A stretch of DNA of 64,000 bases from an uncultured Granulosicoccus sp. (GCA_947492525.1 CANLNQ010000002.1:235538-299537); one strand, 5' to 3'. Shown: positions 1 through 64,000, numbered from the stretch's first letter. Notes: generated by a model from the letters alone, not told the origin. Made by a program: numbers and translations.

Positions 1-156
1 CCAGAGCGTAACGCACCGATACTCGGCAGAACGCCCATGCATCGCTGGGGCCAGACGGCCGAGGTAGGCGCGCTGGTGGCGTGGCTGGTGTCGGAGGAGG
101 CCAGCTTCATCACCGGCGCAGTGTATCCGGTCGATGGGGGGTATTCGGCGATGTGA
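1..156 (+). CDS. Short-chain dehydrogenase/reductase, C-terminal part (runs off the window start)
   Basis: Frame 1 reads ...[43 protein letters not shown], the typical SDR C-terminus (P.GR.G...EV....L.S..ASFITG....VDGG). Not in the ORF track. Confidence 0.85.
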
Positions 157-463
157 TCTGCCTGATAGTGACTGTTCACGCGCGACGGGATGGCTTGCCG
201 CAGAGACCGACTTCATCCGCGGTGCGAACATCTGGACTGAGGTGCTGCTGGTTCGTGCGTTATTTCACATTGTCAGTGGCCGCCCAGGGCGAATAGGTCA
301 TTCAATCGATACCGGGCAGTCTTCATGATGCACATGCGCTGGCGGGTGAGTTAACATTCCCCGCAGCACGCATAGCTGATAGATTGTTATCAGTCATGCG
401 ACTGGTGGGCACAAAGACAGGAAGAATCACAGTCGTGCTCAAACACTCCGAGGAGAATACAGA

Positions 464-1456
464 ATGATGAAAGCAAGTCTAGTAGTCACGGCCGCGGCAC
501 TGACGCTTGGTCTGTCCAGTGTGCAGGCTCAGGATGTTGATCGCACCGGCTGGCCTGAAAGTTTCACGGTAGGCACCGCTTCGCAAGGTGGCACCTACTT
601 CGCCTATGGCTCCGGTTGGGCCAACCTGGTTGCCCAGGAGCTGGGTCTGTCAGGTGGTGCGGAAGTCACAGGCGGCCCCATGCAGAACATGGCTCTGGTA
701 CACACCGGTGATGCCTCGTTCGGCATGACGACCATGGGGCCCGCGGCAGAGTCGCTGGCGGGTACCAACCCCATCGCCCCCGGGCTCATGATGGACAATG
801 CCTGTGCCATGTTCCCGATGTACCAGACGCCATTCTCGGTAACAACGCTGAGCTCGTCCGGCATCGAGACCATTGCCGACATCCCTGCTGGCGCGAAGAT
901 CGGCTTCGGCCCCGCCGGTTCCACCTCTGATACCTACTTCCCTCTCATGATGGAAACACTCGGCGTCGACTTTGAAAGGCGCAACGGTGGTTGGTCGGAT
1001 CTGGGTGGCCAGCTGCAGGACGGTCTGCTCGATGTCATCGCTTTTGCGGCCGGCGTTCCCGTGCCTGCCGTCAGCCAGCTGGAAGTGCAGACGGAAGTCA
1101 ACATCATCGAATTCACGGAAGAAGAACAGGCAAAGATCCAGGAAGCCTATCCCGTGGCTCCGTTCAGCATCAATGCCGGCACCTACACGTCTTTGACCGA
1201 AGACGCTCGATCGGTGTCAATGTGGAACTTCTCGATCGCCAGCTGCGATTTGCCTGAGAGTTTCGTGGAAGCGGTTGTCGACGTGGTGATGTCTGACAAT
1301 GCGCGCATGGTCGGCATTCACAAGGCGGCGGCCTCCACCATCCCGGAAAACTGGGACAAGAACCAGGTGCTGATGTGGCATCCGGGCGCGGCCAAGTGGT
1401 TTCGTGACAACGCAGGCGCCGACATCTCCGACGAGATGGTCTTCAGCGCGAAATAA
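464..1456 (+). CDS. TAXI-family TRAP transporter solute-binding subunit
   Basis: Signal peptide; GTASQGGTYFAYG and VTGGPMQN motifs; GGAG RBS upstream; adjacent fused permease. Confidence 0.92.
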   Translation: MMKASLVVTAAALTLGLSSVQAQDVDRTGWPESFTVGTASQGGTYFAYGSGWANLVAQELGLSGGAEVTGGPMQNMALVHTGDASFGMTTMGPAAESLAGTNPIAPGLMMDNACAMFPMYQTPFSVTTLSSSGIETIADIPAGAKIGFGPAGSTSDTYFPLMMETLGVDFERRNGGWSDLGGQLQDGLLDVIAFAAGVPVPAVSQLEVQTEVNIIEFTEEEQAKIQEAYPVAPFSINAGTYTSLTEDARSVSMWNFSIASCDLPESFVEAVVDVVMSDNARMVGIHKAAASTIPENWDKNQVLMWHPGAAKWFRDNAGADISDEMVFSAK

Positions 1457-1492
1457 GGAGCGACTTCTTCCATAGAAGTCTGTTTCGCACGG

Positions 1493-1519
1493 GTGTCGGG
1501 GCACATGCTGCCCCGACAC
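1493..1519 (+). other. Intercistronic stem-loop (GTGTCGGGGCA-N5-TGCCCCGACAC), probable mRNA stabiliser or attenuator
   Basis: Perfect 11-bp inverted repeat between the binding-protein and permease genes; no U-tract follows. Confidence 0.55.
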
Positions 1520-1617
1520 GCCCCTTACCTTGATCATCCCATCGGCAGCGCATCCGGCGCCCGTCTGCTGGGCGCTGGCTGCATTCAGGTCTGTGCAGTC
1601 TTTCGGAGAGTATGTAA

Positions 1618-3855
1618 ATGACAGAACGCGCTGTTGATGATGCAAACACTGCCGTTTTGGCTGAAGGCGTGGATGAAGAGCCGATCGAGGCGAATCGGCG
1701 TTTGTTCACCGACTGGCGTTTCATCGTCATCGCCACGCTGACAGCGCTGTATTCTGCGTTTCACATGGCGGCCCTCAACGGTCTGTCCCTGTCCGGGATG
1801 ACGGGTATCGAATTGCCGTTCCTGCCCAGCTTCCCGCTGGAGACATGGAATTTCCGGATCGTGCACGTGGCGGGAGCGCTGTTCATCGGCTTTCTGCTCT
1901 TTGGTGCGCGCTTGCAGTTCGCTGAACAGCAGACCCCTCAAGCGCCCGTGACCTGGCTGTCGTGGATTCTGCTGGCCGCTGCGCTGGTTGCCTGTGGAGC
2001 CGCCATCAGCTTTGGTTACCGCATTTCTGCCGGTGCCATGTGGAATGGTATCGCTCCCGAATTCCGGACACCGGAGATCTACTGGTTCGGTGTGCCGCTG
2101 CTGCTGGCAACTTTCGGTGGCATCGTGCTTGGCTGGCTGGATCGTTCTCCTCGCCATCTGTTTTCCCTGCCTGACCTGGTGCTCGGCGTTTGTGCGCTGG
2201 CGGTCGCCATCTACCTCATCACGATCTATGGCACCTTGATGCGCAACTCGACCGGCACGCCTTTCGCGCCGATCGGTATTTCGCTGGCGGCGATAGCCGG
2301 CACCGCGCTCATCATGGAACTGACCCGGCGAGTCACCGGACTGGCTCTGATCATCATTGCCGGCATCTTTCTCATCTACGTGTTCGTCGGGCACCTGCTG
2401 CCCGGTTTTCTGAATTCACCGCGTATCGACTGGGCCCGGTTCTTTTCACAGGTGTATACCGATGCCGGAATCCTCGGGCCAACCACGGCGGTATCTTCCA
2501 CCTACATCATTCTGTTCATCATCTTTGCCGCCTTCCTGCAAGCGTCGAAGGTGGGTGATTATTTCGTGAACTTCGCCTTTGCCGCTGCTGGCCGCACGCG
2601 TGGCGGGCCTGCAAAAGTGTCGATCTTTGCCTCGGGTCTGATGGGCATGATCAATGGTACGTCCGCCGGCAATGTCGTTGCCACGGGTTCACTGACCATT
2701 CCGCTCATGAAGAAGGTTGGATACCATCGCCGGACGGCAGGGGCCGTGGAAGCTGCCGCCTCGACCGGTGGTCAGATCATGCCGCCCATCATGGGAGCCG
2801 GCGCGTTCATCATGGCGGAAATAACCGGTATTCCCTATACCGATATAGCGGTGGCCGCGATACTGCCTGCGGTCCTGTATTTCGTCTCCGTCTACTTCAT
2901 GGTGGATTTCGAAGCGGCCAAGCTTGGCATGCGCGGCATGCGTGAGGACGAATTGCCCAAGCTGGGCAAGATGCTGCGTCAGGCCTACCTTTTTCTGCCC
3001 ATCATCATTCTGATCTATGCGCTGTTTGCCGGGTATTCCGTTATTCGGGCGGGCGCACTGGCAACGATAGCGGCAGCAGTGGTGTCGTGGCTTACACCGA
3101 ACAGAATGGGGCTTCGCTCTGTCTTCAGGGCCTTCGAACTGGCCGGCATCATGTCCATTCAGATCATTGCCGTCTGCGCCTGCGCCGGTATCATCGTCGG
3201 GGTCATTTCCCTGACGGGCGTCGGTGCGCGCTTCTCATCCGTGTTGCTGGGCATTGCTGACACGTCGCAATTGCTGGCCCTGTTCTTTGCCATGTGCATA
3301 TCCATCCTGCTGGGCATGGGCATGCCGACCACGGCCGCCTATGCCGTGGCCGCATCGGTTGTCGCACCAGGGCTCGTGCAGCTTGGTATTCCCCAGCTCA
3401 CCGCGCATTTCTTCGTGTTCTACTTCGCTGTTCTCTCGGCGATAACGCCTCCCGTGGCGCTGGCCAGCTATGCTGCCGCCGGTATATCCGGGGCGAATCC
3501 GATGGAAACATCGGTCGCGTCCTTCAAGATCGGTATCGCCGCCTTCATCGTGCCGTTCATGTTCTTCTATAACAGCGCCATCCTGATGGAAGGTCACTGG
3601 TTGGCGATATTGCAAGCATCGGTGACGGCCATATTCGGTGTCTTTCTGCTGTCGGCCGGCGTGCAAGGCTGGTTCATGGGACGGCGCTCTGCCTGGTTTG
3701 TCCGGGGCGCACTGATGCTGGCGGCCTTGTTCATGATAGAAGGTGGGCTGCTGTCAGATGCGGTTGGCATCGTCATTGCCGCAGGCTGCTACGCCATTCA
3801 GAAAGCCTTCAAGCCGGACCCTGATGCACCCATTCCGGTCCGCGGTGCTGACTGA
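1618..3855 (+). CDS. TRAP transporter fused 4TM/12TM permease
   Basis: Highly hydrophobic 745 aa; GPAKVSIFASGLMGMINGTSAGNVVATGSLTIPLMKK and GGQIMPPIMGAGAF motifs. Confidence 0.93.
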   Translation: MTERAVDDANTAVLAEGVDEEPIEANRRLFTDWRFIVIATLTALYSAFHMAALNGLSLSGMTGIELPFLPSFPLETWNFRIVHVAGALFIGFLLFGARLQFAEQQTPQAPVTWLSWILLAAALVACGAAISFGYRISAGAMWNGIAPEFRTPEIYWFGVPLLLATFGGIVLGWLDRSPRHLFSLPDLVLGVCALAVAIYLITIYGTLMRNSTGTPFAPIGISLAAIAGTALIMELTRRVTGLALIIIAGIFLIYVFVGHLLPGFLNSPRIDWARFFSQVYTDAGILGPTTAVSSTYIILFIIFAAFLQASKVGDYFVNFAFAAAGRTRGGPAKVSIFASGLMGMINGTSAGNVVATGSLTIPLMKKVGYHRRTAGAVEAAASTGGQIMPPIMGAGAFIMAEITGIPYTDIAVAAILPAVLYFVSVYFMVDFEAAKLGMRGMREDELPKLGKMLRQAYLFLPIIILIYALFAGYSVIRAGALATIAAAVVSWLTPNRMGLRSVFRAFELAGIMSIQIIAVCACAGIIVGVISLTGVGARFSSVLLGIADTSQLLALFFAMCISILLGMGMPTTAAYAVAASVVAPGLVQLGIPQLTAHFFVFYFAVLSAITPPVALASYAAAGISGANPMETSVASFKIGIAAFIVPFMFFYNSAILMEGHWLAILQASVTAIFGVFLLSAGVQGWFMGRRSAWFVRGALMLAALFMIEGGLLSDAVGIVIAAGCYAIQKAFKPDPDAPIPVRGAD

Positions 3856-4081
3856 TGTGTCGAGCCCCGATCGGGGCCTGACCCTACGCTGCTTGCGCGC
3901 AGACACAGACGGCGCTGCAATGGAGGTTGCAGCGCCGTAGTCAAATTGCTCTGACCTCGAGAAACTTGTCGGGTCAGAATTGGTAACCCGCACAACCGGG
4001 TCGCTCTCCCGTCGACGGGTCAGCGTTCGTCATTGCCTGGATACGAAACAGAAGCCCGATTTGCAGCAAGCCAATTGAACG

Positions 4082-4744
4082 CTAGACGATCATATCCGCG
4101 TAACGAGGATATTCACCCGACTCGTATTGCTCCACGCTGATTCCCGGCAGGTCGAAATAGTCCAGAGAGAAGGCATAACCGTGGCCTCCCATGCGACCCA
4201 CGGCATCCAGTTTCGCGTGGTCGGTATGGTGGTTTGCCGGATTGACGATGTCGGAGCGTATGAAAGCCTGTTGCACCATGCCCAGAACGATCTCCCGAGA
4301 GGGGCTGATCTCCAGTCCGATATGACGCTTGCACTCGAACGATACGGGGGCCTCGGCAATACGGGGGCAGGACACGGATACGCCATCGATCATGGTCAAT
4401 CCGGCTTCGGCCAGTTCGTTGACAGCTTCGGGAAATGCCGTTGCCGTGATGTTCATCGCATCGATGTTGGACCGGCCAACGATATTGACCGTGAATTCCT
4501 CGGTATGTCGGATATTGGCAGCGGTGTCCTTGAGTGAGCGGTGCTCTCTGTTCTCGATGCCCAGGGCCAGAATGGGTGGCTCGGAGGACAGGCAGTTGAA
4601 GAAGCTGTAGGGGGCTGCATTGACGACACCTTCCGGGCTGATCGTGGTCACCCAGGCAATCGGGCGTGGCACCACCGTACCGATAAGCAGCTTGTAGATA
4701 TCCTTGCTGTCGAGCGTCTTGAAGTCGAAGGGTGTGTGTGTCAT
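4082..4744 (-). CDS. Flavin reductase family protein
   Basis: VVPRPIAWVTT...NAAPYSFFN...KDTAANI...EFTVN...PRIAEAPVSFEC...VGRMGG motifs. Confidence 0.88.
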   Translation of the reverse strand: MTHTPFDFKTLDSKDIYKLLIGTVVPRPIAWVTTISPEGVVNAAPYSFFNCLSSEPPILALGIENREHRSLKDTAANIRHTEEFTVNIVGRSNIDAMNITATAFPEAVNELAEAGLTMIDGVSVSCPRIAEAPVSFECKRHIGLEISPSREIVLGMVQQAFIRSDIVNPANHHTDHAKLDAVGRMGGHGYAFSLDYFDLPGISVEQYESGEYPRYADMIV

Positions 4745-5436
4745 GCCTTGGGGTCCTCTGCATATCGTGCCAATACCGATTGCAGGTTGTCGTCGTCATC
4801 GCCGGACAGGCTTGCACGGCCTTGTACGGCACCGAGATGGTGATTCATGATGGACAGGGCAGCATCGATATCCTTGTCTCGCAATGCCTGAATGATCTGA
4901 CGGTGTTCATCCACGGCACAATCGCTGGAATGCGATCGGCTGTACATCGCCAGGATCAGTGAACAGCGCGTCACCAGTTCCGACACGTAGTTGCACAGGA
5001 TCTTGTTGCCGGTCAGCTCTGCCAGCAGTATGTGGAATTCGCCCGCCAGGCGGATGGAGACAGGACCGTCCTTGCCTCTTACCCGGTCTTCCTGGTCGAC
5101 ATGAGCATCCAGTGATTCCAGGCCGATTACCGAGATGCGCTGCACCAGCCGCCGAATGACTTCGGCCTCCAGGCAGTGCCTGATCTCGAAGATTTGCTCG
5201 GCCTCGTCCAGCGTGGGCTCGGCAACACAGGCACCGCGGTTGCGCTGCGTATCCACCAGATGCTCGCTTTCGAGTCGAACCAGCGCCTGTCGAACGATGG
5301 TTCTGCTGACACCGAACTGCTCGCCGATCGCGTCTTCACGCAGCCGGGTGCCGGGTTTCAGTGCCTGTTCCAGAATCGCGCGGCGCAAGCGCTGGTAAAC
5401 GATGACGCCAGAGGTAGGTGATTTCGATGCAGTCAT
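4741..5436 (-). CDS. GntR (FadR/FCD) family transcriptional regulator
   Basis: wHTH LKPGTRLREDAIGEQFGVSRTIVRQAL plus FCD domain (FHILLAELTGN, EHRQII). Start moved to MTASKS (5436); the longer ORF runs through the promoter. Confidence 0.92.
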   Translation of the reverse strand: MTASKSPTSGVIVYQRLRRAILEQALKPGTRLREDAIGEQFGVSRTIVRQALVRLESEHLVDTQRNRGACVAEPTLDEAEQIFEIRHCLEAEVIRRLVQRISVIGLESLDAHVDQEDRVRGKDGPVSIRLAGEFHILLAELTGNKILCNYVSELVTRCSLILAMYSRSHSSDCAVDEHRQIIQALRDKDIDAALSIMNHHLGAVQGRASLSGDDDDNLQSVLARYAEDPKA

Positions 5437-5493
5437 TGCGTCTCGTGGTTGTGAAAGGTCCGGTCCAACTTTGCGGATACTATATCCGAAAAA

Positions 5494-5528
5494 ATCGTAT
5501 ACAAAAATATTTTGTTTTTGTATACGAT
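5494..5528. promoter_or_regulatory. Candidate GntR operator: ATCGTATACAAAAA-N7-TTTTTGTATACGAT
   Basis: Perfect 14-bp inverted repeat with two GTATAC cores in the AT-rich divergent intergenic region. Confidence 0.75.
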
Positions 5529-5580
5529 ATGTGTAGGATGTATTCCAGAGCCACACACGCATTCACCATCGGAGACGTAC

Positions 5581-7149
5581 ATGAAGCTTGAATCAAGACA
5601 ATTCGTAGCCAGCACCGCACTACTGCTGGCTTGCACCGCGGGCCATGCCGAGGTTTTGAAATGGGGCGCCAATCGGGATATCGGTTCGCTCGATCCATAT
5701 TCCTACGGCGACAGTTTCACCATCAATGTGCTCAACCACACCTATGAAGGCCTGGTGCGTTATGACAAGGACCTGAAGATCGAACCCGCTCTGGCGGTGT
5801 CCTGGGAGATTCTGGAAGACCAGATCACCTGGCGCTTCAAGCTGCGACCCGACGTCACGTTCCACAATGGCAACAGCTTCACGGCAGAAGATGTGGTCGC
5901 CTCACTGCAACGAGTCAGTCATGAAACGTCGCCCCTGAAGGGCAATCTGCCGGCCTATGTCAGTGCCTCTGTGGTCGATGACCTGACGCTGGACATCGTG
6001 CTCAATGGCACGTATCCACTGCTGCTCAATGACCTGACCAACATTCACATCTTCGACAAGCAGTGGCTGGTGGAGAACGATGCGGAACTGCCCACGGATA
6101 TCGGCGCCGGTACCGAGGGTTACGCCACCTACCATGCCAATGGCACAGGCCCCTTCATTGTCGAGAGCCGGCAGCCGGATGCGAAGACAGTATTCACGGT
6201 CAACCCGGACTGGTGGGATACGCCGGCACATAATCTGACAGGTTTCGAGCTGCTGCCGGTGACATCGGCGGCGACGCGGGTTGCCGCGCTGTTGTCCGGT
6301 GAAATCAGCTTCACGAACGATGCGCCGGTACAGGATCTGCCACGTCTGGAGGCTGCACCGGGGGTCAACGTGCTGGAAGGTGTCGACCTGCGGACGGTCA
6401 TGATCGGCATGAGTTACCGAGACACGCTCGATAACGGTTCGGACAATCCGTTCAAGGATCTGAAAGTACGTCAGGCCTTGTATCAGGCGATCGACATGGA
6501 TCAGCTGCAGAAGAAGGTCATGCGTGGCAAGTCTCGCAATGCCGGTGCCGTGGTTGCACCACCCATTCCCGGCTATACCGAGTCCCTGGATGAACGCATG
6601 GCCTTCGATGTCGACGCCGCCAAGGCGCTTCTGGCCGAGGCTGGCGTGCCGGAAGGTTTCGAATTCGATTTCAATTGCCTGCAGGATGGGCTGGTCAATG
6701 AAGAGCAGATCTGTCAGGCCATTGCCTCCATGTGGAGTCGCATCGGACTGAGCCCCCGACTGGATGTCGCGCCGCGTGCGGTTCAGACTCCCAAGCGCAC
6801 CAACGGTCAGGCAGACGTCTATACGCTGGGTTGGGCCACACTGCCAATGCTGGATGCCTACAGCCCACTGTTGCAGATCTTCCACTCCAAGGAAGGCAAC
6901 TCGGGTGTGTTCAACTGGGGTGACTGGTCCTTCCCGGAGCTGGATGAACTGGTGCAAAGCGCCGGGGCGGAGCTGGATCTGGACAAGCGACTCGCCATGG
7001 AAACCGCAGCCCTGCAGATCGTCAAGGACGAACTGATCATGCTGCCCCTGCATCAGCAACCCATGGCCTGGGCGACGACCGAGGCGGTGACAGACATGCC
7101 GCTGTTCCCGGACAACAAGCCACGCCTGTGGTTTGCCTCGATGCAATGA
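5581..7149 (+). CDS. ABC transporter substrate-binding protein (family 5, Dpp/Opp type)
   Basis: SLDP...YEGLV...PALAVSWE...FKLRPDVTFHNG...FTAEDV and NGTGPF motifs; signal peptide from MKLES; GGAG RBS. Confidence 0.93.
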   Translation: MKLESRQFVASTALLLACTAGHAEVLKWGANRDIGSLDPYSYGDSFTINVLNHTYEGLVRYDKDLKIEPALAVSWEILEDQITWRFKLRPDVTFHNGNSFTAEDVVASLQRVSHETSPLKGNLPAYVSASVVDDLTLDIVLNGTYPLLLNDLTNIHIFDKQWLVENDAELPTDIGAGTEGYATYHANGTGPFIVESRQPDAKTVFTVNPDWWDTPAHNLTGFELLPVTSAATRVAALLSGEISFTNDAPVQDLPRLEAAPGVNVLEGVDLRTVMIGMSYRDTLDNGSDNPFKDLKVRQALYQAIDMDQLQKKVMRGKSRNAGAVVAPPIPGYTESLDERMAFDVDAAKALLAEAGVPEGFEFDFNCLQDGLVNEEQICQAIASMWSRIGLSPRLDVAPRAVQTPKRTNGQADVYTLGWATLPMLDAYSPLLQIFHSKEGNSGVFNWGDWSFPELDELVQSAGAELDLDKRLAMETAALQIVKDELIMLPLHQQPMAWATTEAVTDMPLFPDNKPRLWFASMQ

Positions 7150-7204
7150 CAGCTTGCCTGGGGTAACTGCATCCATTCGCTGATCCGATGATGAGAAAAG
7201 GACC

Positions 7205-8203
7205 ATGATTGCATTTCTGCTCAAACGCCTGATGAACGCCGCCTTCGTGATGCTGGCGGTGGCATTCCTGGCGTTCATGATATTCCGGTTCTTCGGTGAT
7301 CCGGTCGAAATGATGGTCAACGAGCAGGCGACCCAGTCAGACAGGGCCGAGCTGCGCGAGCGGCTCGGACTCAATGATGGCCTGCTGACGCAATATGCAC
7401 GGTTCGTCGGCTCGGCGGTGCAGGGCGACTTCGGTATCTCCTATCGCAATCAGCAGGATGTCATGACACTGGTGGCCGAGCGATTCCCGGCCACCTTCGA
7501 ACTGGTGATCGTGGCCACCGTGCTGTCCCTGATCATCGGTGTGCCATTTGGTGTGCTGACAGCGGTCTATCAGGATCGCAAGCTGGCCGACGGCTTGCAG
7601 ATCGGTTCCATCGTCGGTGTCTCCTTGCCCAGCTTTGTGGTCGGGATTCTGCTGATTCTGGTCTTTTCGGTCTCTCTGGGCTGGCTGCCGGCATTCGGGC
7701 GAGGCGAGACCGTCGATATCGGCTGGTGGAGCAGTGGATTCTTTACCGACAGCGGGCGTGCGGCGCTGATCCTGCCATCCATTTCCCTGTCGCTGTTCCA
7801 GATAACGCTGGTCATGCGGCTGGTCAGGGCCGAGATGCTGGAAGTACTGCGTTCGGACTTCATCAAGTTTGCCCGTGCACGGGGTCTGCCGCTGAGCGTG
7901 GTGCATTGGCGCCACGCCCTGCGCAACTGTCTGATGCCCGTCATCACCCTGACGGGAATGCAGATAGGCAATCTGATTGCGTTTGCGCTGGTGACCGAAA
8001 CGGTCTTCCAGTGGCCCGGTATGGGGCTGCTGTTCATTCAGGCCGTCACCTTCGTGGATATCCCGGTCATGGCCGCCTATCTGATGCTGGTGTCATTCAT
8101 TTTCGTGCTGATCAATACGCTGGTTGACATCACCTACGCCTATGTCGACCCGCGACTGCGCAGCGAAGTTGCCGTCAAAGGAGGAAGTGCCCATGGCCAT
8201 TGA
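7205..8203 (+). CDS. ABC permease, DppB-like
   Basis: GDFGISY...RFPATFEL; EAA loop RAEMLEVLRSDFIKFARARGL; ends AYVDPRLR. Confidence 0.93.
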   Translation: MIAFLLKRLMNAAFVMLAVAFLAFMIFRFFGDPVEMMVNEQATQSDRAELRERLGLNDGLLTQYARFVGSAVQGDFGISYRNQQDVMTLVAERFPATFELVIVATVLSLIIGVPFGVLTAVYQDRKLADGLQIGSIVGVSLPSFVVGILLILVFSVSLGWLPAFGRGETVDIGWWSSGFFTDSGRAALILPSISLSLFQITLVMRLVRAEMLEVLRSDFIKFARARGLPLSVVHWRHALRNCLMPVITLTGMQIGNLIAFALVTETVFQWPGMGLLFIQAVTFVDIPVMAAYLMLVSFIFVLINTLVDITYAYVDPRLRSEVAVKGGSAHGH

Positions 8204-9116
8204 TGTACCTGTTCTCAGTCGCTGGCAGCAGAGCGATCTGTGGTGGAGTTTCCAGCAACGGCCATCAGCCGTGTTCGCCGTGGTGCTGCTGGCCGTGGTG
8301 ATTCTCACCAGTATCCTGGCACCCTGGATCACGCCGCAGAACCCCTATGACCTGGCGGCGTTGAATCTGATGAACTCCGAATTGCCGCCCATCTGGCTGG
8401 ATGGAGGTGAGTATCCCTATGTGCTGGGTACCGATGTGCAGGGGCGCGACTTGTATTCAGCCATTCTCTATGGTTCGCGCACCTCCTTGTTCATCGGCGC
8501 CTTGTCGGTACTGCTGGCTCTGAGCGTGGGCCTGACTCTGGGCCTGATTGCCGGTTACTACGGTGGCTGGGTGGATAACGCCATCATGCGGCTGGGAGAT
8601 GTGCTGCTGTCCATGCCGTTCATTCTGATTGCCATATTGATCAGCGCTGTGGCGGTGCAGATGCTGCCCTCGCACCTGCGAGAATCACTGACCAGTCTGA
8701 TACTGGTGGTGGCCATTGCCGTGCCCTCCTGGGTGCAGTACGCCAGAACGGTGAGAGCGTCCGCCATGGTGGAGAAGGGCAAGGAATATGTGCAGGCGGC
8801 CCGACTGATACGGGTGAAGTCCTGGCGTATCCTGCTCCATCACATACTGCCTAATACGCTGACACCCATCATGGTGGCAGCCACCCTGAACTTCGGCCTT
8901 GCCATTCTCTCTGAAGCCACGCTGAGTTTTCTCGGTGTGGGCATGCCATCGGATCAGCCATCACTGGGTACGCTGATCCGCATCGGCAACCAGTACCTGT
9001 TTTCCGGTCTCTGGTGGGTCGTACTGTTTCCCTCGATACAACTGTGCCTCATCGTACTGTCCGTCAACATGATTGGCGACTGGTTGCGAGACGCCCTGAA
9101 CCCGAAGCTTCGATAG
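8193..9116 (+). CDS. ABC permease, DppC-like
   Basis: LGTDVQGRDLYSAILYGSRTSL; EYVQAARLI; ends GDWLRDALNPKLR. Start MAIDVP follows AGGAGG. Confidence 0.93.
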   Translation: MAIDVPVLSRWQQSDLWWSFQQRPSAVFAVVLLAVVILTSILAPWITPQNPYDLAALNLMNSELPPIWLDGGEYPYVLGTDVQGRDLYSAILYGSRTSLFIGALSVLLALSVGLTLGLIAGYYGGWVDNAIMRLGDVLLSMPFILIAILISAVAVQMLPSHLRESLTSLILVVAIAVPSWVQYARTVRASAMVEKGKEYVQAARLIRVKSWRILLHHILPNTLTPIMVAATLNFGLAILSEATLSFLGVGMPSDQPSLGTLIRIGNQYLFSGLWWVVLFPSIQLCLIVLSVNMIGDWLRDALNPKLR

Positions 9117-9120
9117 GTTG

Positions 9121-10320
9121 ATGAACATGACACACTCCGTATTGCTCAAGGATGTCAGGCCCATGGGGGCTGACGCCACGGATGTACTGATCGTGGATGG
9201 AACGTTCAGTGCCATCACGGACGCTGCCCTCGACGGGGTCGAGGTGATAGACGGTGAACACTGCTTGCTGATTCCGGCACTGGTGGAAGCCCATACCCAT
9301 CTGGACAAGTCTCTGGTGGGTTTGCCCTGGTACCGCAACGAGGTGGGCCCATTGCTGCTGGACAAGATTACCAACGAGCGTGAATCGAAGGTGGCGTTGG
9401 GGATCGATCCCCGGGTACAGAGCGAACGCCAGGCGATCCTGTCCATGGCCAAGGGCAGTACATTCATTCGCAGTCATGTCGATGTGGATACCGTGCATGG
9501 CCTGAAGGGCATCGAAGGCGTCATGGCCACGCGAGACAAGTTGCGAGGCTGGATCGACATCGAGCTGGTCGCGTTCCCGCAATCCGGTCTCATGGTGCGA
9601 GAAGGCACGGTTGAACTCATGGACCAGGCCATGCAACTGGGCTGCGAAGTGGTGGGAGGACTGGATCCCTGTGCCATCGACAGAGATCCGAAAGGCCATC
9701 TGGATGCGATCTTCGCGCTGGCGGAGCGCTATGGAAAACCACTGGACATTCATCTGCATGAGCGCGGTGAAATGGGCTGCTTTTCCATGGAGATGATCAT
9801 CGAGCGCACCATCGCCCATGGCATGCAGAATCAGGTCACGATCAGCCATGCCTTCTGTCTGGGGCACTCGGACAGACTGCAGATTGCCAGGCTGACGGAG
9901 CAACTGGCGACGCAGGGTATCTCCATCATGACAACCGCTCCGGCATCCTCGCCGGCACCGGTGGTCCGGGAACTGCGTGAAGCGGGGGTGACGGTCTGCT
10001 CGGGCTCGGACGGCATACGCGATACCTGGGGACCTTTCGGCAATGCCTGCATGCTGGAGCGTGCCATGTTCATTGCACAGAAGAACAACTTCCGCCGTGA
10101 TGATGAAGTCGAGGTGGCGCTGGATGTCTGCACTCATGGCGGGGCCGATGTCATGGGTATCGAGAATTACGGTCTCGCCCCCGGCTGCGACGGTGACTGT
10201 GTGCTGGTGCCCGGAGAAAGTCTGACCGAAGCCGTTGCCAGCCGTCCACCTCGCAGACGCGTCCTCAAGCGCGGCAAGACCATTGCGGAAAATGGCCAAT
10301 GCCTGCTGCAGGCACCGTGA
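9121..10320 (+). CDS. Amidohydrolase, cytosine/creatinine deaminase-like
   Basis: EAHTHLDK metal motif, RSHVDVD, IELVAFPQ, DIHLHE, ISHAFCL, GSDGIRDTWGPFG. Confidence 0.88.
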   Translation: MNMTHSVLLKDVRPMGADATDVLIVDGTFSAITDAALDGVEVIDGEHCLLIPALVEAHTHLDKSLVGLPWYRNEVGPLLLDKITNERESKVALGIDPRVQSERQAILSMAKGSTFIRSHVDVDTVHGLKGIEGVMATRDKLRGWIDIELVAFPQSGLMVREGTVELMDQAMQLGCEVVGGLDPCAIDRDPKGHLDAIFALAERYGKPLDIHLHERGEMGCFSMEMIIERTIAHGMQNQVTISHAFCLGHSDRLQIARLTEQLATQGISIMTTAPASSPAPVVRELREAGVTVCSGSDGIRDTWGPFGNACMLERAMFIAQKNNFRRDDEVEVALDVCTHGGADVMGIENYGLAPGCDGDCVLVPGESLTEAVASRPPRRRVLKRGKTIAENGQCLLQAP

Positions 10321-18295: not shown

Positions 18296-19717
18296 GTGTC
18301 AGTAACCCCCCGGGAGTGCGCTTTGGTCGTTTCAACTGCAGATTTGCACGCGCCACGTACCGTTGGCTGGGCCATTGGACTGATCTGCGTGGCTCATTTC
18401 TTCAGTCACTTCTACATGCTTCTGCTGCCGCCGCTGCTACCGGTGATTGCCGACACCCTGCAGATCAGTTACACCCAACTGGGCTTCGGAATAACCCTGT
18501 TCAGCCTCATGACGGGATTGGCTCAGGCACCCATGGGCGTGCTGGTCGATCGCCTCGGCGCGGGATGGGTGCTCATTACGGGTCTGACTTTGGAGGGCCT
18601 GGCTTTTTCTCTGGTGGGTGTGTGGCCCGTCTACGGTGCCTTTGTCGTTTTCATGGGGATCGCCGGGCTGGGCAATGCGGTATACCACCCGGCGGACTAT
18701 GCCATTCTGAATGCCGTTGCACGCCCTGAACGAATGGGCAGGGCGTTTTCCTATCACACGGCATCAGGGCATTTTGGCGAAGCGTTGGCACCGTTGACAG
18801 TGCTGTTGCTGGCGTCTCTGTTTGGCTGGCAACACGCGCTGATTGTCTGTGGTTTGCTCGGTGTCGCTGTTGCCGTGGTCTTGTACCTTCGGCGTGACTG
18901 GTTGAATACGGACAGGGCAAGGCCCACCAGAAAACACGGATCGGCATCGAGTGCTACCGATGCAACGCATCAGGCTCGCGTCCACAAAGGAGTCACTGAG
19001 ACGGTGTCCGATTTGTCGGTTGGGAAGGCGAGCGAGTCGGCGCCCGACATGTCGATTGAGAAAACGAGCGAGGCAGCGTCCGACATCTCGGTAGAGACAA
19101 GGAGCGAGACGGTGATGACCCGTCGTCAATTGTTGTTGTCACGCCCCATCCTGATGTCCGTGGCCTTTTTCATCGGTCTGACGCTGATCGGGCGAGGGGT
19201 TACCGGTTTTGGTGTCACCGCCTTGCACGAACAGCACGGCTTCAGTCTGACCCTGGCGGGAACGCTGATTTCCGCCTGGCTGTTCGCCTCACCACTGGGG
19301 GTGCTGGTGGGAGGGCGCATAGCTGATGGGCGCAGCGATCTGCAGAAGACCATTGTTGCCTGTCTACTGGGAATCGGGGCAGGCATCGCCCTGCTGGCCT
19401 GGACGACGCCCGGTATCTGGCTCAGCGGCAGCCTGTTCGCCCTGTGCGGTTTTGCCAGTGGAGCCATCGCTCCGTCTCGGGATATGCTGGTACGTTCGCT
19501 CACCCCGGCCGGGCAGGCGGGGACCGTATTCGGCTTCGTGTCGACGGGTTTCAATGTGGGCGGCATCATCGCACCGCTGCTGTTCGGATTCCTGTTGGAT
19601 AAAGGGGCTGCCAACGGCGTGTTCTGGGTGGTGGCCCTGGCGAGCGTGCTCACGGTATTCACGGTGGTCGGCGTATCTGGCAAGCCGGCACGCAGCACCG
19701 GTCAGGCAAGTGCTTGA
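18296..19717 (+). CDS. MFS transporter
   Basis: About 12 TM segments; GVLVDRLGA motif A; second half GGRIADG. The true start may be slightly downstream. Confidence 0.9.
   Translation: MSVTPRECALVVSTADLHAPRTVGWAIGLICVAHFFSHFYMLLLPPLLPVIADTLQISYTQLGFGITLFSLMTGLAQAPMGVLVDRLGAGWVLITGLTLEGLAFSLVGVWPVYGAFVVFMGIAGLGNAVYHPADYAILNAVARPERMGRAFSYHTASGHFGEALAPLTVLLLASLFGWQHALIVCGLLGVAVAVVLYLRRDWLNTDRARPTRKHGSASSATDATHQARVHKGVTETVSDLSVGKASESAPDMSIEKTSEAASDISVETRSETVMTRRQLLLSRPILMSVAFFIGLTLIGRGVTGFGVTALHEQHGFSLTLAGTLISAWLFASPLGVLVGGRIADGRSDLQKTIVACLLGIGAGIALLAWTTPGIWLSGSLFALCGFASGAIAPSRDMLVRSLTPAGQAGTVFGFVSTGFNVGGIIAPLLFGFLLDKGAANGVFWVVALASVLTVFTVVGVSGKPARSTGQASA
19007..19114 (+). repeat. Three diverged 36-bp in-frame repeats in the MFS central loop
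   Basis: SDLSVGKASESA / PDMSIEKTSEAA / SDISVETRSETV. Confidence 0.75.
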
Positions 19718-19786
19718 AAACAGCGGCAAAGATGCCTTGTCAGCGGGTTTGGCTCAGATTCCGGCAATTCACCAAGGCGTCTGCAT

Positions 19787-20102
19787 CCATCCACGGTTAT
19801 CCACAAATTCTGTGGATAAGGTTGTGGATGACACTTGAATAGCGTGTTGCATCCCACTGTTTGTAACGGTCTTGTCAGATTGCGTATTTTTTGACCATCT
19901 GAAAATTTCAATAAAAACAATGACTTGAATTTATTACCTGTTACTTTGACCGAATTCCGGCGCTGCACTGGCGTTGAAGGTCGCCATGTGCATAAGCCGT
20001 TGCAGTAAACGCTGGCAAGTCAAGCATCGGGAAGGCTTGCAGGTTGTTTTTTTATGCTCGACAGGTAACAAGCTCAGCCATTGGCACGGTCTTTGGCCTG
20101 TG
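19787..20102. repeat. DnaA-box-containing ~315-bp intergenic element, copy 2
   Basis: CCATCCACG (19787), TTATCCACA (19797), TGTGGATAA (19811), TGTGGATGA (19823); IHF-like AAACAATGACTTG (19915-19927). Confidence 0.85.
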
Positions 20103-20147
20103 GCTGACCAGTCTGGCAGCCATCAACACGCGCCCTTCAGATCGGGT

Positions 20148-20609
20148 TCAGGCAGCAGAGTCCAGGCAGCTGTCGCAGATGCAGTTCATCTCGATCTGTG
20201 GTGAGGCGAGGTGAAAGCCTGCCTCGGTGACATTCTTCTGCAATTCCTTCAGTGTGGCTTTCTTGATGGTGATTTCGCTGACCGCCTGGCACACATTGCA
20301 GATCAGGAATTGCGGGACCTCGTGAGCATGGTCGCAGGTGATGTGCGAACAGGCGACGTACTTGTTGGCCAGATTGAGTTTGTGGACGAGCTTTTCCTGC
20401 TCCAGAAACTCCAGAATCCGGTAGACCGACATCGCGGGGATGGACTCGCCGTAGTTCTCCTTGCAGCTTTCCACAAGCTCATAGGCAGAGAGTGCCTTTT
20501 CCGACTCCAGCAGCCCGGACAGCACGCGTTTGCGCTTGTCGGTCAGTCGTGAACCGTGTTCCCGGCAAGTCTTCTCGGCATGGTCGATGATGGTCTGTAC
20601 GTTTTTCAT
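20148..20609 (-). CDS. Fur-family regulator, Zur-like
   Basis: AEKTCREHGSRLTDKRKRVL...SAYEL...SVYRILEFL...LVHKL...FLICNVC...EMNCICDSC. Confidence 0.85.
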   Translation of the reverse strand: MKNVQTIIDHAEKTCREHGSRLTDKRKRVLSGLLESEKALSAYELVESCKENYGESIPAMSVYRILEFLEQEKLVHKLNLANKYVACSHITCDHAHEVPQFLICNVCQAVSEITIKKATLKELQKNVTEAGFHLASPQIEMNCICDSCLDSAA

Positions 20610-21030
20610 TCGGCTCTCTGTACTGAATCGTCGACCGGTAAGCAGTCAGACGTCGGACGGGCGCCAGTCAATCCTTGCGGCTGACACCTCTGTGCAACTG
20701 TGGGGCATGTCGAGAGCCTATGCAAGCCTTGGCAAGTGGTACAGAGAGCCAGTAGAGAATGGCTACACCTGCCAGAGACCAGACGATGGTGGCTCCGGCT
20801 GGTAGATCGAACAGGGCTGCCAGGCACAGCCAGAGCAGACGAGATGCGGGGCAGTCCAGCGCAATCGTCCGCTGAGTCTCGCCAGTAGTCACGTCAATGA
20901 TCTTGATGCTGGCGCCGCCGATCTCGAACAGATACAACAGGTCCTCGCTCTGCAAGGCAGTAATGAGCCTATACGTCGGATTCAGAGGGGCGTTACAGCA
21001 ATCCGTGCAGTGACTCGGTTCGAGCGTGCG

Positions 21031-22626
21031 TCAGCGTGCAAGTACCTGCTGCCAGACTGTCCAGTCAGTCAGCCATGTCTGCTCGAATTCATTCACGTTC
21101 CGGCCATTGATCAGTTGCATGGACACCGTGTCGCTATCGCCGGTATCCGCATTCAGTATCAACTGACTGCCATCTGCCGCTGTCAGACTCAGTATGCCGG
21201 AGCTGTAGTTCCAGTCGGTTCTGCCGGTCAGTAGCTGACTGTGATCGAAGTACCTGAGCGTGCTGACGTGGACAAGCTCATTGCCGGTCAACGATGAACG
21301 CAGGTCGAAGCTGCCGGAAAAGGAGGTATTGAGAAATGGCGATGAATGCAGGAGATGCGCAAAGGTGTACTCCAGATTGGCGTGCTCCAGGTGCCATTCA
21401 TCGTCGCTGCTCAGTATCGACACGCTCATGTCCTCGGCGCTGTAGAAGCCGGGAGTTGCCTGTATGGCGCCGTCCAGGCTGCCGGAGAAATGAAACTCTG
21501 TATTCGAGTCCGCATGGATGCTGACGCCACTGGAGGAGACTCTGTCGGTATCGCCGTAATACTGGTGCACATTGAAGTTCCCCTGATACACAGCGTCCTC
21601 GACGCGGCAATCATCGAACTGCACGGTGTACGGTCCTTCAAAGACAAGCTGGCCACCATTGATGCAGGCATAGGGAGTGCCGGCGCTGAAGTCCGGTTCG
21701 AAGGTGGCTTGCAGGTCGGGCACGGTCTGGTTGGCCATTGTCGACAGCTGCTCCCGATACTGTGCGCCGAAGTAGATGCCGAAGACCTCGGTCAACAGGG
21801 CTTCATGGTTGTCTCGGCTGATCGTCGGATAAGGCTGCGCCTGTCGATCGCCAGGCGTTGTGACCGGTACGCTTCTCGACGCGGATTCAACACCGTCGGC
21901 ATCGATGGCGAGTACGTGTATCACCGTCGTGCTGCCGGGAGTGAGATTGTTCGAAAACCAGCTGGTGCCATCCGTCTCGGCGACAATCTCACCGCCCTTG
22001 ATAACCCGATAGCGAATGCCGCTTTGCGGCACTCTATCCCAGAACACTTCTGCCGCGCTCTGGCTATAGACATCCGCTCGAAGACCCGTGATCACATCCG
22101 GTCGAGCGTCGGGATAGCTGACGGTGATCGTTTCGGATCGTGGCCAGTTCTGCCAGGGTTCGTCATTGCTTGCGACCAGAAAATAATCTCCGAACTCATC
22201 GGGTTGCCAGTAGCTGGCGTCACCGGGCAGGGATTCGATAAAGGTCCCGTCTCCCCGGTGTACGTTGATGCTGAGCGCAGAAACCGGCTCCCAGGACAGT
22301 CCGATGAAATTGACGAAGGGCATGGGTGCTCCACTGTTTGAGCCGTCCTTAACTGTCACCACGTCCGAACGGGGCCAGTCTCTCCAGTCACCGTCGTCTG
22401 CGGCCACCAGATAGTATTCGCCAGGTTCCGTTGCGGTCCATCGTGTGGTCGTGCCCGGTAGTGACTCCACGTAGGAGCCATCTCCTCTGTGTATATTGAT
22501 GGTGAGCGCGGGGATGGCATCCCAGCTGAGCTGATCCCCTTCAACGGTTGGTGTTACCAGACTGGCACAGACAGCAGTGGATGCCAGTGAAAGGGCGGTG
22601 GTCAGAAGCAGGGGAATCGTTTTCAT
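21031..22626 (-). CDS. Secreted protein with two ~65-aa internal repeats, an FN3-like domain and an unknown C-terminal region
   Basis: Signal peptide MKTIPLLLTTALSLASTAVCA; duplicated LSW...INxHRGDG...ESLPG...YxLVA...WPRSxxxTV; ITGLRADVYSQSAAEVFWDR. Confidence 0.75.
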   Translation of the reverse strand: MKTIPLLLTTALSLASTAVCASLVTPTVEGDQLSWDAIPALTINIHRGDGSYVESLPGTTTRWTATEPGEYYLVAADDGDWRDWPRSDVVTVKDGSNSGAPMPFVNFIGLSWEPVSALSINVHRGDGTFIESLPGDASYWQPDEFGDYFLVASNDEPWQNWPRSETITVSYPDARPDVITGLRADVYSQSAAEVFWDRVPQSGIRYRVIKGGEIVAETDGTSWFSNNLTPGSTTVIHVLAIDADGVESASRSVPVTTPGDRQAQPYPTISRDNHEALLTEVFGIYFGAQYREQLSTMANQTVPDLQATFEPDFSAGTPYACINGGQLVFEGPYTVQFDDCRVEDAVYQGNFNVHQYYGDTDRVSSSGVSIHADSNTEFHFSGSLDGAIQATPGFYSAEDMSVSILSSDDEWHLEHANLEYTFAHLLHSSPFLNTSFSGSFDLRSSLTGNELVHVSTLRYFDHSQLLTGRTDWNYSSGILSLTAADGSQLILNADTGDSDTVSMQLINGRNVNEFEQTWLTDWTVWQQVLAR

Positions 22627-23000
22627 GATGCGGTCTCCAGAGCGGCCCGACTCGGCAATGCCGCGGTAGTGGCGATGTGCAACAACAGACAACTGTATTA
22701 GAGGTCTTGCTGTTGTCCTGGTGCAAGTCATTATTTTGCATGGCTCAGGGTAAAACGCCCGCTTCATGATTCGGTCTGACGTGATGTGACTCGGTGCGAG
22801 TCGATCCGACCGGCCATGGTTCACCCCGGAGGCTGTCAGCGCGAGATTGGGAAACAACGCAGCGACAATAACGTCTGCACCGGTGGCCCCCGGATCGTGT
22901 CGCTCACTGAATTGTGCGTTTCAAGAATCTGTGTAATGCTGCATTGTCATCAATGGCGAGTGGTTATTCGATACTTCCAACACAGACGAGGAGTGCAGAA

Positions 23001-24365
23001 ATGGCAGAGACGGAAAAGAGTTGCTGTGCGGGCCCCGGTTACGCATCGCCACAGGAAGCCATCAAGGCGCCGCGGGAAAAGGTGGTGTACACGATCTGTA
23101 TCTATACCGGCACGGGGGTGGAAAAGCCTGATTACCTGGCAACCATCGATGTCGATGAAACCAGTGACACCTATGGGCAGGTCATTCACCGCACGGAGAT
23201 GCCGACCATCGGAGATGAGCTTCACCACATGGGCTGGAATGCCTGTTCGTCGTGCAATACCGATGGCAGCATGCAGCGCAAATACCTGATCATTCCAGGT
23301 GTGCGCACCAGCAACTTCTACATCGTGGACACCGCAACGGACCCGCGCAAACCCACACTATTCAAGACCATCGAAGGCAGCGAAATCAAGGAGAAGACCA
23401 ATCTGTCGGCACCGCATACGGTGCATTGCCTGGGCGCTGACATCATTGTCTCCATGCTCGGTGATGCAAAAGGCAATGGCCCCGGTGGTTTCCTGCACTT
23501 GAACAAGGATTTCGAGATCATGGGGCGCTGGGAGAAGGACCTGGGCGAGATGAAGTTCAACTACGATTTCTGGTATCAGCCCCGCCACAACATGATGATT
23601 TCCACCGAATGGGCATCACCCAATACCTTCATGCCCGGTTTCGAGCTGGAAGATGTGGCAAGCGGAAAATACGGGCAGCATGTTCATTTCTGGGATTTCG
23701 AGAATCGCAGCGTCGCGCAGAGCTTCGATCTGGGGGAGGAAGGTCTGATTCCTCTGGAGGCTCGCTTTCTGCACAACCCCGACAGCACGCATGGCTTTGT
23801 CGGTGCTGCTCTGGCCTCCAATATCTTTCATTATCACCAGGATGATGGGGAAGTGCAGATCAACAAGGTCATCGATGTGCCGACAGTGGATGTCGAAGGG
23901 TTCCCGGTGCCCATGCCCAGTCTGATCACCGATATTCTGGTGTCGATGGACGATCGCTATCTCTATTTCTCCAACTGGCTGCACGGAGACCTGCGCCAGT
24001 ACGATGTGTCCGATCCGGCCAATCCCCGACTCACCGGGCAAGTCTGGATTGGCGGGATGCTGGGCAAGGCGCCAGTGGTCAATGGAGTCAGTGTCGACGG
24101 GGCACCGCAGATGATTCAGTTGTCGCTCGATGGCAAGCGACTGTACGTCACGACGTCGCTGTTCTCCACCTGGGACAATCAGTTCTACCCGTCGATGAAG
24201 GAGAACGGGGGCATCATGCTCATTGTTGATTGTGACAATGAAAACGGTGGCATGAAGATCCGTGAGGATTTTGTAGTTGACTTCGGCAAGGAACCCCATG
24301 GACCCGCGCGTGCGCACGAAACGCGATATCCGGGCGGGGATTGTTCGTCCGATATCTGGATCTGA
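23001..24365 (+). CDS. Selenium-binding protein SBP56 / SELENBP1-like (methanethiol oxidase family)
   Basis: GPGYASP...PDYLATIDVD...DELHHMGWNACSSC, APHTVHC, YDFWYQPRH, PLEARFLH, QMIQLSLDGKRLYVTTSLFSTWDNQFYP, GGDCSSDIWI; no signal peptide. Confidence 0.92.
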   Translation: MAETEKSCCAGPGYASPQEAIKAPREKVVYTICIYTGTGVEKPDYLATIDVDETSDTYGQVIHRTEMPTIGDELHHMGWNACSSCNTDGSMQRKYLIIPGVRTSNFYIVDTATDPRKPTLFKTIEGSEIKEKTNLSAPHTVHCLGADIIVSMLGDAKGNGPGGFLHLNKDFEIMGRWEKDLGEMKFNYDFWYQPRHNMMISTEWASPNTFMPGFELEDVASGKYGQHVHFWDFENRSVAQSFDLGEEGLIPLEARFLHNPDSTHGFVGAALASNIFHYHQDDGEVQINKVIDVPTVDVEGFPVPMPSLITDILVSMDDRYLYFSNWLHGDLRQYDVSDPANPRLTGQVWIGGMLGKAPVVNGVSVDGAPQMIQLSLDGKRLYVTTSLFSTWDNQFYPSMKENGGIMLIVDCDNENGGMKIREDFVVDFGKEPHGPARAHETRYPGGDCSSDIWI

Positions 24366-24377
24366 ATCGGGCGCAGC

Positions 24378-24704
24378 ATGTCCAGTCACACTGTTACCTT
24401 GCGTAATCGTGGCGGCAAGTCACTGCGGGTAGGCGAGGACGAGAACATTCTGGATGTCTTCGAGGCCGCTGGCGAGGTATTGCCAGTGGCCTGTCGTTAC
24501 GGGGGTTGCATTACCTGCGCCGCACGCCTGGTATCCGGCTCGGTTCGACAACCGGGTGCCTCTGCCATCAACAAGCGCCAGTCAGCCGCGGGCTATGTAT
24601 TGCTGTGTGTGGCGCGGCCGAAGTCCGATTGCGTGTTTGACGTGGGGGTGGAGAGCCACGATCAGTTGTACGTCAATCCGTTTTCGAGAAAACCCGGGGA
24701 GTAG
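24378..24704 (+). CDS. 2Fe-2S ferredoxin
   Basis: ACRYGGCITC...VLLCVA plant-type cluster motif. Confidence 0.9.
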   Translation: MSSHTVTLRNRGGKSLRVGEDENILDVFEAAGEVLPVACRYGGCITCAARLVSGSVRQPGASAINKRQSAAGYVLLCVARPKSDCVFDVGVESHDQLYVNPFSRKPGE

Positions 24705-24723
24705 GGCTTGCCCCTGTCAATCC

Positions 24724-25398
24724 CTATTCATCCCCGGCCACCCCGTATGACGGTGCTGCCCGCGGATCCAGCGCACGCGTGACATAGTCATCGGCCTGCG
24801 GTTTGTAGACTTCCCAGGCGCGGGCAATGGCGCTGATCGGGCAGTCTTCTGTCCAGTCACAACGCAGCTCTGCATAGGGCCAATCCTGTTCATTGACAAT
24901 CAACAGACCGGCAGAGTGCACGGGGCCTGCTTCACCACCGGCTGCAAGACCTGCCTGCATGGACAGTACAAGGCGATCACCCAGCGATCCGCGGGCATTC
25001 TGGAAGGCGTCCGTGATGGCTGCAGGCACGGTGTCATTGGCCAACAGATTGCCACCCGACGCGCAGTCGATGCCGCTTGCCGAGGTCCAGATGCCCAATG
25101 CCTTGTCGCCTGAATGAATGGCTGTTCTGCCTGCCGAATCGATCACCAACAACTGTCGGTACTCCGGGTAGTCCTCCTCGGCGATGGTGGCCGCCAGAGC
25201 ATCAGCGGCGGGAGATCCTGCGGCGAGTCGCGACAGCGCTGCGGGGCCGAGGGCCGGATTGGTGACGTTCTGCGTGGCAACCGCGCCGACACCGGATCGG
25301 GCAAAGGCGCAGCGCGCAGCCACGGCGGGTGATGAGGAGGCGATGGCCACACCGAACTGCTTTGTCTCGGCGCAGTGCGCCACAATCGAGAATGTCAT
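24724..25398 (-). CDS. DUF1028-family protein
   Basis: MTFSIVA...FGVAIASS...GVGAVATQ...RQL...GNLLAN...SAGL...LRCDW...PI. Confidence 0.88.
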   Translation of the reverse strand: MTFSIVAHCAETKQFGVAIASSSPAVAARCAFARSGVGAVATQNVTNPALGPAALSRLAAGSPAADALAATIAEEDYPEYRQLLVIDSAGRTAIHSGDKALGIWTSASGIDCASGGNLLANDTVPAAITDAFQNARGSLGDRLVLSMQAGLAAGGEAGPVHSAGLLIVNEQDWPYAELRCDWTEDCPISAIARAWEVYKPQADDYVTRALDPRAAPSYGVAGDE

Positions 25399-25407
25399 GC
25401 GGCGTTC

Positions 25408-25821
25408 TCAGTCGGGAATCACGAAGGTGGCATCGATTTCGACCAGCCAGTCCGGTCGTGCCAGAGCCGATACGCAAAGACCTGTCGATACCGGGTGAAT
25501 GTCCTTGATGTATTCACCCATCGTGCGGTAGATCGCTTCTCGATGACGCACGTCGGTGATGTACACGACCACCTTGCACAGGTGTGCCATCTCGCCGCCG
25601 GCCTCCTGGATCAGCTGCTGGATGTTCTGCATGACCTTGTGTGTCTGCTCGACAGGATCGTGGCTATCGATGTTGACGGCCGTGTCCAGATCCTGCGGGC
25701 ATTGTCCTCGCAGGAACACGGTTGCGCCGCGAGCGACCACGGCCTGACACAGATCGTTGTCCAGTTTCTGTTCGGGGTAGGTGTCGGCGGTATTGAACTT
25801 GCGAATGCGTGTGTGGGTCAT
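25408..25821 (-). CDS. RidA/YjgF/UK114 family protein
   Basis: MTHTRIRKFNT...VFLRGQ...EQTHKVMQNI...KVVVYITD...PVSTGLCVSALARPDWLVEIDA. Confidence 0.9.
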   Translation of the reverse strand: MTHTRIRKFNTADTYPEQKLDNDLCQAVVARGATVFLRGQCPQDLDTAVNIDSHDPVEQTHKVMQNIQQLIQEAGGEMAHLCKVVVYITDVRHREAIYRTMGEYIKDIHPVSTGLCVSALARPDWLVEIDATFVIPD

Positions 25822-25822
25822 C

Positions 25823-27106
25823 TCATTGTCCTGTCGCAGCTGTATCAAGGCGTTTGGCGCTGCCCTGGTAGGCCAGATAGCCTTCCTGTTTCCTGATGTG
25901 ATCGACGACGAAGCCGGCATCATGCCAGACGCCCCAGATGAATGAGGATCCGCGGCGCGACTGCCAGGGCAGGCCCAGGAAATACACGCCCGGTTCGCTC
26001 GATACACCCCGCTTGTGACTCGGGCGGCCATCGTCAGTCAGCGCAGCATCCACCTTGAGCCAGCTGTAGTCAACACCAAAGCCGGTAGCCCATATGAGGG
26101 TCTTGATGCCCGCGGCCTGCAGGTCGAGCTCCCTTACGGGGTCAGTCATGCAAGCCGGGTCGGCTCCCAGCACGCGGGCCTGCGGGTCCTCTGGCAGGTC
26201 CAGACCATTGCGTTCGACATACGCATCCGCCAGGTCGAGGGTGGCCAGATAATTCGCGTCACCCTGGCGAATGTTATCCGCCAGATTGTCGGAGAAGGTC
26301 AGGATGCCATCAGTGAAACTCTCGGTCAGGCCCAGTAGCGTCATGCCCTGATTGGCAATGTCTCGAAAATCGATGGTGTAGCCGCCATCTGCGCCGGTGA
26401 CTGCAATGGTGGTGTGGGTGGATTGTTCCGAGGCTTCCGCATCCCACAGATTCAGGACACCAAGCCACCAGCAGAAGTCGCGCCCGCGATAGCGCCTGGG
26501 TGGGCGGTCATGCGAACCGACGGACAGGAAGGTCTTGCGCCCGGACTGCATGATCTCCGTGGCAATCTGTACCCCCGATGAGCCTGCGCCGACCACCAGT
26601 ACGTTGCCGTCCGGCAAGTCCTGAGGGTTGCGATATCCCGTCGAGTGCATCTGCGTCAGTCCGTTGCGTTCGGGGACAATGGGCGGTATCAGCGGGTGTT
26701 GAAAGGCACCGGTGGCACAGATGACATAACGAGCTTCGATCTGGCCGGCTGAGGTTTGCGCGATGAATCCTGCACCCTTCTCCCTGCGACGGACCTCGGT
26801 GACCGCGACACCTTCGCGGACAGGGGCGTCGAGCTTCGTTGCATAATCAACGAAGTAGTCGGCCACCTGCTCCTTGGGGACAAAGGCGTCGTCATCGAAG
26901 CCGGCAAACGTCATGCCCGGGAAGCGGTCATGCCAGGCCGGGCCATTGGCCACCAATGAATCCCAACGCTCGGATCGCCAACGCTCTGCAATGCGCGCAC
27001 GCTCCAGTACAAGATGTGAGATGCCTGCCTTGCCCAGATGCTCGCTGGCGGCGATGCCGGCCTGTCCTGCACCGATCACCAGCACATCGATGTGTTCTAC
27101 TGACAT
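25823..27106 (-). CDS. Flavin-containing monooxygenase-like NAD(P)/FAD oxidoreductase
   Basis: VIGAGQAG (FAD), QMHSTGYRNP, VVGAGSSG (NAD(P)H), LIWATGF. Start MSVEHID. Confidence 0.9.
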   Translation of the reverse strand: MSVEHIDVLVIGAGQAGIAASEHLGKAGISHLVLERARIAERWRSERWDSLVANGPAWHDRFPGMTFAGFDDDAFVPKEQVADYFVDYATKLDAPVREGVAVTEVRRREKGAGFIAQTSAGQIEARYVICATGAFQHPLIPPIVPERNGLTQMHSTGYRNPQDLPDGNVLVVGAGSSGVQIATEIMQSGRKTFLSVGSHDRPPRRYRGRDFCWWLGVLNLWDAEASEQSTHTTIAVTGADGGYTIDFRDIANQGMTLLGLTESFTDGILTFSDNLADNIRQGDANYLATLDLADAYVERNGLDLPEDPQARVLGADPACMTDPVRELDLQAAGIKTLIWATGFGVDYSWLKVDAALTDDGRPSHKRGVSSEPGVYFLGLPWQSRRGSSFIWGVWHDAGFVVDHIRKQEGYLAYQGSAKRLDTAATGQ

Positions 27107-27146
27107 GATTGCTCCACGGCTACGTGTTTCCTGGCGAATGGCTGGG

Positions 27147-28511
27147 TCAAAGCCTGCCTTGCACGTCGGAAATGCTCTCGCGCAATATATCGGAAGTCTC
27201 GTCAATCTGCGCTTCGGTCATGATCAGGGTAGGCGAGAGAATCAGACTGTTGCCCAGCGGTCGAGCGATAAGGCCGCGTTTCTGCGCAGCCTGAGCAACC
27301 TTCTGACCGATCTCGTCGCTGGCGGCAAACGGTGTCTTGCGCACCTTGTCCTTGACGAATTCCAGGCCCATCATGAAGTGGCTGCCGCGTACCTCGCCGA
27401 CCAGCTCCAGCTCTCCCAGAGCGCGCATGTTGTTCTCGAAGCGTTTCCCGGTGGTTCTGACACGCTCGGGAATCTTCTCGCTTTCCATCAGGGCAATGTT
27501 GGCCAGTGCGGCTGCCGAGGCCACCGGGTGACCGGAGTAGGTCATGCCATGAAAGAACATCGCACCTTCTTCGGAGATGACTTCATGAATCTCGTCGCTG
27601 ATGATGGTGGCTGCCAGAGGCTGATAGCCGGAAGTCAGCCCCTTGGCGGTGGTGATGATGTCCGGTTGCATGCCGAAGACATCCTTCGATGCGAAGTAAT
27701 GACCCAGACGGCCGAAGGCGGTGACGACCTCATCGGCTATGTACTTGATGTCGTATTGGCGACACAGCTCGCTCATTCGGGCGTGATAGCCCTCGGGTGC
27801 GACGATGACGCCGCCGGCTCCCATGATCGGTTCGGCAATGAAGCAGGCGATGTTCTCGGCGCCCAGTTGCTCGATTCGTGTTCGGGCATCCTCCAGCAAG
27901 GCATCGAGAAATTCTGCTTCGCTCATGCCATCTCCTTCGCGCCAGTAATGGGGCAGGCGCAGGTGATGCACCAGGCCGGGCACGGTATCCCAGCCCTCGG
28001 AGTAGGCTGGTGTGGTCATGGTCATGGCCAGATAGGTTGACCCGTGGTAGGCACCGTGACGACTGAGAATCAACTTCTTGTTGGGCTTGCCCAGGCGGTT
28101 GTAGTAGTGATGCAGGATACGAATGGCGGTATCGTTTGCCACAGAACCCGAGTTGCCGAAGTGCACGGTATTCAGATTCCCGGGCGCCAGATCGGCGATC
28201 TTGCTGGCCAGTGCGGCGGCTGTGGGGTGGGCGAAATTGTAGAAGGTCGAGTAGAAGTCCAGCGTGTTCAGCTGCTCGGTAATGGCATCGATGATCTCCT
28301 TGCGCTTGTGCCCGACGTTGACACACCAAAGACCCCCGATGCCATCGATCAGCCGGTTGCCTTCGCTGTCGGTCACGTGTGCACCTTCGGCGCTGACAAT
28401 GACGGTACGGGAGTTCTCCTGTTTCAGTGCGTGCAGGTTGGCAAACGACTGTACGAGGTGGGTGTCCGCGGTGAGGACGCCATCGGTGGTGGTATCAATA
28501 GCGAGAGACAT
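27147..28511 (-). CDS. Class III (omega-amine) aminotransferase
   Basis: IDGIGGLWCVNVGH, AYHGST, FIAEPIMGAGG, IADEVVTAFGRLG, TTAKGLTSGY, HGMTYSGHP. Confidence 0.93.
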   Translation of the reverse strand: MSLAIDTTTDGVLTADTHLVQSFANLHALKQENSRTVIVSAEGAHVTDSEGNRLIDGIGGLWCVNVGHKRKEIIDAITEQLNTLDFYSTFYNFAHPTAAALASKIADLAPGNLNTVHFGNSGSVANDTAIRILHHYYNRLGKPNKKLILSRHGAYHGSTYLAMTMTTPAYSEGWDTVPGLVHHLRLPHYWREGDGMSEAEFLDALLEDARTRIEQLGAENIACFIAEPIMGAGGVIVAPEGYHARMSELCRQYDIKYIADEVVTAFGRLGHYFASKDVFGMQPDIITTAKGLTSGYQPLAATIISDEIHEVISEEGAMFFHGMTYSGHPVASAAALANIALMESEKIPERVRTTGKRFENNMRALGELELVGEVRGSHFMMGLEFVKDKVRKTPFAASDEIGQKVAQAAQKRGLIARPLGNSLILSPTLIMTEAQIDETSDILRESISDVQGRL

Positions 28512-28632
28512 TGTCTGAAGACCTTGGGTTGTATCCGGATTGGGGGCTTTGCTCTTCGAGCAAGTGGGCAGTTTGCAACCGGGGACGCTGGCGCGAGAAA
28601 GAACGCAAGGCGGCCCCGGTTCGGTTCTGAAC

Positions 28633-29670
28633 CTACTTTTTCACGTTGGTCCAGATCTGGTCATAGACCGCCTGAGTCTGCTCATCGCAGACATCGATGA
28701 ACACGGCAGGGCCTGCCGACGCGGGCGGGTTGCCTTCGGGCAGTGTGCGCAGTGCATCGTCGAGCAGATCGGACACACCGTCAACCCCTGCGGCGTAGCG
28801 GGCAAAGATGGTCACGGCCGCCGCGTTTTCCGGCTCCAGCAGAAAGTCCATGAACGCCAGCGCGTTATCGCGATTGGGGGCATCCTTGAGCAGCACGACG
28901 TTATCCATCCAGGCGATATAGCCCTGAGTCGGGAAGGCATACTCGATGTTTGCCCCCTCTTCACGACCCTTGGCCGAGAAGCCACTGTAGATCATGCCAG
29001 CCAGCGCATCGCCGGACACCAGCACCTCCTTGGCCGTGTCGGAATTGAACGATGCCCAGTGCCCCTTGGCCTCTTCCAGCATGGCGTTCAGCGCTTTGAG
29101 TTTGTCCCGATCGGTGGAGCATTGTTCGATGCCCAGGTGCAGCGCGGCCAGAGCCATGACCTCACCCTGACTGTCGAGGACGTTGATCTTGCCGGACAGT
29201 TCCGTCGGTGGATCGAAGAGAATGTCGGTTGTATTGATCTCGCCCTGGTATTCATCGCGGTTGACCGAGAAGGACGTGGAGCCCCACTGATAGGGAATGG
29301 AGTGCTGCCGGCCTGGATCGAAGCCGACGTCGAGCCATTGTGGTTGTATGTTGCCTTTGTTGCTCAGCTCACCTTCGGCAATGGTATCGAGCAGGCCTTC
29401 ATTGGCCATGATCTTGACCATGTAATCACCGGGTACCGACACATCGTAGGTGCCGATTCCGCCGGCCTTCAATGATGCAAGCATGGACTCGTTGGAATCG
29501 AAGGTGTCCATGACCACGTCGATGCCGGTCTCGGCGGTGAACTTCTCGATGAGTTCCTGTGGCATGTATTCGAACCAGTGATAGACAACCACTTTGCCAT
29601 CGGCCATGGCCGGTGTGCCGGCAAGTGCGATCAGCGAGGCCGCTGCCATCGGAAGAAGGTGCTTTTTCAT
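28633..29670 (-). CDS. Polyamine-type ABC substrate-binding protein (PotD/PotF family)
   Basis: VVYHWFEYM...FTAETGI...FDSNESM...YDVSVPGDYMV...SIPYQWG...WMDN. Confidence 0.92.
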   Translation of the reverse strand: MKKHLLPMAAASLIALAGTPAMADGKVVVYHWFEYMPQELIEKFTAETGIDVVMDTFDSNESMLASLKAGGIGTYDVSVPGDYMVKIMANEGLLDTIAEGELSNKGNIQPQWLDVGFDPGRQHSIPYQWGSTSFSVNRDEYQGEINTTDILFDPPTELSGKINVLDSQGEVMALAALHLGIEQCSTDRDKLKALNAMLEEAKGHWASFNSDTAKEVLVSGDALAGMIYSGFSAKGREEGANIEYAFPTQGYIAWMDNVVLLKDAPNRDNALAFMDFLLEPENAAAVTIFARYAAGVDGVSDLLDDALRTLPEGNPPASAGPAVFIDVCDEQTQAVYDQIWTNVKK

Positions 29671-29688
29671 GTCTTGACTCCAGTTGTC

Positions 29689-30504
29689 TCAGTTGGTCTT
29701 GTCGGTTTTACTGACGAAGTAGGAAATCGTGACCATCACCACCGAGACACTCAGGAGCAGGGTGGAGATGGCCATGATGTTGGGCTTGATGCCTTGTTTT
29801 ACCGCCCCGAAGATAGCGGTGGGCAAGGTCTCCACGCCGGCGCCCTTGACGAAATTCGTGATGATGAAGTCGTCCAGGGAGACGATGAAGGCGAGCAGGA
29901 ATCCGGAGATGATGCCAGGCGCCATCAAGGGCAGAAGGATTCTGGTAAAGGCCTGCCTGCGAGTGGCGTACAGGTCCAGTGCTGCCTGTTCGAAACTGTC
30001 ATCGATACCCTGCATGCGAGCGGCAATGGGCAGATAGGCAAAGGGAATGCAGAAGGCGATATGCGCCAGCACGATGGTCATCAAACCTCGGTCAAATCCG
30101 ATGGCATTGAAGAAGATCAGGGTGGCTACCGCCGTGACGATCTCGGGCACCATCAGGGGCAGGGAGATCAGTCCGGCAGACAGCATGCGCAACCTGAATT
30201 TCCCGGCGCGTATCATGCCGGTTGCGGCCAGCGTCGCAATTGCCGTTGAGACGCTCGCAGCCACGATGGCGATGACAAAGCTGTTCCAGGCCGCCAGTTT
30301 GAACTTCGCGCTTTCCGGACCGGTAAAGACATCGACATACCAGCGCAGTGAAAAGCCTTCCCACGCTGCTATCGAGTTCGATGAATTGAAACTGTAGATC
30401 GTGACGACCAGCAGCGGGGCGTAGAGTATGCACAGGCAGAGCAGGGTGATGGCCCTGAACCCGGTATAGGTGCGCACATCGAGTCTTGCGGAAACGTCAG
30501 CCAT
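29689..30504 (-). CDS. Polyamine-type ABC permease (PotC/PotI family)
   Basis: LYAPL...SFN...GFSLRWY; EQAALDLYA; [11 protein letters not shown]. Confidence 0.92.
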
Positions 30505-30509
30505 TCCGG

Positions 30510-31439
30510 TCAGGCCTCCTTGCGTTCGTGGCGGGTTTGCTGGCGCGCAAACAGCAGCAGAATGATCAGCACGATGGTCAGCAGAATCATGGACGCCGCG
30601 GCACCGAAGGGCCAGTTACCGGCATTGCCCTTGAACTGCTCCTCGATCAGTGAGCCGATCATGTAGTTCTTCGCCCCACCGAGCAGATCGGGCGCCAGAA
30701 AGGAGCCCAGGGAAGGGACAAAGACCAGAATGCAACCGGCGATGATGCCCGGTTTGACTGCCGGTAGCAGTACTCTGCGCAGCGTCACCCATCGGGAGGC
30801 ATAGAGATCCGCTGCCGCTTCACTCAGGGAAAAATCATAGCGCTCCACCGCCGCATAGATGGGCAACACCATGAACGGCAGGTAGGAATAGAACAGCCCC
30901 AACTGAACGGCGAAATTGGTGTTCACCATATGCAGGGGGCTGTCGATGAGGCCCAGAGACATCAGCACCTGGTTCAGAGGCCCCTGGTCACGCAGCAGGA
31001 ACTTCATGGACACGGTACGAATCAGCAGGTTGACCCAGTAGGGAATCGTGATGAGAAACACCCAGATTGCCCGGGATCCGGCCGGGCGCGTGGCAATGAA
31101 ATACGCCGTGGGGAAACCGATGGCAAGACTCAGCAAGGTGGCGGTACCGGCCTGCCAGAACGAGCGCCAGAAGATCGTGATGTATGTCCACTCGATGCTC
31201 GGCGGCTCATCGCCGAAGAGACCTCGATCGAAGAAGAACTGGTCGTAGGCTGCGAGGCTGAATTCCCAGATGACGCCGCCGCGGAATTCCTTGGTCAGAA
31301 AGGAATAGACCAGCATCATGATCACTGGAATCAGCGACAGACCGAGAAGCACCAGCCAGGAGGGGAGAAGCAGCCAGGTGCGGGCTTTCTCGTAAGTATT
31401 TGCGACGGTACTGCCGCCGCCAGGTGCGCCGGCCGCCAT
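30510..31439 (-). CDS. Polyamine-type ABC permease (PotB/PotH family)
   Basis: [35 protein letters not shown]. Confidence 0.92.
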
Positions 31440-32527
31440 CAGTCGATCAGGAGCCTTGCGGCTCCCGGCTCCATATTGACGTACACATCGCTACCGGGCT
31501 CGAAGATGCCCTTGCTGCCTCGATCCGAATTGGATGTGCGTACGGTGAAGGTCGGACCATCCGTCAGATTGACGATGGTGGTGATGTCGGTGCCGATGAA
31601 GATGTTTTCGCTCACCTTGCCTTGCAGGCTCTTGCTTTCGCGCGGCTTGTCGCTGATGAAGACGCGTTCGGGTCGCAACGACAGGTGAACGCTGGAACCC
31701 ACGCCGATTCCAGCCACTTCATTGCAGTGCAGTTCATGGCCCCCGTCCAGCTGGCAGATGGCATTGCCATCCCGGATCTCCTTGACCACGACAGTGAGCA
31801 GATTGGTCTCGCCGATGAAATCGGCAACGAATACATTGCGTGGTGATTCGTAGATTTCACGCGGTGTACCGAGCTGCTGCAGTTCACCGGCTGACATCAC
31901 GGCGATGCGGTCGGACATGGTCAGGGCTTCCTCCTGATCGTGCGTGACGAAGATGAAGGTGATGCCGGTCTCGCGCTGCAGGTGCTTCAGTTCGAGTTGC
32001 ATCGCTTTGCGCAGTTTCAGATCCAGGGCTGACAGCGGTTCGTCCAGCAGCAGCACCTTGGGTTGCGGGGCAAGCGCACGTGCCAGAGCCACCCGTTGCT
32101 GTTGTCCGCCCGACAGTTGCGACGGCTTGCGTGCGGAGAAGTCCGAAAGCTGAACTAGTTCGAGCATCTGCCTGGCCTTGCTGCGGGCTTCGCTCTGGCT
32201 GGCCCCTTTCATTTCCACACCGAATGCCACGTTGTCCAGAACGTTCAGATGTGGAAACAGTGCGTAACTCTGAAAGACCGTGTTCACCGGCCGCTGGTTC
32301 GGCGGCAGGTTCTCGATCTCCTGCCCATACAGGTGGATCGACCCATGGCTGACATCCTCGAAGCCGGCGATCATGCGCAGCAGCGTGGTCTTGCCGCAGC
32401 CCGAAGGGCCCAGCAGCGTGAAGAACTCGTTGTCCTTGATGGACAGGGATACTTCCTTCAGCGCCGTGAAAGAGCCATAACGCTTGACCGCGTTTCGAAC
32501 ATCGATCGCATTGTCTTGTCTTGCCAT
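31439..32527 (-). CDS. Polyamine-type ABC ATP-binding protein (PotA/PotG family)
   Basis: GPSGCGKT, VFQSYALFPH, LSGGQQQR, LLLDEPLSALD, FVADFIG. Confidence 0.94.
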   Translation of the reverse strand: MARQDNAIDVRNAVKRYGSFTALKEVSLSIKDNEFFTLLGPSGCGKTTLLRMIAGFEDVSHGSIHLYGQEIENLPPNQRPVNTVFQSYALFPHLNVLDNVAFGVEMKGASQSEARSKARQMLELVQLSDFSARKPSQLSGGQQQRVALARALAPQPKVLLLDEPLSALDLKLRKAMQLELKHLQRETGITFIFVTHDQEEALTMSDRIAVMSAGELQQLGTPREIYESPRNVFVADFIGETNLLTVVVKEIRDGNAICQLDGGHELHCNEVAGIGVGSSVHLSLRPERVFISDKPRESKSLQGKVSENIFIGTDITTIVNLTDGPTFTVRTSNSDRGSKGIFEPGSDVYVNMEPGAARLLID

Positions 32528-32540
32528 GCGCGTTCTCGGT

Positions 32541-32610
32541 ATACCCCTTGAAGTGCTTGTGTTTATACTAGAACCATTGATTCAGGGGGTATATACCCCT
32601 AAGGGGGTAT
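32541..32610. promoter_or_regulatory. Overlapping TACCCC/GGGGTA palindromes, candidate LuxR-type operator
   Basis: GGGGTATATACCCC (32586-32599) overlaps TACCCCTAAGGGGGTA (32594-32609); a further ATACCCC half-site lies at 32541-32547. Confidence 0.6.
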
Positions 32611-32611
32611 C

Positions 32612-33403
32612 TTGTTCACGTTGACCAATGCAACCCAGGAGCACCTGGCGGCCGCTATCGAAGCGCTCGGTACGTCAGCGTTCCCGGAGAAGCTGTACGC
32701 CTGGCTGTGTCGGTGCATGGAGATCGACAATGTGACCATTCTGGCCTACTACCAGACCATCAAGCCGGATGTATTCTTCTTTCATTCCCGGGTCAGACAG
32801 GTGCACGAGCGCATGGAAGCGGATTACCTGTCGGGAATCTATCTGCTGGATCCGTTTCACGAACTGCATGTCAACAAGTCCGAACGGGGTCTCTATCGCC
32901 TGCGCGACTGTGCTCCCGACAGCTTCCATCGCAACGAGTATTACGCAAAATACTATGCCGGCACCACCATGCTGGATGAGGCCTGTTTCCACGTTTCTCT
33001 GCCCAAGGGAGTGTCAGTACAAGTGTGCCTGGGGCGGGACAAGAGCTCGGGAAGTTCCTTTTCTGCCCGTGACCTGAATACCGCTCGAAAGCTGAGCAGT
33101 ATCGTCTGCAGTCTCATTGCCGTGCATTGGAAGGACTTGAAGGCCAGCGGTGACTATACGGATGAGACCCTGCTGACCCACATTCAGTCGCAGCTGATGG
33201 AGCACCGAGGGGTTCGCCTGAGCAGGCGCCAATGCGAAGTGGCACTGTTGATTCTGAGGGGACACAGTACGATTTCGATTGGCCTCTGCCTGGAAATCAG
33301 CCCGCAAACGGTCAAGGTGTTTCGCAAGCAGCTGTACCGGAAATGCGAGATTTCCTCGCAGGCCGAGCTGTTCTCACTGATGACAACGTATCTGAGTCTG
33401 TAG
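32612..33403 (+). CDS. LuxR-type HTH regulator with N-terminal sensor domain
   Basis: C-terminal LSRRQCEVALLILRGHSTISIGLCLEISPQTVKVFRKQLYRKC; divergent from the ABC operon. Confidence 0.88.
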   Translation: MFTLTNATQEHLAAAIEALGTSAFPEKLYAWLCRCMEIDNVTILAYYQTIKPDVFFFHSRVRQVHERMEADYLSGIYLLDPFHELHVNKSERGLYRLRDCAPDSFHRNEYYAKYYAGTTMLDEACFHVSLPKGVSVQVCLGRDKSSGSSFSARDLNTARKLSSIVCSLIAVHWKDLKASGDYTDETLLTHIQSQLMEHRGVRLSRRQCEVALLILRGHSTISIGLCLEISPQTVKVFRKQLYRKCEISSQAELFSLMTTYLSL

Positions 33404-33457
33404 TCAGCGTGTCATGCGGGGCTGTTCGTTGGGTTTTTCAATCTTTCGCTGCCCGGC

Positions 33458-35185
33458 TCAGGAATACACGCGCTCCAGGCCACTGGCTGCCTGCAGGCGG
33501 CTGTAGCGTCCACCGGTTTCCAGCAGTTCGGCATGACTGCCGACCTCGCTGATACGTCCCTCTTCCATGACGACAATGCGATCTGCATGCCGGATGGTGC
33601 CCAGACGGTGGGCGATGATCAGCGTGGTCCGACCCGCGGAGAGTTTGCCCAGCGCACTCTGGATTTCCCGTTCGGTTTCCGTGTCCAGCGCCGAGGTGGC
33701 TTCGTCGAGTATCAGAATGGACGGATTGCGCAGGAAGGCCCGAGCAATGGCGACTCGCTGTTTCTGCCCACCGGAGAGACGCAGGCCGCGTTCACCGACA
33801 ATCGTGTCGAGCCCGTCGGGCATGTTGGCAATGGTGGAGTCGAGCATGGCCAGGTGCGCAGCTTCCAGGATCTGCGCCTCGGTGGCGTCGAGTCGCGCAT
33901 AAGCGATATTCTCGCGAAGCGTGCCACCAAAGAGCAGAACATCCTGAGACACGATTCCAACCTGTTCGCGCAGACTTTGCAGGGTCATGTCCTGCAAGGC
34001 GATACCGTCTATGGATATCCGGCCCTCATCCACCTCGTAGAAGCGTGGTATCAGGGTCAGTAGCGTCGTCTTGCCCGCACCGGATGGACCCACAAAGGCG
34101 ATCGTTTCACCGGCCTTGATATCCAGGTTGATATCCCTCAATACATTGCCCTCTTCGCCATAGGCGAAGGTCACATGGTCGAAGTGGATATTGCCTTCCA
34201 GAGAAGTGACCGGCCGTGCCTGAGGCAGGTCGGCAATGTCGGCCTTGGTATCCAGCAGTTCCAGGTAGCGGCGGAAACCTGCAATGCCTCGAGGATAGGA
34301 CTCGATGACCGAGGCAATCTTGTCCAGCGGTCTGAAGAAGACACCAACCAGCAGCAGGAAGCCGACAAAGCCGCCGGTGGTGAGAGAGCCCTGCATGACC
34401 ATATAGGCGCCCACTACCATGATTGCCACCTGCACGGCACGCATGCCCAGATACTGAATGGAGATGGAGGCCGCCATGACGCGGTAGGCTTCAAGCTTGG
34501 TCTTGCGGTAGCCATGGTTGTCTTTTGCAAAGAGCTCGTTCTCATGCGCTTCATTGGCAAAGGACTGGACCACGCGGATACCGCTGAGACTCTCTTCCAG
34601 CCTGACATTGAAATTGCCGACGCGCGCGTAAATGGCACGCCAGGTTCGTGTCATCTTGCCACCCGCAACGGTGGTCAGAATGACCGACAGGGGCACGATC
34701 AAGCCACTGAGCAGGGCCAGTTCCACATTGATCCACAGCATCAGTGCAAATGCTCCGATGAATGTCATTATGGCAATGAACAGATCCTCAGGGCCGTGGT
34801 GGGCGACTTCGCCGATCTCTTCAAGGTCGCGAGTGACCAGTGAGACGAGCCTGCCTGTGCGCTGCCGGTCGAAGTAGCTCCATGAGAGCTTTTGCAGATG
34901 GGCAAAGGCACGCCGGCGCATCTCTGTCTCGATGTTGATGCCAAGCATATGTCCCCAGTAGGTCACGATGGACATCAAGCCCGCCGACACGGAGTAGATC
35001 AGCATCAGTCCGACGGCCGCCAGTATGGTCAGGGTCAGATCGCCTTGCGGCAGCAGGTGATCGATGAATCCGGTCACGGCCAGTGGAAAGGCCAGTTCGA
35101 GCATGCCGGCAACAACCGCTGAACCGAAGTCGAGCCAGAACAGGCCGAGCCACGGGCGGTAGTAGGAGAAGAATTCTTTCAACAT
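33458..35185 (-). CDS. ABC transporter fused permease/ATPase (exporter type)
   Basis: N-terminal TM domain; GPSGAGKT, LSGGQKQR, LILDEATSALD. Start MLKEFF. Confidence 0.93.
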   Translation of the reverse strand: MLKEFFSYYRPWLGLFWLDFGSAVVAGMLELAFPLAVTGFIDHLLPQGDLTLTILAAVGLMLIYSVSAGLMSIVTYWGHMLGINIETEMRRRAFAHLQKLSWSYFDRQRTGRLVSLVTRDLEEIGEVAHHGPEDLFIAIMTFIGAFALMLWINVELALLSGLIVPLSVILTTVAGGKMTRTWRAIYARVGNFNVRLEESLSGIRVVQSFANEAHENELFAKDNHGYRKTKLEAYRVMAASISIQYLGMRAVQVAIMVVGAYMVMQGSLTTGGFVGFLLLVGVFFRPLDKIASVIESYPRGIAGFRRYLELLDTKADIADLPQARPVTSLEGNIHFDHVTFAYGEEGNVLRDINLDIKAGETIAFVGPSGAGKTTLLTLIPRFYEVDEGRISIDGIALQDMTLQSLREQVGIVSQDVLLFGGTLRENIAYARLDATEAQILEAAHLAMLDSTIANMPDGLDTIVGERGLRLSGGQKQRVAIARAFLRNPSILILDEATSALDTETEREIQSALGKLSAGRTTLIIAHRLGTIRHADRIVVMEEGRISEVGSHAELLETGGRYSRLQAASGLERVYS

Positions 35186-35419
35186 GGCTGTCTGGTTTTC
35201 ATCGAGAAACACCGGTGGGCGGAGATGCCGGCAGCGTTCCCGGAGGGAGGGTCAGAGTAGGCGAGTGCCCGGGTCGCCATGGCCTGCCTGGATGGTGCAC
35301 GCTCGAACACGCCGAGCTGTGCTGCGTTCGAATATGCATTTGAGTGCCATATTATCACCAACGGTCATCCCGTCAGAAGCGAAACCGGCGCCACGAGCTG
35401 ACGAGCGATAGACATCAAA

Positions 35420-35443
35420 ATAGATTCAATTTCTTGAATGTAT
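35420..35443. promoter_or_regulatory. Candidate SoxR/SqrR-type operator (ATTC-N8-GAAT) upstream of the first YeeE gene
   Basis: ATAGATTC AATTTCTT GAATGTAT; its reverse complement closely matches the site upstream of soxX. Confidence 0.7.
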
Positions 35444-35510
35444 TTGCGTTTGCCAGTACAGTGCGCTGACTGACGCTCTTTTTCGAGTGGTCTACAGGAC
35501 GTGTCGACCA

Positions 35511-36575
35511 ATGGAAGACATTATTGAACAGGTAGGCGATGCGCAGATCATCTGGCTGGGTGGCCTGCTGGTGGGTCTGGCCTTCGGCGTGTTCGGTCAG
35601 CAGAGTCGCTTCTGTCTGCGATCGGCCAGTATCGAATTCTGGCGTGGGGCTCCCGGCAGCAAATTGGCCATCTGGTTGTTCGCCTTCTCCGCGGCGCTGG
35701 TTGCTACCCAACTGCAGATCCTGACAGGTTCTCTGGATTATTCGGCCATTCGGCAGTTGAACGGTACCGGCTCCCTGTCCGGCGCCATCGTTGGCGGTGC
35801 CCTGTTCGGTGCCGGCATGATGCTGGCACGAGGCTGTGCCAGTCGTCTGTTGATTCTGTCTGCAACCGGTAATCTTCGGGCACTGGTCACCGGGCTGTTG
35901 CTGACGATTGCCGCCCAGGCCTCCCTGCGCGGCTTTCTGTCGCCGCTTCGTGAAGCGATCTCATCCTGGTGGCTTATCTCCGGCAGCGAACGTGACCTGC
36001 TGACAGGTCTGCCCCAGACCAGTGGACTGATTCTCGGTATTTCCTTGCTGATGGTGGCCGGGTGGCTGGCACGGCGTTCAGGCATGACGCACTGGCCGAT
36101 GCTCAGCGCTCTGGGGGTCGGTGTTGTGGTTGCAGCGGGGTGGTGGGTCAGCAACTGGCACGCCAGCTGGAGCTTCGAACCCGTGACGGTGCAGAGCGTC
36201 TCGTTTACCGGACCATCCACCGACACTCTGATGGCCCTGGTGAATCAGCCCCAGATGCCGTTCACATTCGGGGTGGGCCTGGTGCCGGGCGTCTTTCTCG
36301 GCTCACTGCTCGCATCGGTGTCAACACGAGAGTTTCAGCTGCAATCGTTTGATCAGGACACGGGCATGTTGCGATACCTGGCAGGGGCTGTATTGATGGG
36401 CTTTGGCAGCATGCTGGCTGGCGGCTGTGCAGTCGGTGCCGGTGTTACCGGTGGTTCGGTGATGGCACTGACTGCCTGGACGGCGTTGCTGTTCATGTGG
36501 TTGGCGGCCGGAATCACCGATCTGGCGCTACGCAAACAGTTCGCAGGTGGCGGCGCAATGGTATCCGCCGGTTGA
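35511..36575 (+). CDS. YeeE/YedE sulfur-compound transporter (SoxT-like)
   Basis: FGVFGQQSRFCLR, FGAGMMLARGCASR, GSMLAGGCAVGAG. Start MEDIIEQ. Confidence 0.9.
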   Translation: MEDIIEQVGDAQIIWLGGLLVGLAFGVFGQQSRFCLRSASIEFWRGAPGSKLAIWLFAFSAALVATQLQILTGSLDYSAIRQLNGTGSLSGAIVGGALFGAGMMLARGCASRLLILSATGNLRALVTGLLLTIAAQASLRGFLSPLREAISSWWLISGSERDLLTGLPQTSGLILGISLLMVAGWLARRSGMTHWPMLSALGVGVVVAAGWWVSNWHASWSFEPVTVQSVSFTGPSTDTLMALVNQPQMPFTFGVGLVPGVFLGSLLASVSTREFQLQSFDQDTGMLRYLAGAVLMGFGSMLAGGCAVGAGVTGGSVMALTAWTALLFMWLAAGITDLALRKQFAGGGAMVSAG

Positions 36576-36665
36576 GTGTGACTGGCGAAAGGGAGGCTGG
36601 CTCATCGGGAAGATTGATCGACAAAGAGATCATTGGAGAAGCCGCCAAGGCCTCAGGCTGACCGA

Positions 36666-36820
36666 GAGAAGAGAAGAGAAGAGAAGAGAAGAGAAGAGAA
36701 GAGAAGAGAAGAGAAGAGAAGAGAAGAGAAGAGAAGAGAAGAGCAGAGCAGAGCAGAGAAGAGCAGAGAAGAGCAGAGCAGAGCAGAGCAGAGCAGAGCA
36801 GAGCAGAGCAGAGCAGAGCG
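36666..36820. repeat. 5-bp graded microsatellite, 31 units: (GAGAA)15, a mixed zone, then (GAGCA)9 and GAGCG
   Basis: Read directly; intergenic between YeeE and the DUF302 gene. Confidence 0.97.
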
Positions 36821-36870
36821 CATGCCTTGCATGCACTCAACCATTACAAGAATCCAGGAGGATTGTCACC

Positions 36871-37359
36871 ATGAAGAACACATTCAACCATGTCGGAATT
36901 GCATTAACGCTGCTGGCGGCCAGTGGCCTGTCACTGCAGGCGAACGCCGGTGAACTGCATGACGGCTACTACTTGTCCTCATCGGCAAACAGCTTCGAGG
37001 ATGTGGCTGCAGATCTGCAGGATGCCATCGTCAATCAGGGGCTCGTCATCGACTTCATCGGGCATTCCGGCGACATGCTGGAGCGCACGGCCGAGGCACT
37101 GGATACCGAGTCGTCGCTGTCGTCTGCACAGTACTTCAACTTCTGCTCGGCAAAACTGACGCATGCCGCCATTGCCGCCAGTGCCGAGAACATGGCGATC
37201 TGTCCTTACGTGGTGTTCGCCTATCAGCTGAAGAGCGAGCCGGACACGGTGCACCTGGGTTACCGCCGCCCCATTGGCGCTGTCGGTGAAGCCAGTGAGC
37301 AGGCGCTGGCCGATATCGAGGCCATGCTCAAGGACATGGTGGATGAGGCGTCCGAGTAG
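36871..37359 (+). CDS. Exported DUF302-family protein
   Basis: AGGAGG RBS; signal peptide; SFEDVAADLQDAIVNQGLVI...FNFCSAKL...ICPYVVFAY...LGYRRP. Confidence 0.82.
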   Translation: MKNTFNHVGIALTLLAASGLSLQANAGELHDGYYLSSSANSFEDVAADLQDAIVNQGLVIDFIGHSGDMLERTAEALDTESSLSSAQYFNFCSAKLTHAAIAASAENMAICPYVVFAYQLKSEPDTVHLGYRRPIGAVGEASEQALADIEAMLKDMVDEASE

Positions 37360-37424
37360 CGTTCGAGAAGCGTTCGAGAAGCGTTCGAGAAGCGTTCGAG
37401 AAGCGTTCGAGAAGCATTCGAGAA
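37359..37424. repeat. 11-bp tandem repeat (GCGTTCGAGAA)5 plus GCATTCGAGAA
   Basis: Read directly; starts at the DUF302 stop codon and ends just before the soxX operator-like site. Confidence 0.95.
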
Positions 37425-37428
37425 GCCG

Positions 37429-37452
37429 ATACATTCAAATATATGAATCTAT
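37429..37452. promoter_or_regulatory. Candidate SoxR/SqrR-type operator upstream of soxX
   Basis: ATACATTC AAATATAT GAATCTAT. Confidence 0.72.
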
Positions 37453-37547
37453 CTATTGATTAGTCGTGCAAACCGCGCTATCGTTTGGCATAAGAACTGT
37501 GAATGCCATTCATCAACGGTATCGAACAACACTTTCGGAGATTCTCG

Positions 37548-38006
37548 ATGACACCCTATAAGCGGCTTCTAGCAGGTTTCACCATCGTGGCTGTCATGAG
37601 CGTTGCCCGGGCCGATGTAGTGGCTCCGGGTGATGTGACCATCGAGAATCTTCGCATCGAGACGTCCTTGACGGGGCAGGCCGGTGACCCGGTGGTGGGG
37701 CGCGAGGTGTTCACCGATCGCAAGCTTGGCAATTGCCTGGCCTGTCATGTCAACAACGATATTCCCGAGCAGCTGTTTCACGGTGAAGTTGGGCCAGCGC
37801 TCGATGGCGTGGCGGCTCGCTGGAAACCGGAGCAACTGCGAACCATCGTCGTGAACGCCAAGGCTGTCTTCACCGATGCCAGCGTCATGCCCGGCTTCTA
37901 TTCCCTGGATGTGGGCGAGAACGTTCGAGAGGATCTGGTGGGTGTCACGATCCTGACTGCGCAGCAGGTCGAGGATGTCGTTGCCTATCTCAGCACTCTC
38001 AAGTAA
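37548..38006 (+). CDS. soxX: SoxX c-type cytochrome
   Basis: GDPVVGREVFTDRKLGNCLACH...GEVGPALDGVA...VMPGFY. Confidence 0.93.
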   Translation: MTPYKRLLAGFTIVAVMSVARADVVAPGDVTIENLRIETSLTGQAGDPVVGREVFTDRKLGNCLACHVNNDIPEQLFHGEVGPALDGVAARWKPEQLRTIVVNAKAVFTDASVMPGFYSLDVGENVREDLVGVTILTAQQVEDVVAYLSTLK

Positions 38007-38030
38007 CTACAAAACACGGTGAGCAAGATC

Positions 38031-38492
38031 ATGAACAAGAGCAAACGGCAATTTCTGGGTAGAACACTGGGTGTGAGTGCCGGCATGGCGGTCACGGCCT
38101 TGCTGGGTAGCAGTCGGGCCCTTGCATCGGTGGAAGATGTGCAGAAGGCCATCGAGGCGTTTTCCGGTGGCAAGACGCCGGCAGAGGGTGTGGTGACACT
38201 GACGACGCCCGAGATTGCCGAGAACGGCAACAGCGTACCGATCAGCGTGAGCGTCGATAGCCCGATGAGCGAAGACGATTATGTGGAATCGGTGATGATT
38301 CTGGCAGAAGACAACCCCAGTGCCCTGGTCGCCACCTTTCACTTCAGCCCGGCCAGTGGTGAAGCCGTTGCCTCGACGCGCATGCGACTGGCCAGAACAC
38401 AGAACGTACTGGCGGTAGCGAAAATGAGCAATGGCGATGTATACAGCGCCACCAACAACATCAAGGTCACCATTGGCGGCTGCGGCGGCTGA
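38031..38492 (+). CDS. soxY: SoxY sulfur carrier
   Basis: PEIAENGNSVPI...STRMRLARTQ...KVTIGGCGG C-terminus. Confidence 0.96.
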   Translation: MNKSKRQFLGRTLGVSAGMAVTALLGSSRALASVEDVQKAIEAFSGGKTPAEGVVTLTTPEIAENGNSVPISVSVDSPMSEDDYVESVMILAEDNPSALVATFHFSPASGEAVASTRMRLARTQNVLAVAKMSNGDVYSATNNIKVTIGGCGG

Positions 38493-38518
38493 GCAGAACC
38501 GAACAGGACACAATCATC

Positions 38519-38842
38519 ATGGCAGCAAAACCACGCGTAAAGATCCCCAAGAGTGCCGCAGCCGGTGACATCATCACCGTGAAAACCCTGATTAGCCACA
38601 AGATGGAGTCAGGGCAGCGCAAGGATGACGAAGGCAATCCCATACCTCGGGACATCATCAACACGTTCACCTGCACGTTCAACGGCAAACCGGTGTTCTC
38701 CTGCGATATGGACCCGGCAGTGTCGGCCAATCCCTACTTCGAATTCAAAGCGAAGATCACGGAAGCCGGTACGTTCACCTTCACCTGGGTGGATGATGCC
38801 GGCGAAGTGACGGAAATGACCAAGGACATCGCGCTCAAATAA
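38519..38842 (+). CDS. soxZ: SoxZ sulfur carrier partner
   Basis: VKTLISHKMESGQRKD...IPRDII...SANPYFEF...WVDD. Confidence 0.96.
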   Translation: MAAKPRVKIPKSAAAGDIITVKTLISHKMESGQRKDDEGNPIPRDIINTFTCTFNGKPVFSCDMDPAVSANPYFEFKAKITEAGTFTFTWVDDAGEVTEMTKDIALK

Positions 38843-38874
38843 GACGCGTTCCCCCTGCCACTCTGGAGAAACAA

Positions 38875-39735
38875 GTGAAACGAAATCTACTGATCGTCCT
38901 GCTGGGCACCACCAGCCTCTACAGCATGGTTTCCCGGGTGGCACTGGCTGACCCCAGTGAAGGCCCGCTGTTCATCGACGGCGAGATCGAGATGATCACT
39001 CGCACGGAATCGGTTGACGGTCATCCCTTGCCGGAAGTCATTTCCGGTTGGCACTACCGTACCGAATCCACTCAGGCACTGGAAGCGGACTCGTTTGAAA
39101 ACCCGGGCATGCTGGCCGTCGAGGAAGGCGAGGTACTCTGGAGCACGGTGGAAGGCAGCGAGGGAAAGTCCTGCGAGTCCTGCCATGACGATGCAGCGGA
39201 ATCCATGGTCTCTGTCGGGTCGTCCTACCCCAAGTGGGACGAAGCCAGCGGCAAGCCCGTCAATATAGAACAACGCATCAACATGTGTCGCGTCGAGAAC
39301 ATGGGGGCCGAGCCTTATCCGTTCGACAAGGGTGGTCAGAAACAGATGACGGCCTATATCAAGAATCAGTCATTGGGCAAGCCCGTCGAGATCGACGTGG
39401 AAGAAGGCGATATGCAAGCCTGGTGGGAGCGTGGCAAGGAGATGTACTACACCCGCACAGGCCAGCTTGATCTGTCCTGCGCGTCCTGTCATGAAAGAAA
39501 CAATGGCAAGTACATCCGGGCGGATCATCTGAGCCAGGGCAATGTCAATGGCTTTCCCACCTACCGCCTCAAGCAGAGCGCGCTGGTGTCCTTGCATAAC
39601 CGTTTTCGTGGATGCATTCGTGATACACGTGCCGAGATGCCGGACGCCTTTTCGGATGATCTGATGGCATTGGAAGTCTATACCACCTGGCGGAGCCAGG
39701 GACTGTCGGTGGAAACGCCTGCAGTCAGACAATAA
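38875..39735 (+). CDS. soxA: SoxA diheme cytochrome c
   Basis: Two CxxCH motifs (SCESCH, SCASCH); GFPTYRLK...RFRGCIR...LEVY. Confidence 0.95.
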   Translation: MKRNLLIVLLGTTSLYSMVSRVALADPSEGPLFIDGEIEMITRTESVDGHPLPEVISGWHYRTESTQALEADSFENPGMLAVEEGEVLWSTVEGSEGKSCESCHDDAAESMVSVGSSYPKWDEASGKPVNIEQRINMCRVENMGAEPYPFDKGGQKQMTAYIKNQSLGKPVEIDVEEGDMQAWWERGKEMYYTRTGQLDLSCASCHERNNGKYIRADHLSQGNVNGFPTYRLKQSALVSLHNRFRGCIRDTRAEMPDAFSDDLMALEVYTTWRSQGLSVETPAVRQ

Positions 39736-39782
39736 GCGCACCGAGCCGATTGCCACGACACAACAAGGAATTCTGAACCGTC

Positions 39783-41474
39783 ATGATGACTCGCCGCGAT
39801 TTTCTGCAATTTGCATCAGTCACCGCCGCGCTGACCGGTTTCAGTGGTGGTCTCAGCCGAGTGGCTGCACAGCAGAGTCTGACTCAGGATGATCTCCTGT
39901 CCTTTGATGCCAAGGGGCAGGTCACCCTGTTGCACATCACGGATATTCACGCGCAGCTCAAACCGGTCTATTTTCGGCCACCTTCCGAGAACATCGGCGT
40001 GGGCGCTTATGCCGGTATACCACCGCACCTGGTGGGTGAAGAATTTCTCGCCCACTTCGGACTGACGCGCGGCAGTGCATTGTCCTATGCCCACACCATG
40101 GTCGATTATGTCGACATGGCTCGGGCCTATGGGCGACTGGGTGGCCTGGACAGAACGGCAACTCTGGTCAATGCCATCCGCGCCGAACGGGGCGATGACA
40201 AGGTTCTGTTGCTCGATGGCGGCGACACCTGGCAAGGTTCCTATACCGCACTCAAGACCCATGCACAGGACATGGTCGATTGCATGGCCCTGTTAAAGCC
40301 GGATGCCATGGTGGGTCATTGGGAGTTCACGCTGGGAGAGGATCGTGTTCTGGAGATCATCGACTCTCTGGATTATCCCTTTCTGGCCAGCAATATCGTT
40401 GACAACGACTGGGAAGAGCCTGTATTCGAGTCCACCAGCATGCGCGACGTAGGTGGCGCCAGAGTTGCGATAATCGGTCAGGCCATGCCCTATACGCCCA
40501 TCGCCAATCCACGCTGGATGTTTCCCGGTTGGTCATTCGGCTTGCGTACCGAACTGCTGCAGCAGAATGTCGATGCTGCCCGAGATGCCGGTGCCGAAGT
40601 GGTTGTACTGTTGTCGCACAATGGGTTTGATGTCGATCGCAAACTGGCCTCCGATCTCTCGGGTATCGATGTCATCCTGACCGGGCATACGCACGACGCC
40701 ATTCCCAAGGCCATCTCGGTCGGCAATACGCTGATTCTGGCCAGTGGCTCGCATGGCAAGTTTCTCGGGCGAGTGGATCTGGAAGTCAAGAACGGCAAGG
40801 TGGTGGATTTCAACTCCACATTGATTCCGGTGTTCTCCGACGTCATCACGCCGGATGCGCCGATGAAAGCTCAGATCGATCGAGTACGAGCACCGTTCGA
40901 GGCAGAGGCCAGCCGAGTCATCGGCAAGACCGAGTCGCTGTTGTACCGGCGCGGCAATTTCAATGGCACCTGGGATGATCTGATCTGCGAAGGCATGATG
41001 GAGAAGCGCGATGCGCAGCTATCGCTGAGTCCGGGTTTTCGCTGGGGTACCACCAATCTGCCGGGTGACGAGATCACCATCGATGATCTGTACAACCAGA
41101 CGGCCATGAGCTATCCCTCGGTGTATCGGCTGGAATTCACCGGTGCGCAGTTGCACGAGATTCTCGAGGATGTCTGTGACAACCTGTTCAACAAGGACCC
41201 CTATTTTCAGCAGGGAGGCGACATGGTTCGCGTGGGTGGTATGGGCTATACCTGCGACCCGGAAGCGTCCATGGGGTCGAGAATCAGCGACATGACCTTG
41301 CTGGAAACAGGTGAAGCCATTGATGCTTCGCGCTCGTATGTGGTCGCAGGCTGGGCGTCGGTCAATGAAGGGGTTGAGGGTCCGGCCATCTACGATCTGA
41401 TGGAGGAGTACATCAGTGAGAAAGAGGTCATCAACATCCAGAAGAACGATGCGGTCAGACTAAAGAGCGCCTGA
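39783..41474 (+). CDS. soxB: SoxB thiosulfohydrolase
   Basis: Tat signal RRDFL; LHITDIHAQL, DGGDTWQG, GHWEF, LSHNG, GHTHD, NPYFQQGGDMVR-like motif. Confidence 0.96.
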   Translation: MMTRRDFLQFASVTAALTGFSGGLSRVAAQQSLTQDDLLSFDAKGQVTLLHITDIHAQLKPVYFRPPSENIGVGAYAGIPPHLVGEEFLAHFGLTRGSALSYAHTMVDYVDMARAYGRLGGLDRTATLVNAIRAERGDDKVLLLDGGDTWQGSYTALKTHAQDMVDCMALLKPDAMVGHWEFTLGEDRVLEIIDSLDYPFLASNIVDNDWEEPVFESTSMRDVGGARVAIIGQAMPYTPIANPRWMFPGWSFGLRTELLQQNVDAARDAGAEVVVLLSHNGFDVDRKLASDLSGIDVILTGHTHDAIPKAISVGNTLILASGSHGKFLGRVDLEVKNGKVVDFNSTLIPVFSDVITPDAPMKAQIDRVRAPFEAEASRVIGKTESLLYRRGNFNGTWDDLICEGMMEKRDAQLSLSPGFRWGTTNLPGDEITIDDLYNQTAMSYPSVYRLEFTGAQLHEILEDVCDNLFNKDPYFQQGGDMVRVGGMGYTCDPEASMGSRISDMTLLETGEAIDASRSYVVAGWASVNEGVEGPAIYDLMEEYISEKEVINIQKNDAVRLKSA

Positions 41475-41521
41475 GGCAGATTGACGAACACCGTCCGTCA
41501 CCGGTGTAGTGGTGTCGGTCT

Positions 41522-41545
41522 ATACATATAATTAATTGAATGTGT
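41522..41545. promoter_or_regulatory. Degenerate SoxR-type site upstream of soxC
   Basis: ATACATAT AATTAATT GAATGTGT in a short AT-rich patch. Confidence 0.45.
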
Positions 41546-41587
41546 TGTCGTCCTGCCAGGCAAGACGGCACTCAAGTGAGGGTGGCA

Positions 41588-42892
41588 ATGGCTTCCAGCA
41601 ACGACAAGACAATCGAGTCCGGCGCCAGACGCCAGGCCTTGAAGAACGGCCTGAGAGTCGGTGCCCTGATGGGAGCCGCCGGTGGAGCCGGTCTCACGGT
41701 GTCAGGCAGGGCCGCGGCCGAGGCAAGTCCTGATCCGCTGATTACCGAAGTACAGGACTGGAACCGTTTCATGGGTGATGGGGTGGACGCCAACCCCTAT
41801 GGCAAACCCTCGGTGCATGAATCGGATGCAGTACGCAGAACGGTGTCCTGGCTGACAGCGGAAAACAAGTCGTCCATCAACTTCACGCCCCTGCACAAGC
41901 TCGATGGCATCATCACGCCGAACGGGCTGTGCTTCGAGCGTCATCATGGCGGTGTGGCGACGATTGCCCCGTCCGATCATCGACTGATGATCAACGGCCT
42001 GGTGGATACCCCACTGGTATTCACGATGGAAGATCTGCAGCGATTTCCCCGTGAAAATCATGTGTATTTTCTCGAATGCGCAGCCAACTCCGGCATGGAA
42101 TGGCGTGGGGCCCAGCTCAACGGTTGTCAGTTCACACATGGCATGGTGCACAACGTGATGTATACCGGGGTGAAGCTGAAACACCTGCTGGCAGAGGCCG
42201 GGGTGTCGCCACGTGGCAAGTGGCTGTTGCCCGAGGGTGCGGATCCTTCACACATGACGCGCTCGATTCCGATGGAAAAAGCCATGGATGACTGCATGGT
42301 GGTCTTCAAGATGAATGGCGAGGCCCTTCGTCCGGAGCAGGGCTACCCGCTGCGCCTGGTGGTGCCTGGCTGGGAAGGCAATATGTGGGTCAAGTGGTTG
42401 AGACGACTGGAGGTTGGCGACAAGCCCTGGCACCACCGTGAAGAAACTTCCAAATACACGGACCTGCTGGCCGATGGCACCGCTCGTCGATTTACCTGGA
42501 CCATGGATGTGAAGTCCATCATCACCAATCCAAGCCCTCAGGCACCCATTCTGCACGGTCGCGGTCGCACGGTTGTCACTGGGCTGGCGTGGTCCGGCCA
42601 CGGTACGGTCAGTCGTGTGGATGTCTCCATCGATGGCGGGCGCAACTGGAAAACGGCGCGCCTGGATGGGCCGAGTCTGTCCAAATCCCTGCACCGTTTC
42701 TATCATGAATTCGATTGGGATGGCAGCGAGCTGTTCCTGCAGAGCCGCGCCATCGACGAGAAACGACAGGTGCAGCCCAGCAAGGAAGCTTTGCGCAAAG
42801 CGCGCGGCACGAATTCCATCTATCACAACAACGGTATCCAGACCTGGCATATCCGGCCGGATGGATCGGCTGAAAATGTCGAGGTATCCTGA
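41588..42892 (+). CDS. soxC: SoxC molybdoprotein (sulfane dehydrogenase subunit)
   Basis: FTPLH...ITPNGLCFERHHGG...FLECAANSG...GYPLRL...KWLRRL...SIYHNNGIQTW. Confidence 0.95.
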   Translation: MASSNDKTIESGARRQALKNGLRVGALMGAAGGAGLTVSGRAAAEASPDPLITEVQDWNRFMGDGVDANPYGKPSVHESDAVRRTVSWLTAENKSSINFTPLHKLDGIITPNGLCFERHHGGVATIAPSDHRLMINGLVDTPLVFTMEDLQRFPRENHVYFLECAANSGMEWRGAQLNGCQFTHGMVHNVMYTGVKLKHLLAEAGVSPRGKWLLPEGADPSHMTRSIPMEKAMDDCMVVFKMNGEALRPEQGYPLRLVVPGWEGNMWVKWLRRLEVGDKPWHHREETSKYTDLLADGTARRFTWTMDVKSIITNPSPQAPILHGRGRTVVTGLAWSGHGTVSRVDVSIDGGRNWKTARLDGPSLSKSLHRFYHEFDWDGSELFLQSRAIDEKRQVQPSKEALRKARGTNSIYHNNGIQTWHIRPDGSAENVEVS

Positions 42893-42894
42893 TC

Positions 42895-44025
42895 ATGCGT
42901 AACAGCTCTGGCAATTCATTCATGCAACGTTCTGCGCTTCTGACGCTGATCATGGGGGCAGCCCTGCTGTCAGCAGCCGCGCGAGTAAGCGCCGCAGGTG
43001 ATGCGGATGCGGGCAAGAAGCTGTTCCCGCAGTGCGCAGCCTGCCATGCGGTAGGCGAGGGCGCCCGGCATCTCTACGGGCCGATGCTCAATGGTGTCAC
43101 CGAGCGTCCCGCAGCCAGCGCTGAAGGCTACAGCTACTCTGACGCCATGAAGCGTTCCGTGGAGGAAGGGCTTGTCTGGGATGATGCAACGCTGGATGCC
43201 TATCTGGAATCGCCCATGAGCTACATCTCCGGCACAAAGATGGCTTTTGCGGGAATACCCGACGAAGGGCAGCGGCAGGACATGGTCGCCTTCCTGAAAA
43301 GAATCGCCACGGATGGGACGGGGGTTGTCGAAGAGATCTCACAGGCTGAGCAGGCAGATTCCAGCCCGGTTGCCGAGGAAGAGCCCCGGCCACTGGCGCG
43401 CGACACCGTTGTCCCCGAACATGGGGTGTTGCATCTGGGGCGAGCAGCGCTGCCTGAAGAGGTCGCCGCCTGGGATATCGACATTCGACCTGATGGACAG
43501 GGGCTGCCGGCGGGCAGTGGCAGTGTGGAGGCGGGCGTGGATATCTATGACACGCAATGTGCCATGTGCCATGGCGTCTTTGGTGAAGGCGAGGGCCGAT
43601 GGCCGGTTCTTGCCGGTGGCTTCGACAGCCTGACGGATGAACGACCTGAAAAGACGGTGGGATCCTACTGGCCTTATCTGTCTACGGTATTCGATTACGT
43701 CAGGCGGGCCATGCCCTTCGGCAACGCACGTTCGCTCTCTGACGACGAGGTCTATTCGCTGACGGCCTATCTGTTGTATCTCAACGATCTGGTGGACGAG
43801 GAGTTCACGCTGTCAGCCGGCAATTTCGACGCCATCGCGATGCCCAATGTCGATCACTTCATCGATGATGATCGCATGGAGGAACCGCAGTATGCCGCCA
43901 TCGAAGAGCCCTGCATGCAGGATTGCCTGCCGGGTAGTGCGGTGGTGACCCAGCGTGCGCGTATTCTCGATGTGACGCCCGATGGTGGTGGTGACGATGA
44001 TGCCGCGGGTGGCAGTATCGACTGA
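42895..44025 (+). CDS. soxD: SoxD diheme cytochrome c (cytochrome c2-like domain first, SoxD1-like domain second)
   Basis: QCAACH...GPMLNGV...GTKMAFAG, then LGRAALPEEVAAWDIDIRPDGQGLP...QCAMCH...KTVGSYWPY...AMPFGN. Confidence 0.9.
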   Translation: MRNSSGNSFMQRSALLTLIMGAALLSAAARVSAAGDADAGKKLFPQCAACHAVGEGARHLYGPMLNGVTERPAASAEGYSYSDAMKRSVEEGLVWDDATLDAYLESPMSYISGTKMAFAGIPDEGQRQDMVAFLKRIATDGTGVVEEISQAEQADSSPVAEEEPRPLARDTVVPEHGVLHLGRAALPEEVAAWDIDIRPDGQGLPAGSGSVEAGVDIYDTQCAMCHGVFGEGEGRWPVLAGGFDSLTDERPEKTVGSYWPYLSTVFDYVRRAMPFGNARSLSDDEVYSLTAYLLYLNDLVDEEFTLSAGNFDAIAMPNVDHFIDDDRMEEPQYAAIEEPCMQDCLPGSAVVTQRARILDVTPDGGGDDDAAGGSID

Positions 44026-44048
44026 ACTCGCAAGGCGAGGAGTGAGTG

Positions 44049-45056
44049 ATGAATAGACGAGAGTTTACAAGCCTGGCTCTAATGGGGCTGGGTAGTGGTG
44101 TGGCGTCTGCGCCCGCGCTTACGAGAAGCCTGCCGGCAGAGTCATCGCTGTTCGGTCGACAGTACGCTCCCGTGCCTCGCCAGAGTGCATTGAACGCATC
44201 CGGATCTTCAACCGAGTTTTCAACCGAGTTTGGAGAGGGGCAACTGAATGTTCTCAGCGATGGTCATCTGCAGTTGCCTGTCAGTTTTCTGCAGCCTGCA
44301 GGAATCGAAGACACTGAGCTGCAGGAATTGCTGGAGCGCTATCAACTGACAGGTGATGCCTATACGCCAGCCTGCAATATCAGTGTGTGGCAGCAGGGTG
44401 GTCGCACCGTTCTGTTCGATGTGGGAGCGGGCTCGCAGTTCATGATGTCTGCCGGTCAATTACCTGAGGCCCTGGACGCAGCCGGCATCAGTCCGGAATC
44501 GGTAACCGATATCATTCTCACTCATGCGCACCCGGATCATCTCTGGGGCCTGCTCGACGATTTTGACGATCTGCTCTACAGCAACGCCACCATTCACATT
44601 CATCGCGATGAACTGGATTACTGGCAGGCGGAGGATACGCTCTCCCGAACACCGGAGTCTCGTCAGAGTTTCGTGGTCGGTGCGCAATCACGGCTGTCAC
44701 GCGCCGAAGAGCAGGTGTCGGTCTTTGCTTCCGGTGACGAAGTGCTTCCCGGCATCGAAGCGGTGGATACGCGCGGGCACACACCGGGTCATACCTCTCT
44801 GGCTATCCATCAGGGAAGCGAGAGTGTGCTGATTGTGGGCGATGCCCTGAACAACGTCGCCCTCTCCTTCGAGTATCCTCGTCTGCCATCCCCGGCCGAT
44901 CAGGATCCGGAGCAGGCGGCTCTTACCCGGATGGCATTGCTGGACAGGCTCGCTTCAGAGAAGATGCGTATGATCGGTTTTCATATGCCCACACCAGGGT
45001 TCGGGCGGGTAGAGCGACGCAACTCGGCTTATCGTTTCGTGGCCGAATCGGCATGA
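44049..45056 (+). CDS. Tat-exported MBL-fold metallo-hydrolase (SoxG/H position)
   Basis: MNRREF; ILTHAHPDHLWG (HxHxDH), GHTPGH, GDAL, IGFH. Confidence 0.88.
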   Translation: MNRREFTSLALMGLGSGVASAPALTRSLPAESSLFGRQYAPVPRQSALNASGSSTEFSTEFGEGQLNVLSDGHLQLPVSFLQPAGIEDTELQELLERYQLTGDAYTPACNISVWQQGGRTVLFDVGAGSQFMMSAGQLPEALDAAGISPESVTDIILTHAHPDHLWGLLDDFDDLLYSNATIHIHRDELDYWQAEDTLSRTPESRQSFVVGAQSRLSRAEEQVSVFASGDEVLPGIEAVDTRGHTPGHTSLAIHQGSESVLIVGDALNNVALSFEYPRLPSPADQDPEQAALTRMALLDRLASEKMRMIGFHMPTPGFGRVERRNSAYRFVAESA

Positions 45057-45071
45057 GTCCATAGCCGTGAT

Positions 45072-45152
45072 CACGGCGTATACGGCACTCACGGCACTCA
45101 CGGCATTCACGGCATTCACGGCATTCACGGCATTCACGGCATTCACGGCGTG
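45072..45152. repeat. 9-bp graded tandem repeat: CACGGCGTA TACGGCACT CACGGCACT (CACGGCATT)5 CACGGCGTG
   Basis: Read directly; lies between convergent stop codons (45056 and 45163). Confidence 0.93.
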
Positions 45153-45162
45153 CCGCCGATAG

Positions 45163-46236
45163 TCAATCCGAGCGAGACAGAAACGCCGGTGCGCCCTCGA
45201 GCAGCCAGAGCAGACCGATTCTGGCCCCCAGGCAGATGCTGGCGAAAACGATGGGGGCAGACAAGGCCATGACGGACACAGCGGACACGCCTTGCCCGAT
45301 GGTGCAGCCCACGGCGAGCACGCCGCCGGTGCCCATCAGAAAAGCGCCCAGCAGATGCCGGCTCAATTCCCGGGCATCGTCACAGGCTTCCCAGCGAATA
45401 TCATCGTGCACGCGTGCCGCCAGTGCAGCACCTGCCACGACTCCGACCACCAGGCCCACGCCGTAATCCGGAAAACCGCCCGTGACTGCAATGATGCTTA
45501 GCAGCAGGTCACCCGGGGGCATGACGAAGGACGCTGATTCGAGTTGCACCGGCAGGAACAGTCTCTCGCGAAGCATGGCTGTGGCCAGCCAGCCAAAGCT
45601 GACGCAGACACCAACCAGCACGCCGGTCACGATGGCGCGAGGATTGCGACGATAGTGGCTGTCGGACAAGGCCCAGTAGAACAGGGCGGTAGCCGCGAGC
45701 AGAGCCATCGGTAATTGCAGAGGCAAGCCGAGCCAGTGACTCATGAGATCGCCGATGGATTGCGTCGGCGCCTGTCCGAGCCCGATGGACAGGGACTCGA
45801 TGAACTGTTGCCGCCAGTGACCCAGCAGACCTCGCTGCGTGCTGAGGGCCGCCAAGGCAATGGCCACCACAACGATCAAGGAGCGCAGGCTGCCACCGCC
45901 GAGTCGCACCAGCGCTCCGAATGCGCACGTGCCGGTCAATGCCATGCCGATACCGAACAACAACCCTCCCAGTATCGAACCGATCAGGTTCAGGCGCGGT
46001 TCCAGTACAAAGGCCTCGTGCAGGTCGATGGTGCCGCTGAGTGCCAGGGCCTGTGTGCTCGCCAATGCCACCGCCGCTGCCAGCACCCAGGTACGCAGCG
46101 TCGTACTGTCGTTGGCAAACCAGTGGCGTTCAAGTGCGGCGAGTGTGCAGAAGTGATTCCAGCGAGCAACGGCCCCCAGCACCAGCCCACAGAGCAGACC
46201 GGCGAGGGGTAACATCCACGGGTAGGCGCTGCTCAC
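45163..46236 (-). CDS. YeeE/YedE sulfur-compound transporter (second SoxT-like)
   Basis: ARWNHFCTLAAL, FGIGMALTGTCAFG, GGVLAVGCTIGQG. Confidence 0.9.
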   Translation of the reverse strand: MSSAYPWMLPLAGLLCGLVLGAVARWNHFCTLAALERHWFANDSTTLRTWVLAAAVALASTQALALSGTIDLHEAFVLEPRLNLIGSILGGLLFGIGMALTGTCAFGALVRLGGGSLRSLIVVVAIALAALSTQRGLLGHWRQQFIESLSIGLGQAPTQSIGDLMSHWLGLPLQLPMALLAATALFYWALSDSHYRRNPRAIVTGVLVGVCVSFGWLATAMLRERLFLPVQLESASFVMPPGDLLLSIIAVTGGFPDYGVGLVVGVVAGAALAARVHDDIRWEACDDARELSRHLLGAFLMGTGGVLAVGCTIGQGVSAVSVMALSAPIVFASICLGARIGLLWLLEGAPAFLSRSD

Positions 46237-46571
46237 CTGACCGGCTTGCAGAAGATGTCGTACAGCGACTCGACGATGGAGCTGACATCCTGATCTGCGA
46301 TGCGGTAATGAATCTGCCGCCCTTCACGGCGAGTGGTCACCAGTTTGTCCAGTCGCAAACGTGCCAATTGCTGTGACACGGTTGCCTGTGGCAGCTTGAT
46401 GATTTCCTCGATCTCGGACACCGACATCTCGCGCTCGGACAGCAGGCACAAAATCATGAGCCGTGTTTCATGAGACAGAGCCTTGAGCAGTTCACTGGCT
46501 TTGCGAGCCTGTACCGCCAGTGCCTGCATCTCGGTGTCACTGACGTTGCCGGAGAGTTTGGGTAATGCCAT
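46233..46571 (-). CDS. soxR: ArsR/SmtB persulfide-sensor-type regulator (SoxR/BigR/SqrR-like)
   Basis: LKALSHETRLMILCLL...VSQQLARLR...LYDIFC; the two Cys lie in the BigR/SqrR positions. Confidence 0.82.
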   Translation of the reverse strand: MALPKLSGNVSDTEMQALAVQARKASELLKALSHETRLMILCLLSEREMSVSEIEEIIKLPQATVSQQLARLRLDKLVTTRREGRQIHYRIADQDVSSIVESLYDIFCKPVR

Positions 46572-46654
46572 CTACAGATTCATCCACTGTTCGCAACCGC
46601 CATGATCATGGTCGATAGCGTGACTGTTGCGCAGGTAGGTCATTGACGGACAGC

Positions 46655-47008
46655 TCACGGGAGTTTCTCCAGCATGGTGTTCAACAGAAACCAGAAATGC
46701 TCATCGCCGGGATAGCCTATCAGCCGATCCACTTCCTGGCCGTCGTTGATGAGAATGAAGGTGGGAGTCACGGTTGCCGGCCTGACGGCATGCAATTGCT
46801 CAGGCCAGGGTTCACTGAGCAGCAGACGACGCAATGGCGCCTGTTTTCCTTCAGCCGTTTTCGGATAGGCCGGTGCAATCTGCCTGTTGAATCTTTCACA
46901 GTAGACGCAGCCCTCTTCCTCCACCATGATCAATTCTGCAGCGTGAGCAGAACAGGCGGCGACAACCATGGCCAGTGCCAGCAGTGATTTCTTGATCAGT
47001 TGTCGCAT
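46655..47008 (-). CDS. soxS: SoxS-like periplasmic thioredoxin
   Basis: Signal peptide; ELIMVEEEGCVYC...YPKTAEGKQAPLRR...TPTFIL...GYPGDEHFW. Confidence 0.82.
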   Translation of the reverse strand: MRQLIKKSLLALAMVVAACSAHAAELIMVEEEGCVYCERFNRQIAPAYPKTAEGKQAPLRRLLLSEPWPEQLHAVRPATVTPTFILINDGQEVDRLIGYPGDEHFWFLLNTMLEKLP

Positions 47009-47068
47009 CGGTTCTCCGCGTTCGAACACTACGCTCAGGCATTCGGTCGAGATCGACCAGGCAATGGG

Positions 47069-47092
47069 AAATATTCATGAACTTGCATATAT
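47069..47092. promoter_or_regulatory. Degenerate SoxR-type site upstream of soxS-soxR-YeeE
   Basis: ATTC ATGAACTT GCAT at 47073-47088. Confidence 0.5.
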
Positions 47093-47430
47093 TGACTAGA
47101 TTACAGGAATCCGACCGCAATTGCTTTGTACGGTACAAGGCCTTGGCAGTGCCGAGAACCGAGCCAGCTAAAGAATGAAAGAGAACCGTCTTGCTGGCAG
47201 GTGTAGCACGGTAAACATCAAGACATGACTACTCTGTCCCGTTGATGTATAGGCTGAAAATTCAGTGTGTTCAGACGCTTTTCAGCGGCAAACGGGCAGG
47301 TTTGACCGGAATGACGATATGCTATGCTGAAGTCCTTGTCCGCAGGCCGATCTTGTGCACTGTTGGCTAGCATTCAACATATTCTGCGATGTTGTTCACG
47401 GTAGATCACATCACGAACGGGCTGCACTTA

Positions 47431-48141
47431 ATGGTCAGTAAGAAAGCCGTGGCAGCAGCCACCCAGAGCAAGAAGCAGAAAACCGCCAGACAAGCGCTGG
47501 AACAGGATCCGCATGCCGTTCGGGTTCCGGGAGAGCGGCAGCTGGAGGTGGCGATTGGTCACGAAATTCGGGCGCTGCGCAAGCACGCGGGAATCACCGT
47601 GGCCGACCTGGCAGAAGAGAGCGGTATTTCCATCGGCATGCTGTCAAAGATCGAGAATGGCCTGACGTCTCCATCTCTGACAACGCTGAACGCGGTATCC
47701 CAGGCATTGGGTATCCCGATGTCGCAGCTATTGCGACGTTTCGAAGAAGACCGGCAGGCGGTTCAGGTCAAGAGCGGGGAGGGGGTGACAGCGGAGCGTC
47801 GAGGAAGTCGTGCCGGCCATCAGTATCAGCTGTTGGGTGTTCTGGGCCCTAATCAGAGTGGTGTGGTGATGGAGCCCTACATGATCACGTTGAACACCGA
47901 ATCAGATGTGTTTCCCACCTTTCAACATGAAGGCCTGGAGTATCTGTATTTTCTGGAAGGCCGCGTCGAATATCGGCATGGACAGAACACCTATCTGATG
48001 GAGCCGGGTGATTCGCTGTTCTTTGATGCCGATGCGCCGCATGGGCCACACAAGTTGCTGGAGCTGCCCGCGCGTTATCTGTCGATCATTACCTACCCGA
48101 AGTCGAGTTCATATCAGGGTGCGGCAGAGGTGGGTGAGTGA
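47431..48141 (+). CDS. XRE HTH plus cupin transcriptional regulator
   Basis: IRALRKHAGITVADLAEESGISIGMLSKIENGLTSPSL; cupin HEGLEYLYFLEG...GDSLFFDADAPH. Confidence 0.9.
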   Translation: MVSKKAVAAATQSKKQKTARQALEQDPHAVRVPGERQLEVAIGHEIRALRKHAGITVADLAEESGISIGMLSKIENGLTSPSLTTLNAVSQALGIPMSQLLRRFEEDRQAVQVKSGEGVTAERRGSRAGHQYQLLGVLGPNQSGVVMEPYMITLNTESDVFPTFQHEGLEYLYFLEGRVEYRHGQNTYLMEPGDSLFFDADAPHGPHKLLELPARYLSIITYPKSSSYQGAAEVGE

Positions 48142-48289
48142 GAGCCTGGTGTCTGGGCGAAGCTTCGCAGCCGGTACCGCGACGGGTGGCGCAAGCCATG
48201 GACCTCATCTTCCCTGTGTCTCACAGGAGGGTCAGGCCAGTGGCGGCTTGGCAGAATTGTTTACCACGGCATGAGAACAGCTTGATCCT

Positions 48290-48372
48290 ATCGACACGTT
48301 GGAATGATATGTCGATAAATTCAATTTTTTTCGACATATAGGTGAAAACGTGTCGATCGTATCGACATGTCG
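48290..48372. promoter_or_regulatory. Nested TCGACA palindromes upstream of fic
   Basis: ATCGACACGTT (48290-48300) pairs with AACGTGTCGAT (48347-48357); ATATGTCGA (48307-48315) pairs with TCGACATAT (48331-48339); CGACATGTCG lies at 48363-48372. Confidence 0.65.
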
Positions 48373-48417
48373 GGCCGTTTACAGGCTAATATGTTTAAAA
48401 AAGATGAAAATTTAAAC

Positions 48418-49530
48418 ATGTCATGGCGAGCCGACGAGCCTTTCAATGAACTGCCGAGACTGCCACCGGCGTTGCAGGTGCTTGAAACCACCGAAACACT
48501 CAAAGCCTGTATCGGTGCCCGTGCCTCACTGGCTGAGCTGAAACAAGCTGCCGAGCTGTTACCAAATCAGAGTCTTCTGATCAATCTGTTGCCCTTGCTC
48601 GAAGCCAGAGACAGTTCTGAGATCGAAAATATCCTTACCACCACTGACAAGTTGTTCCAGCATGCCAGTGAGGACAGGGAAGCAGATCCTGCCACCAAAG
48701 AGGTGCTACGTTACCGAACGGCGTTGAGACAAGGGTTCGAGCAGCTGGCCGATCGGCCGCTATGCACCCGCACAGCCGTTCAGGTTTGTAGCGAGCTCAA
48801 AGGCAGTGAGATGGCAATCCGGCAAGTGCCTGGTACGGTCATCGGCAATCAGAGTACCGGCGAGATTCTCTACACACCGCCGGTCGGCGAGCAGCTGATC
48901 CGGGAGTTACTGGCTGATTGGGAACAGTTCATTCATGCCGATGATGGCATTGACCCGTTGATAAAGATGGCCGTTGCGCATTATCAGTTTGAGGCGATAC
49001 ACCCGTTTCATGACGGTAATGGTCGAACCGGTCGCATCCTCAATGTGCTCTATCTCATCGAGCAGGAACTGCTGACGCTCCCCATCCTGTACCTCAGCCG
49101 CTATATCGTGCAACACAAGAGCGAGTACTATCGTTTGCTGAACGCTGTGACCTCCCAAGGGGACTGGCAGCCTTGGCTGCTCTACATCCTCAAGGGCACC
49201 GAAGAGGTCTCACGCTGGACCTGTCAGAAAATTGCAGCGATTCGCAGTCTGATGGAAAACACTCATCTGTACGTCAAGAATGAGGTGCCCAAAATCTACT
49301 CTCACGAGCTTGTGCAGCTTATCTTCGAGCAGCCTTATTGTCGTATTCACTATCTGGTGGATGGTGGCGTGGCCAAGCGACAGACCGCCTCTACCTATCT
49401 CAAGCAATTGGTGGATATCGGTGTGCTTGAAGAGCGGCAGGTAGGTCGTGAAAAGCTGTTCGTCAACCCGCGCCTGATGCACCTGATGACTGAGGACAGC
49501 AATGTCACAGCTCCTTTCGGTCATCAATAA
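48418..49530 (+). CDS. Fic-family protein adenylyltransferase (SoFic-like)
   Basis: HPFHDGNGRTGR catalytic motif; N-terminal inhibitory SSEIEN; C-terminal wHTH-like segment. Start uncertain (48367/48391/48418). Confidence 0.92.
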   Translation: MSWRADEPFNELPRLPPALQVLETTETLKACIGARASLAELKQAAELLPNQSLLINLLPLLEARDSSEIENILTTTDKLFQHASEDREADPATKEVLRYRTALRQGFEQLADRPLCTRTAVQVCSELKGSEMAIRQVPGTVIGNQSTGEILYTPPVGEQLIRELLADWEQFIHADDGIDPLIKMAVAHYQFEAIHPFHDGNGRTGRILNVLYLIEQELLTLPILYLSRYIVQHKSEYYRLLNAVTSQGDWQPWLLYILKGTEEVSRWTCQKIAAIRSLMENTHLYVKNEVPKIYSHELVQLIFEQPYCRIHYLVDGGVAKRQTASTYLKQLVDIGVLEERQVGREKLFVNPRLMHLMTEDSNVTAPFGHQ

Positions 49531-49580
49531 ACCATCCTTTTTCGTTCGTCCCGTATCCCATTACCCGATACCTGATTGCA

Positions 49581-49745
49581 ATCAACGATTACGACATCGT
49601 GCAGAAACTGTAGAACCTGCGTGACGTTCTGCGTAACGCTGGAATCAGCGACAGTGACTACGTGACCGAACTGGTGCTGCTACTGTTCATCAAGATGGTG
49701 CACGAGAATACTGAAGCTGAAATTCTCAATCAGTACGCCTTGCCC
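49581..49745 (+). pseudogene. hsdM: Relic of the 5' end of a type I R-M methyltransferase gene (hsdM)
   Basis: Reads INDYDIVQKL*NLRDVLRNAGISDSDYVTELVLLLFIKMVHENTEAEILNQYALP, resembling the HsdM N-terminus (DIVxKLWNLCDVLRDxG..Y..YVTEL..LLFxKM). The conserved W is TAG, and the frame is cut off at the convergent gmaS end. Confidence 0.82.
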
Positions 49746-49750
49746 ATGAA

Positions 49751-51058
49751 TCAGCAGTCCAGCGTGTTCTCACGCTCCCACTCTGAAAGCGATTGCGAGT
49801 AACGATTCCATTCATCGGTCTTCAAGTTGATGTAGGCTTGGCTGACCTCTTCCCCCAGAGCGCTTTTCAGCGTGGTGTTGCTGTCAAAACTGCGAATGGC
49901 GTCCAGCAGATTCAGTGGCAGCTGCTTGACGTTCCCTGCCAGGTGCGATTCGGTGTACATATTGATATCGAGTCGCTTGCCACTGGGGGTTTTGTTGCGA
50001 ATACCATCGAGTCCTGCGGCGAGCATGCCTGCCATCAGTAGGTAGGGGTTGGCACTGTTGTCGGGGAGCCGGTGTTCGATCCGGCCTTCATCAGGGATAC
50101 GGATCATGTGTGTGCGATTGTTGCCGCCGAAGGAAATGGAGCTGGGTGACCAGGTGGCACCCGAGGTCGTGGCCGGTGCGTTGATTCGCTTGTAGGAATT
50201 GACGGTGGCATTGCTGATGGCTGCCATCGATTCGCTGTGCTGCATCAGGCCACCGATGAAGTGATAGCCCATTTCCGACAGGCCCAGTTCGCCGTCCGGG
50301 TCGCTGAACAGATTCTGTTTGCCATCAGGTGTCCACATGGAGGCGTGTACATGGCAGCCATTACCGGTCAGGTGTGAGAAGGGCTTGGGCATGAAGGTGG
50401 CACGCAGTCCGTGTTTCTCTGCGATGGACTTGACCATGAATTTGAAGAATGCCAGCTGATCCGCTGTGGTCAATGCATCGTTGAAATCCCAGTTGATTTC
50501 GAACTGTCCGTTGGCGTCTTCGTGGTCATTCTGATAAGGGTTCCAGCCCAGTTGTGTCATGGCCAGGCTGATCTCTCCAATGACCTCGATGCGTCGCATG
50601 ATGGCTGACTGGTCGTAGCAGGGCTTTATCTGCGTATCGCGTTCGTCGGAGATGTCCGTGCCGTCGGCGGAGATGATGTGAAACTCGGGTTCGACACCGG
50701 ATTTCATGAGCATGCCTTCAGCCACTGATTCGGCTTGCAGTTTCTTCAGGACATTGCGCGGAGCTTGTCCAACCAGCTCGCCCTCCATCCAGCAGTCGCC
50801 AGCCAGCCAGGCGATATCCGGTTTCCAGGGTAGTTGAATCAGTGAGTCGGTATCGGGTAGTACCAGCATGTCGGGGTGGGCTGGCGTGTAATCCAGCCAG
50901 CTGGCAAACGGTGCGAAACCGGCCCCGTTTTTCTGGATGCGACTTGCCGCTCCTGCGGGCACCAGCTTGGCGCGTTGGGTGCCGGCAAGGTCGGTGAAGT
51001 TGAACAGGAAGAACTTTATCCCGTTTTTTTCAGCGTAATCCGTCAGGTCGAGTGTCAT
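49751..51058 (-). CDS. gmaS: Gamma-glutamylmethylamide synthetase (GlnT/type III GS-like)
   Basis: FTDLAGTQRAKLVP, GVEPEF, YQNDHEDANGQFEINW, TFMPKPF, GGNNRTHMIR; mgs context. Confidence 0.85.
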   Translation of the reverse strand: MTLDLTDYAEKNGIKFFLFNFTDLAGTQRAKLVPAGAASRIQKNGAGFAPFASWLDYTPAHPDMLVLPDTDSLIQLPWKPDIAWLAGDCWMEGELVGQAPRNVLKKLQAESVAEGMLMKSGVEPEFHIISADGTDISDERDTQIKPCYDQSAIMRRIEVIGEISLAMTQLGWNPYQNDHEDANGQFEINWDFNDALTTADQLAFFKFMVKSIAEKHGLRATFMPKPFSHLTGNGCHVHASMWTPDGKQNLFSDPDGELGLSEMGYHFIGGLMQHSESMAAISNATVNSYKRINAPATTSGATWSPSSISFGGNNRTHMIRIPDEGRIEHRLPDNSANPYLLMAGMLAAGLDGIRNKTPSGKRLDINMYTESHLAGNVKQLPLNLLDAIRSFDSNTTLKSALGEEVSQAYINLKTDEWNRYSQSLSEWERENTLDC

Positions 51059-51130
51059 TCCGGTAAGTTCCCTGTTGCTATTGGATTGAGTAGTGAAAGG
51101 TTCTGGCGATATGGAACTCGACCGGTATGC

Positions 51131-52459
51131 TTAAAGGGGAGTCTGTCCCGGCACCCAGGAAGTGCCGGCCAGAGGCACTTTGGCCATGGCGGCGGCTTCC
51201 ATCGTCAGTGCGCACAGATCTTCCGGTTCCAGATTATGCAAGTGGTTCTTGCCACAGGCACGCGCAATGGTTTGCGCCTCCAGGGTCATCACCTGCAAGT
51301 AGTTGGACAGGCGCCGGCCGGCGGCAACCGGATCGAGTCGTTCTGCCAGTTCGGGTTCCTGTGTGGTGATGCCCGCCGGGTCATGCCCCAGATGCCAGGA
51401 ATCGTAGGCGCCTGCCGTGGTGCCGAGCTTGTTGTATTCATCCTCGTAACGAGGGTCATTGTCCCCCATGGCAATCAGTGCCGCTGAACCAATGGATACC
51501 GCATCGGCACCCAGAGCCATGGCCTTGGCCACATCAGCACCGTTGCGAATTCCACCAGACACGATCAGTTGAACCTTGCGGTGCATGTCCAGATCCTGCA
51601 GTGCCTGCACAGCCGGGCGAATGCAGGCGAGTGTGGGCAGGCCAACGTGCTCGATGAAAACGTTCTGGGTAGCTGCCGTGCCGCCCTGCATGCCGTCGAG
51701 GACGATGACATCGGCACCGGCTTTGACCGCCAGAGCCGTGTCATAGTAGGGTCTGGAACCGCCCACCTTGATGTAGATAGGCTTTTCCCAGTTCGTGATT
51801 TCGCGAAGCTCCAGAATCTTGATTTCCAGGTCATCCGGCCCCGTCCAGTCCGGGTGGCGGCAGGCTGAGCGCTGATCAATGCCCTTGGGCAGGCTGCGCA
51901 TGCTGGCAACACGGTCATTGATTTTCTGACCCATCAGCATACCGCCACCACCGGGCTTGGCGCCCTGGCCAACCACGATTTCGATGGCATCGGCCTTGCG
52001 CAGATCATCCGGGTTCATGCCATAGCGTGATGGCAGGTATTGATAGACCAGTAGCTTCGAATGACCTCGCTCTTCGGGCGTCATGCCGCCATCGCCTGTG
52101 GTGGTGGATGTACCAGCCGCGTTGGCACCGCGACCCAATGCTTCCTTGGCCTGACCCGACAAGGAGCCAAAACTCATGCCGGCGATGGTAATGGGAATCT
52201 TGAGTTCCAGTGGTTTGCTGGCATTGCGTGCGCCAAGTACCACATCGGTACCGCAACGTTCGCGATAGCCTTCCAGTGGGTAGCGTGAGATAGAAGCGCC
52301 CAGAAACAACAGGTCATCGAAATGCGGAAGCGCTCGTTTTGCACCCGCACCCCGAATGTCGTAGATACCGGTACTGGCCGCACGGCGTATCTCCGACATC
52401 GTGTATTCATCGAAGGTCGCTGACTGCCGTGGAGTCACGCGGGGGATGTTCTCGTCCAT
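51131..52459 (-). CDS. mgsC: N-methylglutamate synthase FMN-binding subunit (GltB2/GlxD-like)
   Basis: ASISRYPLEGYRE, AGMSFGSLS, GQGAKPGGGG, ACRHPDWTGPDDL. Start MDENIPR. Confidence 0.88.
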   Translation of the reverse strand: MDENIPRVTPRQSATFDEYTMSEIRRAASTGIYDIRGAGAKRALPHFDDLLFLGASISRYPLEGYRERCGTDVVLGARNASKPLELKIPITIAGMSFGSLSGQAKEALGRGANAAGTSTTTGDGGMTPEERGHSKLLVYQYLPSRYGMNPDDLRKADAIEIVVGQGAKPGGGGMLMGQKINDRVASMRSLPKGIDQRSACRHPDWTGPDDLEIKILELREITNWEKPIYIKVGGSRPYYDTALAVKAGADVIVLDGMQGGTAATQNVFIEHVGLPTLACIRPAVQALQDLDMHRKVQLIVSGGIRNGADVAKAMALGADAVSIGSAALIAMGDNDPRYEDEYNKLGTTAGAYDSWHLGHDPAGITTQEPELAERLDPVAAGRRLSNYLQVMTLEAQTIARACGKNHLHNLEPEDLCALTMEAAAMAKVPLAGTSWVPGQTPL

Positions 52460-52581
52460 TATTGTTTGCCCGTTAACCCGGCGATTGCACCGGATTTGTA
52501 TCCAAAGAGGTTGGCGTTGGCCAGAGGAGGTGCCATCACGCAGATGAAGCTGTGAAAAGCGGCTACAGATCGCCGGCGCTA

Positions 52582-53265
52582 TCAGTATTCGCCGGCATGA
52601 TCCACATTGAAGTTGTAGAGTTTTCTGGCCGAGCCATAGCGCCGGAAACTGCTCACATCCTTGTCGATGCCGGCACGAGTCAGTAGCGCTTTCAGCGTTT
52701 CTTCGTGCTCCGGCGTCATGGGCTTTTCGATGCAATCGGCACCCAGGCTCTCTACAGTGCCTGCCACATAGAGAATTGCTTCATAGATGGAATCGCCGAG
52801 CGCCTCTCCCGCATCACCACAGATGACCATATGCCCCATCTGCGCCATGAAGCCGGACATATGGCCGACGGAACCACCGACCACGATATCAACGCCTTTC
52901 ATGGAAATACCGCAGCGTGAGGAGGCATCACCTTCGATAACCAGCAAGCCGCCATGGGCGGTAGCCCCCGCCGCCTGACTGGCGTTGCCCGTCACTCGCA
53001 CGGTACCGCTCATCATGTTCTCGGCCACGCCCACGCCAGCATGCCCCTTGATGGTGACATCGGCTTTCTGGTTCATGCCCGCGCAATAGAAGCCGACATT
53101 GCCATCGACGGTGACATTCAGCTCCTTGTCCAGTCCGCAGGCGATGGCATGTTGCCCCATCGGGTTGCTGACAGTCCAGTCACGGCTTTCAGTATCTGGA
53201 GTTGCATTTTGCAGGGTGCTGTTGATCAGTCGCAGCCCCTGTGTTTTCAGATCGAGTTGTGGCAT
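52582..53265 (-). CDS. mgsB: N-methylglutamate synthase GXGXG subunit (GltB3/GlxC-like)
   Basis: GNVGFYCAGMN, GVGVAENMMSG, RCGISMKG repeats. Confidence 0.88.
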   Translation of the reverse strand: MPQLDLKTQGLRLINSTLQNATPDTESRDWTVSNPMGQHAIACGLDKELNVTVDGNVGFYCAGMNQKADVTIKGHAGVGVAENMMSGTVRVTGNASQAAGATAHGGLLVIEGDASSRCGISMKGVDIVVGGSVGHMSGFMAQMGHMVICGDAGEALGDSIYEAILYVAGTVESLGADCIEKPMTPEHEETLKALLTRAGIDKDVSSFRRYGSARKLYNFNVDHAGEY

Positions 53266-54218
53266 CAGGCGGCTCCTGCTGACAGTAGTTCACCGTCGTT
53301 TTGACTCAGGCCCTCGAGAGTCTCGGCGCCCCAGGCGTAAACGGTGGCCGGGCGTGGTTCCCAGATGCGCGCCTTCTCGGCACCCGGTAAGGTGGCAATG
53401 GCACGGTACTCGGTGGCCATGGCCACCCAATCGTCAGTCTCGGCCAGTACGGCGTGCTTGCAGGCAATGGGGTCGCGCAGGACGGCAAAGCCGTTTCCCG
53501 TACCTATGCAGAAGGTGTAGAAACCATCCAGATCATCCAGTGCCTGTTCCAGTGCGTCCTTCAGTGAAACGCCTTGCTGCAGTTTCCAGGTGAGATAGGC
53601 GGCGGCGACTTCCGAGTCGTTCTCCGTGCTGAAGGTCACGCCCTTGCGCTTGAGCTCTTCACGCAGACGGTTGTGATTGGATAGCGAACCGTTGTGTACC
53701 AGGCAGAGATCAGCACCGGTTGCAAACGGGTGTGAGCCGGCAGTTGTAACAGCGCTTTCCGTGGCCATGCGTGTATGGCCAATCATGTGTCGCCCCTCGG
53801 CGGCCTCAAGATCGAAGCGGGCGTATACCTCTTCGGGCAGCCCTGTTTCCTTGAAGATCTCGACACTGTTGCCGCGACCGACTACCCGTACATCGGGAGT
53901 CTGCTCGCTCAGCCAGAGCTGTACTGTTTTCTCGTCAGCATCCGTCACGAGTATGGCGTGGGTGTCCTTCTGTGTGATCGTGGTTGTGCAGGACAGGGCC
54001 TCTGCCAGAGAGTCTGCCAGTGCTGACCAGGGGTAATCCGAACGATCATGAGCCAGTGAGAACTTCACCTGGCCTTCAGGCACGGGGTTTCGGTAGATGG
54101 CCACCCCGGCTGAGTCGGGTCCGCGGCTCGTCATTTCGATGAGCATGGGTTTGAACAGGGCGCCCAGTTGAGGGTAGAGCGCCTCGTTCTTCAGATACAA
54201 GCCAACTATTCCGCACAT
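53265..54218 (-). CDS. mgsA: N-methylglutamate synthase class II amidotransferase subunit (GlxB-like)
   Basis: N-terminal MCGIVG, RGPDSAG, GHTRMATES, LVHNGSLSN, NDSE. Confidence 0.9.
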   Translation of the reverse strand: MCGIVGLYLKNEALYPQLGALFKPMLIEMTSRGPDSAGVAIYRNPVPEGQVKFSLAHDRSDYPWSALADSLAEALSCTTTITQKDTHAILVTDADEKTVQLWLSEQTPDVRVVGRGNSVEIFKETGLPEEVYARFDLEAAEGRHMIGHTRMATESAVTTAGSHPFATGADLCLVHNGSLSNHNRLREELKRKGVTFSTENDSEVAAAYLTWKLQQGVSLKDALEQALDDLDGFYTFCIGTGNGFAVLRDPIACKHAVLAETDDWVAMATEYRAIATLPGAEKARIWEPRPATVYAWGAETLEGLSQNDGELLSAGAA

Positions 54219-54475
54219 GATTCCATGAAGCCTGGGTCACACAGTTGCGATGACAGTAGCACTGACTCGAAAAAGTTTCAACAGAAGAAAACTATATTCA
54301 TGAAGATAAATATTGTGAGGCGGAGGGAGCGAATCCATACATGCGAGGTAAATGGGCCTGGACTGGCAGTCGTTGGCTCAAATGCTGTGGTTTCTACTTC
54401 CTGAAACTCGCCGTTCAATCGTTTGTCATACTGGCGACCGATTTCATGCAAAGCAGCCGTAACAGGAATAACCCG

Positions 54476-55162
54476 ATGCCAGACAACAAACCTGCGTCCA
54501 TTCTGGTTTTCGATGTCAATGAGACCTTGATCGACATCTCGACACTCGAACCCTTTTTTCAGCGCCTGTTCGGTGACGCTGCGGTGTTGCGTGAGTGGTT
54601 CCCGGAACTGATTCTGTATTCGCAGTCGATCACACTGTCCGGCATCTACACACCCTTCGGTGCACTGGCGGCAGGCGTTCTGCGCATGGTAGGGGAAAAT
54701 CGATCGGTAACGGTGACCGATGATGATGTGGCAGAGCTCAAGAGTCTGTTCGGGCAGATGCCTGCCTACAAGGATGTCGCGCCGGGCCTGGCCAGACTCA
54801 AGGAAGCTGGATTCACGCTGGTGACCTTGACGAATTCAGCGCCCGGTCCTTCACCCACTCCGCTTGAACAGGCCGGCATCAGCGATTGCTTCGATCATCA
54901 CTTCAGCGTGGAAGGCGTCGGGAAATTCAAGCCTCATCCGGCCACCTACGAGATGGTGGCTGCCAAGCTGGATTGCAGTACCCTTGAGCTGTGCATGGTG
55001 GCCTGTCATCTGTGGGATACCATCGGTGCCCAGGCTGCCGGTTGCCAGGGCGCCTTCATTCAACGGCCCCATAACAATATCCTGCATGCGGCCGAGGTAC
55101 CTAGACCCGACTTCGTCGCGAGTGACTTGACGGACCTGGCAAGGCAGTTCGGTGTTGCCTGA
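54476..55162 (+). CDS. Haloacid dehalogenase type II-like HAD hydrolase
   Basis: LVFDVNETLID, LTNS, FKPHPATY, MVACHLWD. Confidence 0.88.
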   Translation: MPDNKPASILVFDVNETLIDISTLEPFFQRLFGDAAVLREWFPELILYSQSITLSGIYTPFGALAAGVLRMVGENRSVTVTDDDVAELKSLFGQMPAYKDVAPGLARLKEAGFTLVTLTNSAPGPSPTPLEQAGISDCFDHHFSVEGVGKFKPHPATYEMVAAKLDCSTLELCMVACHLWDTIGAQAAGCQGAFIQRPHNNILHAAEVPRPDFVASDLTDLARQFGVA

Positions 55163-55197
55163 TCTTCAGGCGGGCAGGGACCGCTCATTGATCACGC

Positions 55198-55788
55198 TCA
55201 GACAACGTTCTGCAAAGATACGCTGACCATGTGCTGGAAACTTCTGGCAGAGGAGACCGGCGAATAGAGACGGAATCGTTCGGTCTCGGGTCGTTCGAGG
55301 ATCACGGACAGATGCTCCATGCTGGTTCTGACAACGCGTGTTGCATCGACGGCGCTCTGGTCGATATCGACAGAACAGATGCGCTCGAGTGCGGCCTGAG
55401 CATGAGGACCGGCGATATCCAGAATGGCCCAACTGTCCGATTGATCGGTGACATAGGCCGTATCCCTGACCACCGTCTTCAGTGCCCTGGCAGGCTCCGA
55501 GGATTGTTTGCCGGTGACCAGAAACCACAAGCCCGGTTGCAAGCCGAGCAGAGAGTCCTTGTCGGGGTTGCTGCTTCGCATGCCCACATCGGTCAGCTGC
55601 AGCCCGAAAGAGGACTTCAGATTGTCTTCCAGAGCGTCTCGGGTCTGCCTGGCTTCCTCTGCGCCCAGGATACGAGGCAGTGCGATGGAGACGATATCCA
55701 GGTTCTCCACCGCCGACAGCCGGGTGTCTTCGATCAGCTCATCAAGACCATCGAGCGGGTAGTTTGCCGAGAGTGTCATATCAGCCAC
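55198..55788 (-). CDS. mgdD: Heterotetrameric sarcosine oxidase / N-methylglutamate dehydrogenase gamma subunit
   Basis: LQPGLWF...YVTDQSD...GPHAQAALERICSVD...SSARSF. The GTG start overlaps the alpha stop. Confidence 0.75.
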   Translation of the reverse strand: MADMTLSANYPLDGLDELIEDTRLSAVENLDIVSIALPRILGAEEARQTRDALEDNLKSSFGLQLTDVGMRSSNPDKDSLLGLQPGLWFLVTGKQSSEPARALKTVVRDTAYVTDQSDSWAILDIAGPHAQAALERICSVDIDQSAVDATRVVRTSMEHLSVILERPETERFRLYSPVSSARSFQHMVSVSLQNVV

Positions 55789-58750
55789 GCAGGCGTTCTC
55801 CATCAGGATCCACAAAGTGCGGGGATACCACTTGCACGAAAATGCTCCCGCCACGAACCGGGTCGTAAGCCCTTATACGCTCGCCAAGCCGATTGGATCC
55901 ATTGCGAATGAATCCAAGACCGATATGGCTGCCCAGGGTTGGGGAGTAGGCCACAGAACTCATCCAACCCAGATCACTCTCCGTGGTTTCTGGCGCATCA
56001 GGAAGCAGGAAGTGGGCACCGGCGCGCAGCGTCTGCGACTTGTCTTCCGGCACGAAGCCCATCAGTTGAATGGCATCGCTGGCGTTCATGGCCGAGCGTC
56101 GCGAAAGCACCGCGCCGATACAATCCTTCTTTGTCGATACCATGCGACCCAGACCCAGATTGCCGGCTGTTGTCTGCCCGTTGAGCTCGTTTCCGGCTGC
56201 ATGGCCCTTCTCGACTCGCATGACACCGAGTGCCTCGAGACCGTAGGCCACGGCATCAAAGGCCTTGCCGTGTTCCATCAGGGCTTCCATCAGCGCATGG
56301 CCATAGCGTGTCGGTACCGCCAGTTCATAGGCCATTTCTCCGGAAAAGGAAATGCGAAACAGCCGGGCTGGCGTGCCGTTGAATACGGTCAGTTCGGCAC
56401 AGGCCATGAAGGGGAAGGCGTCATTGGATATGTCGAAGGGCGCATCCACCACACCTTCAAGCAGTGCTCGTGACTGAGGGCCAGCAATGGCGTACTGTGC
56501 CCATTGTTCCGTTGCCGATATCAGGTGTACATCCATGTCCGGCCACAGACATTGGCGGCAGAATTCCAGATGACGAAAGACGCTGACGGCATTGGCAGTC
56601 GTGGTTGTCATCAGGAAATGCGTCTCGCCCAGCCGTGCCGTCGTGCCATCATCCATCACAAAGCCGTCTTCACGCAGCATCAGGCCGTATCGCACCTTGC
56701 CAATGGCCAGTGTGGAAAAGGTATTGGCATAGACCCTGTCGAGAAACTCGGCGGCATCTCGGCCCTGAATATCGATCTTGCCAAGCGTGGTGACATCGCA
56801 GATGCCGACCGTACGGCGCGTTTGCTGGACTTCGCGATCCACACTCTGACGCCAGTGTGTTTCACCCGCCTGTGAGTACCATTGGGCACGGAGCCACAGG
56901 CCGGACTCGACCATGTCGCCTCCGTTTTCCATGGCCCATCGATGAGACGGCGTCTGCCGTACCGGACGAAAATGTTTTCCTCGTGAACGACCCGCCAGAG
57001 CACCGATGGCGATCGGGGTGTAGGGGGGACGGAAGATGGTTGTTCCGGTATCCTCGATTCGCTTTCCGCCCAGTTGCGCCAGCACCGCCAGTCCGAGGAC
57101 GTTGGACGTCTTTCCCTGATCGGTCGCCATGCCAAGCGTGGTGTAACGCTTGAGATGTTCTACCGATCGAAAGCCTTCCCTGAACGAGAGGGCAATATCC
57201 TTGGTCGTGACATCGTTCTGCAGGTCGACCCAGGCGCGGCCACGGCTCTCGGGGACCTGCCAGAAGGCGGTAATACGGGCAGATTCCTGCTCGGCCACCG
57301 GGGCGGGGCTTGTGGTTTGGTGTCGACCGGCATGCTTGATCAGTTCGACAGCTGCCTGATGGCCTTCCGTCAGCGACGCTGACAATCCCAGCGAACCACC
57401 GGCGGCACCGATGACCCGCATGCCGCTGGGCAGATCGGTACCCGGTACGAAAGCGGCAATGTCTTCGCGCCACACCGGGCGACCGCGCTGATGACAGGTC
57501 AGATGGACGTTCGGGCTCCAGCCTCCACTGACCGCCAGGCAATCACACGGTATCGACTGCCCGTCTTGCAAGGTGACCGAACGCAAGGCAAGTCTGCCAC
57601 GTGTCGTGGTGATACGCGCTCCCATCAGCACTTGCACGCCGGGCAGGTGCATCGGCTCCGGTATCGAGCGGGTGTCGATGATGGCTGCCGGGGCGACACC
57701 TGCGCGAGACAGGTCGGCAGCGGTACGCCAGCCATCATCGTTGTTGGTGAAGACAATGACCTGTTTGCCCGGTGCCACGCCAAAACGATTGAGATAGGTA
57801 CGCACGGCACCTGCCAGCATGATGCCGGGCCGGTCATTGTTGCCAAAGGCAATGGATCGCTCGGTTGCGCCGGCGCTCAGAATTGTCTGACGGGCGTAGA
57901 TGCGCCACAGGATCTGACGGGGCCTGCGGCCGGTCTTGTCCGCCAGGTGGTCGGTACAGCGTTGCAGCGCGCCGTAGATACCATGATCGAATGCCCCGTA
58001 GACACTGGTACGAAGCAGACAACGAACATGGGGCATCGACAGCAGCTCGGCGTAGCTTGCAGCTGCCCACTGCGATCCAGGCATACCGTCCACCTGCATC
58101 TGTTCGGCATTGAGCCTGCCGCCTGGCAGAAAATCATCGTCGGCAAGGATGACTCGCAGCCCTGCACGACCTGCGGTCAGAGCCGCGGCGAGTCCGGCAG
58201 GGCCTGCTCCGATGATGAGAAGATCCGTATGCAGGAAGCCCTTGTCGTAGGTATCCGGGTCTGCTTCACCGGATAGGGATCCGAGCCCGGCAGCCGCCCG
58301 GATGACCGGTTCGTAGAGCTTTTCCCAGAAGGCCTTGGGCCACATGAAGGTCTTGTAGTAGAAGCCGGCACTCAGAAACGATGACAGGTAGTCATTGATG
58401 GCCATGACATCGAATGACAGTGGGCCCCGGTGGTTCTGGCTGTGCGCTTCGAGTCCTTCGTGGAGTTCGGTGACCGTGGCGCGTGTGTTCGGCTCCTTGT
58501 AGGCTCCACGGCCCAGTTCAAGCAGCGCATTGGGCTCTTCTGCACCCGCGGAGAATATGCCCCGTGGCCGGTGATACTTGAAAGAGCGTCCCAGCAGGCG
58601 TTGATCATTGGCGAGCAGGGCAGAGGCCAGGGTATCTCCCTGCAAGCCACTGTAGTGTCGGCCGTTGAACTGGAAGCTGATCGTCTTGCCCGGATCTAGC
58701 AGGCCCTTGCCGATGCGCCCGGCGCCAGTCATGGAGGAGGGGGCGTTCAT
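55781..58750 (-). CDS. mgdC: Sarcosine oxidase / N-methylglutamate dehydrogenase alpha subunit
   Basis: GDTLASALLAN...GRSFKYHRPRG, GFYYKTFMWP, IIGAGPAGL, KRYTTLGMATDQGK, GcvT-like C-terminal domain. Start MNAPSS. Confidence 0.88.
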   Translation of the reverse strand: MNAPSSMTGAGRIGKGLLDPGKTISFQFNGRHYSGLQGDTLASALLANDQRLLGRSFKYHRPRGIFSAGAEEPNALLELGRGAYKEPNTRATVTELHEGLEAHSQNHRGPLSFDVMAINDYLSSFLSAGFYYKTFMWPKAFWEKLYEPVIRAAAGLGSLSGEADPDTYDKGFLHTDLLIIGAGPAGLAAALTAGRAGLRVILADDDFLPGGRLNAEQMQVDGMPGSQWAAASYAELLSMPHVRCLLRTSVYGAFDHGIYGALQRCTDHLADKTGRRPRQILWRIYARQTILSAGATERSIAFGNNDRPGIMLAGAVRTYLNRFGVAPGKQVIVFTNNDDGWRTAADLSRAGVAPAAIIDTRSIPEPMHLPGVQVLMGARITTTRGRLALRSVTLQDGQSIPCDCLAVSGGWSPNVHLTCHQRGRPVWREDIAAFVPGTDLPSGMRVIGAAGGSLGLSASLTEGHQAAVELIKHAGRHQTTSPAPVAEQESARITAFWQVPESRGRAWVDLQNDVTTKDIALSFREGFRSVEHLKRYTTLGMATDQGKTSNVLGLAVLAQLGGKRIEDTGTTIFRPPYTPIAIGALAGRSRGKHFRPVRQTPSHRWAMENGGDMVESGLWLRAQWYSQAGETHWRQSVDREVQQTRRTVGICDVTTLGKIDIQGRDAAEFLDRVYANTFSTLAIGKVRYGLMLREDGFVMDDGTTARLGETHFLMTTTTANAVSVFRHLEFCRQCLWPDMDVHLISATEQWAQYAIAGPQSRALLEGVVDAPFDISNDAFPFMACAELTVFNGTPARLFRISFSGEMAYELAVPTRYGHALMEALMEHGKAFDAVAYGLEALGVMRVEKGHAAGNELNGQTTAGNLGLGRMVSTKKDCIGAVLSRRSAMNASDAIQLMGFVPEDKSQTLRAGAHFLLPDAPETTESDLGWMSSVAYSPTLGSHIGLGFIRNGSNRLGERIRAYDPVRGGSIFVQVVSPHFVDPDGERLRG

Positions 58751-59049
58751 TGGCCTGCGTCTCCGGCAGTGCGCGGACGTCGCAGCGCTGCATCGCGTGC
58801 CAGTTCCACATCGGTGATTTCGTGCGTCAGCGTATTGCGAGTCACGATCAACCAGGAGCGATCCCCTTGCTCGTGGTACCACAGCTCGCGATGCACCCCT
58901 GCCGGGTTGTCGCGCAGGTGCAGATAGTCGTGAAATGCCTCTGCGGCATTATCTGCTGCGGCATCCGGGCGATCGATGAGGCTGGCATCGCCCAGATAGA
59001 CAAACTCGGATGCGTCGCGCAGACCCAGTAGTGGATGATTGATCAACAT
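58747..59049 (-). CDS. mgdB: Sarcosine oxidase / N-methylglutamate dehydrogenase delta subunit
   Basis: MLINHPLLGLRDASEF...YLHLRDNPAG...ELWYH...RNTLTHEI. Confidence 0.82.
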   Translation of the reverse strand: MLINHPLLGLRDASEFVYLGDASLIDRPDAAADNAAEAFHDYLHLRDNPAGVHRELWYHEQGDRSWLIVTRNTLTHEITDVELARDAALRRPRTAGDAGQ

Positions 59050-59061
59050 GTTGCGTTGCGC

Positions 59062-60312
59062 TCAATGGAGGTTGGGTTGAGCACCGGCACCGCGCTCGTC
59101 GATCACGGCACCACTCATGAAGCGATCCAGCCGATAGGCCGCAGCCGTTTCATGGGGTTGCCCCGTGGCAATCAGATGCGCATAGCACCAGCCACTGGCC
59201 GGCGTAGCCTTGAATCCGCCGTAGCACCAACCGCCATTGAAATACAGTCCCGGAACCGAGGTCTTGTCGATGAAAGGCGAACCATCCATCGACATGTCCA
59301 TGATGCCGCCCCACATGCGCAGCATTCTGGCTCTGCCGATCATGGGCATGATGGCCATGCCACCTTCACAGACGTCCTCGACCGTGGGCAGATTGCCCCG
59401 CTGGGCATAGGAGTTGTAGCCGTCGATGTCGCCGCCGAACACCAGGCCTCCCTTGTCCGACTGGCTGATGTAGAAGTGCCCTGCGCCGAAGGTCACCACG
59501 CCGGGAATGATCGGCTTCAGGCCTTCGGATACAAATGCCTGCAACACGTGACTCTCGATGGGAAGCCGCATGCCCGCCATTTCCATGACCCGACCGGACG
59601 AGCCTGCGACACAGACGGCGACCTTGTCGGCCGAGATCCTGCCTCGCGTACTGTCCACGCCGGTACAGACACCGTTGTCGATGGTGAAGCCCGTGACCTC
59701 GCAGTTCTGAATGATATCCACACCGCGGCTGTCGGCGCCGCGAGCGTAGCCCCAGGCCACGGCATCATGACGCGCGGTGCCGGCACGAGGCTGCAACAGT
59801 CCTCCCTTGATGGGGAAGCGTGCGTTGTCATAGTCGAGGAAGGGGCAGAGTTCCCGGATGCCGGCTTCGTCGAGCAGCTGCGCATCGGCACCTGCCAGCA
59901 GCATGGCATTGCCCCGGCGAGCGTATGCATCCCGCTGCGCATCGCTGTGGTAGAGATTGACGATGCCGCGCTGGGACATCATGGCGTTGTAGTTCAGGTC
60001 TTGCTCCAGGTTCTCCCACAGCTTCATGGACAGCTCGTAGAAAGGCTCGTTACCCGGCAGCAGATAATTGGAGCGTACGATCGTGGTGTTGCGCCCGATA
60101 TTGCCCGAACCTATCCAGCCTTTTTCGAGCACGGCAACATTGGTGATGCCGTGCACACTGGCAAGGTAGTGTGCGGTGGCCAGGCCGTGGCCGCCTCCGC
60201 CGACGATGATGACATCGTAGTGGGTTCTGGGCTCCGGGTCGCGCCAGGCTGGTCGCCAACCCCGATTACCGGTCAGACCTTCCTTGATGACTTTCAATGC
60301 GGAGTAGCGCAT
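59062..60312 (-). CDS. mgdA: Sarcosine oxidase / N-methylglutamate dehydrogenase beta subunit
   Basis: IVGGGGHGLATA, GNIGRNTTIVRSNY, HVLQAFVSE, GWCYGGFKATP. Start MRYSALKV. Confidence 0.88.
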   Translation of the reverse strand: MRYSALKVIKEGLTGNRGWRPAWRDPEPRTHYDVIIVGGGGHGLATAHYLASVHGITNVAVLEKGWIGSGNIGRNTTIVRSNYLLPGNEPFYELSMKLWENLEQDLNYNAMMSQRGIVNLYHSDAQRDAYARRGNAMLLAGADAQLLDEAGIRELCPFLDYDNARFPIKGGLLQPRAGTARHDAVAWGYARGADSRGVDIIQNCEVTGFTIDNGVCTGVDSTRGRISADKVAVCVAGSSGRVMEMAGMRLPIESHVLQAFVSEGLKPIIPGVVTFGAGHFYISQSDKGGLVFGGDIDGYNSYAQRGNLPTVEDVCEGGMAIMPMIGRARMLRMWGGIMDMSMDGSPFIDKTSVPGLYFNGGWCYGGFKATPASGWCYAHLIATGQPHETAAAYRLDRFMSGAVIDERGAGAQPNLH

Positions 60313-60396
60313 GGTTGACACGGGCTTTGGGCAGAGCTCAGAGAATGAACGAAATATTGCGGCTTGTGTATGTCCGTAATGGTCGTACACTTGTCC

Positions 60397-61377
60397 ATGA
60401 TGGACATCTCATCTCACAACCCCAATCTCCAGCCCTATCGCGTCGGCTTCGTGCTGATCGAAGGGTTTGCCTTGATGTCCTATGCCTCGGCCATCGAGCC
60501 CTTGCGCGCCTGCAACCTGTTGACGCAGAGAACGCCCTACGAGATCCATCATCTGGCCGTGGAAGGGAACCTGCCCGTCAGCTCCTCCGGTGCCCGGATT
60601 CCCACCACCATGACACTGGAGGAGAATGCCGAACTGGATCTTGTTCTGGTCATGGCGGGTGGAGATCCTGCTCTCGTCGATATCCCGAAGCTCAGTCACT
60701 GGTTGCATCAGCAGGCGAGCAGAGGTGTTCTGCTGGGTGGGGTATCCGGCGGACCCGTGATACTGGCGCGTTCCGGCCTCATGGAAGGACGACGTATGAC
60801 CGCACACTGGGAGCACATTCAGTCACTGGAGAATCATGCACCGAAACTGATCGTCGAACACTCCTTGTACGTTCGTGATCGGGATCGGTTGACCTGTGCG
60901 GGCGGGACCGCAGCGTTCGACATGATGCATGCCCTGATTGCCGAACAACACGGCTCTGAACTGGCCTCCCAGGTGAGCGAGTGGTTTGTCCATGCCGATA
61001 TCCGGCCGGGCGAGCTTGCACAGAGGGCCGGTATTGCAGAACGCTATGATGTCAGCAATCGCGCTGTCATCGTGAGTATCGAAGCCATGGAGAATCATCT
61101 GGCAGATCCTCTTGAACTGACGCAGCTTGCCAGTCTTTCAGGTCTGGGAGGCAGGCAGTTGAACAGGCTGTTTCAACAACAACTGAATACCAGTGCAATA
61201 CAGTTCTACCGAGAGTTGCGCTTGCGCAAAGCTCACGAGCTGTTGACGTCAACGTCGTGGTCGGTGGAGGGCGTTGCCCTGGCCACGGGGTTTGCCAACG
61301 GCGCCCATCTGAGTCGTCGATTTACCCAGTTCCATGGTTTGACGCCGAGGAGTGTTCGGCGCAAGGCGGGCAGCTAG
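60397..61377 (+). CDS. GlxA-family AraC regulator
   Basis: N-terminal DJ-1-like domain (SAIEPLRACN, GGVSGG, TCAGG) plus AraC HTH (ALATGFANGAHLSRRF). Confidence 0.92.
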   Translation: MMDISSHNPNLQPYRVGFVLIEGFALMSYASAIEPLRACNLLTQRTPYEIHHLAVEGNLPVSSSGARIPTTMTLEENAELDLVLVMAGGDPALVDIPKLSHWLHQQASRGVLLGGVSGGPVILARSGLMEGRRMTAHWEHIQSLENHAPKLIVEHSLYVRDRDRLTCAGGTAAFDMMHALIAEQHGSELASQVSEWFVHADIRPGELAQRAGIAERYDVSNRAVIVSIEAMENHLADPLELTQLASLSGLGGRQLNRLFQQQLNTSAIQFYRELRLRKAHELLTSTSWSVEGVALATGFANGAHLSRRFTQFHGLTPRSVRRKAGS

Positions 61378-61455
61378 ATCGGACAGACCCGCTTGCTTCA
61401 CTGATCGAGGCCGGTGGGTGAAGCGCACGGCTCTCACCCGCAGTACCTGTCATGA

Positions 61456-62219
<764 letters not shown>

Positions 62220-62223
<4 letters not shown>

Positions 62224-62759
62224 CCCTGTTGCGCGTCCAGCCATAGCAAGAAATCCACCGATTTCATGAGATCCAGATTTTCTTCCGAGCTGATCAGCTG
62301 CAGATGATCAACCGATTCGGTTTCAAATGCCGCAGCCTGCAGTGAGGGCGAACTCGTCTGAGTGAGTGCTGCTTCTGATAGTGGCGTGTTGTCAGACGGT
62401 GCCATCTCGACAGGAGTCTGCACAGAATTCTGCATATCCCCTCCGCTGAATATCATCAAGGTGGTAAGCGATGCAATGCCGACACTGGCCAGCGCTGTGG
62501 TCATGGGGCCATTGCAATGTAGCGTTTGCCAGGCATTCCTGATGAGGCCTGCTTTCGGCTCGCGATGCCTGACGGTGCCGCGCTTTGCCACAGACTGTCG
62601 CTGCATTTGCCTGATGGCCTGGCGACGCCGAAAAGCCAGGCTGTTGCCTATCTCGGGTGGCAGTGAGTCTGCTTCGGCGTCCAGCGCCGCCAGCACGTGT
62701 TCGATGGAGGCGTTATCGTTTCGCTGCTTGCCTGTTGTCATGCCGTTCACCATGGTCAT
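62220..62759 (-). CDS. DUF3619-like putative anti-sigma membrane protein
   Basis: LDAEADSLPPEIGNSLAFRRRQAI, one TM segment, C-terminal EENLDLMKSVDFLLWL; ATGA overlaps with both neighbours. Confidence 0.7.
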
Positions 62760-63478
62760 TGGTCCTGCTCCTGCAGCCGTTCCTTCAAGGCTGCCACCGC
62801 ACGTGAAAGGTGCGTCTTGACGCTGCCATCGCTGATATTCATGGCTTCTGCCGTTTCCCTGACGCTCAGACCCTGCCAGTTTCTCAGCAGGAAGACTTCT
62901 CGCTGCCGTGCCGGCAGTTCGGTCAGAACGCTGTTGATTCGGCTTGTACTCTGCGACGAGCATAAGGCATCCTGCGGACCCATCTGCTCAGTGGGCAGAC
63001 TATCCATGGTATCGCGCTCCGGTTCATTCTGTAAGCTGTCCGAAGAGGAATCGCCGCTTCGATGAATCCAGCGTTTGAGTCTCTGCATACCGCGCGGTCT
63101 GTGCCGGTCGGTGATACCGTTTTGCAGAATGCGATAGAACAGCGGAGCCCATTCCTCATGCGATCGATCACCATATCGTTCGCACAGCTTGAGCATTGCA
63201 TCCTGCACGGTGTCCAGTGCGTCATCTTCATTTTTGAGTGCGTAGCGCGCCATGACGAATGCCTTGCGCTCTACAGACTGCAGGAAACTGTCGATGGTCG
63301 GTGCGAGCATGGGCTCGACGACCATCGGCTGTCCATTGATCGGCTCGGCTTCGAGAGCGTGAGCTTCGTCTGCGTCAGCCGTGTGGCTTGTGCCGAGTGT
63401 AAGCTCGTCTGCGGAACCCTGACTCGCCAGCTCATCGCAATGCGATTCGCTCTGTGGCTGCATCGGTTGAATTTCCAT
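62756..63478 (-). CDS. ECF RNA polymerase sigma factor
   Basis: FLQSVERKAF...DALDTVQDAMLKL...LFYRILQN; LPARQREVFLLRNWQGLSVRETAEAMNISDGSVKTHLSRA. Start uncertain (63478/63325/63310). Confidence 0.92.
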   Translation of the reverse strand: MEIQPMQPQSESHCDELASQGSADELTLGTSHTADADEAHALEAEPINGQPMVVEPMLAPTIDSFLQSVERKAFVMARYALKNEDDALDTVQDAMLKLCERYGDRSHEEWAPLFYRILQNGITDRHRPRGMQRLKRWIHRSGDSSSDSLQNEPERDTMDSLPTEQMGPQDALCSSQSTSRINSVLTELPARQREVFLLRNWQGLSVRETAEAMNISDGSVKTHLSRAVAALKERLQEQDQ

Positions 63479-63757
63479 CGCTTCGTTTTTCTGGCAAGAC
63501 GGCAACTGCTGACGGCGTGCGGCCGTTGGAATGCTTCTCGCCGCGACAGGGATGCAGCTAGCGGGAGCATGGAGAGCAGTTCTCATCAAGGCGTCTGAAT
63601 CCCGGGCGCAGGCGTGGTGTCATGAACACCGTGGCGCACGGGGTGGTGAGGTCGAGATTGATTGCCTGGGTCGGGTTCATGCGGAATACCAGCTCTGCGT
63701 TGCACCACAGAAAATGCTGTGGCATTGACTGAAACGCATCCGATCCCGATTGGTTGA

Positions 63758-63829
63758 CAGCCCATCAGCCCATCAGCCCATCAGCCCATCAGGGCTTCAG
63801 GGCTTCAGGGCTTTAGGGCTTTAGGGCTT
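63758..63829. repeat. 8-bp graded tandem repeat (CAGCCCAT)4(CAGGGCTT)3(TAGGGCTT)2
   Basis: Read directly; lies just downstream of the EF-hand gene stop. Confidence 0.95.
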
Positions 63830-63838
63830 TAGACAGGC

Positions 63839-64000
63839 TTACTGATTGCGCTGTCCACCGTTACGACGTCCGTCTTCCTGTGTCAGAGCTCCGTCGCCGT
63901 TGCGATCCATTCGCTCTACGATCGAGTTGACACGGTCGTCCAGTTCGGCCGTGCTGATCACGCCATCACCGTCCTCATCGAAGTCCTGGAACATGTCGAC
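63839..64000 (-). CDS. EF-hand domain protein, C-terminal part (runs off the window end)
   Basis: Reverse strand reads VDMFQDFDEDGDGVISTAELDDRVNSIVERMDRNGDGALTQEDGRRNGGQRNQ*, with two DxDGDGxxS/T loops. Not in the ORF track. Confidence 0.85.
   Translation of the reverse strand, partial: VDMFQDFDEDGDGVISTAELDDRVNSIVERMDRNGDGALTQEDGRRNGGQRNQ

Follow-up and report, generated by a model that had tools for sequence, protein, structure and literature searches.

Eight co-oriented genes of an uncultured Granulosicoccus sp. most probably serve the breakdown of histamine via imidazole-4-acetate, as a Hin-type operon. Three of them, coding for a flavoprotein monooxygenase (FMO), a RidA-family protein and a DUF1028 protein, are orthologues of hinF, hinL and hinH as judged by sequence comparison, and the operon is a roseobacter-type variant of a pathway that is already known from Pseudomonas. 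The new elements are an ABC importer, an aminotransferase that is not orthologous to HinC, a LuxR solo with its operator, and the lack of hinD and hinG in cis. An earlier note on this DNA had considered the set an orphan operon with unassigned substrate and route. This reading fails because the FMO-RidA-DUF1028 trio matches hinF, hinL and hinH of a characterised pathway; the search for orthologues, which the note itself had named as the check that could refute it, found that pathway.

Operon organization and the FMO-RidA-DUF1028 trio

The window (the whole stretch of DNA that was analysed, 64,000 nt, CANLNQ010000002.1:235538-299537) contains eight tightly spaced minus-strand genes at positions 24724-32527 and a divergent LuxR-type gene on the plus strand. 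The ORF listing and the Pfam and NCBIfam scans agree on this arrangement, which is the one that had been described beforehand. The features are the following:

31439-32527, minus strand: ATPase of the ABC importer, PotA-like, with TOBE domain (Pfam ABC_tran and TOBE_2)
30510-31439, minus strand: ABC permease, PotB-like (BPD_transp_1)
29689-30504, minus strand: ABC permease, PotC-like (BPD_transp_1)
28633-29670, minus strand: periplasmic binding protein of the PotD/PotF family, proposed histamine binder (SBP_bac_8)
27147-28511, minus strand: class-III (omega) aminotransferase, proposed histamine:2-oxoacid aminotransferase (Aminotran_3)
25823-27106, minus strand: HinF-like FMO with two dinucleotide sites (Pyr_redox_3)
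25408-25821, minus strand: HinL-like RidA-family protein (Ribonuc_L-PSP)
24724-25398, minus strand: HinH-like DUF1028 protein, predicted Ntn-type hydrolase (PF06267, 217 bits)
32612-33403, plus strand: LuxR-solo regulator with VqsR-like ligand-binding domain and GerE HTH (GerE at residues 203-255)
32538-32611, no strand assigned: putative conserved operator/promoter region with a three-element layout

The intergenic gaps along the operon are -1, 5, 18, 121, 40, 1 and 9 nt. Two boundaries were corrected: the FMO start was placed at the ATG at 27106, which has a GGAG just upstream, because a longer ORF starting at a TTG would run into the aminotransferase gene, and RidA, which starts 1 nt past the FMO stop, was set to 25408-25821. 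The promoter scan revealed no sigma-70 consensus, and terminator-like matches were at no more than shuffle expectation. The same eight genes and divergent LuxR gene are present in loci L001, L003, L004, L007, L036, L046 and L064 and on many marine metagenome contigs; since the set recurs in this way, the gene arrangement is not due to chance.

In P. putida U and P. aeruginosa, histamine is converted to imidazole-4-acetate and then to aspartate by HinC (aminotransferase), HinD (aldehyde dehydrogenase, ALDH) and HinF, HinL, HinH and HinG; hinFLHG correspond to PA5393-PA5390, and HinK is the LysR regulator (PMC8231116). HinF is a FAD monooxygenase (EC 1.14.13.5), HinL an enamine deaminase, HinH an amidase and HinG an amidase of EC 3.5.1.8 (PMC6467879). 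The biochemical roles of HinL and HinH are grounded in genetics and annotation (PMC8231116, PMC6467879). In the literature searched, PA5390-5393 appear in a review table only.

A Pseudomonas-type locus, L089, served as the HinK-anchored reference cluster. Its LysR protein scores 590 bits against P. aeruginosa HinK (PDB 6M5F; PMC11495319), with about 88% identity. On one side of the LysR gene lie an ALDH, an APC permease and a class-III aminotransferase, like the published hinDAC, and on the other side FMO, RidA, DUF1028 and M20 genes, like the published hinFLHG. The window FMO is 62% identical over 424 aa to the hinF-position protein (E = 0), RidA is 54% identical over 136 aa to the hinL-position protein (E 4e-56), and DUF1028 is 54% identical over its full length (224 residues) to the hinH-position protein (E 7e-74). 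By orthology, the window FMO would be an imidazoleacetate 4-monooxygenase (EC 1.14.13.5). Another FMO-containing set, the MSMEG_0569 nitrile-type cluster, was rejected, the FMO scoring 350 bits against a cut-off of 498 and the partner genes being absent.

The RidA protein matches PF01042 above its cut-off (66.6 bits) and TIGR00004 below it (55 bits against 106), and the Arg of its C-terminal ALARPD stretch resembles, by eye only, the catalytic Arg of the Rid family. The DUF1028 protein begins with M-T-F-S, as had been reported from the translation, and the suggestion that the Thr is exposed as an Ntn-type nucleophile has gained ground. T2 is shared by all of 32 homologues (46-75% identity), and the structural model (pLDDT 95.6) has a proteasome-beta/Anbu-type Ntn fold whose first strand starts at residue 2. 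Foldseek returned 2IMH (TM 0.84), followed by Anbu and 20S beta subunits (E about 4e-5). An N-terminal Thr nucleophile is thus supported by conservation and by the predicted structure. A literature search on DUF1028 yielded nothing relevant and a search of the ESM Atlas only DUF1028 clusters; the plasmid search found RidA-DUF1028-ArgE on Klebsiella plasmids and no named Pseudomonas cluster.

Genomic context, importer and aminotransferase

The context survey covered 80 loci around DUF1028 orthologues. RidA adjoins DUF1028 in 77 of them and the FMO is present in 72. A HinK-like LysR (174 bits to 6M5F) was found in 56 loci, an M20 gene in 46 and a HinD-like ALDH in 25. The module is seen in roseobacters, rhizobia, one gammaproteobacterial genus (probably Granulosicoccus) and many marine metagenome contigs. 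Histamine is the likely substrate, judging from these neighbourhoods, because the trio travels with HinK-like LysR, M20, ALDH and histamine dehydrogenase genes, and because the aminotransferase and histamine dehydrogenase alternate in a single slot after the same importer.

This slot has the binding-protein gene on one side and the FMO gene on the other, with the same ABC importer ahead; in L027, L052, L146 and L181 histamine dehydrogenase sits where the window has its aminotransferase. The aminotransferase occurs in 11 of the 80 loci and histamine dehydrogenase in 27, never together within these 80; L119, one same-genus locus, has both. The histamine dehydrogenase of the context loci is a 697-aa enzyme that scores 1320 bits to 6DE6 and 853 bits to 3K30. 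The aminotransferase itself shares only 36% identity with the HinC-position protein of L089 and is no nearer to it than other class-III paralogues are. Since it shares its slot with histamine dehydrogenase, it could be a functional equivalent of HinC, and we propose that it plays the HinC role though it is non-orthologous to HinC.

The importer is linked to the same enzymes. ABC importer orthologues (permease at least 65% identical) are present in 19 of the 80 loci, 11 of which carry histamine dehydrogenase, and in loci with this enzyme the ATPase orthologues share 73-81% and the binding-protein orthologues 71-82% identity with those of the window. In NCBIfam the transporter scores best with the PotA-D models, and only the broad potA subfamily model was passed (TIGR01187, 386 bits against 355.6, by the ATPase). 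All four equivalog cut-offs were missed: 420 bits against 482 for PotA, 237 against 348 for PotB, 207 against 326 for PotC and 189 against 582 for PotD. Thus, of the earlier description as a polyamine-type ABC system the resemblance to the Pot family stands, but the specific assignment does not reach any equivalog cut-off. The binding protein has a signal peptide, as judged from its translation, and its best PDB relatives are PotD/PotF-type proteins. The E. coli polyamine importers PotABCD and PotFGHI share the four components and the protein families with the window importer, whereas the latter is linked to histamine, not polyamine, enzymes.

These similarities could also be read as a polyamine or aliphatic-amine operon, in which putrescine, spermidine or cadaverine would enter through the Pot-like importer and be processed by a SpuC-like transaminase, the trio acting on a pyrroline- or piperideine-type cyclic imine. 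In the PDB, the aminotransferase is indeed most closely related to putrescine and polyamine:pyruvate transaminases, and most PotD amine-contact positions seem kept in the binding protein, although this alignment was judged by eye and is not decisive. However, the trio is orthologous to hinFLH, the importer of the 11 loci mentioned above is associated with a true histamine dehydrogenase, and aminobutyraldehyde dehydrogenase or gamma-glutamyl genes were found beside the trio in none of the 80 loci. Together with the missed equivalog cut-offs, this makes the polyamine reading very improbable.

The LysR, M20 "peptidase", ALDH and flavoprotein neighbours also bear a superficial likeness to HomR, HomC, HomD and HomA (PMC13236597), as if the genes formed a homABCDER operon for homarine or trigonelline-type N-heterocycle betaines. 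However, FMO and RidA do not fit the published description and profile values with which they were compared: HomA and HomB are described as a TgnAB-like pair, one for flavin supply and one for oxygen activation (PMC13236597), and HomB profile E-values reach down to 1e-240 (PMC13236597), which is impossible for a 137-aa RidA. Moreover, the 697-aa flavoprotein is a histamine dehydrogenase and the LysR is HinK-like, so that we give this alternative practically no weight.

The histamine reading is also in line with the alphaproteobacterial histamine-dehydrogenase clusters (6DE6/3K30 enzyme; for example L048, L057 and L060), whose trio and importer are orthologous to those of the window, the transporter proteins being 73-83% identical. 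These clusters use a TMADH-family dehydrogenase on histamine and carry a HinK-like LysR, ALDH and M20, whereas in the window a transaminase and a LuxR solo are found, and neither ALDH nor M20.

Proposed route, missing steps and origin

The general logic that had been suggested for the operon, namely amine uptake, transamination, flavin-dependent oxygenation and the action of RidA on imine or enamine intermediates, stands, and can be given a likely substrate. The PotABCD-like ABC system would bring in histamine, which the class-III aminotransferase may convert to imidazole-4-acetaldehyde with a 2-oxoacid as the presumed amino acceptor. An aldehyde dehydrogenase encoded elsewhere, presumably acting in trans, would then yield imidazole-4-acetate. 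The HinF-like NAD(P)H/FAD monooxygenase would hydroxylate the ring to give imidazolone-acetate, and HinL and HinH would open and deiminate it to N-formyl-L-aspartate and ammonia, with the hydrolytic steps probably divided between them. Finally, an M20 deformylase, also encoded elsewhere, could release aspartate and formate.

The order FMO, RidA, DUF1028 and the entry through a class-III aminotransferase are shared with the Hin pathway of P. putida U and P. aeruginosa PAO1 (hinFLHG, PA5393-PA5390; hinK-hinDAC, PA0218-PA0221), and the end products, formylaspartate and then aspartate, would be the same. In contrast, the window has an ABC importer in place of the APC permease HinA, a LuxR solo in place of the LysR HinK, an aminotransferase with only 36% identity to HinC, and neither hinD nor hinG in cis. 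In addition, its genes are all in one operon, whereas the Hin genes occupy two to four clusters.

The absence of ALDH and gamma-glutamylation genes, which the earlier note had pointed out for the operon, extends to the rest of the window, where remnants of ALDH, M20 or CN-hydrolase genes were not found either. No HinD orthologue is present in the window or the genome: among 14 aldehyde dehydrogenases of the genome the best is 38-43% identical, while the cluster-linked HinD-like ALDHs are 61-80% identical to one another. There is no gene for the M20 deformylase HinG in the window. The sole M20 candidate of the genome, at C33:33992-35155, is 47-55% identical to operon-linked M20s (47% to the HinG-position protein of L089) and adjoins chemotaxis and pel genes. 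As for HinK, the best LysR in the genome is only 34% identical to HinK-like proteins.

In sister loci with the layout of the window, ALDH and/or M20 genes directly follow DUF1028, and the full Hin enzyme set is therefore present there. In the window, a convergent ferredoxin gene follows instead, 19 nt from the DUF1028 stop. A tree of concatenated FMO, RidA and DUF1028 sequences nests the window in Rhodobacterales loci, apart from same-genus loci. In L120, the nearest relative, an ALDH is likewise missing and the regulator is of another type (IclR). The operon was probably transferred from roseobacters into a gammaproteobacterium.

The same observations are those expected of an incomplete, recently transferred module that serves nitrogen harvest only (as alanine through transamination and ammonia through deimination) with excretion of formylaspartate, or that is decaying, a reading that overlaps with the Hin one. 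However, none of the eight reading frames is disrupted, nor is that of the regulator; each is present in a single copy, and the operator is fully conserved. Furthermore, the 14 aldehyde dehydrogenases and the one HinG-like M20 might act in trans, and the hin genes of P. putida are likewise scattered, over four regions (PMC8231116). We consider the incomplete module unlikely, and the Hin-type histamine operon with trans-acting steps is preferred.

The LuxR solo and its putative operator

The regulator was modelled with a pLDDT of 83.6. The N-terminal domain comes closest in fold to the ligand-binding domain of VqsR (5XHX; TM 0.82 normalised to the target, 26% identity, rmsd about 3 A), with QscR, SdiA and RhlR as the next matches; Pfam detects GerE and gives no match to Autoind_bind. 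Like VqsR, an orphan LuxR-type protein of P. aeruginosa, the regulator ends in a GerE HTH and has no gene for a cognate AHL synthase in its vicinity. It differs from VqsR in being tied to a catabolic operon and in having its own GC-rich palindrome of 16 bp. The genome has no paralogue of the regulator; in 10 loci, orthologues of it occupy the same divergent position next to these ABC genes.

The region between the divergent genes contains a distal element, GGTATACCCC, at 32538-32547, a perfect palindrome, GGGGGTATATACCCC, at 32585-32599, and GGGGGTAT at 32603-32610, abutting the LuxR start codon. This three-element layout is kept in L001, L003, L004, L007, L036, L046, L052 and L064. The operator has one perfect match in the window, where 0.27 matches would be expected at up to two mismatches. 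Across the 6.66-Mb genome a full site occurs nowhere else, and the near matches on C5 and C8 are not accompanied by a LuxR paralogue. The VqsR-like LuxR solo probably controls the operon via this conserved, putative GGGGGTATATACCCCC operator, and might respond through it to histamine or a pathway intermediate.

A broader proposal combines several of these elements: the VqsR-type LuxR solo would sense histamine or imidazole-4-acetate rather than an AHL, the PotD-like protein would be a dedicated histamine binder, and the operon would be a marine module transferable across classes, used here in truncated form mainly to obtain nitrogen from histamine. We put this combination forward tentatively, the balance being somewhat against it.

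DUF1028 is still of unknown function in Pfam, and NCBIfam has no model for DUF1028 or HinF; for this reason, hundreds of marine and soil genomes carry the whole module under the label hypothetical. The link to histamine offers a testable annotation for this widespread gene set. Three components also lend themselves to experiments: the ABC binding protein, as a candidate specific for histamine; the transaminase, which would act on histamine and is not an orthologue of HinC; and the LuxR solo, whose putative operator is sharply delimited and whose ligand is probably not an AHL. Beyond annotation, the module points to histamine as a source of nitrogen and carbon that is traded in the sea.

Layout of the operon and the DUF1028 fold

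The eight co-oriented genes divergent from a LuxR-type gene, as described in the earlier note, were recovered from the ORF list and by Pfam and NCBIfam scans, with two boundaries corrected from the DNA.

Genes of the operon and the divergent regulator
32612-33403, plus strand (divergent): GerE/LuxR-type gene
31439-32527, minus strand: ABC ATPase
30510-31439, minus strand: ABC permease 1
29689-30504, minus strand: ABC permease 2
28633-29670, minus strand: PotD/F-family binding protein
27147-28511, minus strand: class-III aminotransferase
start ATG 27106 (corrected from the DNA), behind GGAG, minus strand: flavoprotein monooxygenase (FMO), two dinucleotide-binding sites
25408-25821 (boundary corrected from the DNA), minus strand: RidA-family protein
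24724-25398, minus strand: DUF1028 protein

On reading the DNA, an upstream TTG start of the monooxygenase was discarded because it would overlap the aminotransferase gene. The intergenic gaps along the operon are -1, 5, 18, 121, 40, 1 and 9 nt, and each gene is single-copy in the 6.66-Mb genome. Neither flank is related to the operon, with an ABC exporter on the upstream side and, downstream, a 2Fe-2S ferredoxin gene in convergent orientation and a SBP56/SELENBP1 gene.

The DUF1028 protein does begin with MTFS, and both its fold and its conservation support the proposal that it is an Ntn-type hydrolase. All 32 homologues compared (46-75% identity) have T2, as does the distant paralogue 2IMH/SPO2555. 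In the structural model (pLDDT 95.6) the first strand begins at residue 2, and the closest fold is 2IMH (TM 0.84), followed by Anbu and proteasome beta subunits.

Relationship to the Hin pathway of histamine breakdown

In Pseudomonas putida U and P. aeruginosa, histamine is converted through imidazole-4-acetate to aspartate by HinC (aminotransferase), HinD (aldehyde dehydrogenase, ALDH) and HinF/L/H/G; PA5393-PA5390 correspond to hinFLHG and PA0218-PA0221 to hinK-hinDAC, HinK being a LysR regulator responsive to imidazole-4-acetate (PMC8231116) whose structure is PDB 6M5F (PMC11495319). HinF is a FAD monooxygenase (EC 1.14.13.5), HinL an enamine deaminase, HinH an amidase and HinG an amidase of EC 3.5.1.8 (PMC6467879).

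A phylum-wide genome search followed by region fetch yielded L089, a gammaproteobacterial locus (65% GC) whose LysR protein shares about 88% identity with HinK of P. aeruginosa (590 bits). One flank carries ALDH, APC permease, class-III aminotransferase and binding-protein genes in the published hinDAC/PA0222 order, and the other carries FMO, RidA, DUF1028 and M20 in the order of hinFLHG. This gene order around HinK therefore equates hinF, hinL, hinH and hinG with FMO, RidA, DUF1028 and M20. Over nearly full length, the window FMO, RidA and DUF1028 share 62%, 54% and 54% identity with their L089 counterparts. Thus, the view of the operon as an orphan with an unassigned route was not borne out, since the orthologue search leads to the characterised Hin pathway, which is already known.

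Conservation and variants of the locus

A scan of species-representative genomes provided 80 loci around DUF1028 orthologues (60-75% identity), onto which a protein panel was mapped to score neighbours. The operon is real and widely conserved, its core being the trio FMO-RidA-DUF1028 (FMO in 72/80 loci, RidA in 77/80). Near the trio are found a LysR regulator (56/80), a M20 amidohydrolase (46/80), a 697-aa OYE/TMADH-type flavoprotein (27/80), an aldehyde dehydrogenase (25/80), the window-type ABC importer (19/80, counted at ≥65% permease identity) and the window-type aminotransferase (11/80). The exact layout of the window, including the LuxR gene, recurs in L001, L003, L004, L007, L036, L046 and L064; many contigs of marine metagenomes have it as well. 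The closest solved relative of the LysR neighbour in L062 is HinK (174 bits; next family 78). The 697-aa protein of L011 scores 1320 bits against histamine dehydrogenase 6DE6 and 853 against 3K30, well above the 514 bits against trimethylamine dehydrogenase.

Several variants were observed. One or two alpha-only Rieske oxygenase genes are inserted between FMO and RidA-DUF1028, or adjoin them, in 21/80 loci, including L047, L061, L074-L076, L079, L037 and L044 (e.g. L075:7309-8475); these mostly lack the aminotransferase and histamine dehydrogenase, and may represent a variant that acts on an imidazole compound with N-methylation or some other modification. A rhizobial/agrobacterial version (L006, L008, L016-L019, L022, L023, L025, L035, L062), partly plasmid-borne, with a pTi contig among the plasmids, combines a HinK-like LysR and the trio with a GH3 glycosidase, M20 and a different ABC importer; its substrate could be a glycosylated imidazole compound. 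In gammaproteobacterial loci L096-L098, L115, L116 and L118, the position upstream of RidA-DUF1028 is taken by a HpaB-type two-component oxygenase instead of the single-component FMO. A RidA-DUF1028-ArgE-like module without monooxygenase occurs in 105 Klebsiella plasmid records (DUF1028 53% identical to that of the window). In the one record examined, K. pneumoniae plasmid pUUH239.2 (NC_016966.1, 93386-95672), its neighbours are a vapBC pair and IS903B, and genes for quinone oxidoreductase, GST and dehydroquinase come after it. In most aminotransferase-type operons the binding-protein gene is separated from the aminotransferase gene by one for a carbon-nitrogen hydrolase of the nitrilase superfamily (L004:6135-6905; likewise L001, L003, L007, L064, L121, L126-L133), which is missing from the window, L036 and L120, the nearest relative of the window operon.

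The imported substrate is likely to be histamine. The window aminotransferase shares just 36% identity with the L089 HinC-position protein, so the case for its role comes from gene context. Where operons are otherwise the same, the slot between the binding-protein and FMO genes is occupied by histamine dehydrogenase (L027, L052, L146, L181) or by the aminotransferase (window, L001, L036); 38 of the 80 loci have one of the two and none has both. However, this exclusivity is not absolute, since the same-genus locus L119 carries both. The window importer is orthologous (73-83% identity) to that of dehydrogenase clusters such as L048, L057 and L060. Aminotransferase-bearing sister loci have ALDH and M20 directly after DUF1028, so that a single operon encodes the complete set of Hin enzymes; their ALDH is 74-79% identical to that of dehydrogenase-type loci, which in turn is 61% identical to the HinD-position protein.

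As the earlier note stated, ALDH genes are absent from the operon; within the window there is neither gene nor remnant of ALDH, M20 or carbon-nitrogen hydrolase, and the 6.66-Mb genome contains no histamine dehydrogenase. The best matches elsewhere in the genome are 38-43% identical for ALDH and 34% for a HinK-like LysR. A candidate M20 on another contig (C33:33992-35155) is 47% identical to the L089 HinG-position protein and 55% to the M20 beside the L120 operon. No other HinG-like M20 occurs in the genome; in the region around this one (C33:29582-35155, L083:2583-8156) its neighbours encode a methyl-accepting chemotaxis protein of 766 aa and a fusion of SnoaL with FMO, and polysaccharide genes of the pel type follow. 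Without ALDH and M20 in cis, either trans-acting enzymes are needed or the pathway ends at formylaspartate, in which case two thirds of the histamine nitrogens would still be gained.

Regulation and origin

In the regulator a GerE HTH forms the C-terminal part, and the model of the N-terminal domain, which has no Pfam match, resembles the VqsR ligand-binding domain (5XHX), and next QscR, SdiA, RhlR and TraR. Three elements lie within the 84 bp that separate the regulator from the ABC genes.

Elements of the regulator/ABC gap
32585-32599: perfect palindrome GGGGGTATATACCCC
adjoining the palindrome and abutting the regulator start codon: GGGGGTAT
distal, about 45 nt away and 11 nt before the ATPase start: GGTATACCCC

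This layout is kept in eight orthologous loci (regulator identity 40-68%), and no second full operator site is present elsewhere in the genome. The palindrome adjoins a -35-like hexamer, a placement that would fit LuxR-type activation. The L120 operon, from a marine metagenome (51% GC), is 79-93% identical to the window across all eight genes and lacks both the LuxR gene and the GGGGTATATACCCC operator; a divergent M20 gene (L120:1622-2803) stands in place of the LuxR gene and an IclR gene lies downstream (L120:10764-11549). The eight-gene core thus moves between regulatory contexts.

The host is a gammaproteobacterium, since Pseudomonas-type genomes are among those bearing a 'same class' label relative to the window. 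The best named protein match is to Granulosicoccus sp. 3-233 (79%), and DUF1028 copies from the same genus share only 46-66% identity with that of the window. A FastTree phylogeny (LG+gamma) was built from 809 columns of concatenated FMO, RidA and DUF1028, with the Pseudomonas-type clade as root; in this single quick estimate of one topology, the window is nested among Rhodobacterales loci with aminotransferase and LuxR genes, apart from same-genus loci. The simplest reading is that the operon was acquired horizontally. One locus of a 'same genus' genome (L109, G415:C27) has 70% GC on a 4.5-Mb contig, other members of the genus having 45-57%; with 7% contamination, that genome bin may be mixed.

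What is new lies in the variant parts, namely the importer, the transaminase, the LuxR solo with its operator, the loss of hinD and hinG, and the apparent cross-class transfer. In addition, DUF1028/HinH-type modules gain a usable annotation.
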